Shown: in pieces, positions 1-64,000 of the stretch
Layout: each line of letters begins with the position of its first letter
How positions within the stretch are numbered: the stretch's first letter is position 1
IMG/VR virus record: IMGVR_UViG_3300047494_000263
Span: 11,426-75,425 of that record
From: a virus
Length of the DNA: 64,000 nt
Strand: one strand, 5' to 3'
Notes under the pieces: generated by a model
Databases searched by the model: none
What the model was told of the DNA's origin: nothing
What the model saw: only the letters and a program-made list of their open reading frames with translations
Position numbers and translations under genes: made by a program

Positions 1-137
1 AGACATTCCGGCGATCAGCATGTGCGGATTCACAACGCGGATCGAATCCCACTCGACCGGATTCGATTGTCTTCCGCCAGCGACCGCCTCATTCCCAAAG
101 ACGTGCCTCATGGCATGCTCGGCATCGGTGTGGACAC

Positions 138-392
138 TTAGCGACGCTTGAGGATACTGCGATACCCGAGGACCAGGAAGAACACACCTTGAATCATCAG
201 TGGCCAACCGAGAAACCAAGGAAGGACGGTGCCAGTAAAGCCTATTGAGACCGTCCCAAGAAGCAAGACGCCGATCGATCGGATGCCTTCGAGTAGTTCG
301 ACCGGGCTTTGCTCTGCGGCGGGCGCCGCTTCCCCCGCGCGGGAGGGTTCTCGGCCGAAATCATTCGTCGTCGCGTTTGAATCTTGTGGCAT
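138..392 (-). CDS. small membrane protein (2 TM), hypothetical
   Basis: 84 aa ORF with two hydrophobic C-terminal segments and a basic tail. Confidence 0.5.
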   Translation of the reverse strand: MPQDSNATTNDFGREPSRAGEAAPAAEQSPVELLEGIRSIGVLLLGTVSIGFTGTVLPWFLGWPLMIQGVFFLVLGYRSILKRR

Positions 393-650
393 TGGGATGT
401 TTCCTGTCTGCCGAATTCTAGAAAGACGAAAGCGGCGAAATTAGCGTATACGATACTTCATACACGATCACAGGGCAAGCGACCGTTTCTGCCGGGTGTC
501 GTATTTGTAGCAGGCAGGAAGCCTGAGAGGGACAGGACCTTCTCGCCCTTCGACGGCCGGTGCAGGCTGACCCCACCCTCGAGCGGCGTGCCTCGCCTCA
601 GGCCAATGGTCGCGCCAGCGGGACGACCGTACCGCTACCAACGAAAGGAC

Positions 651-1064
651 TTAGGGCGCCCAATCAGCTGTAATCTCGGCCTGAATTGGGTCCGGGCTCT
701 CGTTGACATACATCGGAATGTCGCCGCGCGCGACGAAATCAACGGTAGCCTTCGGAGGGATGTATTTGATCGTGTCCGTCAACAGGCCACCGTTTCCTTT
801 GACGATACTGCCGTGACCATCTTGGCCCTGATACTTGCCCCAGATTCTGTAATTGATCACCACGTTGGCTACTGCTCGCGCATTCGGATTGTAGATGGAG
901 CCTTTGACCACTTTTGACTCACCGATCTCTAAGAGTTCGTCTTTGACGATTTGCAGTTTTGGTCGAGTCGCGCTACGCACTGGCTCGGTTCCGAGCAAGG
1001 CGGTAAATGAAACAAACGTCAGGGCGCGTAAAAACTTTCTTCGGCCAATATCAGCAAAATTCAT
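651..1064 (-). CDS. Tat-exported protein, FxLYD-like beta-sandwich domain
   Basis: Twin-arginine signal GRRKFL plus hydrophobic stretch; VKGSIYNP..VVINY..DGHG..IKYIPPKATVDF resembles FxLYD domains. Confidence 0.55.
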   Translation of the reverse strand: MNFADIGRRKFLRALTFVSFTALLGTEPVRSATRPKLQIVKDELLEIGESKVVKGSIYNPNARAVANVVINYRIWGKYQGQDGHGSIVKGNGGLLTDTIKYIPPKATVDFVARGDIPMYVNESPDPIQAEITADWAP

Positions 1065-1127
1065 GGGCAGCTTTCGTCAGAATGGAGAACGGTCTCGGTT
1101 TCCGGACTGCGGGGCTTTTTTTTTGCG

Positions 1128-1505
1128 TTAAGGCATGGCGCCTCCGGCGATGGCCGGGGAGTCTTGATCCGGCACCGGCCACGAGATCGAAGAATACTCT
1201 TTGAAGACTTTGATCTCGCCGCTTGGGAGCTCGATTTGGTAGGTGGGCGGGGTTGAATCGAAGAGAATTTTGGCGAATGAGAGCTTGCCGTGGAGAAGGC
1301 AGGCATCGTTGGGGCAATCCTTTAGCCTGACGGTGGCATGTGGCTGGTTCCAGGAGTACTTGCTAGAGACCTCCCATACCTCAAGGCGCACCACCAGGAG
1401 CAACACGAAGATCGTCAAGATCAGCCAAACCATATTGCCCGGCGTAAGCGAGCGCTTCCAGTTCGGTCCTGCCGCAGCCGGCAGGCTGGTCGTAAGTTCG
1501 GTCAT
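1128..1505 (-). CDS. single-TM hypothetical protein
   Basis: 125 aa ORF with N-terminal TM helix, co-oriented with neighbours. Confidence 0.55.
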   Translation of the reverse strand: MTELTTSLPAAAGPNWKRSLTPGNMVWLILTIFVLLLVVRLEVWEVSSKYSWNQPHATVRLKDCPNDACLLHGKLSFAKILFDSTPPTYQIELPSGEIKVFKEYSSISWPVPDQDSPAIAGGAMP

Positions 1506-1576
1506 GGCTGGCTCTTAGGGATCTCGATGTCGGAATTCTAGCGAAAGCGCAAGTGAACTGCTAACCGCAGCGGATC

Positions 1577-3952
1577 TCAAGGCGAGGCGGCGAGCGCCGC
1601 GCCGGCGTTCTTTTTTCTCGACTTCTTTGCTGGTTTCTCTGAGTCATGATCGGTCTTGGAGCCCAGCATCACGTTGCCCCGCGAGGCCTCGACTTCATCT
1701 AGATCGATGGTCAGCTCGACCTCCGGGTCAAAGAAAATCGTATCCGCCCAGTCCTTAACGCCCTCTGCGAAGCTTGGATTGAAGCACTCGATCGGAGCAA
1801 TGAACAAGTGCGGTGGAAGGCGGTTCATACCGCAGTCTTCGGCTCTGGCTGTCAATTTGCCGTAGTCGGGAAGGACGTCGTAGGTGTCTGTCAGGTAGAT
1901 GATCGAGGCGATATCCTTGCCGTGCAGAAGCTCTCCTGGACGCGTCATTTCGTAGAGGTTCTCAAGAGACGCTTGGAACGAGGTCCCGCCACGACCGCCA
2001 TACTCAATCCCTTTGGCCAGGAATTCGAGGTAGTTTGATTCATTGATGAAGACCGGCTCGCCCCGGGCGATCGTATCGGCAAAGGTGATAAAGATGTCTG
2101 GCGGCGAGCTCCCACCGGTGTTTCTGGCCATGTTGATCGCTTCGCTGACAAGCCGCTTGAGTTGCGCGTCGCTGACCGACCCAGATGTGTCGATCAGAAG
2201 CGGGATGGTGCGTCGCTTGGTGTCACCGGGCACGTAAGTCCCATTCATCGGGATGTCCAAGGCGGACGCGACGCCCAGGTCCTCCGGCTCCATTTGGCTG
2301 TAAATCCATGCCTCATCCGGATCGTAGCGGACCGTACTCGCAACGGCGTCTTCCATGATCTGCTTAATGGTCATCTTGAGCGTCAAGACCGGCTTGAAGA
2401 AGTCGTTCATGCGCGCCACGGCGTACTGCACCAGGTGGCCGCCGGGGATGCGGTTAGCACCGACCTTCTTTTCATCTTCCACGGCATCATTGATGGCGTT
2501 CGTGATGGATCCACGCGCTGCATTTTCCTCAGCCGTGATCTTGATCAGGTCGTCGAACCCTAGCTGCTTGACGGCCGTGTCCATGCCGGCCTGCTTGAGG
2601 ATTTGGGCAAGCTCTTCGGCCGACATCGAGTGCTCGTCACCTCGGTAGATATTAGCTGGGGGTGCAACACCATCAAGACCGGCTGTTTCTCGAAGTAAGT
2701 CGTCGGGAGATCCGTTGCCCCGGTTCAAGGTCTTATTGGCCTCGCGGGTGTCGATGATGCCGTTCTCGCACAGTCCTTTGCCCATGCGGGGCTTGAGCAG
2801 ATCCCGCAGGACCTCAACCAAAAGCATCGAGCGTTCAAGCGGTTTGAGTTGGTCGACATACAGGTCCCCGGTCAATGCTGTGATCGGGAGCTGTTCCATA
2901 TTCTCGTTATGCGCATGCATTTCGTCGGTTTCGACGACCTCGTAAATGGCGGTCAGGACGATGAGCACGTCTTTTTCCGTCATGCGCTTGAGATCCTCCG
3001 ATTCCAAAATCTTGAGCTGGGGGTTCAGCAGATCAATGACTTCGATCAGCCGATTGCTCAACTCAATCGCTCCATTGCGCTCGGCGATCGGCCATTTGGC
3101 CGAAATATCTCCTTTTTGTAGATCGCTCGCGTTTTCTTTCTCCCGTCTCTTATTGTTCTTTTCGGCGATACCCCGAATCGAGTCGTAATCCTGCATCACG
3201 GCATTGCATAGCGCGGCCAGCTTCGAATCAGGCGGCGGAGGCTTCGGCAAGTCTTTCTTCGCCTCTCGTTCCTTGATCATCTGCTCGGCGATGAATTCCT
3301 CAGCCTGGTTACCCCACTTTTTGTAGCCCTCGTAATTTTGTGCGACACCTATCGCTACGGCGGGGCACATGTTGTTGTAGTACTGGCGGACCGTGCTCAG
3401 GAATGTCTCTGACTCCCGGTCAGGCGTCTTGTAGTCTGCGCCGCCATGCCTCGCCAACTGTACCTCGCTGCCGATCTGCACGCAGTCGATATTGATACGG
3501 GCGTCTTGAGCGATATTGGCAGTCTCGGGATCGATGTTCATCATGCGGTTGCAATGCATTCTCCGCAGATGCTCTAACTCATGCCTAAATATGAAGAACA
3601 GACCGTCCCGACCGTCGAGTTGGCTTTTGATCAGCCTCTTCGCGAAATGCGCGGAGATGAACATGTGTCTGGTCGGCGTGACAAAGGCGGTGTCGACGCG
3701 GGCCCGGAGCTCCGGCAGGTCGTAGATCATGATAGGCACCGAGCCCATCATGTAGCCCAGCATGCCGTTCTCGGGATAGTCGATGCGCTTGCCGGTGGTC
3801 GGATCGACGTATGTCTTGATCCGGCAGAACTCTTCTTGCCACAGGCGCATATCCTCGTCGAGGTGCGCATGGTTGTTGTTCAGCTTGCGATTGCGGTTGA
3901 ACAGGCGAGCAACCGCCCCGTCCGTATCCATTTTTTCGGCTGTCTTGCTCAT
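1577..3952 (-). CDS. HExxH metallopeptidase-like + vWA domain protein (DUF2201-type)
   Basis: FRHELEHLRRMH..ANIAQDARIN; C-terminal vWA motifs LIDTSGSVS, GRGGTSF, YLTD. Confidence 0.85.
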   Translation of the reverse strand: MSKTAEKMDTDGAVARLFNRNRKLNNNHAHLDEDMRLWQEEFCRIKTYVDPTTGKRIDYPENGMLGYMMGSVPIMIYDLPELRARVDTAFVTPTRHMFISAHFAKRLIKSQLDGRDGLFFIFRHELEHLRRMHCNRMMNIDPETANIAQDARINIDCVQIGSEVQLARHGGADYKTPDRESETFLSTVRQYYNNMCPAVAIGVAQNYEGYKKWGNQAEEFIAEQMIKEREAKKDLPKPPPPDSKLAALCNAVMQDYDSIRGIAEKNNKRREKENASDLQKGDISAKWPIAERNGAIELSNRLIEVIDLLNPQLKILESEDLKRMTEKDVLIVLTAIYEVVETDEMHAHNENMEQLPITALTGDLYVDQLKPLERSMLLVEVLRDLLKPRMGKGLCENGIIDTREANKTLNRGNGSPDDLLRETAGLDGVAPPANIYRGDEHSMSAEELAQILKQAGMDTAVKQLGFDDLIKITAEENAARGSITNAINDAVEDEKKVGANRIPGGHLVQYAVARMNDFFKPVLTLKMTIKQIMEDAVASTVRYDPDEAWIYSQMEPEDLGVASALDIPMNGTYVPGDTKRRTIPLLIDTSGSVSDAQLKRLVSEAINMARNTGGSSPPDIFITFADTIARGEPVFINESNYLEFLAKGIEYGGRGGTSFQASLENLYEMTRPGELLHGKDIASIIYLTDTYDVLPDYGKLTARAEDCGMNRLPPHLFIAPIECFNPSFAEGVKDWADTIFFDPEVELTIDLDEVEASRGNVMLGSKTDHDSEKPAKKSRKKNAGAALAASP

Positions 3953-4171
3953 GAGTCCTATCCTAACGCGAACGAATGCTGCGGTGCGGGGAATGCCGAA
4001 TCTTGTTCACCTGGCGCGACGGAGCAGGAGCCCGGGGAATGGAGGTTCGCGTCGATCTTGTGTCGATGGTGAATGAGATATAATATATACCGCATCAGCC
4101 AGTGCTTCCAGTCGAAAAATTACGCGCGGCCACCAGAATGTCTCGGCGGCCGTAGAAAACCAGGTGAGAAA

Positions 4172-4726
4172 ATGAAATTCCGGACCCTCAAAGGCGCGCG
4201 ACACCTCGTCATAAGCATATCGGCAGTCGTTATCGGTTTCGCAAGCATGAGTCTTGCGTTAGCGAATATGGGTAGGGTGGCGCCCGGCCCGGCATCGATT
4301 AACACTGTCCCGCTTGGCGTATCGCGTATGCAGGTCCAGCAGGCGATGCACCTTCAGCATTGCTACAAGGATGAAGCGGGCGATGAGGTGTGTCGTGCAG
4401 TCCAATCTACCTTTGGCCCCCACCCCCGCGGTGGGGCGAAGGCGGGTATGACGATCCTTAATGGGCCTTACCTAGTTTTTCGCGACGGTTCCCTGATCCA
4501 GTTTCATATCGATCTGCTGCATGACGGCGACTACGCCAAGATCGCGTCGTACGGGGAGGCGAATTACGGTTCGGCGGCGCTTGTTGCGACGCATGGGGGC
4601 CGCGAGACTCGTATTTGGCATGTTGGCACTTCGACCTGCATTGCCAAAGACGAGGGTGAGCGGGTGGCCACATTCGATTGCAGTCTCGATGCCGCGGTTG
4701 TCCCTCCGATCGATAACAGCTACTGA
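4172..4726 (+). CDS. exported/membrane-anchored hypothetical protein, probable paralog of 22433..23023
   Basis: N-terminal hydrophobic segment, paired Cys; start chosen at ATG 4172. Confidence 0.6.
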   Translation: MKFRTLKGARHLVISISAVVIGFASMSLALANMGRVAPGPASINTVPLGVSRMQVQQAMHLQHCYKDEAGDEVCRAVQSTFGPHPRGGAKAGMTILNGPYLVFRDGSLIQFHIDLLHDGDYAKIASYGEANYGSAALVATHGGRETRIWHVGTSTCIAKDEGERVATFDCSLDAAVVPPIDNSY

Positions 4727-4745
4727 TCACATAAGGAGAACGAAA

Positions 4746-4952
4746 ATGTCCAGCAAGTCTGCGGGAGGGTCGGTGGCCAGTGAGGCTGTTATTGAGCGCT
4801 CGTCGGGTGAGCGGGCCGAAATGCTCGAGTCGTTCTCCAACGTCGCTTCGGTCCTTGTGGTCGTTACGCTCATCAGCTATGGAGTGAGGCTCGCCGAAGG
4901 CTTTGACCCGGTAAGCCCACTTATCTACATGTTTCACGCCTACATTCGGTAA
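4746..4952 (+). CDS. small membrane protein
   Basis: AGGAG RBS before ATG 4746; TM segment; stop overlaps next ATG. Confidence 0.55.
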   Translation: MSSKSAGGSVASEAVIERSSGERAEMLESFSNVASVLVVVTLISYGVRLAEGFDPVSPLIYMFHAYIR

Positions 4953-5401
4953 TGGAAAACTTTGATCAAGAGGCGCTCGTTTTCCACGTCACGCTCAGGG
5001 AAAACCTTGATTCAGTTCGTCTTCATGGTTTGATCCCCCATCTGGGTGATCGTGCCGGACTGGCCGGTGAAAGTGCTCCAAGCGTGTTTCTCTATCCGAC
5101 TCGAGAAGATCTCGATCGCGACATGCTCAAGGCCTTCGGTCAGCATTTTTCTCCGGAAGCCGATCTAGTATTTCTCGAAATCGCCATTCCTGACGGCTTG
5201 ATGACGCTTGAGGATGAGCGAGACGGTGTACAGATCTGGTCCGTCGTGGACACCATACCGTTTGAATGCGTTCGCGAGATCTACGATCAAACGTGGATGC
5301 CTGACTCATTTGATACCCCAGCGCCAGCGCCAATGCAGCACCCCTTGCCGCCTGTATTTGGCGTCGTCAGTGAATTCGGCATCCAAGCGTTCAAACCGTA
5401 G
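4952..5401 (+). CDS. putative ADP-ribosyltransferase-fold (Tpt1/DarT-like) protein
   Basis: FHVT..NLDSVRLHGLIP followed by VFLY and LEI..P strand pattern typical of small ART-fold proteins. Confidence 0.5.
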   Translation: MENFDQEALVFHVTLRENLDSVRLHGLIPHLGDRAGLAGESAPSVFLYPTREDLDRDMLKAFGQHFSPEADLVFLEIAIPDGLMTLEDERDGVQIWSVVDTIPFECVREIYDQTWMPDSFDTPAPAPMQHPLPPVFGVVSEFGIQAFKP

Positions 5402-5421
5402 CCACCTTTAGCTATCACATC

Positions 5422-5766
5422 ATGTTCTGGGACCTTGCCTCGCCGATCTGGTTCTGCATGATGAAGTACGCCACCATGAAAGGTCGCGCTGACCGTGCCG
5501 AGTACTGGGCGTTCTCAACTTTCGTATTTGTCGTCACGCTGATTCTCGGCGAGATCAACTGGTTCCTCGCTCTGGTGTTCACGGTGGCCACACTGATGCC
5601 GTCCCTGGCGGTGTCCGTACGCCGGCTTCACGACACGAATCGGAGCGGATGGCTCCTGCTGCTGTTCATCGTTCCGTTCGTCAACCTGGTCCTGCTGCTC
5701 TTCCTGGCCCAGCGCAGTGTGGATCCGAACTCATTTGGTCGGCGTCCCAGGCCGATGGAGTATTGA
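5422..5766 (+). CDS. DUF805 (YhaH-like) inner membrane protein
   Basis: KYATMKGRADRAEYW, PSLAVSVRRLHDTNRSGW, N.FG motifs. Confidence 0.9.
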   Translation: MFWDLASPIWFCMMKYATMKGRADRAEYWAFSTFVFVVTLILGEINWFLALVFTVATLMPSLAVSVRRLHDTNRSGWLLLLFIVPFVNLVLLLFLAQRSVDPNSFGRRPRPMEY

Positions 5767-5852
5767 ATGCTCCGACTCATCGCTCCGACGGCCGGGCTGC
5801 GCCCCCTCCGCGGCGAGCTTTCTTAGAGCCGACGCGACTCGCCGCCTAGATC

Positions 5853-6293
5853 ATGGAACTGCCACCATCGATTCTGCAGGGCATTGCTGCCTTGGAGGAG
5901 TTGGTTGCGTGCCACGACCTGAAGAAACGCTCCGCGCGCGCCATGGCGCCAGAGAGAGGGCGCGCCAATCCAGAGTTGTCCCAGCGCCTCGATCGCGAGC
6001 TGAGGCGGCGCGGACCATTGGCCTGGAATGACGCGCGCGATGCGCTCGCCGCGCTCAGGAAGGCGGACGTCTTGGATGTCGAGCCTAAACCGGAAGACGG
6101 AGCGGTTGCCATGTGCCTGTCGTGTGTGGCCTGTTTCAAGGTCGCCGGGGTGAGACCGTTGCGTGCGCCTCTCTGTGCGGTGTGCAAGAGCGCAGGATGT
6201 CCGCGCGCAAGAGACCATCGATACGCATGTACAGGGGACGAAAAAAGCACACCCCACGGATTGTCGCGCACATGGCCTGATAACGAGGCGTAA
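5853..6293 (+). CDS. hypothetical protein with C-terminal Cys/His cluster
   Basis: CLSCVAC..CAVCKSAGCPRA.DHRYAC. Confidence 0.55.
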   Translation: MELPPSILQGIAALEELVACHDLKKRSARAMAPERGRANPELSQRLDRELRRRGPLAWNDARDALAALRKADVLDVEPKPEDGAVAMCLSCVACFKVAGVRPLRAPLCAVCKSAGCPRARDHRYACTGDEKSTPHGLSRTWPDNEA

Positions 6294-6324
6294 CCCCTGG
6301 GCCGGAGTGCCTAGACGGCAACCG

Positions 6325-6810
6325 TCAAAGGTACTCGTTCAGAAAGTCGGCGTGCAGCGAAAAACAGAGCTCGAGAGTTGGCTCCCACATTAGGATTTCG
6401 CTGACTTCTTCATTGGGTGCGAACATTTTCAGAGCGTCCTCAAACCTCATGGGATTGGTGTCCAAGCGGTGCTGCAAGAACAGGAGCAACTGGTTGCGCG
6501 GGGTGATCTTGGAGCATACAAGCCGCCAGTTCGAGGGGTCGGTCAGAATTCCACACTCTTCGTGGAATTCCCTTGCAACCGCGATCTCGGCCGTCTCTCC
6601 CTCGTTGACAAAGCCACCAGGAAGGGCGATCCCACCTATTGGGGCATTCGCCCGCCTGATCATAAGCGGCGATATGCGGCTAGGTCGCCCGGACTCCTGC
6701 TCAGCATTCCCTTCGACAGGGAATGCGCCCACGGCGACTGGAATTGGATTTCTCCAATCGGTGATAGTGGCCTTTGGCTCCAGGATATGGCGGGGAACGT
6801 CGTCAAGCAT
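6325..6810 (-). CDS. NUDIX hydrolase
   Basis: WRNPIPVAV; Nudix box GGFVNEGETAEIAVAREFHEECG; LCFSLH; start chosen at ATG 6810. Confidence 0.9.
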   Translation of the reverse strand: MLDDVPRHILEPKATITDWRNPIPVAVGAFPVEGNAEQESGRPSRISPLMIRRANAPIGGIALPGGFVNEGETAEIAVAREFHEECGILTDPSNWRLVCSKITPRNQLLLFLQHRLDTNPMRFEDALKMFAPNEEVSEILMWEPTLELCFSLHADFLNEYL

Positions 6811-7084
6811 GTTGCTGCCTTTTTGAGAAGTCTGCCGTAATTTGTCGTTCGACTGATCTGCGAGAGTTCCCGTAGTACCTCGTAGCCCGGCGCAATGTCT
6901 TCTTGCCGCAGAATCGGCAGACGCAATCTTCAACGGCGCTCCACTGGCCATTGGGCTTGGCGTCGTGCCCATTCACGGCGTAAGGCACTGTCCACGTGAC
7001 TATCCAGCTATGCCGCTGGTGTCCAGTGGCGCAGGCGCCATTTCCAAATCCGCGGGGTGGCGCAGTCATTCGTGGTTCTAGCGC

Positions 7085-7564
7085 CTAGCCTTGCGCGTTA
7101 TCCATGGCGGCCGTGAGCACCCAAGGAGACACCAGCGCCGCTGCAGCGACGGCCGTGCCGAGAAACATTGAGAGACACGCGATAACCTGGTACCCATTGA
7201 ATTCATCGAGTCGAGCCAGGAAAAGCATTGCGGCTGTCTCGCATGCGAAGAGCACAATCCAGCCGAAGAATCGTACGAGCAGCAGCGTGACGGCCAATTG
7301 GGAAGAGTCAGCGCGTCGCATAACAACCGACATGACGTGCGCCCAACAGACGGCGGCGAACGCCAAGCAGTAGACGGTAACGAAACCCCAGAAATGCCCC
7401 CCTAGGCTAAGAATTGTCATGATCACGGCCCCTATCGCGTCGGCGTTTTCGAAGACAATTGCGAGTAATCCCACAGCGGCCATCGCAGCAAGTGTGATCG
7501 AGCCCGCATAGAGTGCGCATTTGCGCGCCACCGTGCGCAAGCGATAGCGATCAGAGGGGTCCAT
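7085..7564 (-). CDS. multi-pass membrane protein, hypothetical
   Basis: About four hydrophobic helices; overlaps upstream gene. Confidence 0.6.
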   Translation of the reverse strand: MDPSDRYRLRTVARKCALYAGSITLAAMAAVGLLAIVFENADAIGAVIMTILSLGGHFWGFVTVYCLAFAAVCWAHVMSVVMRRADSSQLAVTLLLVRFFGWIVLFACETAAMLFLARLDEFNGYQVIACLSMFLGTAVAAAALVSPWVLTAAMDNAQG

Positions 7565-8048
7565 TTAATTCTCCAGAGTGTGCGATTGGGATAGCCGTTC
7601 CATTGCAAAAGCTTGTTGCTGAGCACCAGACTTTCCAAGCGGAGTATACGAAAGCGTTGTAAGGATAAGCGAACTCGCCGAGATCGTCGTGAACCTTAGG
7701 GCCGTCGATCGTCCACACGATCTTGCAACCCTCTGGAATTCGCATCGTAAGCGAGAAGGCGTCTCGCTCATCTTGTTGGACGAAGGCGCCTCTACTGGCC
7801 ATGAGTTGGCCTTCCTTCGTGATCATGTAGAGGAACCGCCTGCCCGAGCCATCCCTATACGCTTTGGCAGCAAACCCCTGTCGCACGAGCGCACTCAGAT
7901 TTTTCGTCTTCTCTTTGACGCTTGGAAGATCCTGAGAGGACAGTCCCTGACAAAGATGTTCGTCGAGGCTCGCGACAGCCAGGCAGTCGAGCAAGGTTTG
8001 TTGCTCACCTGCCGACAGCATTTGCTGGATCGATCGGAACATCTTCAC
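7551..8048 (-). CDS. hypothetical protein
   Basis: 165 aa ORF with a 4-nt overlap to the dNMP kinase gene. Confidence 0.6.
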   Translation of the reverse strand: MKMFRSIQQMLSAGEQQTLLDCLAVASLDEHLCQGLSSQDLPSVKEKTKNLSALVRQGFAAKAYRDGSGRRFLYMITKEGQLMASRGAFVQQDERDAFSLTMRIPEGCKIVWTIDGPKVHDDLGEFAYPYNAFVYSAWKVWCSATSFCNGTAIPIAHSGELNGPL

Positions 8049-9181
8049 GCCGCGACCCTTAGTAAAGAGGCGGCTTCGCTCACCGTCAGGTTGTTGAGGA
8101 TCGTCACGCCACGCGTTTTCTTCAAAATGGCAGCGCGGTTTTCAGGAGTGACAGGAAGTTCCGTGCCCCAGCGCCGGATACGACCCGCGGCCGTGATACC
8201 AACGAAGCAATTACCCTTGAGGATGCGGCACGCCTCCTCGTGACAGAAGTGGTCGCGCGCCATGCTACGCAAGTGGGATTGCATTGAAGGAAAGGCGCCG
8301 GCCGTATCCGCGGGCGTCGAGCGATCGCCGAGATAGGCCTCGTAAAAGTCGTTCAAAGACCGATGAAACTTCGCCTCTTCGGGGGTGCCCTTGGCTAGAT
8401 AGGAGTTGCCAGAGCCATAGATCGCCATCGGAACCTTTTTCCGATTTGAATCAACCCAGGAAAGCATCACGGCTCCACGGCCCGCGTCTAGTATCGTGGC
8501 GACCTGCCTGCCATCCCGATATAGATTGGCTCGGTAACCCAAATTTATGTCATTTCCTCTCGTTGGTGTCAGATCGGCCACCGTATAGTGGGGCTGCGGC
8601 GTCCGTGTGCCAAAGCTGCCGGGGAATGCCTTGGCGAGCTTGTTGAACAGGTCTGCAGGTGTCCCGTCATTGTTGAGCGCCAAGTCAACCTTGACCCGGC
8701 CCATGAGCGTCTCGCTGATGTGGTTAGGGAATTTTGACTTCGGTCCATTTGGCCGCCTGACTCGGACCACCGTGGCCCCAAGAATGCGCACGGCTTGCAA
8801 CTCGTTTGGGAACCGAACGTCGTCACAGACGACGTTGTGGCCCGCGGCCAGGTGCTTCTTGACAGTAGCGAGCCAGACGTTGGCCCAAAGGTCCGGGTGA
8901 ATGGTGTCTCGGCCCCAATCGGTGCCAAGTGACCGCTGCGCATGACGTGAGGTCTGTCCGCCCAGGATCTCGAGCGGCACCTCCTTCTCATCGCCGTCGA
9001 CCTGAGCATCCGTCAAACCAAGGACTTTGAGCATCTCCTTGACCGGACCACCGAACCGGACGCGCTTCCAACCACGCGCTTCCAGCTGCTTGGCCAGGGT
9101 GGTTTTTCCCGCGAAGGCCTTGCCGAGTATCCCAATTACCGCCGGTCGGGCGGGAGGCGAATCCGAGTCTTTCAGAGCCAT
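8045..9181 (-). CDS. phage-type deoxynucleoside monophosphate kinase fused to unknown C-terminal domain
   Basis: VIGILGKAFAGKTT P-loop, RFGGPVKEML, Q.LGTDWGRD..HPDLW, VVCDDVRFPNE, HISE; about 180 extra C-terminal residues. Confidence 0.85.
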   Translation of the reverse strand: MALKDSDSPPARPAVIGILGKAFAGKTTLAKQLEARGWKRVRFGGPVKEMLKVLGLTDAQVDGDEKEVPLEILGGQTSRHAQRSLGTDWGRDTIHPDLWANVWLATVKKHLAAGHNVVCDDVRFPNELQAVRILGATVVRVRRPNGPKSKFPNHISETLMGRVKVDLALNNDGTPADLFNKLAKAFPGSFGTRTPQPHYTVADLTPTRGNDINLGYRANLYRDGRQVATILDAGRGAVMLSWVDSNRKKVPMAIYGSGNSYLAKGTPEEAKFHRSLNDFYEAYLGDRSTPADTAGAFPSMQSHLRSMARDHFCHEEACRILKGNCFVGITAAGRIRRWGTELPVTPENRAAILKKTRGVTILNNLTVSEAASLLRVAA

Positions 9182-9351
9182 TGCACATCCTGTCCGTTTG
9201 ATCGAAAACAAGATATCTAATGCACGCCTGGAGTTCAAGTGGTCTTAATGGTGCTCTGTGCTGCCGGTTTCCTGTTTTCATTAAACAATCGAAGGGCTCC
9301 CATTTATACTTATCGTTTGATGACCGCGCAGAGCGCGCTGACGGACGCTTG

Positions 9352-19700: not shown

Positions 19701-20138
19701 GGTTTGCGATTCGGTCAGATCTCGGGGCGTGGTGTCGACGACGCATAAGGTGCCCAACACGACTTCGTCGGAGAGGCGGATAGGGGCGCCAGCGTAAAAG
19801 CGTACGCCGGGCGGTCCGGTGACCGTCGGGTTGTTGGCGAAACGAGGATCGAGCGTCGCGTCGCGGATGATCAAAACATCGCGCTCCACCAGGGCGTGGG
19901 CGCAAATAGAGATGTCGCGATGCGTTTCCCCGAGCCCCTCTAGTCCGACATTCGCTTTGAACCACTGACGACATTCGTCGACCAGGGTAATGAGCGCGAT
20001 GGGGGTGCCGCAGACGGCGGCGGCCGTTTTGGCAATGGTGTCGAAGATCGCTTCGGGAGCCGTATCTAAGATCTCCAGCTGGTGGAGACGCTTGACGCGG
20101 TGTTCTTCGTGGTCAGGTTTCGGCGCTTCGTGACTCAT
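16725..20138 (-). CDS. GAF + multi-PAS diguanylate cyclase/phosphodiesterase (GGDEF-EAL)
   Basis: GAF (RFYAGAPI), four PAS/PAC repeats, RSHD I-site + RLGGDEF, EVLLRL, LDDFGAG, KIDG, QGF. Confidence 0.95.
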   Translation of the reverse strand: MSHEAPKPDHEEHRVKRLHQLEILDTAPEAIFDTIAKTAAAVCGTPIALITLVDECRQWFKANVGLEGLGETHRDISICAHALVERDVLIIRDATLDPRFANNPTVTGPPGVRFYAGAPIRLSDEVVLGTLCVVDTTPRDLTESQTNLLRIMADTVARAMEFRQSAMRALNSAEASETHIQELYDATPAMLHSADRDSRLLSVSDTWLHEMGYQRDEVLGRRTTEFMTEASREYVEDFVYPMFFAAGRISGIELQFVRSDGQILDVLASSVLERSPDGEPSRHLSVLENVTERKRAEAALAEERERRAGFLEAMRAGTWEWDLKTGKMLVNARWAEMIGYTIEELGPMTLESAIELLHPDDFKRMRKMVRDQIEGNLDHIVIDVRVRHKDGHWTWVHDRGSVNRRGSAGEALVMQGVRLDISARKQSEVALRTSHSLLQKTGEVAGVGGWELDIATGSLTWSDEACRLYGLDPNYQPSFHEALSFFEPSARPVLEKAFMDGIQNGDPWDIEVPVVSATGRSFWARVVGSVEFDEDKRPVRLVGAFQDITARKEIERELADSKELWQVTLESIADAVITTDIYGKVTWLNPVAERLTGWLKSEAVGRPLDAVYVIVHETTRAPARNPVINVLAQGTISRTPVISANTNLLSRNGTEYGIQDSASPIRGANGAVRGAILIFHDVTDQRRLSNEIAHRATHDMLTGLPNRHEFEARISTLLERANVDFSKNALLYIDLDQFKLVNDACGHDVGDQLLREVSAIFRSCVRSHDTVARLGGDEFGIILEHADPAAAAKVAQKICDQMEEFRFLHETNRYRIGASIGLVPVDNRWVNLAALMSAADTSCYAAKEAGRNRVHEWFDSDEVMRARHGEMTWVSRLESALDDNKFELFGQRIIDLKNPETGLHCEVLLRLRESNGTITLPGAFIPAAERFQMAARIDRWVVRKVFSWMSGLKHQVKRIDMVAINLSGQSVSDRVFQKDIAELIRSATFDVSKICFEITETAAITHLPYASKFIDEVRALGVRIALDDFGAGFTSFSYLKALKVDYLKIDGLFIQNLMKTELDRVAVECFKKVADTAGLKTIAECVEFEGVVAGVNALGIDYAQGFFFHRPEPLDHLLLPTKAGTLEATQFKIALER

Positions 20139-20748
20139 TGAATTGCTTAGGGACGCGCCGCGCCCAGTAAATGACTAGAACACTTCGATAGTGTATCGGA
20201 TACTTAAGACACCAGTGGAACTAACATTCGCAAATCGTTAAAAATAATCGCGCGACGATCTGCCTCAACGCATAATCGCTCTTGGAGCACCGAATAAATC
20301 ACCAAATACGCGCTCAGTACTATCGGCGCCCGGTCCAGTTGACTTAACAGGATTGCGCAAGAAAGCGCCTCCAAGATTGTCTGCGAATGATGTGGCGCAA
20401 AAACCATAGCATGGGAGGTAGGCCGTCACCAGAGGACTTGCCGCGAACGCAACACCGCTCGTGCCGCCACTCGCCAGTGGCACGCGAGGCTCCCAAAGAA
20501 GCCACTGAATGCGCAAGAAATAGACAATAGAGCTGTGCGAACAACAGCAGCGATATCTGATTCAGCCGAAGCACGGAAACCAAATATAACGAAGCATGAA
20601 ACACCTAATAGCCATGCTTCTCCCCTCTGAAATAACGCTATACTCAAAGAGAAATACCATCATCTCATCCGTCGAAATACTGGCTTACAAAGACACGACG
20701 CACCGTCGCTCAGACCAGTCTCCGAGGACCGCTGCATTGAACCCTTTC

Positions 20749-21561
20749 ATGGATCTATCCACCGGTGACCAGGCAGAGCCTGGCGACGGCGATGCTGAGG
20801 CGGCTGCTCGAGAAGCGCTGCAATCACGCCTCCTGGTCGATCTGTTCGCGCATTCGGTTGCAAATGACTTGATTCTGAAGGGCGGGATGGCCATGCGCTC
20901 CGTATTTGGCAGCGTGCGCTACACCAAGGATATCGATCTAGATTCGCCTCCGCAGGTGAGCAAGACACACGTGCAGGGCTTGGTAAAGCGCGCCATCAAG
21001 CGGGTGCTCACCACGGGAATTCTCGAAAACTCGGTGGTCACCGAGCCAAAGCAGACCGACTCCACCTTGATCTGGAATATTGCCGGCCGGGTCGCGGGCA
21101 CTGCGCCCAACGTACACCTGACGATCGAGATCTCCCGTCTCGGAATGACCCCGATGGATCACGTGATCGAGAAGGAGGTAGTCCTCGATGGTCAGTCGAC
21201 TACGATTAAAGTGATTGATGGCGAGGCGCTAGCGGTCAGCAAGGTCTTTGCCCTCACAAGTCCGAACCGCTCTGCCGCACGGAATCTCTACGACCTGGGT
21301 GTGTTGATCGACATGGATGTGAAGCCCAGTCTCGATCTCTTCACCAGGCGTGGCGCAGAGGTCATCGACAAGACCATCTCGGAGCTATGGTCCAAGATCG
21401 AGGCCATGAGCTATCAGCAGTTCGAGCAGGACCTCAAGCCCTATCTTCCCACTGCTGTGCGGAACACCATCACTTCGGAGATCTTCGACGGCATGCAACT
21501 TAGGGTGGGCGAGCACGTCCAGTCCTGGTTACGCAGAGCCAAGTCGACGATGAAGCCATGA
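20749..21561 (+). CDS. abiEii: AbiEii/AbiGii-family nucleotidyltransferase toxin (type IV TA)
   Basis: LILKGGMAMR..GSVRYTKDIDLD; K..AL..R..ARNLYDL; start uncertain (20596 or 20749). Confidence 0.85.
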   Translation: MDLSTGDQAEPGDGDAEAAAREALQSRLLVDLFAHSVANDLILKGGMAMRSVFGSVRYTKDIDLDSPPQVSKTHVQGLVKRAIKRVLTTGILENSVVTEPKQTDSTLIWNIAGRVAGTAPNVHLTIEISRLGMTPMDHVIEKEVVLDGQSTTIKVIDGEALAVSKVFALTSPNRSAARNLYDLGVLIDMDVKPSLDLFTRRGAEVIDKTISELWSKIEAMSYQQFEQDLKPYLPTAVRNTITSEIFDGMQLRVGEHVQSWLRRAKSTMKP

Positions 21562-22379
21562 CCAACAAATCCCCCAGCTGGCGCTTCGGACTGCTGGGCC
21601 AGCTATCCAAGAAAAGCTCGCCTCGCATCATGACCTTCCCAGAGCTGCACAAGCTGGCCGGGTTGGTGCGCCCAGGGATCAGTGACACCACAGTGCGTAC
21701 AGCCATCGAGGAGCTGAAGGAGGCTGGCGCTCTCCTGAAGATCAGCAATGGGCTATATATGAACAAACGTTCACTTCCGGCGCCGTCCATAGCGGAAGCG
21801 GCTCGGTTCATTCGAAAGCACGCCGTCGTGTCGCTGCAGTCCGTTCTTGGCGAGTGCGGGGTCACGAACAACCCGTCAGCGATTGTCACCTGCGTTGTGC
21901 CTCTTTCGGCCACGAGCCACCCGAATTTGGGAACGGTCCAGACGGAATCTGGCGCCACCTTCCGATTCTTTGGGTTGCCGGAACGCTTCTTTCCGCCTAA
22001 GGCGGGCAAAGTTCGCGAATTGTTCATCTCGAGCAAGCCATGTCCTTGCTTCATCCCCGAGAAGGCGCTCCTCGACTGGCTGTATCTGGGGAACTCCATT
22101 TCGAGCAAGATGACCCCTCCACCTTTCGACATCGATCCAGAGATGATTGATTGGCGTCGGGCGCGTGATCTCGCCGAAAAAATCGGGATGTCCCAATTGC
22201 TGGAGGACTATTTTCAGAAGGGCAGGGAACTGCGCTGGGGAGTTGAGCCCCTTGGGCCGCGCTCCGCACCTAAGCCACCTGCCGTTTCTTCGACAAAGCC
22301 CGAGCCGGTCGCCTTGGCGCCAAAGAAAACATCTCTTCTTGGTTCCTCCCAACCGCGCAAGCTTCTCTCGAGCCGCTAA
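21558..22379 (+). CDS. abiEi: AbiEi-family antitoxin (wHTH + AbiEi C-terminal domain)
   Basis: L..AG.L.KISNGLY wHTH; VVSLQSVL..G; PEKALLDWLYL; coupled to abiEii. Confidence 0.8.
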   Translation: MTNKSPSWRFGLLGQLSKKSSPRIMTFPELHKLAGLVRPGISDTTVRTAIEELKEAGALLKISNGLYMNKRSLPAPSIAEAARFIRKHAVVSLQSVLGECGVTNNPSAIVTCVVPLSATSHPNLGTVQTESGATFRFFGLPERFFPPKAGKVRELFISSKPCPCFIPEKALLDWLYLGNSISSKMTPPPFDIDPEMIDWRRARDLAEKIGMSQLLEDYFQKGRELRWGVEPLGPRSAPKPPAVSSTKPEPVALAPKKTSLLGSSQPRKLLSSR

Positions 22380-22432
22380 GCATATCGCCTTTTAGCCGGT
22401 AAACTAGCCTATCGGACATCTCGAGGACCCTC

Positions 22433-23023
22433 TTGGACAACGTCGTCGCCGCGTCGCGCTCGCAGCATCCACTCATGGTTGTACTGCTGGTGCTCATCGC
22501 CATGGTGACCGGTGCCAGCTTTGCCTGTTCGATCTGGTTGTTTGTCCATTGGCCTCACCCGGCCTCTTCGATTGAGCCGTCCTTTCGGGGCGTCGAGCTC
22601 GACCACCCGATGCGGGAGCTGGCCGCCAAAACCAAAGGCTTGCGGTGCTCCAATTTGTCAGAGGCCACCGGTCTTCGTACCTGCTCGGTTGATGGCCAGT
22701 CGTACGCGGGCGTGGACTTGCTGCAGCCCGCTATCCTGACCTTTGATCGCTATGACCGACTGAAGAGTTTCGAGGTCCGCATCAAAGAACGAGACGATTT
22801 CGCGTCGCTCATACAGGCATTTGACGAACATTACGGTGACGTACCCAGCCAAGTCATTTCTGGCGACAAAAGCCTTTCCAAGGTCTGGCAATTTGATCGA
22901 GGAATGAAATGCGTTGCAGTAGCTCTGGAGGCTGGCGCTGGCGTAATGTGCGGGACCACCCTGCAGCAGGATTCGCCAGGGCCTTCGGGGCCACGTATGA
23001 AGGGTGACCCGGCCGATCTTTAG
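22433..23023 (+). CDS. membrane-anchored exported protein, probable paralog of 4172..4726
   Basis: N-terminal TM, Cys pairs, DDF..L...F.E.YG motif. Confidence 0.6.
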   Translation: MDNVVAASRSQHPLMVVLLVLIAMVTGASFACSIWLFVHWPHPASSIEPSFRGVELDHPMRELAAKTKGLRCSNLSEATGLRTCSVDGQSYAGVDLLQPAILTFDRYDRLKSFEVRIKERDDFASLIQAFDEHYGDVPSQVISGDKSLSKVWQFDRGMKCVAVALEAGAGVMCGTTLQQDSPGPSGPRMKGDPADL

Positions 23024-23057
23024 GGATCGTTGAAAATCTTATATCTTGACCCTCGCC

Positions 23058-23363
23058 ATGAGCCAATCTGAATACGATAACGAAATCGCTCCTGAGCTTC
23101 TCCGACTGGCGAACAGGTGCAAAGACCTTGGGATGCCCTTCACGGCGACAGTTGAATACGCCCCCGGCGAGAGGGGTGTGACAGCGTCTGGCATCGACGA
23201 CAGCAATCTGGATATGACGATTCCATATCTCGCGAGCGTGGCCGGAAGCCGTCTCGACGACTTCATGGTCGCCCTCGTTCGCCGGATCCGGGCGATGGAG
23301 ATTCCGCATTCATGTGTCTGCCTGACTTTGCAGGGGTTGGATGGGGACCCTAGCAAAAGATGA
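23058..23363 (+). CDS. hypothetical protein
   Basis: EYDNEIAPELLRLANRC..GMPF.A.VEY. Confidence 0.6.
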   Translation: MSQSEYDNEIAPELLRLANRCKDLGMPFTATVEYAPGERGVTASGIDDSNLDMTIPYLASVAGSRLDDFMVALVRRIRAMEIPHSCVCLTLQGLDGDPSKR

Positions 23364-23889
23364 GACCGTTAATTCGATTGTCAGAGCCGTCATGAGCGCA
23401 TCAGATACGTCGATCCTAAGCGGCAAGTCCAAATCAACTTCACGCCCGTTGGGCCAAACCATACCGGTGATGGGCCTTGCCGGGATCGTGTTTATCTCAC
23501 TCCTGGTAGCGGGAGTGAGCTGCGGGTACGGCTCTCGATACTTCTTTCCTATTGAGCCCATCTCGTACTATCGGCAGCACTACGTGATTGAGTACGCGCT
23601 TCAGGTCCCGGGCGGCATGGAACGCGTCAGAAAATTCTTTCAAGATCAGTTGATGTCGTCCGGCCGCATCTTCCCTGAGGCGGCGGATAACTTCGACCGC
23701 GAGACGAAATATCTGGCGGCCCGAGCAACGGCATCGAACGCAGGGGTTGGCGCAGCGGTATGTCACGTGGATGCGGGCGTCGGCCCTGAGGCGGACAAAG
23801 AACCTCGCGACCGATGGACAATACATTGCAAGGCGGCTGGGCGTGACACAACAGAGTTTCTTCCAATCTCGCCCGTGGCCAGACCTTAG
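23341..23889 (+). CDS. single-TM hypothetical protein
   Basis: 182 aa ORF with a hydrophobic segment. Confidence 0.5.
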   Translation: MGTLAKDETVNSIVRAVMSASDTSILSGKSKSTSRPLGQTIPVMGLAGIVFISLLVAGVSCGYGSRYFFPIEPISYYRQHYVIEYALQVPGGMERVRKFFQDQLMSSGRIFPEAADNFDRETKYLAARATASNAGVGAAVCHVDAGVGPEADKEPRDRWTIHCKAAGRDTTEFLPISPVARP

Positions 23890-23946
23890 CGGCCCACGAT
23901 AAGGGTCCCCCGGCGGTTGCCCGCAAGCTGTCAGCAGCCGCCAGAA

Positions 23947-24180
23947 CTAGACCGGGTCCTTTGCTGCCGCGTTGAAATCGATATTGCTCGGCACATTAAT
24001 CTTTTCGCATAGCGCGTCAATACCCTCGTCGTCGAGCGAGGACATGATGTCGCCGCCATTGGTGGCAATCTCATGGATGGCGTCGCTGCGGTTGTGGGGC
24101 TCACCCATGCCGCGTTCCTGGTAAAAACGTAGCGCCGCCAATACGGTGGCCTGTTCAGCGTCGTCAAGTTCTAGTGGCAT
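23947..24180 (-). CDS. small hypothetical protein
   Basis: GAGGG RBS; ATVLAALRFYQ..IATNGG..L..GIDALCE. Confidence 0.65.
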   Translation of the reverse strand: MPLELDDAEQATVLAALRFYQERGMGEPHNRSDAIHEIATNGGDIMSSLDDEGIDALCEKINVPSNIDFNAAAKDPV

Positions 24181-24221
24181 GCTTCCCTCGGATGGTGTAT
24201 CTCGCGATGTGCGCGATGTCT

Positions 24222-24320
24222 AAAAAAGCATAGCCGATGCGTGGCAGCACGTCAGGCGCTTACCGGTCATTCCGGGCATGTGCTTGGGGTGGAAAGATGT
24301 CAGCTCGTGTCCTATGTTTT
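24222..24320. promoter_or_regulatory. back-to-back copies of the recurrent promoter motif
   Basis: + strand GGGTGGA(24287)-N18-CTATGTTTT; - strand CGCCTGA-N18-CTATGCTTTT (24258 to 24222). Confidence 0.55.
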
Positions 24321-24354
24321 GTAGACATATAGCCGAGCCAACAAGGACAACACA

Positions 24355-25056
24355 ATGGAATTCAATATTGAGGCGAACACCCTGACGGTCACGCGCGAGG
24401 AGGCCCAGACTGCGTTGCTTGCTCAACGAAATCAGTGGGCCGCGAACGAGGGTGCCGAGTACCTCAATGATGTTTTTAACTATGGTTTTACGGGTTTTGA
24501 CGCTCGCACAAACGAAGATCTTGCTCAGATTTTGATCGAGAGCGACGCGTCCAGCTATTTCCCCGAAGCCAGTCGGCCCGACGACTTTGACGTGGAGACG
24601 TTTGAAGCGAGCAACGGCAAAATCGAAGTCATTGGAGAGGTGCCTGAGTCGGAGAAGCAGCAGATCCTGCGTGAGTCAGCTCGCGAGCATGCGCCAGAAC
24701 TGGTTGCTGCCCTTACCGCGTTAGGCGACGTTGGAAACGATCGGGCTATAGTGCGCGAGATCGCTCAAAAAGCCCTGGCGCGCCTCGCCGTGCCGGAAAT
24801 CGTTGTCGCGCCCTTGGGTCAAATCGAGGATGAAAGAGAGGTTAACAAGGGGCGCGCCATGCGGGCAGGCTTGGCCATCAAATTCTACGAGACCAACTTC
24901 TCGGATGATGGGGACGACAAAGAGACTATCGCGAGCGACCTGTTGACGAACATCATGCACTGGTGCGATCAGCATGGCCTCGAGTTCAGCGATATGTCGA
25001 ACCGAGCACGCGAAAATCACACCGCTGAAACGCTGTGTGAGACGGAGTCCTTCTAG
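24355..25056 (+). CDS. hypothetical protein
   Basis: AAGGA RBS; C-terminal IASDLLTNIMHWCD helical motif. Confidence 0.7.
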   Translation: MEFNIEANTLTVTREEAQTALLAQRNQWAANEGAEYLNDVFNYGFTGFDARTNEDLAQILIESDASSYFPEASRPDDFDVETFEASNGKIEVIGEVPESEKQQILRESAREHAPELVAALTALGDVGNDRAIVREIAQKALARLAVPEIVVAPLGQIEDEREVNKGRAMRAGLAIKFYETNFSDDGDDKETIASDLLTNIMHWCDQHGLEFSDMSNRARENHTAETLCETESF

Positions 25057-25118
25057 GAAATAAGATTAAAAGACCCGGGGCTACCCGCACATCATCACAT
25101 CGCGGAGGCCTAGGGCCC

Positions 25119-25598
25119 TTAGACCATGCGCATCCGAGTCGCCATGCGGCGGGCGATAGAAACATCTAGCACCAGTTTGTTTGGCTTGCAGCCTGGCTGG
25201 ATTTCCTTGACGGTGCTAATGGCTTCCTCTCGGGTCAACCCGTCGCGCCGCATCAGGAAGGCGGCCGCGAGTGCAGGGGAGCGGCTGAGCGCCCCGGGGC
25301 AGCAAAACAGAATGACGCCCGGCGGCGCCTGCGCTGCGGCATCGAGGAGTGCGTTGACATCGTTTGGAAAGGCCCTATCAGGGTCGTCCGTGTTTTCGGT
25401 GTCTTTGAACCGGCGGATGGTCACGAAGTCATTGGGCTCAAACGGTAACTCGGCTCTTTCGTCGGCCGCGCCCACAATGGCGATGACTGTGACACCCTTG
25501 GCCTCGAGACGCTCGATGGTTTGTTTACTGTGCATCCATGAAGCAACGCAAACGCCGAGATCCTTGGACCGGTCAAGTGCTGCATCCGTCAAATACAT
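25119..25598 (-). CDS. dual-specificity/tyrosine phosphatase-like protein
   Basis: CX5R loop CPGALSRS; general-acid FKD loop; PN motif. Confidence 0.75.
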   Translation of the reverse strand: MYLTDAALDRSKDLGVCVASWMHSKQTIERLEAKGVTVIAIVGAADERAELPFEPNDFVTIRRFKDTENTDDPDRAFPNDVNALLDAAAQAPPGVILFCCPGALSRSPALAAAFLMRRDGLTREEAISTVKEIQPGCKPNKLVLDVSIARRMATRMRMV

Positions 25599-25628
25599 CT
25601 TTGTGTCTCCGTACCGGTTGACTGCGTG

Positions 25629-26090
25629 CTAAGCGGAGGTGGGGCGCAAGAAGTTCATCGATTGCATGGCTTGCCCCAGCGGCGAGGTCTGCTTGGCTCT
25701 CGAGAACGCCATCTTGAAGTCCAATGGCTTGGAAATACCGACGATGGGGATCATCGGTCCGTTTCCCATCCCGTAGATGGCCAGTGAGCCGAAGTTGAAG
25801 ATGCGCCCGAGGAAAGGCTGGAAGACCTGGACCGATTCGGTACGGTCGATTTCAAGTTCAAGGACATCGCGTCCAATGAACCCGTGTTTGGCAACGATGC
25901 GGCGGTTCGTGACCGCGATCTCTGTGCTCTGATAACGGATGAAGGCCGCGATCAGCAGTATTGCTCCTACCCCGATGGGGAGCAGCAGGAACCCGAAAAA
26001 CAGGATTTTTAGCATGGACCAAAGGCTGATGTGGGCTCGGTAGACTAGGTCCTCCCCGGGCGCCATGGTGCTGTCGACGTAGCTGGCCAT
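25629..26090 (-). CDS. bacterial PH-domain (bPH_2) membrane protein
   Basis: GE.LVYRAHIS, TEIAVTNRRIVAKHGFI, ESVQV.Q..LGRIFNFG. Confidence 0.85.
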   Translation of the reverse strand: MASYVDSTMAPGEDLVYRAHISLWSMLKILFFGFLLLPIGVGAILLIAAFIRYQSTEIAVTNRRIVAKHGFIGRDVLELEIDRTESVQVFQPFLGRIFNFGSLAIYGMGNGPMIPIVGISKPLDFKMAFSRAKQTSPLGQAMQSMNFLRPTSA

Positions 26091-26262
26091 AAATGCAATC
26101 AAAAAAGCGGTCTTAATCCCGCACGTGTAGAGAATACCTTATAAACGACCACCGTCGGAAGAGGCATGGAAGCTCGAAGAGTCCCCTCTGGCCCGGCGTT
26201 TCATTGGCAGTTCGTCATGTCCCGGATTATCCAGATGATGTCGCAACTGACCTTTGGCCTGA

Positions 26263-26553
26263 TTGAGCATCCGTCCTAAAAGATGCGCGTTGATCATGGA
26301 TTTGGTCGAGCGCAGCGATTCGGTCGCCGCCGTGCGTGAGTATCGCGACGCCGTCATCGCTTCGAAGCGAGAATTCTATGAATTCGATTGGGACGTGATG
26401 TTCCAGGTACATCGGTTCAAGACGGGGCAGGGCTATGACAGCGAGGAGTCTCGCGCCGCTCGCAAGGAACGGGACGCTTCTAAGCGCGATTGTATTCTCG
26501 GGATGCCGTTGCCTAGGAGGATCGTAGGGCGCACGGCCAACTTTGGCTTATAG
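26263..26553 (+). CDS. hypothetical protein
   Basis: 96 aa ORF; start uncertain. Confidence 0.4.
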   Translation: MSIRPKRCALIMDLVERSDSVAAVREYRDAVIASKREFYEFDWDVMFQVHRFKTGQGYDSEESRAARKERDASKRDCILGMPLPRRIVGRTANFGL

Positions 26554-26585
26554 ATGTTGCCCCGGATTCTCTGACCGACTATCAT

Positions 26586-26813
26586 GTGCCGATGAGTAAA
26601 GAGGAATATTGCGCGCCGGTAAAAACTATCAAACTCGAACTAACCGTTCGGGTGGTTGAGGCAATAGACGGGCTTGTCAAAGTCGGGTTTTATGGGGCTT
26701 CGCGATCACAAGTCGCCGGGATGCTTATCGGGCGAGAGCTTGAAAGAATGGCGGCCAGCGGCACCCTAGAAGCCTTGATAAAAGCTCGCTCCGCGCAGCC
26801 GACAGATCAGTAA
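26586..26813 (+). CDS. ribbon-helix-helix-like DNA-binding protein
   Basis: TIKLEL strand, AIDGLVKVGFYGASRSQVA helices. Confidence 0.55.
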   Translation: MPMSKEEYCAPVKTIKLELTVRVVEAIDGLVKVGFYGASRSQVAGMLIGRELERMAASGTLEALIKARSAQPTDQ

Positions 26814-28213
26814 CCGCCGGACGAATAATTCTCAAAGCGGGTATAGGTGCCAACAAACGTCAATCGTACCGAGCCGATCGGGCCGTTGCGCTGCTTGCCG
26901 ATGATGATCTCGGCAGTACCCTTGTCCTGGGAATCCTCGTTGTAGACCTCATCGCGATAGATGAACAGGATTAAATCGGCGTCCTGCTCCAGCGATCCGG
27001 ATTCTCTCAGGTCGCTCATCACCGGCCGCTTGTTCGGCCGCTGCTCCAGGCTTCTGTTGAGCTGCGAGAGCGCTATGACGGGGACATCCAGTTCTTTGGC
27101 GAGCGCTTTCAGGGATCGCGAGATCTCGGCCACTTCTGTGGCGCGGTTTTCGCCGGATCCGTTATTGCCTCCAGACATCAGTTGGAGGTAGTCAACGATA
27201 ATAAGCCCAAGTTTTCCGCACTGCCGCGCCAGTCGCCTGGCCCGCGCGCGCAGCTCGAGGGTGCTCAGTGCAGGGGTCTCATCAATAAACATCTGAGCGT
27301 TCTGCATTTTCTGAATGGCGTGTGTCAGCTTCGGCCAATCTTCGTCAGTAAGGCGCCCGGTGCGCACCTTGTGCTGATCGAGCTTCCCAACCGAACCTAT
27401 CATGCGCATCGCCAGTTGCGCGCCACCCATTTCCATGGAGAATACCGCGACCGGTAATCCGAGATCGATGGCTACGCTCTCACCTATGTTCAGCGCGAAG
27501 GCCGTCTTGCCCATCGAGGGGCGTCCGGCCACGATGATTAGGTCACCAGCTTGTAGGCCTGACGTCTTTTGATCCAAGTCTGCAAAGCCAGTTGCCACAC
27601 CAGTGATGTCGCTGGGATTGTCCCGGTGGTAAAGCTCGTCAATCCTGGTAACGGCTTCCGTTAGCAACGGCTGCAGCGACACAAAACCTTTCGTGCCGCG
27701 TGAGCCGGCTTCGGCAATCGAGAAAACCTTCGACTCCGCTTCATCGAGCAGAGTCCTTGTTTCTCGACCTTGGGTATTAAACGCCGATTCGGCAATCTCG
27801 TCACCGACAGCGATCAGACGGCGCAGTATCCCTCGATCTCTAACAATCTCGGCATAGCGCCGGATATTGGCGGCTGACGGCGTGCTTTGGGCGAGATCGT
27901 TCAGGTACTGCAGTCCGCCGACGTCGTCGGCTTTGTTAGTCGCCTGTAGAGCCTCGAACACCGTGATCACGTCGGCCGGTTGTGAGCGATCGATTAGGCG
28001 CTGGATCGTTGTGTAAATCAGCCGGTGATCGTATCGGTAGAAGTCTTCGACCCGCACCACGTCGCCGATCTTGTCCCATGCCGCGTTCTCCAGCAGCAAG
28101 CCACCCAACACAGACTGCTCGGCCTCATTTGAATGAGGCGGAACTCTCAGTCCATCTATCGAGGCATCTGCCGACGGCGCACGACCTCTCCCGGGATTGG
28201 CGCGGTCGTTCAC
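26807..28213 (-). CDS. dnaB: replicative DNA helicase DnaB
   Basis: PPHSNEAEQSVLG, AGRPSMGKT, IIVDYLQLM, LSQLNR, DLRESG..EQDAD, KQRNGP. Confidence 0.97.
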   Translation of the reverse strand: MNDRANPGRGRAPSADASIDGLRVPPHSNEAEQSVLGGLLLENAAWDKIGDVVRVEDFYRYDHRLIYTTIQRLIDRSQPADVITVFEALQATNKADDVGGLQYLNDLAQSTPSAANIRRYAEIVRDRGILRRLIAVGDEIAESAFNTQGRETRTLLDEAESKVFSIAEAGSRGTKGFVSLQPLLTEAVTRIDELYHRDNPSDITGVATGFADLDQKTSGLQAGDLIIVAGRPSMGKTAFALNIGESVAIDLGLPVAVFSMEMGGAQLAMRMIGSVGKLDQHKVRTGRLTDEDWPKLTHAIQKMQNAQMFIDETPALSTLELRARARRLARQCGKLGLIIVDYLQLMSGGNNGSGENRATEVAEISRSLKALAKELDVPVIALSQLNRSLEQRPNKRPVMSDLRESGSLEQDADLILFIYRDEVYNEDSQDKGTAEIIIGKQRNGPIGSVRLTFVGTYTRFENYSSGGY

Positions 28214-28445
28214 AGCGGTCGTGGCGATGCTGGCAGAAACATCTGTGGTTGCTGAAACTACGGGAAGACCAAGATATCTTAAAAACTATCGAAATGCTTA
28301 GTTGGTTTCCTCCCGTTCCTCACCTAATGTCGCGGACGACTTGCGACCTGAAAGAGCAGGTTCGGGACATTTCTATCTATTCTCTCAGAGGTTGACTTTA
28401 AGAGGTGGGGAGGCAAAGAATTAGCTATTCTACAAGAACATATTT

Positions 28446-29900
28446 ATGGCTCATGCCCTTGCACCTGAAGTACACGCCAAGCTCCAAGCGTCGCCCCTGA
28501 GCAGCGCGGACCTGCAGTTGCTCCTCGGACAGAGTCAGCCCGTGATGTCTCGCATCCTGTCGGAATTGACGGAGCAAGGGGACATTGTGGCCCTCGGTCG
28601 TTCACGCGCGCGGATTTACGCCGCGACCGATCGAATTCCGGGGCTTTCGGTGGCCGTCCCTACGTACCGAGTCGGCCAGCTGGGCGAGGCCAAACTTTAT
28701 GGTGGGCTGGTTCCGCTTTCATCTGACCGCATGGCCTTTGTCGACCCGCGCGGGAATTTCGAAATTTTCTCGGGGCTACCTTGGTTTTTTCACGACATGC
28801 GTCCCCAAGGATTTCTTGGTCGGCTGTTTACGAGAGCCCATCCAGAACTGTTCGGTTCTGCTGACGGCCAACTCGACATGACCCCGAGGGTGTCGGAATG
28901 GAGCGATCGGGACGTTTTACATGCACTTTCAGTGCGTGGTGAAGATTGCGTCGGTGATCTGATCCTCGGCGAAGAGTCGCTGCGTCGATTCAAAACCAAT
29001 GTGTCGCATCCCCCTTTGGTAGTTGACCCTCAGGCCGCTTATCCGGAAATGGCCATCGCCACGTTACTTCACGGTTCAGCGGGATCGTCGGCGGGTGGAG
29101 AGCAGCCCAAGTTCCTTGCGAGCGTGCGGCGACCAGACGGGCAAGTCGCCCATGTGCTCGTGAAATTCTCGGGCCCGACAGATTCGGCGGTGGATGAACG
29201 AACCCGCGATCTACTGCTCGCCGAGAACCAGGCCCAGATCGCAATCGCCGAGTCTCCATTCGACGTTGTTGCCTCCGCCAGTCGGGTGATTCGCGCCGGC
29301 GGCCGTGTGTTTCTCGAAGTCGACCGTTTCGATCGCATCGGTGAATCGGGTCGCCGCGGGACGTTATCTCTCGGGGTTCTGGACGCACAGTTCTTAGGCC
29401 GCACAGGAAGCTGGTCCTCTCTCGCCGACGGGCTTGAGGAACAGGAATTGATCTCGCCGGCGGATGCCGACCGTATACGGTTTCTCTATTACTTTGGCGA
29501 GTTTATAGGGAACACCGATATGCACCCGTGGAACTTATCGTTCTTTCGACCGCCGGATTTGCAGGCGCGCGTGTTCACATTAGCGCCTGCGTACGACATG
29601 CTCCCCATGACGTACGCGCCCGTTAGCGGTGAAATCGTCGAGCGTGATGACCGCACGTATTGCATGCGGAGCGGATCCGGCAAAGATGTAGATATTCAAC
29701 GGGAAGCCTTGCGCTGTGCACTGCTGTACTGGCAGAACGTTGCAGCTCTTAACGATATTTCTGACTCTTTCAAGACGATCGTCGCGCGCAACCTTAAGAA
29801 TCTCCAGTCGATTCCAAGCAAAGGAGCCAACCAATTCCTCGTTAGCCGGGTTGAGTCAGCCGATCGTCCGCACCATCGACGCTCCCACGGCCTGAAGTGA
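28446..29900 (+). CDS. yjjJ: HipA-family Ser/Thr kinase toxin YjjJ (HipH) with N-terminal HTH
   Basis: GLPWF..DMRPQGFLGR, GSSAGGEQPKF, RFDR.G..GR, GNTDMH..NLSF, LAPAYDMLPM. Confidence 0.9.
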   Translation: MAHALAPEVHAKLQASPLSSADLQLLLGQSQPVMSRILSELTEQGDIVALGRSRARIYAATDRIPGLSVAVPTYRVGQLGEAKLYGGLVPLSSDRMAFVDPRGNFEIFSGLPWFFHDMRPQGFLGRLFTRAHPELFGSADGQLDMTPRVSEWSDRDVLHALSVRGEDCVGDLILGEESLRRFKTNVSHPPLVVDPQAAYPEMAIATLLHGSAGSSAGGEQPKFLASVRRPDGQVAHVLVKFSGPTDSAVDERTRDLLLAENQAQIAIAESPFDVVASASRVIRAGGRVFLEVDRFDRIGESGRRGTLSLGVLDAQFLGRTGSWSSLADGLEEQELISPADADRIRFLYYFGEFIGNTDMHPWNLSFFRPPDLQARVFTLAPAYDMLPMTYAPVSGEIVERDDRTYCMRSGSGKDVDIQREALRCALLYWQNVAALNDISDSFKTIVARNLKNLQSIPSKGANQFLVSRVESADRPHHRRSHGLK

Positions 29901-29972
29901 CGCAGCTGCCTGCGTCCTACGGGAGGCTTGCTTCGGCAGGCTAGGGCGACTCATCGTAGCGCTGCTGACGGC

Positions 29973-30485
29973 TTAATGGGTACGAAAAGAGTTCCATTTG
30001 CTGGTATCGAGTCGCATGCTGGCGTAGACCTCGAAAAGATACATCTCGACGGCATTGGAGATCGGCACAAAGGCGATCGACATTTCCTGGAGCTTCTTCT
30101 GACTCGCTAGAAAAGCGGCGGCGAATTCCTCGTCCAGCATTGCCTGTTCCCGTCGGAACTGGTGAGGGTGCATAGCCTTGGCCATCCGGTAGACCAGTGA
30201 AGCCGAAAAGTGGGAGCGATGATTCAGGTGCTGAATCAGCCGTTTGATGACAGCCCTGGAGATGCCGACATATTCGGGCGTAGTGCCGTCAAAGAAGACA
30301 TAGCATCCGGGGAAGTCCGCGCGGTGCCCGATCTTGGTTAACGCTGCCTTTGTGCAACTCTTGAAACCTACCAAGTCTTTGGCTGCGATTGGCGCCTTCA
30401 TCGATTCCTCGAGTTCAGCAAAGAGTCTCGGCAGCTCAGTCTTGGCGAGGTCGTCGAATGTGAATTGGCAACCGTCGATGGCCAT
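29973..30485 (-). CDS. GIY-YIG family nuclease
   Basis: PGCYVF..EYVGIS..KRL.QH..E...N pattern. Confidence 0.75.
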   Translation of the reverse strand: MAIDGCQFTFDDLAKTELPRLFAELEESMKAPIAAKDLVGFKSCTKAALTKIGHRADFPGCYVFFDGTTPEYVGISRAVIKRLIQHLNHRSHFSASLVYRMAKAMHPHQFRREQAMLDEEFAAAFLASQKKLQEMSIAFVPISNAVEMYLFEVYASMRLDTSKWNSFRTH

Positions 30486-30486
30486 G

Positions 30487-31146
30487 TCACACCTTATCTT
30501 TTTTGTAGGCTAGCTCGAGAGGGGCGATCGCCGCCGCCTGCGCCTCCCGTAGCATGAGCCAGTCAGTGACCCACTGTCCTCCGGCGCCATGAGTGACATC
30601 AATCTTCGGGGACGAGTTCTTGTGCCGTGTATTCACGAGAGGGCGAAGTGTGTGGATAAGCTTCGCCTCGACATCGTCCAGTTTTGCGTCCCCGCTTACT
30701 GCGCCAATCCAGACGACGACCTGTTCAGCGAACCGAAAGCCAGCCTTTAGAATTGGTTCGAGGCTCGCGAAATGATGCAGAAGGTAATTGGTCTTGGGAT
30801 CGTCGTGATCGAGTTCCCACCAAACTTCAGCGGCGCTGGCTAATGTAGGAAGACCAAGCCCTTCAGGCTCGCCAAAGCACTTCGGAATCTTGTAGCGACC
30901 GCCAATGAGCGACATAAAGTGGTCGCGTAGGCGCGTCTGAATGGAGGTGCTCTTGGTGGCTTTCCCAACGTACCAAAGTACGAAGCCTTGATCAGTAGGA
31001 AAGCCCCAGGCGTAGACGCCTTCCTTGCGCATGGTCTTCGATTGGTCCGCGGCTTTACCGCGACCCAGCAGGACAGCTGCAGAAAGGGGCATGAAATCGT
31101 GCCAGTCGACAGTGGCGGTGGGGGTAATTGGCGGCGTTAGCGTCAT
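30487..31146 (-). CDS. GIY-YIG family nuclease
   Basis: EGVYAW..WYVGKA..TRLRDH..VEAKLI..LRPLVN. Confidence 0.75.
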   Translation of the reverse strand: MTLTPPITPTATVDWHDFMPLSAAVLLGRGKAADQSKTMRKEGVYAWGFPTDQGFVLWYVGKATKSTSIQTRLRDHFMSLIGGRYKIPKCFGEPEGLGLPTLASAAEVWWELDHDDPKTNYLLHHFASLEPILKAGFRFAEQVVVWIGAVSGDAKLDDVEAKLIHTLRPLVNTRHKNSSPKIDVTHGAGGQWVTDWLMLREAQAAAIAPLELAYKKDKV

Positions 31147-31457
31147 GGCAGTGAGAGTGGCTCGGGATCGTCGGCGTCGCAGCCCATCCCGAGCCCGAGA
31201 ATGGAGGCGACATGTACGGAGAGTTGTCCAGAGAGGTGTGTCGGGACGTCATCACGGCGGAGAAGATATTTGCCGGGATCACGCACCAAACCGCAGTAGG
31301 TCCGGTCGCCTTCGATACCCAGGGCAATGCATGGTCCAGTATGGCAATCGAGGAACTCGCTCGCCAACGCGCAAGGTTGCTCGGTGCAGCACCAGCCGCA
31401 CTGGTTGCAGGGGGCGGCAAACTTTGGTTTGGCCACCCGGATCGGAATCGAAGCCAA
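31143..31457 (-). CDS. Cys-cluster (Zn or Fe-S) protein, YkgJ-like
   Basis: KP...PCNQCGWCC..PC..GPC.AL..CGLV..GMGCDA. Confidence 0.7.
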   Translation of the reverse strand: MASIPIRVAKPKFAAPCNQCGWCCTEQPCALASEFLDCHTGPCIALGIEGDRTYCGLVRDPGKYLLRRDDVPTHLSGQLSVHVASILGLGMGCDADDPEPLSLP

Positions 31458-31461
31458 CGGT

Positions 31462-32136
31462 CTAGCTGCTCGAGTCTAGGGCCAATCGGATGGTTGCGGC
31501 TGTCTTTGGGCCGACGCCCTTGACGGCGCGTAGCTCGTCCTCAGACGCCGCGAAGATCGCGCGGACGGATCCAAAGTGACCGAGCAGGGCTTTCGCGGTG
31601 CTCGCCCCGCAACCTGGTAGGCCTTCGACGATGTAGCGAGCTGCTGATGGCCCGGATTTGGGCTTCGGCGAAGCCCGCAGCGGCAACTCGTACCCAAGAC
31701 CGTGTGTCGCATGGATGGCCATGCGCCAGATCAGATGCGGCGTTCTTGCCACGCTGGGTGACCACATCAGGTCGACGGCAGACAGAAGCGAGATGTAGGA
31801 CAGAGCGCCGTCGATGGCTTCCGGGGTGATCGCGCTGCGGGTCTTGTACGGATCGCCCTCGATGAGAACGATGCTGTGCCTGTATTCGATCTGCATGCGC
31901 GCCATCTGCTCGAACAGATGTCCACTCATGACGCTATTGACGAAGTCGGTCGCTTCTTTACGCTCGATCGCCACACCCTCGGCAATCACATAGTCACCGC
32001 TTGGAAGCTGTGCCTGGGTGGCTGTGACGCCAGGGAACTTCTGTAACGCTGCCAGCGTGCCGGCGCGCAGCTCCTGGCTGTCAACCGTGATGGTGACGGG
32101 CTTGACGCTGCTCTGCGCGCTGTCTTCTGCAGCCAT
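31462..32136 (-). CDS. ERCC4/XPF-type structure-specific endonuclease with tandem HhH
   Basis: VDSQE, GDY, ERKEATDF..S..G.LFEQ, LIEG; HhH2 LPGCG..FGSV..VKGVGPKTA. Confidence 0.9.
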   Translation of the reverse strand: MAAEDSAQSSVKPVTITVDSQELRAGTLAALQKFPGVTATQAQLPSGDYVIAEGVAIERKEATDFVNSVMSGHLFEQMARMQIEYRHSIVLIEGDPYKTRSAITPEAIDGALSYISLLSAVDLMWSPSVARTPHLIWRMAIHATHGLGYELPLRASPKPKSGPSAARYIVEGLPGCGASTAKALLGHFGSVRAIFAASEDELRAVKGVGPKTAATIRLALDSSS

Positions 32137-32223
32137 AGGATCCTCGGGATTGGCGCGCCCGCCAAGTTGCAGGCCGATGCAATCTACCAGTTCCGGCCGA
32201 AAAGTGACAAGCGAAGGCAACTC

Positions 32224-32257
32224 GCGTGGACGAATTCGAAGAAAGGGCTATCTTTTT
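32224..32257 (+). promoter_or_regulatory. recurrent promoter motif copy
   Basis: GCGTGGA-N17-CTATCTTTTT, 37 nt before ATG 32285. Confidence 0.55.
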
Positions 32258-32284
32258 CTGAGACCTAAGACTACGAAACGAGCC

Positions 32285-35200
32285 ATGAATAATCTTGTGA
32301 ACCCGAGCACGCTGCCCAGCGACGACGCCCCGGGTTTTGAGCGCATCGCGCACACCAACGTCGTTGAACCTGGCCAGTATTGGAAATGTGTCACCACGCC
32401 TGACATACCAAAGGGGGTGAAGCACCATTTCGAGGAAGGTTCAGTCCATCTCCTGACGGATATTCGCTTCTTCGATGGCAAGCTCCATGCGGTGGAGTTG
32501 CTCGACGATCCGGCCTGCGGCAAGGATCAGAGCGTTATTACTGTGACGATGCTCATGGAATCGTTCGAGTTGGTTTCAATCGAACAGGCGCAGGCCCGCC
32601 GCCAGGAACAGCTTAAGGAGATTCAAACCCGTGTGGACGACATCCAGACCGAAATGAGGGAGGCCGCCATGGACCCCGCTCGCCTCGCCGGTGTCGTGGA
32701 AAAGGGTGTGCGTGAATGGGAAGAATCGGTTGCGCGTGAGGCGGAGGCGCGTGCACCGAAGGGAGAGAAGCCCAAGCGCCGCAATAAGGACAATCTTCCT
32801 GCCGTAACCACTAACGGCCGCTTCGATTTGACCGCGGCGGTAGCCAATAAGATTTCATCGACCGACGTCGCCATCTTTGCGCACCAGGCTCAAAAGCAGG
32901 GGAGGATCGCCGAGATCCGCGCCAATTGGTTGAAGAACAAGATGGAAGACATGGCCCGGGTCATGAAACTCATGACGCCGTTCTATGCAGAGCACGCTGC
33001 TCTTGGGATCGCTCGCGCTCACGAAGCCATGCATACGGCCAAGGAGATTGAAAAAGGACTGCGATCGCTGCGTCTTTACACCGGCGAATCCGTGACGGTC
33101 GTTCCGATCGCCACGGGTAAGAGCGCGCCATCAACCGAACCGCTGACGATTTTCCAACGTAAGTTGTTCGTGAACGAAGAGTTGGCTGTGTTCGCTCGAG
33201 TGGGGGCTGACTTTGATATCGAGAACATCGGGGAATTCAAGGACGTCCTGGCACAGAACACAGATCTGCAGCAACAGATTCTGCCCGCGCAGCGTGGCGT
33301 GGTGGCCCTTGCGATGCGCCGCGATGACGCGAAGTACGACAGCAAGTCATTGGCCGAGATGATCGATGCACACGACAAAAACGAACTGAACAAGCGCGTT
33401 TTTCTGTTGGTGCGGAATGGCGAGAATTTCAGCCTGGTCTACTCGGGCGAGCCTTCACACGAATTGGCGGAGCGGCTTTTCCCGACGCGTAATGAAATCG
33501 AAGGTGTCTTCGATGGCGTCGACGGCGACACCATCAACTTCAACGATCTCCGATTTTCGAGGCGCGCGTCGGCCTACGACGATAAGTCGCTGGCGTACAA
33601 GCGCTTCTTGATCCTCTTGGCCGGGCTTGCCCATCGCAAGAAACTCTTCGGCGACTTCTACCCGGCCAGTGAGGAGATGAATTTCATCTCGAGAGGTTTT
33701 CAGCGCAAGTACATGCGCTTTGTCTCAGACGATGATGGTGATGTCATGCTGGGCGACACCGTTGGCGACGTCTTGAAGCTCATCGAACACAATCAAACCC
33801 AGTTGGCGGCCGGCTGCCGCGTGATCGTCTTTTGCGACGAGGCGCTTTATCAGCAAGACGCTGTGCCTGGGGTGTGGGACAAGGGGTACCGAGGTAGCGA
33901 TGGACGGCGTTATTACAGAAAGCTTTGCGAGGCGCATTCGCCGGTCGTGATACAGACAGTCAAGCTGAGCAAAGGTGATCTGGTGGTCGAGATACCGGTG
34001 CGCCGTGACACTCAACGTGGTCGACGCTCCCAACGGCTTGTGCGTCCGGACTTCAATGCCCGCCTAGCGCTCAACAAGTTGCAGACTGGTGGCGATTGGG
34101 GGCTCTGCTACCTGGTGATCGACGATCTCGAAGTCGAATCGCTGCGGCCATTCATCTTCAATCGGCGCTCGCGAGCGCATCAGATCAGCTACATCCACGG
34201 TTTCAAGCAGGCGTTGGCCGCGCTCGGTCCTGAGGAGGCAGCGAACAAGCCAACTCGAGCAATGATTCAAGAGAGGTTGGTCACACATTACAACCTGAAC
34301 GCAGAGCAGGCTCGTATTGCCGCAACCTCTGCCATTCAGACATGGCGCCTCAAGAATCCCGAAGACGGGATGCTTCCTGAGTTGGGAAGCCCTTTGTTTC
34401 CATCGCTGGATTTGGAGCTTGCTGAGGCTGCACATGCATTTTCGAACGCCCTGCATAAGGTGCTGGCCAGTGTCGAAGCGGTCGGCGGCGTCCCTTACCG
34501 TGTTTCGCGCGGCAAGCGCGGAGCCTTGATTGCCTACTACGAGCCGCCGCTCGCTGAGCGAGATTTGAGGTTCGTGGACTGGAGAATGTCCGGCCGCCGG
34601 ATATTCAACTCCTCTGGTGTGCCATCCAAGACCGCAGCTGAAAGTGTCTGGGTCGAGCGTGGCTCTGCCATGGGGGAGACCACGATATGGAGCCAGCCCA
34701 GCACATTCGAGCAGGCTCAAGGGTCCGCGCGCGAAATGCATAGGCGCGGGGCATTCGTGAACGGCGGCTATTACGAGGAGGCCATGGCGCCAGGGGAGTC
34801 CCCTATCGCCGGTGTGCAGACGCGGCTGGATCTGGTGTCGGAGCTGGCCGAATATCTTTCGGACGCCTTCAAGGGAGAGCGCCAGGGGGTGAGCGATCGC
34901 ATGTGGACGCTGACGGCCGACTTCCTGGGGCGGCACCACAGAGGCAACTCGGCGGTCGGGCGGCTGAAACGGACCTATCTGCTACCTTTGGCGGCGGATA
35001 CCGATGGTGTCAGCGTGATTGGCATCCACGTGTGCCTAGCGGACTTGTTTTACTACTACGCATCGGACGCTCAGCGCGCGGTGTTGCTCGCGGCGCTGCG
35101 GGCTGACGCATCCAAAAGCGAAGATGAAGACGATCTGATGGAGGAGCTGGGGAAGCATCTGGAACTGAGGCCCGCGCTGAACTCAGTGCGCAACCCGATC

Positions 35201-35452
35201 TGGGTTGGTCCCTTGCAACTGGATCCGTCCTGCTTCGGCTACGGCTCGAATCTACCAACGCTTAAGTCGGGTGAGAACCGGCTCAATCGCAGTTTTGAGC
35301 AGTTCTTTGCATCGGTGAATCCACGTCAGGACGGCCCGTTCATTCGAGATACCTTCACCGAGCCGCGGACGTTCTGGATACCGGGCACGCTACGTGACAA
35401 GGATGGCAATATCTCGATTTCGAGGCTCTTTCCCGGGCTGCCAACAGCGTAG
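32285..35452 (+). CDS. large hypothetical protein (about 1055 aa) with N-terminal coiled coil
   Basis: Long ORF; coiled coil then LRLYTGE.V..EPL.IFQRKLF.NEEL block. Confidence 0.8.
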   Translation: MNNLVNPSTLPSDDAPGFERIAHTNVVEPGQYWKCVTTPDIPKGVKHHFEEGSVHLLTDIRFFDGKLHAVELLDDPACGKDQSVITVTMLMESFELVSIEQAQARRQEQLKEIQTRVDDIQTEMREAAMDPARLAGVVEKGVREWEESVAREAEARAPKGEKPKRRNKDNLPAVTTNGRFDLTAAVANKISSTDVAIFAHQAQKQGRIAEIRANWLKNKMEDMARVMKLMTPFYAEHAALGIARAHEAMHTAKEIEKGLRSLRLYTGESVTVVPIATGKSAPSTEPLTIFQRKLFVNEELAVFARVGADFDIENIGEFKDVLAQNTDLQQQILPAQRGVVALAMRRDDAKYDSKSLAEMIDAHDKNELNKRVFLLVRNGENFSLVYSGEPSHELAERLFPTRNEIEGVFDGVDGDTINFNDLRFSRRASAYDDKSLAYKRFLILLAGLAHRKKLFGDFYPASEEMNFISRGFQRKYMRFVSDDDGDVMLGDTVGDVLKLIEHNQTQLAAGCRVIVFCDEALYQQDAVPGVWDKGYRGSDGRRYYRKLCEAHSPVVIQTVKLSKGDLVVEIPVRRDTQRGRRSQRLVRPDFNARLALNKLQTGGDWGLCYLVIDDLEVESLRPFIFNRRSRAHQISYIHGFKQALAALGPEEAANKPTRAMIQERLVTHYNLNAEQARIAATSAIQTWRLKNPEDGMLPELGSPLFPSLDLELAEAAHAFSNALHKVLASVEAVGGVPYRVSRGKRGALIAYYEPPLAERDLRFVDWRMSGRRIFNSSGVPSKTAAESVWVERGSAMGETTIWSQPSTFEQAQGSAREMHRRGAFVNGGYYEEAMAPGESPIAGVQTRLDLVSELAEYLSDAFKGERQGVSDRMWTLTADFLGRHHRGNSAVGRLKRTYLLPLAADTDGVSVIGIHVCLADLFYYYASDAQRAVLLAALRADASKSEDEDDLMEELGKHLELRPALNSVRNPIWVGPLQLDPSCFGYGSNLPTLKSGENRLNRSFEQFFASVNPRQDGPFIRDTFTEPRTFWIPGTLRDKDGNISISRLFPGLPTA

Positions 35453-35484
35453 GGCGCTAATGGCTGTCTCTGGACTGTGCTCGT

Positions 35485-35519
35485 AGCTGGAAGAGATAGC
35501 CTGTGTTGCATATGCTTTT
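35485..35519 (+). promoter_or_regulatory. recurrent promoter motif copy
   Basis: AGCTGGA-N18-ATATGCTTTT before ATG 35545. Confidence 0.45.
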
Positions 35520-35544
35520 CTGATCGAGTGTAACGAGAGGTCGC

Positions 35545-35772
35545 ATGAAGCGCAAATTCACAGGCTGGTTCATTTCGGGAGACAAGAATCCCCGTAAGGT
35601 AGGCGTCTACCAACAGCGGCGCTACAAGAGCGTCGGGCCTACCATGTACGCCTTCTGGAGTGGCTCAGGCTGGGGGTGCATGTGCTACACGCCAGGCCAT
35701 GCGTACAAGTGGCGTAATACTCGCGCTCGGTATCCATCTGGCATTTTTTGGCGCGGGCTGCTGGCTACTTGA
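35545..35772 (+). CDS. small Trp-rich phage-type protein
   Basis: GAGG RBS; TGWF...P..VGVYQ..AFWSG..W..WRGL. Confidence 0.65.
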   Translation: MKRKFTGWFISGDKNPRKVGVYQQRRYKSVGPTMYAFWSGSGWGCMCYTPGHAYKWRNTRARYPSGIFWRGLLAT

Positions 35773-35816
35773 GTCTGCCGTATCTGTTGGGCGTGATCGA
35801 TGAAAGGAGAACAAAA

Positions 35817-37988
35817 ATGCGATGGGGACAGCGGCGCAAGACTGAGGCTCACGAGAAATCAATGGGCAGCTATGAAATGCATGCGTGGAGGGATGCCTGC
35901 GCGATTGCTTATCAGGCTGTTGAAACATTTGGGGCCGAAGTGGTTCGCAAGACCTATCTGGAAATCGAGAAGGAACCGCTACAAGAATTTGAAGATTCCA
36001 ACACCGACCTGATCGCTGACTTCATCAAGCGTAGTGAAAGCCAGAGAGCGTCCGTGGTCAAGAAACTTCCTGATGACCGCACAAGAATCGGATTTCTTGT
36101 GCTGGCTGTCCTGGGATGTTTGCGAGGGCGTGAAATTCTCGATCTGCGCGACCAGTATCGCTATGCCTTCGCGCCCGGCAGCGGCAACCGGATTACCCTG
36201 GCCCAGATTTATGCCTTCTCGCAGGCTGTCAAGAAGCTCTACGACTATGCGTGGCCTGCGGAGGTCTTCCGCGCAATTGGAGAAAGCGGCGAGGACGACG
36301 ACGGTCCTGACGATGAGGAAGAAGATTTTGACGATGACGCGGCAGACGTCGCGCCAGACCCGCAGGAGCGCGCCGCACCAGCACCCGCACCAGCACCGCG
36401 CAAGGAAAATCAGATCGCCGTCTTCATCGGCGATTCCCCATCCTACATGGTCCTGGAAGATGGGAGGATTGCGCCAAAGCGGGAGGGCGCAAGAGGTACG
36501 CCGTTATGGCGCATGGTGGCGATAAACATCCAAACAAACGGGATGTCGGTTCTGCTTGGTCCTCAACCGACCGATGCACATCTCATTCTTCAGCTCGCTT
36601 CCCTCATCAAACGTGAATCCACCTCGGGGGCGCAGGCAGTCCTCATTTTCACCAAGCCTGAGGCGGCGCTGGCTGAGCGTCTGGACCGGCATATTGGCGA
36701 TCCAGTTCCGGTTACTGCGATCGCAAATGCTGGGTTAGCCAGGAGATCGTTCGCACGATGCTTCGAGGCAGTTCTCGAGGCGTTGCGTCTCGAACTGGAT
36801 CTGATCGGCGAGCCAATGCCAACGCTGAAAGAGCTGGCCGTCACGGATGGGGGCGCCAACTCACCCGCATGGCCGATGTTGACCGGATGGAGCGCAGCTG
36901 ACCCCTCTGAGAGAAGGGACCAACCTCATCTCCGGATCGAGATGGAGGTGACAGTCAAGCGTTTGTGTCTTTTGCGCGGCCGCTGGAAGGGGCCGTTAGA
37001 CACGATCTATCCCGGCATGAACGGATTGACCCGAGAACGCCTGCCCGAGAACTATCTCGCAAAAGAGATCAAGAAACTGGATCGGTATGAGGATAATGGG
37101 CAGCTGACTGCCCTCGGCCATTTGATTCTTGGCACAGCCCGGTTGCTGCGCAAGTGGCATGAGCACGAATCACATGATGACGCGGCTGAAGTCGAAGCAA
37201 GCCTAGGGGAACTAATCATGACGGCTGAGGGCTCCCGTGACCAGCGAGCGGGGGCGGCAGGCGTTTCGTTTCGGCTGCGCGATGTGTGCCCATACGGATC
37301 GATCGATAGCGACTTCATTGAGCGCAGTGTTTTGAGATCGCTGGCCTCAAGTGTCTCTGACAAAGTTTTCTTCGCACACGGCAGCGGGAGGCGTGTTCAA
37401 GCCTACTGGGCGAATGCCGAGGTTGGCGCGGTCGCAAGAGGGGGCGTAGCTGGCGATGTCTCGGGCAGTTTGTTGGGGCTTCCACAGTACAAACGTATTG
37501 CCAAGTTGATCGTCCCTATCTTTGCGAAACGCGGCATAGAGCTGAAACTTTGCTTTGGTCTTCAGAGAGAGGACTGGTTTGCGGACCGGGGTTACATTTT
37601 CAACTGGGCGTCCCGATATGGACGCTGGGACACAGCTGCCTCAAGACTGATTGACGAGGTTCGCAATGAGCGGGACTTCCCAAAAAAGAACTGGGTTCAG
37701 CCTCAGTTGGCAGCTGGCGGAGCCCGTTTTATGCTGATTGCCACCGCGAGTTCTGATGCGATCCTGAAAGGGGTGCCGGCCGCATGGAGCGAGGCGGCGC
37801 CTGTGCTCAATGAGGGAATTAGCGTCGCCTTGAAGGAAGCCCAGATCAATATCGCTTTCGCCGCATCTAAAGAGCTTGAAGACTATGTCGCTCCATATGC
37901 CAAGGGCAGTCATAGACTCAGTTTGATGCTCGGCCACTCGTGGAACATGACAGAGAGTCACGAAAACTATCCAGTAACAAAGCAGTAG
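35817..37988 (+). CDS. hypothetical multidomain protein with acidic/Pro-Ala linker
   Basis: AAGGAG RBS before ATG 35817; long ORF. Confidence 0.7.
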   Translation: MRWGQRRKTEAHEKSMGSYEMHAWRDACAIAYQAVETFGAEVVRKTYLEIEKEPLQEFEDSNTDLIADFIKRSESQRASVVKKLPDDRTRIGFLVLAVLGCLRGREILDLRDQYRYAFAPGSGNRITLAQIYAFSQAVKKLYDYAWPAEVFRAIGESGEDDDGPDDEEEDFDDDAADVAPDPQERAAPAPAPAPRKENQIAVFIGDSPSYMVLEDGRIAPKREGARGTPLWRMVAINIQTNGMSVLLGPQPTDAHLILQLASLIKRESTSGAQAVLIFTKPEAALAERLDRHIGDPVPVTAIANAGLARRSFARCFEAVLEALRLELDLIGEPMPTLKELAVTDGGANSPAWPMLTGWSAADPSERRDQPHLRIEMEVTVKRLCLLRGRWKGPLDTIYPGMNGLTRERLPENYLAKEIKKLDRYEDNGQLTALGHLILGTARLLRKWHEHESHDDAAEVEASLGELIMTAEGSRDQRAGAAGVSFRLRDVCPYGSIDSDFIERSVLRSLASSVSDKVFFAHGSGRRVQAYWANAEVGAVARGGVAGDVSGSLLGLPQYKRIAKLIVPIFAKRGIELKLCFGLQREDWFADRGYIFNWASRYGRWDTAASRLIDEVRNERDFPKKNWVQPQLAAGGARFMLIATASSDAILKGVPAAWSEAAPVLNEGISVALKEAQINIAFAASKELEDYVAPYAKGSHRLSLMLGHSWNMTESHENYPVTKQ

Positions 37989-38027
37989 CGTTGCTTAGCA
38001 GAACCAACCGATGCCGGAGCCACATCA

Positions 38028-38339
38028 ATGAGTTGCAATCGAGAAAACGTCATCTGGAAAGACCGGACCGGAAAGTGGTCCATTGGCTTTTTTGACTTCC
38101 ACCAGAACGGAGATGATCCTGAATGGGATGTGGAATACGACCATTCCAGCTTTAACTTCGCATCGGTCGGCCACGATTCCGCGGAGTCGGCTTACGCGGC
38201 GTGGCGCGGCACCAATCCAGGCGGTTCTGTCATCTGCACCGAACCCACGGCCGAGACGGATAGATACGACGAAATGGCCGCGAAGTATATCGCCGCCGAG
38301 CGCGCCTTACGCGCTTCGTCACGCCGGATGGGAATGTAG
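38028..38339 (+). CDS. hypothetical protein
   Basis: GGAG RBS; 103 aa. Confidence 0.65.
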   Translation: MSCNRENVIWKDRTGKWSIGFFDFHQNGDDPEWDVEYDHSSFNFASVGHDSAESAYAAWRGTNPGGSVICTEPTAETDRYDEMAAKYIAAERALRASSRRMGM

Positions 38340-38367
38340 TTCTGAGCGCGGCGCGCCATCGAATCTC

Positions 38368-38400
38368 GGGTGGACGAAACTTCGTGGCTGGATATCCTTT
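38368..38400 (+). promoter_or_regulatory. recurrent promoter motif copy
   Basis: GGGTGGA-N17-ATATCCTTT before ATG 38422. Confidence 0.55.
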
Positions 38401-38421
38401 CTTCAACGAAAAGGAAATCAC

Positions 38422-38619
38422 ATGCCACTCTTTGAATGCGAAGTAAAAATCCGGGTCGAAGCTGACGATAGTGACTCAGCTCGTAGCGAGGTCCTAGACG
38501 AAATTCTCGGCGGCTTAGTCGAGACCGGCATCATCAGAGGCGGCTCCCTGTTGCCTGGCTGTAAAGAGCTTGATGACGATTTTGAAGACGACGACGATGA
38601 TTCCGAGGATATCGGGTGA
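38422..38619 (+). CDS. small acidic protein
   Basis: AAGGA RBS; 65 aa, Asp/Glu-rich; overlaps next gene. Confidence 0.6.
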   Translation: MPLFECEVKIRVEADDSDSARSEVLDEILGGLVETGIIRGGSLLPGCKELDDDFEDDDDDSEDIG

Positions 38620-39608
38620 GCGCCTCCCCACTAGCTGGCCTATATCTGACGAACATCTCCTGCCTCCCTGCTGACCAGAAGAATGCGTATGTGGGGGACG
38701 GCGTGACGATGCGTGTCGGCATCCCGCACAAGAGTGGCAAGCTGGCAGCACACGCATTCAATGAGGGCTACCCAGCAATGGTGAGCGCCAATGCGTTCTG
38801 GAACGCGCGTGCAGGCGAGTTTCGATTTCCACAATACACAGACTTGATGGATATCGACTGGGCGCTCGACAGTGCCGGTTACACCGCAATCAAGATGTGG
38901 CAGGAGAAGGGCACCCAGGTCGGCATGGCCGGCGTCTTCCCGTGGACCTATCAGCAATACATCGAGTTGGCATCAGAGGCGCGGGCATCATGGTATTCAG
39001 CGCCGGACCTATGCTGCGAGCCCGAAATCGCGTCGAATCAGACCGCGATCGATTACCGGCTTGATGCCACCGCAACCCTTTTGTACGGCTGCCTCGAGGT
39101 GATCTACGACTGGCAGTCGCAGCTGGCCATAGAGTGCTCGCCATCGATCGTTGCTGACGTCATCCGTCCGCCGGTCCCCGTCATTCAGGGTTATAGCATC
39201 TCAGACTACCTGCGTAGTCTCGATCAGACCATGGAGGTCTGGAACTGCTGGGCTGATTGGCTTGCGCCTCCCGCATTGATCGGGCTGGGGTCGGTGTGCC
39301 GCCGGGATCTTAATCATCCGAAGCACGGCTTGTACGCCATCCTGGAGGGTCTGGACGGCAATATCCCGGCCGGCACAAAGGTTCATCTGTTTGGCGTGAA
39401 GGGCGAGTGCCTAAGCCGCATCAAGATGTACGACTGGGTGGTCGGAGCAGATTCGATGGCCTTCGATTACGGTGCACGCATGAAGGCGGTCAAGGCTGGT
39501 CATTCGAACACCATGGAGCACCGCTCGATCGAGATGACGCATTGGATGGAAAAAGCGAAGGCACGCCTCGCCCCGAGTGCCGGTGATCAATTCAGATTGA
39601 AGCTCTAG
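38616..39608 (+). CDS. DpdA/TGT-like deazaguanine transglycosylase family protein
   Basis: TGT-barrel motifs ALDSAGY, PDLCCEP, PVIQG, IGLGSVCRR, VHLFGVK, ADSMA. Confidence 0.75.
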   Translation: MSASPLAGLYLTNISCLPADQKNAYVGDGVTMRVGIPHKSGKLAAHAFNEGYPAMVSANAFWNARAGEFRFPQYTDLMDIDWALDSAGYTAIKMWQEKGTQVGMAGVFPWTYQQYIELASEARASWYSAPDLCCEPEIASNQTAIDYRLDATATLLYGCLEVIYDWQSQLAIECSPSIVADVIRPPVPVIQGYSISDYLRSLDQTMEVWNCWADWLAPPALIGLGSVCRRDLNHPKHGLYAILEGLDGNIPAGTKVHLFGVKGECLSRIKMYDWVVGADSMAFDYGARMKAVKAGHSNTMEHRSIEMTHWMEKAKARLAPSAGDQFRLKL

Positions 39609-39626
39609 CTTCTCAAAGGACGTGCC

Positions 39627-39950
39627 ATGATTATAGTGAAGGACACACACCAGGTTGAACCAAGGGTTCCAGGTACGAAGGGTTTCGCCTGGCTCAAGAT
39701 CATCGCGGGCTGGCCGGGGACAAAGTTCAATTTCCAGGAAACCAGGCTCGAGGTCGAGCCGTGGCATTCCGGCGTCAGCGTGGACGTCACGATCACGAGC
39801 CACTACCCTGAAACGAATGCCAGATCCGCACACGGGAGTCTGAGCATGGAGCCCGAGCAAGCTCGCATCCTGGCGCGCCAGCTTATCGACCTTGCAGATC
39901 GCTTCGACGCAAAACCAGGTTCTACTACCGCTGCTGTTGCAAGCGTCTGA
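39627..39950 (+). CDS. hypothetical protein
   Basis: AAGGA RBS; 107 aa. Confidence 0.55.
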   Translation: MIIVKDTHQVEPRVPGTKGFAWLKIIAGWPGTKFNFQETRLEVEPWHSGVSVDVTITSHYPETNARSAHGSLSMEPEQARILARQLIDLADRFDAKPGSTTAAVASV

Positions 39951-41559
39951 GAGAGCGGTTCAACTCGGAGACTTGATCAGAGACGGCCCGCAGTAGCAGA
40001 ACTGTCTTGTGGCGCGTCAGCCCGGCATCGTCCGTCGCCTTGGGCACTCGCAGCAAGCCTTGCATCATCTCAAAAGCGGATACGGCGCCGGGCGCTGAGT
40101 TCGACGTTTTTACGCCAGAATTCCAAATAAGACTCAGAAACCTCCACCACGCGCTCAAGGCATCGTCGACCGCGCGTTTGTGGGATGCGTAGCCTCCCCT
40201 GGCGAGCACAACCTGTACGGTGCTATCGATGCACAAAAGGGTTTGGCCCGTTGCTTTCACGGCATCTGCCAGGGTTGCCTCTGGATCCATGCAGCCAGAC
40301 GAGAGCACTCCAATTAGTTTCGCCTTAAGTGCGTCGAGGTTGAGTGCCGTAACTTCTGGAGGCGGACTTGATTCGGAAAATCTGTCCGCATCTGGCTTGG
40401 TCGTCGTCTCAGGCTCCGCTGGCTTCTTGGGAGCGTCCTCCTTTTTTTGCGCCGTCTCCTTGCGCGCAACAGGCTCCGGCTTCTCGACGGGCTTTTCCGG
40501 TGGTTTTGGCCGGGGACGCTTTTCGATGATGGCCCTTACCAGCTCGAGATCGTCTGCGGCAAGATTCGGGAACTTGTCGGGCGCCTTCACACTAACCGAC
40601 AAGTGGAGATCGCCGCGTCGACCTTTTAGGTCTTTTGGTAACCCCAAGCCGCTAAAGCAAATATCCCCACCTTGGGCTGTTCGCGGCTGTACGACGACCT
40701 CCAGGGTTTGTCGAAGATGTTTGTGGTGCAGGACGCAACCGAACCACGCCTGAAAGTAGTCAATTTCGATCGCAGACCAGATGTCGAATCCACTCTCAAA
40801 CATTGGCTCGTTGACGACAATGTGGACCTTGACCTTCAAATCACCCGTTTTCCCGCCGCGTAGTCCGTCTGCGCCGCCGCCTGGAACTGTGATCTCGATG
40901 CCATCGGGCGTTAATTTCGGAATACGAAAATCGACCACTCTTTGGCGCTCTGTGCGGCCTGAGTCCTTGCATGTACGGCATCCGGAGTAGGTTCGTTGAC
41001 CGTCGCCTAGACAGCTGGAGCATGTGAATTCCTTACGGCCGTAGCGACCGCCGTAACGAAAGCCACGCCCGCTGCACGATGTGCAGGTCTTGGTGTAAGT
41101 CCCCTCGCAAGAGCCGGAACACGTTCTACAAGTTTGCTCGACTTTGACTTTGACGGTCTTCTCTGCGCCGAAGATGCAGTCCTCCAGCGAGATGTCGAGG
41201 TCTATCCGCGCATGTGCGCCATTGACTGGCGGATTGTAGTACTGCCTTGACGTATCATCGCCCCGCCAATGCCCATCGAAGCCCGGATTGAAGCCCGGTG
41301 AATAGTGAGTCGAGGAATCGTCCGAGGAGTCTTCGTCCTCATCGTCATCGTCATCCTGGTCGGGCGAATACGAGCCGTCTCGCAATTTTTCGTATGCCAT
41401 TTGATTGGCAACGAACTTCATGTGACTCCCGCGAGGATCGTTCGGATGCTTGTCGGGATGCCACTGCTGCGCGCGACGCCGGTAGGCGGCTTTGATCTCG
41501 TCGGCGGTCGATCCTGGTTGAATACCGAGGACTTCGTATGGATCGCTAGCGCTGGACAT
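39925..41559 (-). CDS. DnaJ-like co-chaperone with C-terminal extension
   Basis: J domain DPYEVLG..EIKAAYR..WHPD; four CxxCxGxG-like repeats; DnaJ C-terminal GDL motifs. Confidence 0.85.
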   Translation of the reverse strand: MSSASDPYEVLGIQPGSTADEIKAAYRRRAQQWHPDKHPNDPRGSHMKFVANQMAYEKLRDGSYSPDQDDDDDEDEDSSDDSSTHYSPGFNPGFDGHWRGDDTSRQYYNPPVNGAHARIDLDISLEDCIFGAEKTVKVKVEQTCRTCSGSCEGTYTKTCTSCSGRGFRYGGRYGRKEFTCSSCLGDGQRTYSGCRTCKDSGRTERQRVVDFRIPKLTPDGIEITVPGGGADGLRGGKTGDLKVKVHIVVNEPMFESGFDIWSAIEIDYFQAWFGCVLHHKHLRQTLEVVVQPRTAQGGDICFSGLGLPKDLKGRRGDLHLSVSVKAPDKFPNLAADDLELVRAIIEKRPRPKPPEKPVEKPEPVARKETAQKKEDAPKKPAEPETTTKPDADRFSESSPPPEVTALNLDALKAKLIGVLSSGCMDPEATLADAVKATGQTLLCIDSTVQVVLARGGYASHKRAVDDALSAWWRFLSLIWNSGVKTSNSAPGAVSAFEMMQGLLRVPKATDDAGLTRHKTVLLLRAVSDQVSELNRSLRRLQQQR

Positions 41560-41663
41560 CTAGAAACCATACAGGAAAAAACGAAAATTGATAAGAAATA
41601 CGCGATGGTTTTTAAGCGATTAAATCGCCCTGTCGGGTTAGTCACACTTTTACTTAAAATCTC

Positions 41664-41804
41664 CGACCGACTTTACGACAGATGATTCGATCATTCGGTC
41701 CAAGGTTCGACTCCAATCCCTGGGGCAAGTCCTTGTTTTTCTTGATCAGCGGCATCGCGCCTGGCAATGTGAGGGGCGCTGGTTCGAATCCTCGACCGAC
41801 TTTA
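41664..41804 (+). repeat. 12-bp direct repeat CGACCGACTTTA flanking two tRNA T-loop-like motifs
   Basis: Repeat at 41664-41675 and 41793-41804; GGTTCGACTCC near 41704 and GGTTCGAATCC at 41781. Confidence 0.4.
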
Positions 41805-42012
41805 TTCACAAGCTTTCACACGAAGAGCCCGCGGACGAGTAGGCGCTGGCGACATCTCCATTTGTCTGGTGGCGCCCCAGACTTCACCCCGGCGATGTCG
41901 GCTGGCGCATTGGATTACTCAGTAACTGCTGATCAAAAATACTTCGCGACCAGCGCGAAAATAAGCGCGATCTCACAATAATACGGATGCAACCAACTCA
42001 AAGGAGACCATC

Positions 42013-42504
42013 ATGGGAAGACCCTCAAAACGATTATCCGCATCTGAACTAGCATCACTTTCCGAAGATCAGCGCCTCGTCGCGCGCGCCGTCGACCACG
42101 CTGTCGCTGAGGGCGAAAGTGTCAAATCGATTGCCCTCACCGCGGGCCTGAATGGAAACGTGCTCTCAATGTTCCGGGGCGACACCAAGGTGCCGCTCGA
42201 GCGCGTCCCCGGGCTGGTGGCAGCACTGAAGACGCTCGACGAGCCCGAGCTGACACTGGCCTCGCTTGGAAGCCACTTCCGGGATCAGCCCAATGCTCAG
42301 GAAGCTATTGTGCGGACCATTATGTGGTTCGCACAGCAACCACCGGCGCAAACTCAGATTCTAGAAGTGGTTAATCGGGTGCTGGCTGAGGCGGCAGCGA
42401 GCGGGTTGACCATCCCTGAGCCAATTCCCGTCGCAACGCTCATGGCGATCGAGGTGGCTCTGCGTGCGGCGATTCAAGAGGAGACAGCCGCCCGCATGGT
42501 GTAG
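42013..42504 (+). CDS. putative HTH (XRE-like) regulator
   Basis: AAGGAG RBS; KSIALTAGL..NVLSMFRGDTKVPLERVP pattern. Confidence 0.55.
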   Translation: MGRPSKRLSASELASLSEDQRLVARAVDHAVAEGESVKSIALTAGLNGNVLSMFRGDTKVPLERVPGLVAALKTLDEPELTLASLGSHFRDQPNAQEAIVRTIMWFAQQPPAQTQILEVVNRVLAEAAASGLTIPEPIPVATLMAIEVALRAAIQEETAARMV

Positions 42505-42606
42505 AAACGCGCCCTGTAGTTCAGAACCGCAGCCGCTTCTTGCTGGTGGGTGGGAGCGGTTATCCCCAAAAAACGGTATGCCACGACCTGTACACACAGA
42601 TCGTTT

Positions 42607-42620
42607 ATAAGATATCTTAT
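42607..42620. promoter_or_regulatory. perfect 14-bp palindrome ATAAGATATCTTAT, putative operator
   Basis: Perfect inverted repeat in AT-rich intergenic DNA; related copies at 9210, 28271, 46742, 53159, 55691. Confidence 0.45.
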
Positions 42621-42678
42621 GACCGTTGACATACTTTAGCATTTTCACGAACAACAATAGTGCGCCACTGAGATCCAT

Positions 42679-43413
42679 ATGCCCGAGAACCTCCTCAATT
42701 TGATCGACGGTACGCGTCTGGTGGACACCGCGACCTATTTGTCAAAAGCGTCCCGAAACGGACTCGATCCATTGGTGGTCGAGCAGTTGCTGCGTCGTTT
42801 TGCGACGATTTCTGGAAACTTCGCCTACTTGGCTAGCTGCTTGGCAGCGACCGCTGAGCGGTTTGACCGAAAAAGCCATAGTTCCATCTCACGCAAGCAA
42901 CTTGCGGTCGAGACGTGTACGTTGGCCGCAAGCTTGCTTGATGGCGTCTACAGTATCAGCGCCGCTCGAAACCCTGTCGTTGTTTTGGAATCGTGTCATA
43001 CGGCCGTAAGCGAGATTCTGGCGGTCAATGGTGCGATGCCGGCCGCGCTAGAGGTTTCTTCGCCGCTCGACTTTGTTATGAGTTCGTGGACGCGTGGGCA
43101 GAGTGAGCTTTTGCAAGAACTGTCCATCGTTCAGCAGGGATTAGTGTACGTCGCTGACGCTCATGTTCGTGTGGGTGCTTACGACCGCACGGCGAGGGCC
43201 AGCCAGACGCAGCGATCGCGACAACTTAGCATTCTGAACAACTCGATCGAAGCTCTGACGCAAACCGGCAAGGTCTATCGCCGAGCAATGGCGAATGATC
43301 GCGCCGCCGCCTCGAAGCGCTGCACCGACGCTGCCCGCCTCATCGAAGGGCTTTTGTCACTTCGGCAGAAAACGCCGTCGCGTTCGAGCGAGCGTCACGG
43401 GGTGCCCGCATGA
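42679..43413 (+). CDS. hypothetical helical protein
   Basis: 244 aa ORF, coupled to next gene. Confidence 0.6.
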   Translation: MPENLLNLIDGTRLVDTATYLSKASRNGLDPLVVEQLLRRFATISGNFAYLASCLAATAERFDRKSHSSISRKQLAVETCTLAASLLDGVYSISAARNPVVVLESCHTAVSEILAVNGAMPAALEVSSPLDFVMSSWTRGQSELLQELSIVQQGLVYVADAHVRVGAYDRTARASQTQRSRQLSILNNSIEALTQTGKVYRRAMANDRAAASKRCTDAARLIEGLLSLRQKTPSRSSERHGVPA

Positions 43414-43883
43414 GCGCACTCCCTAACGCTGCTCTCGCCGAACCGAAGCCGGCCAAAGCCAAGTGGAAATTTCGTTTCGCCAGTGGTCTTGTATCCGAGG
43501 GTAGTGGTGATATCCCAGACCGCATTGCTCGCTTAATCGGGAGCCTGCTGATCTTTGGTGCGGCGTCTGGTGTCGAAATCCTCGAGACTGATCGCAAGCT
43601 CGTCTGCGTGTCGCACCCGGGAGGCGGTCTGTTGTCCGTGGAATGGCAAGACGCGAGTGGTGAGGTCTTGGAGACCGTCTGGTCTTGCGATCAGCCGTAC
43701 ATCGATCCGGCCGCAACCACGCCAGGCTTGAGTGACGATGACATGCGGGATTTGTGGCGGCGCGCTGGCGGCGAATTTCACGGTCCTCATATCGAAACCG
43801 GGACACTCGAGGAGGAAAAGCTTCTGCCTCTGCTCAGGAAAATGCTCCGAGGCGAAGTGGTCGTCGGCGACCCGCAGGGGTGA
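43410..43883 (+). CDS. hypothetical protein
   Basis: ATGA overlap; C-terminal W..AGG.FHGPHIETGT motif. Confidence 0.6.
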   Translation: MSALPNAALAEPKPAKAKWKFRFASGLVSEGSGDIPDRIARLIGSLLIFGAASGVEILETDRKLVCVSHPGGGLLSVEWQDASGEVLETVWSCDQPYIDPAATTPGLSDDDMRDLWRRAGGEFHGPHIETGTLEEEKLLPLLRKMLRGEVVVGDPQG

Positions 43884-43930
43884 ATAACTGAACTGAGGTC
43901 CGAGTGAGGGACTCTCGATGGAGAACTTGA

Positions 43931-44233
43931 ATGCCAGCGGAAAGTAAGAAGTGCGTTGTGAAAGATGGGAAGTTCGTCGTCCCTTGCGCGTACCTGAAGC
44001 GCGCCACGGAGTATGGCAATCCTTCGCCTAAGCGCAAGGGCATCTACGCGGTAAAGCTCAGTATCGAGGGCACCCCGACGCGCACCTTCTTCGCCGTCAA
44101 GAGTGGTGAAAACGTTGCCAAGGGGGCGGTGCTTCATTTTTGCCCTTTCTGCGGTGAGAGGATTGAAGCGCCTGCCCTACGCGAATCTACGGACCGAATC
44201 GCAAGCGCGCCTGCGCCCGTCCTAGCGGCTTGA
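43931..44233 (+). CDS. small Zn-binding hypothetical protein
   Basis: GGAG RBS; C..PC..HFCPFCGERI. Confidence 0.65.
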   Translation: MPAESKKCVVKDGKFVVPCAYLKRATEYGNPSPKRKGIYAVKLSIEGTPTRTFFAVKSGENVAKGAVLHFCPFCGERIEAPALRESTDRIASAPAPVLAA

Positions 44234-44243
44234 GCGCAGCCAC

Positions 44244-44891
44244 ATGCGTGACATACCCATGATCTTCAGTGGCCCGATGGTTCGGGCATTGCTGGAAGGG
44301 CGGAAGTCGCAGACGCGGCGCCTGGTCAAGCTTCCGAAGCGACTGACGCAGGGAGACCTGAATACCGCGCGACCGGACAAAATGTGGGGTATCACGCCAG
44401 GTCTTCATGTCCCGATGCCATCAGAAGATATCTCGCGCCGCCTCCGCAACCCATACGGCTTTCCTGAGCCCTGCCGCATCTGGGTCAAGGAGACCACCTT
44501 GGATGTCGAGTCGTCAGGCTGGGTCGGCCCAGTCTATGTCGAGTCCCAGCAGGGTGCGGCAGCTGTTCAATGGGGTTATGGCGAGAGCGATGATCCCGAT
44601 TTCATCGAGCCGTTTCGGCTAAAGAAGCGTTCGTCCATGTTCATGCCTCGCAAGTACGCCAGGCTTACTTTGAACGTGGTCAATGTCTCGGCTGAGCGCT
44701 TGCAGTCGATTTCGCCGGCCGACGTGAGAGCGGAGGGACTCGTGGTCGATGGCGACTTGGCCAACACACAGTTGGTCGACGAATACGCGAGGGTATGGGA
44801 AGGTCTGCACGGTGCGGGATCCTGGGCTGCTAATCCCTTTGTCTGGCGAATCGAATTCTCAGTACATGCCCTGACGGGTGACCTGCAATGA
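44244..44891 (+). CDS. phage-type ASCH/PUA-like protein, copy 1
   Basis: PMIFSGPMVRALLEGRKSQTRR..WVKET..FMPR..RLTL..ERLQ.IS..AEG..W.ANP.VW.IEF. Confidence 0.8.
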   Translation: MRDIPMIFSGPMVRALLEGRKSQTRRLVKLPKRLTQGDLNTARPDKMWGITPGLHVPMPSEDISRRLRNPYGFPEPCRIWVKETTLDVESSGWVGPVYVESQQGAAAVQWGYGESDDPDFIEPFRLKKRSSMFMPRKYARLTLNVVNVSAERLQSISPADVRAEGLVVDGDLANTQLVDEYARVWEGLHGAGSWAANPFVWRIEFSVHALTGDLQ

Positions 44892-45577
44892 AGACCAAGC
44901 AGAGCACCAGCAGCCCGATCTGCCTCTCACCCGGGGAGATTCGTCAGATCCTCAATGGTCTAAAGACTCAAATCAGGTTGCCCCTTGATCCGCAGCCAGT
45001 CACCTTTGACCAGGGTGGTCATGAGTATTGCAGCGTTGCCATTCATGGCGCGACCCATTCAGGTTCCGCTGGATATTTGCTCAATCATGTAAAGTCGAAG
45101 TTCGACAATCCATATTTCGCCGAAGAGCGCGACACCGAGCTTTGGATACAGGAGCCGTGGATCGCGCTGCAACGTCGGACACTTCAGAATCCTTCGGTGG
45201 ATATCTCGGCCGCAGACGGCGCGGTGGCGAATGACGTCCTGCTTGGATACGAGGCGACATCGATGGTCAATGCCCCTACCTTGATGGATGGTACATATTG
45301 GGACGGCGAGTGGAATCGGCCTTCGTCGATGCCTCGCTGGGCGAGCCGCCTCACGCTGTTCATGACCGACGCACGCATCGAGCGCCTGCAAAACATCCAG
45401 GATGACGAAGCCATCCGCGAGGGTGCGCCATACTTCGGTCAGGGTGGAATTGCCGCTCGAGCCAGCTTTGCGTTGCGTTGGAATGAGTCTTGTGCCAGCG
45501 CGGTGCAATGGTCGGCCAATCCATTTGTTTGGGTTTTGTCCTTTGTGCCACTGTTGAGGGGGCGTCCAATTGGCTAA
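44888..45577 (+). CDS. phage-type ASCH/PUA-like protein, copy 2
   Basis: ILNGLKTQIR..LWIQEPW..MPRWASRLTL..ERLQNI..A.REG..W.ANPFVWV. Confidence 0.8.
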   Translation: MKTKQSTSSPICLSPGEIRQILNGLKTQIRLPLDPQPVTFDQGGHEYCSVAIHGATHSGSAGYLLNHVKSKFDNPYFAEERDTELWIQEPWIALQRRTLQNPSVDISAADGAVANDVLLGYEATSMVNAPTLMDGTYWDGEWNRPSSMPRWASRLTLFMTDARIERLQNIQDDEAIREGAPYFGQGGIAARASFALRWNESCASAVQWSANPFVWVLSFVPLLRGRPIG

Positions 45578-45752
45578 TACGGATCACGGCAACGCTGCTG
45601 TGTGCCCCGCTTGTGGCTACAAGAACAACGACTCCTGGGAGATCGGCGGCGGCGAGGAGGGCTCTCACGAACATGATTGCCACTCGTGTGGCGAAACGTT
45701 CCTGGTCTACCGGCACGTGAGCATCTCATACAGCTCGCGGCCGCTGAAGTAG
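45570..45752 (+). CDS. small zinc-ribbon protein
   Basis: CPACG..DSWE..CHSCGETF. Confidence 0.65.
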   Translation: MANTDHGNAAVCPACGYKNNDSWEIGGGEEGSHEHDCHSCGETFLVYRHVSISYSSRPLK

Positions 45753-45761
45753 TTCGGCGCA

Positions 45762-46340
45762 ATGCAGGTTAATCCCCAGTCCGGACTATTCGGAGAAGCG
45801 GATATGGGCGCGCGCTTTTCCGAGTGCCGCAAGTACCGCTATCAACTGTGGCGCATTTGGGAGCCGTCACTCCCCCTCGCTGTGTTCGTAATGATGAACC
45901 CATCGACTGCAGACGAGATTACCAACGATCCAACGATCACGCGTCAGGTACGTCGAGTCACAAAATGGAAGTCGATTTCCGGTGGCGTACTGGTCGACGG
46001 AGAGGATATCTCGCAGCGGTTGGGTGGCGTTATGATCGTGAACGTCTTTGCTTGGCGCGAGACGGACTCGAAGCTATTGAAGGGGTTGGTGGCAAAGGGT
46101 GTGGATATCGTCGGGCCGGAGAACGATCAAGCCATTCTTGAAGCTGTGTCAAAAGCGGCGATCGTCGTTTGTGGCTGGGGGATCCCTGGTGGCTTGGGCG
46201 ATCGAGGAAACCGCGTTCTCAAATTGATCGCAAAAGCAGGCGTTCGACCGCATGCACTAAAATTTAATGATGACGGATCACCGGGCCACCCGCTCTATCT
46301 CGGGTATGACGTCATGCCAGTGCCGATTGTCTTGACGTAG
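45762..46340 (+). CDS. DUF1643 domain protein
   Basis: FSECRKYRY.L.R.W, MMNPSTAD..DPT, NVFA.R.TD, GPEND, CGWG, PGHPLYL. Confidence 0.9.
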   Translation: MQVNPQSGLFGEADMGARFSECRKYRYQLWRIWEPSLPLAVFVMMNPSTADEITNDPTITRQVRRVTKWKSISGGVLVDGEDISQRLGGVMIVNVFAWRETDSKLLKGLVAKGVDIVGPENDQAILEAVSKAAIVVCGWGIPGGLGDRGNRVLKLIAKAGVRPHALKFNDDGSPGHPLYLGYDVMPVPIVLT

Positions 46341-46370
46341 ACAATCGCAAGGTCTTGAGCCTCCCTACCG

Positions 46371-46592
46371 CTAGTTTTGGTGTGTGCTTGGCGCCGTAGC
46401 CCCAGGCTTCGTGACGACCTCTGGCTTGCAGCGACCGACGAGCGGGTACCAGTGATAACCAGTCACTCGCATCCACGACGTCTGCCGCTCTCGAGTCTGA
46501 ATCGCTCCGCAGGTCTGGCATTGGCGCTTCGGCCCGCCACGCATGAAGCGCTCGGGCGTGTTCTCATCTATGATTTTCCAGTCATGTTTCAC
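46371..46592 (-). CDS. small hypothetical Zn-ribbon protein
   Basis: GAGGA RBS before GTG 46592; H.W..CQTCG..GRC. Confidence 0.55.
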   Translation of the reverse strand: MKHDWKIIDENTPERFMRGGPKRQCQTCGAIQTRERQTSWMRVTGYHWYPLVGRCKPEVVTKPGATAPSTHQN

Positions 46593-46617
46593 AAGATCCT
46601 CGGCGGTGCTTGAGCCA

Positions 46618-46653
46618 AAAAAAGCATAGGCGCTCTCGCGCACTTCGTCACCC
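46618..46653 (-). promoter_or_regulatory. recurrent promoter motif copy
   Basis: GGGTGA-N18-CTATGCTTTTTT on the minus strand. Confidence 0.5.
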
Positions 46654-46779
46654 TCACTGGCCCGGCGAGAGATTTTGCCCTACAACCGTGGTAATCCTTT
46701 GCAGAAATCCCAACAAAGTGAGAAAGTATCGAAATGCTTAGAAGATATTCTATAAACGTCCGCAGTTAGAGGCTCGAGA

Positions 46780-47046
46780 ATGGCAATTGCGCAAAACCAC
46801 GCCGTCAGCGGCGAAACCGAATGTGACGGCAACATGTTCGAAGAAGTCACCCCATTCGACCCAAGTCCGCTCATGATTCGCGCTGGTGCCATCTCCTTGG
46901 CCGTCAGTAAGGATGGATACCTTCGTCTGTCCGAATTCGGACGAAATGCGTTCGACGAGAAGGCCCGTAAGGTTTTCCTTGCCATGATGAAGGCCGATCC
47001 AGGTTTCGTTGAGCGACTCGCCCAGTCCGTAGCCTCGGCCGGGTGA
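46780..47046 (+). CDS. hypothetical protein
   Basis: 88 aa, coupled to next gene. Confidence 0.55.
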   Translation: MAIAQNHAVSGETECDGNMFEEVTPFDPSPLMIRAGAISLAVSKDGYLRLSEFGRNAFDEKARKVFLAMMKADPGFVERLAQSVASAG

Positions 47047-47777
47047 GTAAATCCCTTCCGGTCGCCGATGTTGTAGTCCGCGAGCGGCCGCTGATCCTGA
47101 GTGCTGAGATGGTCCGTGGCGTCATCGCCGGCCGTAAATCGCAGCTGCGACGGCTCGTCGGGCCTGAGACGCCATTTCGCGTCGAGACTGGTGCGAATGC
47201 AAAGTGGCATTGGACCTCCCCGTCACTCCCGAACGGCGCATGCCGCGTGGGATGGGGGGAACTCGTAGAGTTGATGAAGACCCGCTGCCCGCTTGGCGCC
47301 GTTGGCGACCATCTATGGATCCAGGAGCAGTTCGCAGAGGTGGGCAATGGCGCCAAGCGCCAGACGCTCTACCGGGCAACCCATGTCAAGAGTCATGTCG
47401 CAGGTCGTGGTGCGCGAGACTCCAGCCCCATCAAATGGTCGCTCGCCCGTCAAATGCTCAAGCCGATGAGTCGTCTCTCGCTCGAGATTCGAGGCGTATG
47501 CGCCACTCGACTACATGGGATATCTGAGGGCGATGCGATCGCCGAAGGCATTTTCAAATCCAAGGACGGCTGGGTTTGGGATGCACAGAATCCGGAGTCA
47601 CAGGGCTCGGCAACTCTAATCGAGACATTTAAAACCTCCCAAGAGGCATTCGAAGCAATGTGGCGCCGCTTTTACGGTCAGGCGGCCTGGGATACGAACC
47701 CTATCGTATGGAAGATAGATTTTGCGCCAATCGTCCGATCGGTCGGAGCGCTGTGCTCAACTGTGATCACTTCGTGA
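47043..47777 (+). CDS. phage-type ASCH/PUA-like protein, copy 3
   Basis: ERPLILSAEMVRGVIAGRKSQLRR..CPLGAVGDHLWIQE..SRLSLEI..IS..DAIAEG..WDTNP.VW.IDF. Confidence 0.8.
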   Translation: MSKSLPVADVVVRERPLILSAEMVRGVIAGRKSQLRRLVGPETPFRVETGANAKWHWTSPSLPNGACRVGWGELVELMKTRCPLGAVGDHLWIQEQFAEVGNGAKRQTLYRATHVKSHVAGRGARDSSPIKWSLARQMLKPMSRLSLEIRGVCATRLHGISEGDAIAEGIFKSKDGWVWDAQNPESQGSATLIETFKTSQEAFEAMWRRFYGQAAWDTNPIVWKIDFAPIVRSVGALCSTVITS

Positions 47778-47995
47778 ACGGCAATCTCGGCACTTTACCC
47801 GCAGTAAACCGACGTCGCCTCGGGCAGATCCTTTTTGAAGTCGCTAGCGGCTCATCCGTGCCGATGACCGCCGAAGAGAATGCCCAGATCAATAGAGAGT
47901 TTTCCGAAAGCATCGGATCGGCGGTGGACAAGGTACGCGCTCGGCAACGGCGCGACTACGCCGAAATCATGCGCGCCAACATCGTGTTCGACTAA
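47774..47995 (+). CDS. small hypothetical protein
   Basis: GTGA overlap with upstream gene. Confidence 0.45.
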   Translation: MNGNLGTLPAVNRRRLGQILFEVASGSSVPMTAEENAQINREFSESIGSAVDKVRARQRRDYAEIMRANIVFD

Positions 47996-48022
47996 ATAGT
48001 CTCAACCACACAAGGACGCCGA

Positions 48023-48211
48023 ATGCCCCGTTCAAACAAGGCCCAGGACGACAACCCTGCATCACTTCAGGACATCATGACTGCGCCGATTACCACACCC
48101 CAGCAGCACGCGGCTGCTCAGGCGCGACGCCGCCATGTACGGCAGTCAATCGATGAGATGCGCATCATGAAAGACCTGGGGCTAACAGGCGTCGACCTGG
48201 TCCCAAGCTGA
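48023..48211 (+). CDS. small hypothetical protein
   Basis: AAGGA RBS; 62 aa. Confidence 0.5.
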   Translation: MPRSNKAQDDNPASLQDIMTAPITTPQQHAAAQARRRHVRQSIDEMRIMKDLGLTGVDLVPS

Positions 48212-48357
48212 CTGGGGCGCGGCGCTCTCACCAGAAGTCAGCTCACAGCTACATTGCTGCGATCAGGATGCCACCGCTGCACGAGCGCAAATGGCATGCC
48301 TCGGGTTCAACTGGAAACGCGGTCGGCAGTGAATATACTTTTGGGACGAAACCGAGG

Positions 48358-48675
48358 ATGAGCGACATGGACGCAATTAAGACGATACCTGACAACCTGA
48401 GCCTCATTGCCCGAGCGGTCGAGATCGCTGACGATGACATGAGGATCCTGATTGAGTGCGAATGCAGGCTCGTGAAGCGTGCGGGTCAACGGTTCTACGG
48501 AATACTCGACGACAACGATCAAGAGGTCGCCACGATCGCTGAAGCTAGCCAATCCATTCGCAGGGCGTTCGAGTATCTCAATGAGCGCGGCTTGGCAGAG
48601 CTTGTGGAAGGTGGCGAAGGCATGATTCGCTTCCTTGGACAGGCGGCTCAAGCGGAGGCGGGCTCGTTTCGGTAG
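48358..48675 (+). CDS. hypothetical protein
   Basis: Preceded by motif copy AACTGGA-N17-ATATACTTTT (48309-48342). Confidence 0.55.
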   Translation: MSDMDAIKTIPDNLSLIARAVEIADDDMRILIECECRLVKRAGQRFYGILDDNDQEVATIAEASQSIRRAFEYLNERGLAELVEGGEGMIRFLGQAAQAEAGSFR

Positions 48676-48742
48676 GTGGCGTCGGCGATCGCGGCTACGA
48701 CTTGCCGTCGACCATCCGCCACGGCGGCCACCAAGTTTCTTA

Positions 48743-49525
48743 TCACGCCGCCGGCGAGACGGGTACCGCGTCGTGTTCCAACCCATCCAGGAGCCGCCCT
48801 GCGGCCTTGCGGCCAACGCGCTTGCCGTCGAGATGCTCGCCGTGCTGTTTAAAGTGGAATGCTACGCTGGCTTGAGCACACTCGTCCCGTAAAGACCTCG
48901 CCCAGTCGGTGTTCATTGGCCTTGCGCCAGGTCCGGACTCGCCACCGACAATGACCCAAGAAATCCCCGTTGACCAGTCAGGCAGGGCCCCTAGCGTCAC
49001 GCTGCTGAGCAGAGGCTCCATTGAGAGGAAACGCAGTACTGCGGGTAACGCCATGAGCTTCGGGCCGTCGCGCAGCCACTCCTCGGGGGTGACGACACTG
49101 ATGCCAATCCAAGCATTTAGGTAGCCCGTACCCCAATCAGGCGGTAGCATCGACTTGGCATTGCCAATGCGTTTGGTGAGGAGCAGCCAATCGAGGTGAG
49201 GCGTCGCCTTGATGAGTTTCCATAGGCGCTCTCTCGCCCCTTCAGGGGCCTTGTTATCGAAGACGTCGCCCATGCTGAGGCAGAAGACGCGCTCGCGAAT
49301 GCCGGTCGCAGCAGCGCGGCGCTCCCACTTCAAAGGCTCGTCCCAGTGCTTGTCGCCGAACTCTCGGCGCTCAGAACCAACACCCCAGAGAACCTTGCCA
49401 GCGGCGAAGCGTTTCGCGTCGCGCTCGGCGTAACAATTTTCACACGCCAAACTTCCCGTTGATACACAGCCCCACCAGCTGTTAAATGTGTGCGAACTCC
49501 ACGAGATGAGAGTGCCTTCGCTCAC
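48743..49525 (-). CDS. phage Gp37/Gp68 family (DUF5131) radical-SAM-like protein
   Basis: ISW..TFN.W.GC..CENCYA, VFC.SMGDVF, TPHLDWLLLTKR, RFLSMEPLL, WVIVGGESG..ARPM, FKQ.G. Confidence 0.92.
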   Translation of the reverse strand: MSEGTLISWSSHTFNSWWGCVSTGSLACENCYAERDAKRFAAGKVLWGVGSERREFGDKHWDEPLKWERRAAATGIRERVFCLSMGDVFDNKAPEGARERLWKLIKATPHLDWLLLTKRIGNAKSMLPPDWGTGYLNAWIGISVVTPEEWLRDGPKLMALPAVLRFLSMEPLLSSVTLGALPDWSTGISWVIVGGESGPGARPMNTDWARSLRDECAQASVAFHFKQHGEHLDGKRVGRKAAGRLLDGLEHDAVPVSPAA

Positions 49526-49738
49526 TTTGGACTCCTTTGATTCATAGGAATTCCACAGCTGAAATTAAACCGCGCCCAGTCGCTCATGCGAGACCTGGAG
49601 TGTGAAGAGCGCGCCCTCTTTAAGCATCGGCGGCCAGCGGAATATGTCACAGCGGCCATGGTCACCGCAATCGTTGAGTTAAACATTGGGCTGATCTAAA
49701 AACATCGTGGCGCCTCGTTGCGGTGATGTGATTCAATG

Positions 49739-49826
49739 AAAACAAGATAGGAGGGTGCGCACAAGTCGTCCACCCGAGTCCTGCGTTTTCTTACCCTGGA
49801 AGGCGGGCGAGTCTCGGGCTATCTTG
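49739..49826. promoter_or_regulatory. back-to-back copies of the recurrent promoter motif
   Basis: - strand GGGTGGA(49775-49769)-N18-CTATCTTGTTTT; + strand CCCTGGA(49794)-N18-CTATCTTG. Confidence 0.55.
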
Positions 49827-49856
49827 CTCCCTATATCTACGCTGCACTGGCTCCGC

Positions 49857-50363
49857 ATGAAACTCTGGTTCACACGTCCAAGCTTCTTCTCCTTGACCTG
49901 CGGCGGTATGACCAGGATGCATGTATGGCTTTGCAAACCGTACTTCGATCCGGCTCCACGCGGCGCTCAGGACTCTCCGATGTTCGCCGACTTGGCCTTC
50001 GGTTGGCGCTGCCCTGAGGATGAGAGCGGGGATCCGGAATCAATCGAGTATTGTTGTCACGTGCCAGACGCGTTGCTCGACAATGAGCCGCTGATGAGAA
50101 TTCTCTGGGGGCACGTCTGCCAATCCGTTCATCCCGACACACCGAAAGATCGGACCTGGGACGACTTCTGGGCGAAGAATTGCACCTTTAAAGCGGACAG
50201 GCTGGTGTCGGATAGCTGGTGCCTGGAACTAGATGTGAGCCCGGCAGTATGGTGGAGCGTTGCGACTGCCATATCTGACCGCGAGGTATCGAGCGCCGCC
50301 GACCAGCAATGGCGCCGCCGGCGGTGGGGGCCGGACTTTAACGCATCGCCAGACGACTTTTAG
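49857..50363 (+). CDS. hypothetical Trp-rich protein
   Basis: ORF downstream of a motif copy. Confidence 0.55.
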   Translation: MKLWFTRPSFFSLTCGGMTRMHVWLCKPYFDPAPRGAQDSPMFADLAFGWRCPEDESGDPESIEYCCHVPDALLDNEPLMRILWGHVCQSVHPDTPKDRTWDDFWAKNCTFKADRLVSDSWCLELDVSPAVWWSVATAISDREVSSAADQQWRRRRWGPDFNASPDDF

Positions 50364-50778
50364 GCTGGGGCGCCGGCTTAGGCTCTTCTGGCGTAAGTTC
50401 GACCCAGTACACCGAATCCGGATCGCCGAAGATGGCTGCGGCAACAATACTCACTGATCCACCGATCAGGATTGCGCCTTCATTCCCAGCGGCGGTTGTG
50501 AACACCCGCACGCGATTGGTATCGATATTTCCCGGAACTTCGAAGTTCTCTCGATCTTCCTTGTCGAGCACGTGCCAGATGCTTTGCAGGTCCTCGAAGG
50601 TCGGGGCTCTGGATTCGACGATGGTCAGCGGATAGGGAAGGGTGCCGACGTTCGGCGGGGACGGCTCCTTGGTGTCAAGCGTCTGGCGGACCGAGTTACC
50701 ATCAATTTGAATCTCGAAGGATCCGTGGAATCCGGGACCATCTGACATGTATTTCTGGAAGCGCATCGCAGTCGTCAT
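50338..50778 (-). CDS. hypothetical protein
   Basis: AGGAG RBS; 146 aa. Confidence 0.6.
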   Translation of the reverse strand: MTTAMRFQKYMSDGPGFHGSFEIQIDGNSVRQTLDTKEPSPPNVGTLPYPLTIVESRAPTFEDLQSIWHVLDKEDRENFEVPGNIDTNRVRVFTTAAGNEGAILIGGSVSIVAAAIFGDPDSVYWVELTPEEPKPAPQPKSRLAMR

Positions 50779-50898
50779 GTTAGGTTCTCCTAGGATTTGG
50801 TGCAGCGTAGCACGAGACCATTGAAATCTGCCAGTCCTTGAATACTTGGTGCTAGAGTATCTGGTAGTTGAAACACCATTTCAATTAGTGAGCCAAAA

Positions 50899-51597
50899 TT
50901 GAAGAATCTAGGCGACTATCGCCCCGAAAAACTGTCTCGTTCAGCCTACTGGGCCGGTGTCGTCCTGATCTGGACATCTCTCATTGCGTTCTTGCTACTT
51001 GTGCCGAGACAAAGCCACGCTGCGTATGCAGATATCCAGCTGCAGGGTACGGTGCCTGCGGTGCAAAAATACCCCTTCCGATCTTCGATTCGAATCGAGG
51101 TGTCTGGGCGGCTCGGGATCGACCCCACGCTGAACAATGCGCTCGTGTTAACCGGTCTCGATGGCAATGGGATTTCGCTTGGTCAGTATTCCAGCGTCGA
51201 CCCAGGCGCTCGTGCACAGATCGATAGCATCATCAAAAGTCAGGAAGTGGTGAATGTGAGTGGGTTGGTGCATGTGTATTGCACGCTCTATGAAATGGCC
51301 CACGATCAACACGGTTGCCGCGAGTTCGACACCAGCAGATCGATCGACATTCATTACTTCGCCATGCCACCCGTGGCTGCGGCAGTTGCTCCAGTTGCTG
51401 CAGGAATGCCCGAGACCACTGTCAAGGACGGTTCAGCGACCATCTCCCAGCCTGCCGCGTATACCCCTGCGATGCCGGTTTTCGCCCCGACCGATAGCGT
51501 TCAGGTAAGAGTGGATGCTTGCAATCAAGCCTCGTTTGGGATGACATTCGATCGACACCGGCAGGACTTCATCGCGCAGTGCGTATTCGGGCATTGA
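50899..51597 (+). CDS. exported hypothetical protein, paralog of 53683..54198
   Basis: TM/signal; D.QLQG..P..GRL..A.VL..LG.Y..ID..V.V.G..C..GC..FD.S. Confidence 0.65.
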   Translation: MKNLGDYRPEKLSRSAYWAGVVLIWTSLIAFLLLVPRQSHAAYADIQLQGTVPAVQKYPFRSSIRIEVSGRLGIDPTLNNALVLTGLDGNGISLGQYSSVDPGARAQIDSIIKSQEVVNVSGLVHVYCTLYEMAHDQHGCREFDTSRSIDIHYFAMPPVAAAVAPVAAGMPETTVKDGSATISQPAAYTPAMPVFAPTDSVQVRVDACNQASFGMTFDRHRQDFIAQCVFGH

Positions 51598-51756
51598 GGG
51601 CGATAGTATTTTTTCAATAGCGTCAGACGGCGCCGATCCCTCTTTGTCCGTCACAAACCCAGTAGACAGGGTCAGAACAGGCTTTTCCCAAGAGGCTTTC
51701 TGGAGGTGACTTAGCCAGTTTCATTTTGGTGAGCTAAACGTCAACAAGGTGAAGCC

Positions 51757-52716
51757 TCAGGGGGCGCTTCGTGAGCATAGAGATTTCTTGTTCTCTTCCT
51801 TGATCTCTTGCGGAACCTTTCGAAGCAGATAGCTCTCGTGGACCATGAATAGGTTACCGTCAGTTAGCGTTACATCATAGATGTTTAGCGCTTCGGGAAC
51901 GCGTGCCCTGATGACGTTTTCGTTAATGAGAGTCCACCCGGACTTCTGAAGGTCTGCGGCCTCACCTGCGTCCGTTGGCGCCAAGGTCATTTCCACTGAA
52001 GAAGGAATGATCTCGAGTTGGCTTGCGGACCACGTGTAGTCGGACACAATGCGCGCGTTGGCGCGACCGAGAGGCTTGGGCGCGTCGGGATCGCCAGGGT
52101 GTGTTGTTACGACCTGTCCATTGGGTAAAAAAGACAAGTGGCGCTTGTTCGCCCCCTTTTCGTTCGCGCAGTCCCAGTCACCGAGGATATCGGATTGACT
52201 GAACGCGGCCGCTGCGGGTTTGGGTGGCGGCGGTGTATGCCATACCAATGCGGCGCGAACGCTATTCGACTCGGCATCTTTGAGGGCTTGATTCTGCGTG
52301 ACCGGTTGAGGTGGAGTAGCGCCCGTCGGCGTCGGGAAGTCATCCTGTCTTGCACATAATTCGTTTGGCGTTCCTGTGCCTTCCAAGTTCCCATAAAGGC
52401 TCGCACCTTCACGTTTCAACAAAGGCAGACCTACTCGCTGCCCAACTGGGCCTCCGGCTACACGCACATACCCGTCCGGATCGGACGTATAGGTCGTCTC
52501 CACTCCCGCATAGGTCACTAGACCATTCGGCTTAAAGTCGAACGTTCCGCCGTGCGGGCAGACATAAGTCCCGAGTGGAAAAGGAGGTCCGCTGACGCCG
52601 GCCATTTCTTTCGCCTTGTCGCATGCCGAAAGGCAAGTGGCTCCGATCGTAAAAGCTATGACTAAGAAAGGCCGCGACCAGGTGGGATCTTTCGGGAAGG
52701 TACTGTGGAATTCCAT
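51757..52716 (-). CDS. putative lipoprotein
   Basis: Lipobox LSAC; two beta domains (GTY/GDW..F.PNG) joined by a Pro-rich linker. Confidence 0.65.
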   Translation of the reverse strand: MEFHSTFPKDPTWSRPFLVIAFTIGATCLSACDKAKEMAGVSGPPFPLGTYVCPHGGTFDFKPNGLVTYAGVETTYTSDPDGYVRVAGGPVGQRVGLPLLKREGASLYGNLEGTGTPNELCARQDDFPTPTGATPPQPVTQNQALKDAESNSVRAALVWHTPPPPKPAAAAFSQSDILGDWDCANEKGANKRHLSFLPNGQVVTTHPGDPDAPKPLGRANARIVSDYTWSASQLEIIPSSVEMTLAPTDAGEAADLQKSGWTLINENVIRARVPEALNIYDVTLTDGNLFMVHESYLLRKVPQEIKEENKKSLCSRSAP

Positions 52717-52833
52717 GATCTGTTACCTCGCCGATATGGACGTTAGCCGGACTGGCTAACTCCAAGAGCAGTATTTTCCCGACACTGCGTAATGATGTTC
52801 AACGCAGCTTTGTCCGCGGACTTCGCCCACTAT

Positions 52834-53133
52834 TCAATGCGCCTGAGTCCGAGAATACCCGAACCATGCCGCGATTCTGTCTGACAAACGGGGGCGCAAG
52901 CGCGCGACCGAACTTGGCCTTTTGAAGGTATGCAAATTATTTGCCGCACGAATGGCTCCAGCGCGCATCAATGCTGCTTTAGCGCCTTCTGAGGCGGCGA
53001 GCTCAAAGCCGTAGCCGCGACCCTGTGCGAGCAACCCGATGTTTTTTTCCAAGCAGTCGCCTAGCTCTTTGACGGCAACGAGGTATTCATTCGTTTCGGT
53101 AATGGGCGTGTCGAGTGGATCGTTGGATGACAT
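52834..53133 (-). CDS. hypothetical protein
   Basis: About 99 aa from ATG 53133. Confidence 0.45.
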   Translation of the reverse strand: MSSNDPLDTPITETNEYLVAVKELGDCLEKNIGLLAQGRGYGFELAASEGAKAALMRAGAIRAANNLHTFKRPSSVARLRPRLSDRIAAWFGYSRTQAH

Positions 53134-53200
53134 TAGATGCCTTTGATATAGTGTGATTAAGATATATGATACGCAAAAGCTAATTCCTAAGGAATTTTTA

Positions 53201-53680
53201 ATGGAGGTTCGCTCAGGTGGTGGATACCCGTCGTCGGTCCTAACGAATTTCGCAGGACATCCGTTTGTATTGGACGAGGTCCATATCGCATCGATGGAAG
53301 GCCTGTTGCAGGCGCTGAAGTTCGATAAGGAACACATTCAGGTCGAGGTCTGCAAGCTGGGCGGGATGGCGGCCAAGCGCCGTGGCGCCGCACGAAACTC
53401 TGCATGGAAGCGCGTTCAACTGCTCTGGTGGAAAGGTGTTGCGATGCGTCGCGATAGCGCTGAGTATCAGACCTTCCTGGATCGGGCCTATGACGCGATG
53501 TACAGCCAGTCTCCCTCCTTTCGGGATGCACTATTCGCGGCCGGTCCGTCTGCCGTGTTCACCCATTCGATCGGTAAGAGTAGGGTGTCGGACACGGTGC
53601 TGACGTAAACCGAGTTCTGCTCGCGCCTGACGAAGCTGCGCAACCGCGTGGTTCGCGAACGCCAGAAAGAGGCGGCATAA
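53201..53680 (+). pseudogene. NADAR-family (T4 gp30.3-like) gene with premature TAA at 53606-53608
   Basis: YPSSVLTNFA.HPFVLD..SMEGLLQALKF..L.W.G..R.S.EYQ..HSIGK..TVLT, stop, then in-frame TEFCSRLTKLR to TAA 53680. Confidence 0.75.
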
Positions 53681-53682
53681 GA

Positions 53683-54198
53683 ATGAAGTCTGGAATGCTC
53701 ATCGGAAGAATCGGCATCGCTGTGCTGGTGCAGTGGGGCTTGTGTGCCTGGACGGCAGCGGACGCCCAGACTGTTCAGCAGCCAGCAGGACTAGCGCCGC
53801 CGCCCGCGGCGGCAGTCATGAAGCGGCCCGTGGCGAACCCGGACGTTCAGCTGCAGGGCATGACCCCGGTGATTCGCCGGTCCCCCGCCTATACCCAGTT
53901 TCCGCTCGTGCTCACCGGTCGCCTTGCGCGCCTGCCGGCTGAGCAGGACGCCGTCGTCTTGAATAGCCTCGAGAGTGGACAGGTACCTCTGGGTCTATAC
54001 GGGAGCTTGCGGCCGGAGCAGAAGTCCGGCATCGACAAGTTGGTCAACGATCAGGCGCTGGTGACGGTGACAGGGACCATGCAGGTATTCTGTCCGACTG
54101 ATACCGCTTCTATGACTGGCTTGAGTCGCGGGTGTGGATCGTTTGACGACTCTGCGTCGTTGCTGGTGCATCCAACAGAGCTTTCCGACGCTCACTAG
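53683..54198 (+). CDS. exported hypothetical protein, paralog of 50899..51597
   Basis: Signal peptide (AADA); shared domain with conserved Cys pair. Confidence 0.65.
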   Translation: MKSGMLIGRIGIAVLVQWGLCAWTAADAQTVQQPAGLAPPPAAAVMKRPVANPDVQLQGMTPVIRRSPAYTQFPLVLTGRLARLPAEQDAVVLNSLESGQVPLGLYGSLRPEQKSGIDKLVNDQALVTVTGTMQVFCPTDTASMTGLSRGCGSFDDSASLLVHPTELSDAH

Positions 54199-54967
54199 TC
54201 ATTCTCAGCCGCATTTTGGATGGCCCGACCCATTGTGAGGAGCACTCGCGGGCGCGGATTAGGAAAGCACGGTAAACCCACTTCACACGCCAGCTGTCGA
54301 GGATTCGGAACAGGCGTGAGGAAAGGTTGGGCTTCTGGAAGCGCCGCTCTTCGATGTCGGCGAGAGCAGAATCGAAAGCGGCCATCCTTCCGTACAGAAT
54401 CGCCAATGTCAGGGATGGATTGTGCCGCGCAAAGGTCGGTCTAATGGTGAACTCTGCAGCTGGCGCGGTGCCGGCCTCGATTGCGCAAAGAAGATCTTGC
54501 ACTATGACGGCCGCAGTCGATTCATCAAACGCATCCTCGTCGAATCTGATGCGCGCCAGACCCGCGGTGCAAGCATTTCGCGAGCCGCGCTCGCCGGAAC
54601 TCCAGATGATTCTCGGCTCCCCGGCTGGAGCGACCCGCAAGAACCCGGTTTCCTTGTATTGCAGCGCTCGCCCTGGTGCCTCGGACACGTAGGCCTTCAG
54701 GCCTCGAGTCACCAAAGCCGCCGTGACCTCGATCTTCCCGGATTGATTGGCGAGTTCGACCCCTCTCATGTGCTCTTCCGCTGCCGCGATCGCGCATTGC
54801 GCGCTGACAAAGCTACCTAGCAGTCGAGACGGACGACCGCGGCGGTGCCACTGCAATTCAATTTTGACCTGGCGAACGTGTATTAGGACTTCCGGCCGCG
54901 CATCGTGTGACCCACCCCGAGATACCGAGATGGCAACGACACTTTCGTTATCGCCGAGGCAGCGCAT
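54110..54967 (-). CDS. hypothetical protein
   Basis: 285 aa ORF following 54972..55652; 3' end overlaps the convergent gene. Confidence 0.45.
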   Translation of the reverse strand: MRCLGDNESVVAISVSRGGSHDARPEVLIHVRQVKIELQWHRRGRPSRLLGSFVSAQCAIAAAEEHMRGVELANQSGKIEVTAALVTRGLKAYVSEAPGRALQYKETGFLRVAPAGEPRIIWSSGERGSRNACTAGLARIRFDEDAFDESTAAVIVQDLLCAIEAGTAPAAEFTIRPTFARHNPSLTLAILYGRMAAFDSALADIEERRFQKPNLSSRLFRILDSWRVKWVYRAFLIRARECSSQWVGPSKMRLRMTSERRKALLDAPATTQSRQTIHTRDSSQS

Positions 54968-54971
54968 GCGT

Positions 54972-55652
54972 TTAGGCGGCCACCTGATGACTGTTGTCAG
55001 GAATTCGGAATTCAGTGCGGAAATCTAGCCATGCCAATTCGAGCTTTTTGCCCGGGTTCGAACGCATGTTTACTGCCCGGGTCTCGATGCCATCGGCTCT
55101 ACGCTTGCCGACCATGAGCGCAACATTGACCCCTGAAATCTGCTGTAGGGCAGTATCTTCGTCGAAGGTAGTTTCGAAGTAGGTCAGGATCTGCTCTTCC
55201 GTGCGGCGAATATTGTCCGATTCGCGGGCATCGGATGCCCACGTCTCGAGCTTTCGTTCGGCAATCCGCTCGACTGCAGGCTGCTCCTCGAGCGGCAACT
55301 CCTCGTACTCCACCCGGGCTCCGAGCAAACCGTTTTCGTCGAGCAGCACGCGCACCGTCCGCTCGGAAATCGTGGTTTCGACCCGAATAACCAGGGGTGT
55401 ATCCAAGAACTTGGGGTTGGTGCGCGCGTAGGACTTGGCTGATTCGACCGCCGGCAAGATGAGATTGAAGGTCGCCAGCAGCTTCGGATCTTTGTGGATG
55501 CGCATCATGTAAGCCGATGATCGGATGGTGCGGAGCCGCAAACGGAGTTCCGTCCCGGATCCGCCACCAAAGTGCGTCGTGACCGGCTTGATGGCGAAAA
55601 CATGTTCGTCTTCGGCCAGATTCTTGGCGGCGCTGGGTTGGTGGCCGGGCAT
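54972..55652 (-). CDS. hypothetical protein
   Basis: GAGGA RBS; 226 aa. Confidence 0.65.
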   Translation of the reverse strand: MPGHQPSAAKNLAEDEHVFAIKPVTTHFGGGSGTELRLRLRTIRSSAYMMRIHKDPKLLATFNLILPAVESAKSYARTNPKFLDTPLVIRVETTISERTVRVLLDENGLLGARVEYEELPLEEQPAVERIAERKLETWASDARESDNIRRTEEQILTYFETTFDEDTALQQISGVNVALMVGKRRADGIETRAVNMRSNPGKKLELAWLDFRTEFRIPDNSHQVAA

Positions 55653-55809
55653 GGATTTCCTCGAAAAGCGTTCAAATCTGATTGATGCCTAGGATATCTT
55701 ATACGCCATTACGGCTGCAACCAGGCACTCAGCAAAAAAGGTTACCGAAGTGACCTGACGCGAGAGCGCTCTTGGCCTATGTTGCCCTGATGATTTCTGA
55801 GGAAAACGC

Positions 55810-56661
55810 ATGGGTCCGGATCGAATTGGCGAGCTTCAAGGTCACTACCAAGAGGCAAGGGATCTGGGTGAGGGGCTCGCAGTTCAGTTGAGCGTCTTGT
55901 CGAAGAAGCAGAAGAAAGTCTTCGGGAAGTCCGGTCTGTTCCAGGGCGAGTTGGCCGGTGACTTCCACCACAAGCTACTCGATTCGGTGGCGATGGATGT
56001 CGTTCGGCAGACGCTTGAAGAGCTGCTATACGAGCACCCCGTCGGGGATTACTTCAACCGTTCAGACTTTCTGTCAAGCTTGACAGAGGAGTATGACTCC
56101 AGGACGTGTCGCCTAAATTCAGGCTATGCCACATCGCTGGAGGCGTACGTCCTCGACAAAGTTGGGGTTGCCGGTATGGCTAGACGCTTTGAAGAACTCT
56201 ATACGGGCGCCAACGGCCGCGAGTTTGAGCGGAGTGCGGTGGCTGAAGCCCTCTTCCGGCGATTTGACCTCAATCGATGCAAGCCTACATGGAAGGGCGA
56301 GGCGCTGTCGATCTCCATGCACGCCAGCATGAACACGACACCCGTATTCCCGGCTGACAGCAAGGTCGAACTCAACAAATCTGGCATCAACGGGATGTAT
56401 CAGACTCTTGAAGCGTTCAGGGTTTTTCTCGAGTACTGCGGCGCGTCGGACTTGACACCACTGGATGAGCAACAAAGGGCGTGGGCGTCCCAGAGTCCCG
56501 CCAAGCGCTTCTCGTTGCGCGAAAAGTTCGAGCTGGCGCCGGGGTTGACTTACCAAGCCTTCAAGGACCGTTTCGCCTTCACATTCACGGGTGCGTGCGC
56601 TCAAGAGTTTATGGGGTTTCTCAGCGCGTACGGGCCCGGTGCTAACCGCCGGGCAGTTTAG
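55810..56661 (+). CDS. hypothetical protein, paralog A upstream of MTase-helicase
   Basis: GAGGA RBS; aligns by eye with 56787..57665; motif copy at 55752-55783. Confidence 0.7.
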   Translation: MGPDRIGELQGHYQEARDLGEGLAVQLSVLSKKQKKVFGKSGLFQGELAGDFHHKLLDSVAMDVVRQTLEELLYEHPVGDYFNRSDFLSSLTEEYDSRTCRLNSGYATSLEAYVLDKVGVAGMARRFEELYTGANGREFERSAVAEALFRRFDLNRCKPTWKGEALSISMHASMNTTPVFPADSKVELNKSGINGMYQTLEAFRVFLEYCGASDLTPLDEQQRAWASQSPAKRFSLREKFELAPGLTYQAFKDRFAFTFTGACAQEFMGFLSAYGPGANRRAV

Positions 56662-56701
56662 GCTGGAATAGCTGTTACCCATCTTTCGCAGATGTTTTTG
56701 T

Positions 56702-56736
56702 GGGTGGATGAACGTGTGTTGATCGCCTATGTTTTC
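56702..56736 (+). promoter_or_regulatory. recurrent promoter motif copy
   Basis: GGGTGGA-N18-CTATGTTTT. Confidence 0.6.
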
Positions 56737-56786
56737 CCCACGAAGCACCCAGGTGCGGATGGACCAAGAAAAACGTAGACGAGGAT

Positions 56787-57665
56787 TTGAACGTGACACC
56801 AGAACGAATCACCGCACTTCAAGCATGGTTTGACCAGGCATGTGCGTTTTGTGAAGAGACCCAAAAGGGATTGAAGTCTCTCAGCGAGGCCATCTCAACA
56901 GCCTTCGGACCCAAGCACGACCTCTATGATCGCAATCTGAGTAATGATCTGCCCAAGGAACTACGCGAGTCGGCTGCAGAGGACGTCGTTAAATTCGTCA
57001 TTCGCCAAGCCGAGCGCGAATACTCGTCGGCGAATTCGCTGACGATTGATGAGAACGAGGTTCTTAGGGCGCTGGCAGGCGGCTATGACCCGTTCGGGCG
57101 CGATCATGACTACGGCAATTCCCAATACCGTCCGCCGATGCCTTTGCATGTGGTCCAGACCGTGGGTGTGGCTGGCGTTGCCGAATATTTAGAGAAGAAC
57201 TATGGCGGAAAAAATGGGATCGAAGCGGAGCGCCAGCAGGCCGCAGACGATCTTTATTCCGCGTTCTCCATGGCCTATCACAAGCCGACGTGGAGCAAGG
57301 GTCGCCTTCTCATCAACTTACACGCGTATACCGAGGTTAAAGAGTACGGCGAGAACAAGGGCGAGCGGGTACTCCAGTACGGCAGCCGTGAGGGTATCAC
57401 TAAGGCTCTCAGCGCCATGGGCGTCTTCCTCGAATGCTATGGCGAGGAGAACACCGACAGCGGCGCCCACCTCATTCGCCCGATTATTTCCTACTGGGCT
57501 CAGTACGACCCTGTCGTGAAATCACGCCAGAAATGGGAGGTGCTGGAGGGTCTTTACTTCACGACGTTCAGTGACAAATTCGTGTGGAGCTTCGATGAGG
57601 CAATCGCACGCGAGTTCATGGCATTCGTGAGCACCTATTGCAGCCGGATGAAGGCGGCGGCGTGA
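56787..57665 (+). CDS. hypothetical protein, paralog B, coupled to MTase-helicase
   Basis: GVAG.A..E..Y.G.NG.E.ER..KPTW..EFM.F.S.Y shared with paralog A. Confidence 0.7.
   Translation: MNVTPERITALQAWFDQACAFCEETQKGLKSLSEAISTAFGPKHDLYDRNLSNDLPKELRESAAEDVVKFVIRQAEREYSSANSLTIDENEVLRALAGGYDPFGRDHDYGNSQYRPPMPLHVVQTVGVAGVAEYLEKNYGGKNGIEAERQQAADDLYSAFSMAYHKPTWSKGRLLINLHAYTEVKEYGENKGERVLQYGSREGITKALSAMGVFLECYGEENTDSGAHLIRPIISYWAQYDPVVKSRQKWEVLEGLYFTTFSDKFVWSFDEAIAREFMAFVSTYCSRMKAAA

Positions 57666-64000: not shown

Follow-up and report, generated by a model that had tools for sequence, protein, structure and literature searches.

7-Deazaguanine modification of DNA is already established in phages and in the bacterial Dpd island. 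The phage enzyme DpdA1 has been validated as inserting dPreQ0/dG+ in Escherichia phages 9g and CAjan and in Mycobacterium phage Rosebush, where it acts without DpdB (PMC6884629), and deletion of dpdA from CAjan abolishes dPreQ0 (PMC6884629). Phage DpdAs are able to insert preQ0 into DNA unaided by drawing on the host pathway: 9g DpdA, VH7D DpdA2 and nt-1 DpdA2, each alone in E. coli, gave rise to dPreQ0 in plasmid DNA, with VH7D DpdA2 producing mainly dPreQ1 (PMC6884629, PMC10516641). The DpdA of the S. Montevideo Dpd island is a TIM-barrel enzyme for which double displacement on double-stranded DNA has been proposed, and its three invariant aspartates (Asp95/130/256) are assigned to general acid/base catalysis, base recognition and nucleophilic attack (PMC10164549). 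A third type is the singleton DpdA of Mycobacterium phage Orion, now Pfam family PF23859 (formerly DUF7221). Orion is the only phage of this clade to have been tested, and its DNA had no detectable 7-deazaguanine; its host M. smegmatis makes no preQ0, and ~390 mycobacteriophages still keep an Orion-type gene (PMC6884629). We found no paper addressing solo DpdAs borne by plasmids.

Here we compare these systems with a locus in a window of 64,000 nucleotides, the whole stretch of DNA analyzed, which is part of a 75,425-bp record. The carrier, recovered from a moss metagenome, is a plasmid- or ICE-like element whose host is probably of Burkholderiales type; a megablast of window positions 28000-52000 against plasmids and phages gave no match. 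The locus comprises the following features:

38368-38400, + strand: variant promoter-like motif (GGGTGGA, 17 nt, ATATCCTTTC), 54 nt before the 65-aa ORF
38422-38619, + strand: 65-aa acidic ORFan with an ATG start, an AAGGAAA Shine-Dalgarno sequence and a C-terminal DDDFEDDDDDSEDIG tail
38616-39608, + strand: DpdA-like ORF of 330 aa with a GTG start, a PF23859 guanine transglycosylase-like enzyme
39627-39950, + strand: 107-aa ORFan, 18 nt downstream of the DpdA gene, with its own AAGGA Shine-Dalgarno sequence

The DpdA-like protein and its predicted fold

The 330-aa protein matches the Pfam PF23859 DpdA model over residues 80-299 (E=1.6e-15; 57.3 bits against a gathering cut-off of 27) and phrog_1279 in a PHROG search (E=6e-17). 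The translation contains all six of the TGT-type motifs that the original prediction reported as retained (DSAG 85-88, PD 130-131, QG 191-192, GLGS 223-226, HLFG 257-260 and DS 279-280), and because both family models match, their presence is not due to chance. No PADLOC family was matched at E<=0.001, in a library that includes the Dpd system, and searches of PDB sequences with the 330-aa protein or with a 23-sequence profile did not retrieve solved TGT or DpdA structures. An AlphaFold model reached pLDDT 89 and pTM 0.88. Its top 50 Foldseek matches were all TGTs (probability 1.0), and VIA-align placed the model closest to archaeal, archaeosine-type TGT (1iq8; Z 20.7, rmsd 3.5 A, 264 residues) and bacterial TGT (1p0b; Z 20.5), with an aligned span of 264-274 residues, at an identity of about 10-12%. 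Judged by this model, the 330-aa protein is a TGT-type (beta/alpha)8 TIM-barrel enzyme of the DpdA family, and profile and predicted structure agree in this with the original prediction.

Among 49 relatives with 30-59% identity, D85, D131, E135, Q191, G192, G225, S226, C228, R230, H257, F259, D279 and S280 are invariant (49/49). Retained, as in TGT and validated DpdAs, are D85 as the putative general acid/base, D131 and Q191 as the putative base-recognition residues and D279 as the putative nucleophile; the three aspartates are the catalytic candidates. In a motif alignment the protein and CAjan DpdA have the LDSxGF and HxFG...DSxxW motifs in common, and D85 and D279 align with the LDSGAF and CDSSSW motifs of the CAjan enzyme. 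D131 aligns with the Asp of TGT FDEC in an hhalign comparison that serves as a motif guide only, as the probability between the DpdA-like family and five host TGTs was negligible (0.2%), yet the motifs line up: PD(L)CCEP with FDECTP, QG with QGG, and HLFG with YLMG. S. Montevideo DpdA likewise has the TIM-barrel, the three conserved aspartates and, at the fourth position past the first of them, a hydrophobic residue. In contrast to that enzyme, the 330-aa protein is about 70-100 residues shorter and has no CXCX2CX22H zinc site. The CxCxxC part of such a site (CXCX2C...H) was found neither in the 330-aa protein nor in the 49 relatives, while a host TGT used as a control has one. Since the CAjan, Rosebush, 7-11 and Orion DpdAs also do without CxCxxC, its absence is no argument against a DpdA-like activity.

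A TGT fold with a TGT-like Gln at the 'QG' position might also be expected of an enzyme acting on tRNA (position 34 or 15), which would retune host translation for the element. We consider a tRNA substrate extremely improbable: the zinc subdomain of TGTs is missing, a canonical TGT is already present in the host genomes searched (5/5 of those holding relatives), and the family occurs in the context of the DNA-modification enzymes Dcm and Mom and of polyvalent proteins.

The validated phage DpdA1 enzymes are, like the 330-aa protein, small, stand-alone and TGT-like, with no CxCxxC and with the LDSGAF and HxFG...DSxxW motifs. The similarity is at the level of motifs only (in a set of 312 sequences, E was 0.0026 for CAjan and 3.9 for Rosebush), and DpdA1 has a His where the PF23859 family has the TGT-like Gln. 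The Orion protein is the nearer counterpart. The Orion gene scores E=1.9e-142 with the Pfam model and 2e-36 with the family profile built here; Orion DpdA and the 330-aa protein share LDSxGF, PxDxxCEP, PVxQG, VGxGSVCRR, HxFGVK and ADSMAW at about 28% identity, and both are encoded without preQ0 pathway genes. They differ in that the 330-aa protein falls in a separate, well-supported plasmid clade (100/99), has additional insertions at residues ~95-105 and ~150-180, and differs at its C-terminus, where Orion DpdA ends in a Cys/His-rich tail.

The DpdA gene is under purifying selection, as judged from a ~97% variant in run X2 in which six of the seven differences within the gene lie at third codon positions. 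Its GTG start is preceded by a GAGGA Shine-Dalgarno sequence of its own and cannot be replaced by the next ATG, which lies downstream of the invariant residues P18, Q21 and N23.

The small ORFs and the promoter-like motif

The original prediction placed the DpdA gene in a three-gene unit behind a regulon promoter, preceded by a coupled and highly acidic ORF. The coupling and the acidity hold: the TGA stop of the 65-aa ORF and the GTG start of the DpdA gene overlap as GTGA, and 22 of the 65 residues of the acidic protein are D/E (34%), giving a pI of 4.05 and a net charge of about -17. The acidic residues cluster in a probably disordered tail of 15 residues. The second codon position is low in GC, as expected if this frame is coding, and the run X2 variant retains the ORF with an in-frame GAT (Asp) insertion. 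A longer frame of 178 aa (38083-38619) was rejected as a real gene, both for the non-coding-like GC by codon position of its upstream part and for the run X2 differences upstream, which fit a 103-aa frame.

The unit as a whole fared less well. The three ORFs are contiguous and all on the + strand, but the arrangement is not conserved: relatives of the 65-aa, 107-aa or 103-aa ORFs were found in 0/61 related loci, and its sole other occurrence is in the same element, as the ~97% variant in run X2. The 65-aa and the 107-aa ORFs each matched only themselves, whether the search covered the 61 related loci, 72,556 plasmids or 5.8 billion protein clusters. The 107-aa ORF, whose 3' end overlaps a convergent DnaJ-like gene by 26 nt, gave no reliable family or fold lead in Pfam, PHROG or the ESM Atlas (poor model, look-alikes all <0.9). 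The two ORFs are best explained as lineage-specific small genes that would be co-transcribed here and are not conserved partners of DpdA.

These results bear on the proposal of a minimal anti-restriction cassette of three genes, with the 65-aa protein acting next to DpdA as a DNA mimic of the Ocr/ArdA kind. Its strong acidity and mobile-element origin are shared with Ocr and ArdA, and translational coupling to DpdA behind a promoter-like motif, as well as retention of the ORF in run X2, speak for such a role. However, the 65-aa ORF had no Pfam hit at E<=0.01, the ArdA and Ocr families included, and matched nothing in PHROG, NCBIfam or PADLOC; neither in sequence nor in fold was a similarity to Ocr or ArdA found, and with 65 residues it is about half their size or less. 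Its ESM Atlas model is poor (pLDDT 0.45), with look-alike scores at noise level (all <0.9). A predicted complex of DpdA with the 65-aa protein scored 0.00 in a run that had no controls, which counts neither for nor against a pairing. Everywhere else, the DpdA gene occurs without this ORF. As both small ORFs are ORFans, the "three-gene cassette" and the "DNA mimic" are left without support, and we regard the cassette as very improbable.

As to the promoter, the motif GGGTGGA-N18-CTAT(G/C)TTTT has five exact copies elsewhere in the window, and the relaxed GGGTGGA pattern recurs beyond chance (six matches in the window against 0.25 expected). The copy at 38368 is only a variant of it, because the heptamer is exact but is followed by a 17-nt spacer and ATATCC. 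The run X2 variant differs on either side of 38360-38411 but not within that segment, and no sigma-70 consensus was matched at 38368-38400. A palindrome, AAGATATCTT, is also enriched in the window (5 vs 1.26 expected); it was discarded as the regulon promoter, its site at 38390 having three mismatches.

Relatives, their neighborhoods and the supply of precursor

The gene belongs to a large family that is already named and annotated, the Mycobacterium phage Orion "singleton" type. PF23859 DpdA comprises 1122 cluster representatives, and all 120 homologues among the matches listed carry PF23859, some of them under the NCBI names DpdA family or DUF7221. At least 103 plasmids have a relative, 61 of which are conjugative or mobilizable, and the plasmid relatives come mostly from Burkholderiales and sphingomonads. 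On Paraburkholderia hospita pEMT1, the relative and topB, together with genes for a 1676-aa helicase and a zeta toxin, form an array on one strand that adjoins the Dot/Icm-type transfer genes.

Two neighborhoods link the family to 7-deazaguanine. In one locus (L095), a member 35% identical to the 330-aa protein, with every motif residue checked identical, has QueC immediately downstream of it. In another (L163), the family member lies inside a QueC / FolE-fusion / Dcm / DpdA / Mom cluster, and the two members fall on opposite sides of the deepest split in the family tree. Some relatives are fused to an LPD1 polyvalent-protein domain or to Mom. Such neighbors and fusions fit a modification of DNA with 7-deazaguanine by mobile elements. 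QueC is present in only 2 of 45 viral records having a relative. The neighbor counts across the 61 loci are based on a greedy gene set, as raw ORFs bring in shadow ORFs.

The window gene was described as an orphan, and this was borne out: across the full 75,425-bp record, HMMs for QueC, TGT, FolE, PTPS/QueD, radical SAM (QueE), DUF328/PF03883 (DpdC) and PAPS reductase had no match. DpdA1 genes, by contrast, lie within full preQ0/G+ pathways. Precursor could come from the host. QueC was present in all 10 genomes holding cellular relatives (including the unpublished G009), and it was also present in 13 of 14 control genomes; being nearly universal, it discriminates little. The likely hosts of the 330-aa protein would make preQ0, unlike M. 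smegmatis, the host of Orion (PMC6884629).

An orphan DpdA might instead supply self-marking to a Dpd-like restriction-modification defense dispersed over the element, the restriction function coming from other genes, for example that of the SNF2 helicase at 57638-60913. Hits to the SNF2 protein come from PADLOC DpdE models (best E=1.1e-16) and, weakly, from NCBIfam DpdE, and an exact copy of the promoter motif at 56702 precedes its gene. However, these hits are confined to the generic helicase half at the C-terminus (30.6 bits against a cut-off of 500), and the gene lies 18 kb from that of DpdA. Apart from this generic helicase similarity, ten window proteins compared with PADLOC yielded no Dpd component, the DpdA-like protein itself matched no PADLOC model, and no DpdC was found by HMM. 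Across the 61 related loci, neither helicases nor nucleases are conserved neighbors, and no DpdB- or DpdC-type neighbor occurs. In lacking a DpdC partner and in its plasmid rather than defense-island context, the 330-aa protein differs from bacterial DpdA, and we consider a dispersed defense of this kind quite improbable.

Proposed function

Our favored reading, held with moderate confidence, is that the window gene encodes a stand-alone, Orion-type PF23859 DNA guanine transglycosylase that places a host 7-deazaguanine into the DNA of the element. Transcription of dpdA would probably start from an element-specific promoter common to other DNA-modification genes. The enzyme would flip guanine out of double-stranded DNA and form a covalent Asp279-deoxyribose intermediate, which a host-made 7-deazaguanine base, most likely preQ0, would then resolve. 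The element DNA, and probably the host DNA too, would become marked in this way, so that restriction might be blunted after transfer. Anti-restriction by means of host preQ0 is something that we infer, and we put it no more strongly because the cassette is not conserved, the mimic is unmatched and Orion is 7-deazaguanine-negative.

The Orion result also opens another route. Because its DNA is negative and the gene is kept in a host without preQ0, the clade may use another substrate: it may have diverged toward a TGT-type exchange with a base other than a 7-deazaguanine, or toward a DNA glycosylase, in which case host preQ0 would be irrelevant. In line with this, none of five assayed 7-deazaguanines was present in Orion DNA, and Orion-type DpdA persists in those ~390 mycobacteriophages although the host has no preQ0 pathway (PMC6884629). 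The clade also differs from TGT and DpdA1 in its invariant pocket residues (C134, E135, C228, R229 and R230), and in 12 of the 61 related loci the direct upstream neighbor is a ~600-aa PAPS-reductase-domain protein and not a Que enzyme. On the other hand, QueC, or QueC with FolE, adjoins members across the deepest split of the family, and the guanine-recognition Asp and Gln are kept. We view a diverged function as rather unlikely.

A broader and more tentative extension is that a solo DpdA is routine cargo of large conjugative plasmids and ICEs in Burkholderiales and sphingomonads and loads host preQ0 into the DNA of its carrier, with the acidic peptide, in the element studied here, occupying the DNA-binding face and tuning or chaperoning the enzyme; we think this possible but doubtful. 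The acidic neighbor cannot be generalized because it is unique to this element, and the window copy itself adds little beyond one more member of the family. The consequences lie with the family at large. Should these enzymes use a host metabolite to modify plasmid DNA, the anti-restriction repertoire of plasmids would gain a route of hypermodification, and the role of the "singleton" DpdA clade would be settled as well. Base hypermodification by plasmids would then be an anti-restriction strategy that has so far been documented only for phages.

Gene layout and enzyme assignment

As originally predicted, the region holds a three-gene stretch with a TGT-like gene, and the three open reading frames were recovered as follows:

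38422-38619, same strand as the other two, 65-aa acidic ORF
38616-39608, same strand, 330-aa DpdA-like ORF with a GTG start
39627-39950, same strand, 107-aa ORF

The predicted coupling of the acidic ORF to the DpdA gene also held, with the TGA stop of the former and the GTG of the latter overlapping as GTGA. A Shine-Dalgarno sequence (AAGGAAA) precedes the 65-aa ORF, and a properly spaced GAGGA lies before the GTG. This GTG must be the true start, since beginning at the first ATG would cut off P18, Q21, and N23, which do not vary among 23 close homologues. Of the residues in the 65-aa product, 22 are acidic and 5 basic; its pI is 4.05 and its C-terminus reads DDDFEDDDDDSEDIG. A convergent gene (39925-41559, minus strand) overlaps the 107-aa ORF by 26 nt and encodes a 544-aa DnaJ-like protein, matching phrog_14336, with a J domain, a zinc-finger region, a DnaJ C-terminal domain, and a long extra C-terminus.

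All six TGT-type motifs are present in the 330-aa product (DSAG 85-88, PD 130-131, QG 191-192, GLGS 223-226, HLFG 257-260, and DS 279-280), and comparison with DpdA and TGT by HMM and structure gave both a family match and the TGT fold. The protein matches the Pfam family PF23859 "DpdA" (E = 1.6e-15, 57 bits vs. a cut-off of 27) as well as phrog_1279 "queuine tRNA-ribosyltransferase", while sequence searches against solved structures returned no match. An AlphaFold model built on 23 homologues was confident (pLDDT 89, pTM 0.88), and with this model as the query all top Foldseek matches were Zymomonas TGT structures (probability 1.0). VIA-align superimposed the model on archaeosine TGT 1iq8 (Z 20.7, rmsd 3.5 Å, 264 residues) and on bacterial TGT 1p0b (Z 20.5).

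Eighteen residues are invariant in 49 relatives of 30-59% identity: S57, D85, G88, D131, E135, R148, Q191, G192, Y198, G225, S226, C228, R230, H257, F259, D279, S280, and W310. In the DpdA structure from S. Montevideo, Asp95 is the general acid/base, Asp130 serves base recognition, and Asp256 is the nucleophile (PMC10164549); D85, D131, and D279 are, by motif, the predicted counterparts. The gating Phe of that enzyme, four residues past the first Asp, corresponds to Y89 in the window protein. The family profile pairs LDSAGF and HLFGVKG...ADSMAW with LDSGAF and HAFGIT...CDSSSW of the Escherichia phage CAjan DpdA, whose deletion removes dPreQ0 from the phage DNA (PMC6884629). TGT and bacterial DpdA have a CXCX2C...H zinc site, which was found neither in the window protein nor in any of the 49 relatives; the enzymes of CAjan, Rosebush, 7-11, and Orion likewise lack it, so its absence is no argument against DpdA-type activity. 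On sequence and model together, the 330-aa protein is a genuine DpdA-family, TGT-fold protein, and we consider this enzyme assignment sound.

The Pfam DpdA model matched the Mycobacterium phage Orion gene at 1.9e-142 and found nothing in Rosebush, CAjan, Salmonella phage 7-11, or Vibrio phage nt-1, and our own family profile scored Orion at 2e-36, CAjan at 0.0026, and Rosebush at 3.9. Together with the lack of a match to any PADLOC model, in a library that includes the Dpd system, this pattern places the window protein in the DpdA group called "singleton" by Hutinet et al. 2019, whose members encode no precursor pathway and whose modification status "is difficult to predict" (PMC6884629). None of five 7-deazaguanine nucleosides assayed was detected in Orion DNA, a negative that was expected because M. 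smegmatis makes no preQ0 (PMC6884629).

Conservation of the neighboring genes

The original prediction treated the stretch as a cassette, a view that the comparisons did not support. The 65-aa, 107-aa, and upstream 103-aa ORFs gave only self-hits by BLAST against all ORFs of 61 related loci, and the 65-aa and 107-aa ORFs found nothing beyond themselves in 72,556 plasmids (tblastn) or 5.8 billion clusters. Family libraries recognized none of the small neighbor ORFs, and Atlas look-alikes of the 65-aa and 107-aa ORFs stayed at noise level. Nothing ties the acidic product to its proposed role as a DNA mimic. The arrangement recurs solely in X2, a sequencing run from another study containing a ~97% variant of this element. 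Contigs of X2 span both the promoter/acidic ORF and the acidic ORF/DpdA junctions, and they carry an extra in-frame GAT (Asp) codon in the acidic tail (38595), so this tract is length-variable. Positions 38360-38411 are unchanged while both flanks differ, and six of seven DpdA differences fall at third codon positions, although these are low-depth contigs in which single differences may be errors. From the junctions, the in-frame insertion, and the kept segment, the acidic ORF is probably a genuine small gene that is expressed and specific to this lineage.

De novo clustering of the 61 neighborhoods yielded no universal DpdA neighbor. A PAPS-reductase-domain protein of ~600 aa is found most often; it sits immediately upstream of DpdA in 12 of the 61 and is absent from the window's record:

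L021:4117-5919, same strand as DpdA and directly upstream, PAPS-reductase protein, N-terminal (PP-loop) domain

The other loci are L013, L020, L022, L024, L031, L037, L040, L043, L050, L061, and L062. In part of the family, this protein may act as a second partner in DNA modification. In Methylibium RPME01, a PAPS-reductase family gene lies 4 kb downstream.

Possible supply of 7-deazaguanine

The gene's predicted "orphan" status extends to the whole 75,425-bp record, in which no QueC, FolE, PTPS, radical SAM, DUF328, TGT, or PAPS reductase was found. Genomes carrying relatives encode QueC in 10/10 cases (one, G009, is unpublished, and publishing it needs permission) and TGT in 5/5; since QueC is almost universal (13/14 control genomes), this shows mere compatibility. 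More informative are the viral records: among 45 with a family member, two carry QueC, each time near the DpdA gene. L095, a 49.6-kb phage contig (96% complete), has QueC (2222-2899) directly after DpdA (1470-2312) and no recognizable QueD, QueE, or FolE among the next ORFs, which implies that CDG comes from the host. In L163 (1991-12815), a provirus of actinobacterial type with 69% GC, genes are ordered on a single strand as QueC, a GTP cyclohydrolase I fusion, Dcm (C5 cytosine methylase), DpdA of the Orion type (PF23859 E = 6e-94), and a Mom-family gene; the locus has the look of a multi-modification island. The L095 and L163 DpdAs fall on either side of the family's deepest split in a maximum-likelihood tree, and the window protein lies in a plasmid clade (support 100/99); every motif residue checked is common to the L095 enzyme and the window protein. 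The two QueC-linked loci are the best available evidence, contextual in kind, that this clade works with bases of the preQ0 pathway and is part of anti-restriction DNA modification.

In the mechanism we propose, Asp279 would form a covalent intermediate, G in DNA would be exchanged for a host-made 7-deazaguanine, and the exchanged base would protect the element's DNA. This scheme, drawn from family chemistry and context, carries moderate confidence, and the 7-deazaguanine activity of the "singleton" clade is putative.

Regulatory motifs and the plasmid-like setting

The motif behind the regulon promoter of the original prediction, GGGTGGA-N18-CTAT(G/C)TTTT, is real, being exact at 24287, 56702, 61166, and 62762 (plus strand) and 49775 (minus strand), with six matches to a relaxed pattern vs. 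0.25 expected and at most two in 200 shuffles, but the copy ahead of the acidic ORF is a variant:

38368, variant copy, exact heptamer, 17-nt spacer, ATATCCTTTC

Should this copy be functional, the unit would share its control with the operon containing the SNF2 helicase. The exact copy at 56702 precedes this SNF2-family gene (57638-60913), whose C-terminal helicase half matches PADLOC DpdE models best (E = 1.1e-16), followed by BrxH and DrmD; Pfam did not find the methyltransferase domain once proposed for it. A palindrome, AAGATATCTT, occurs five times with at most one mismatch (1.26 expected), at 9210, 28271, 42609, 55691, and 44425, the first four intergenic on a rough gene map, and may serve as the operator of a regulator that the element encodes.

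In character the window resembles a plasmid or an ICE and not a phage. Just upstream of the three ORFs, a 1144-aa protein (32018-35452) without a match in family libraries has relatives (28-33% identity) encoded by 1249 plasmids, of which 1083 are conjugative; most are conjugative plasmids from Klebsiella, Enterobacter, Escherichia, and Providencia. It is a plasmid backbone protein of wide distribution, without assigned function. Other genes encode DnaB, HipA, AbiEii, GGDEF-EAL, DnaJ-like, DUF1643, DUF5131, and SNF2 helicase proteins, and no phage structural proteins were found among the window proteins scanned. Three phrog_874 paralogues within 3.5 kb (44244-44891, 44888-45577, and 47043-47777) flank the DUF1643 gene (45762-46340), with the DUF5131 gene nearby (48743-49525). 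IMG/VR labels the record a provirus (CheckV completeness 62%). An identical DpdA protein is known from a 500,633-bp contig, and the record seems to derive from a moss metagenome.

This is a large family: clustering at 50% identity leaves 1122 representatives at E ≤ 1e-3 and 176 at ≤ 1e-30. By tblastn, relatives reside on 103 plasmids (44 conjugative, 17 mobilizable) of Sphingobium, Sphingomonas, Paraburkholderia, Streptomyces, Burkholderia, Cupriavidus, and others, the nearest (59-64% identity) being in Methylibium RPME01 and on plasmids of Azospira, Cupriavidus, Paraburkholderia, and Ralstonia. On Paraburkholderia hospita pEMT1, the homologue is the last gene of a same-strand array (topB, an ATPase, RelE, a zeta toxin, a 1676-aa helicase, and small ORFs) adjoining Dot/Icm-type transfer genes. 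DpdA is fused to an LPD1 polyvalent-protein domain in P0212 (1297 aa) and to Mom in P0217 (921 aa); other long PF23859 proteins (727-1754 aa), among them P0257, P0263, and P0236, have no further recognized domain. Phages and conjugative elements use polyvalent proteins as effectors early in invasion, and the full text describing them mentions no TGT domain (PMC5512222). As one more member of an annotated family, the gene is of low novelty; the question it raises, whether solo DpdAs give plasmids a way to hypermodify their own DNA, is real and easily testable.
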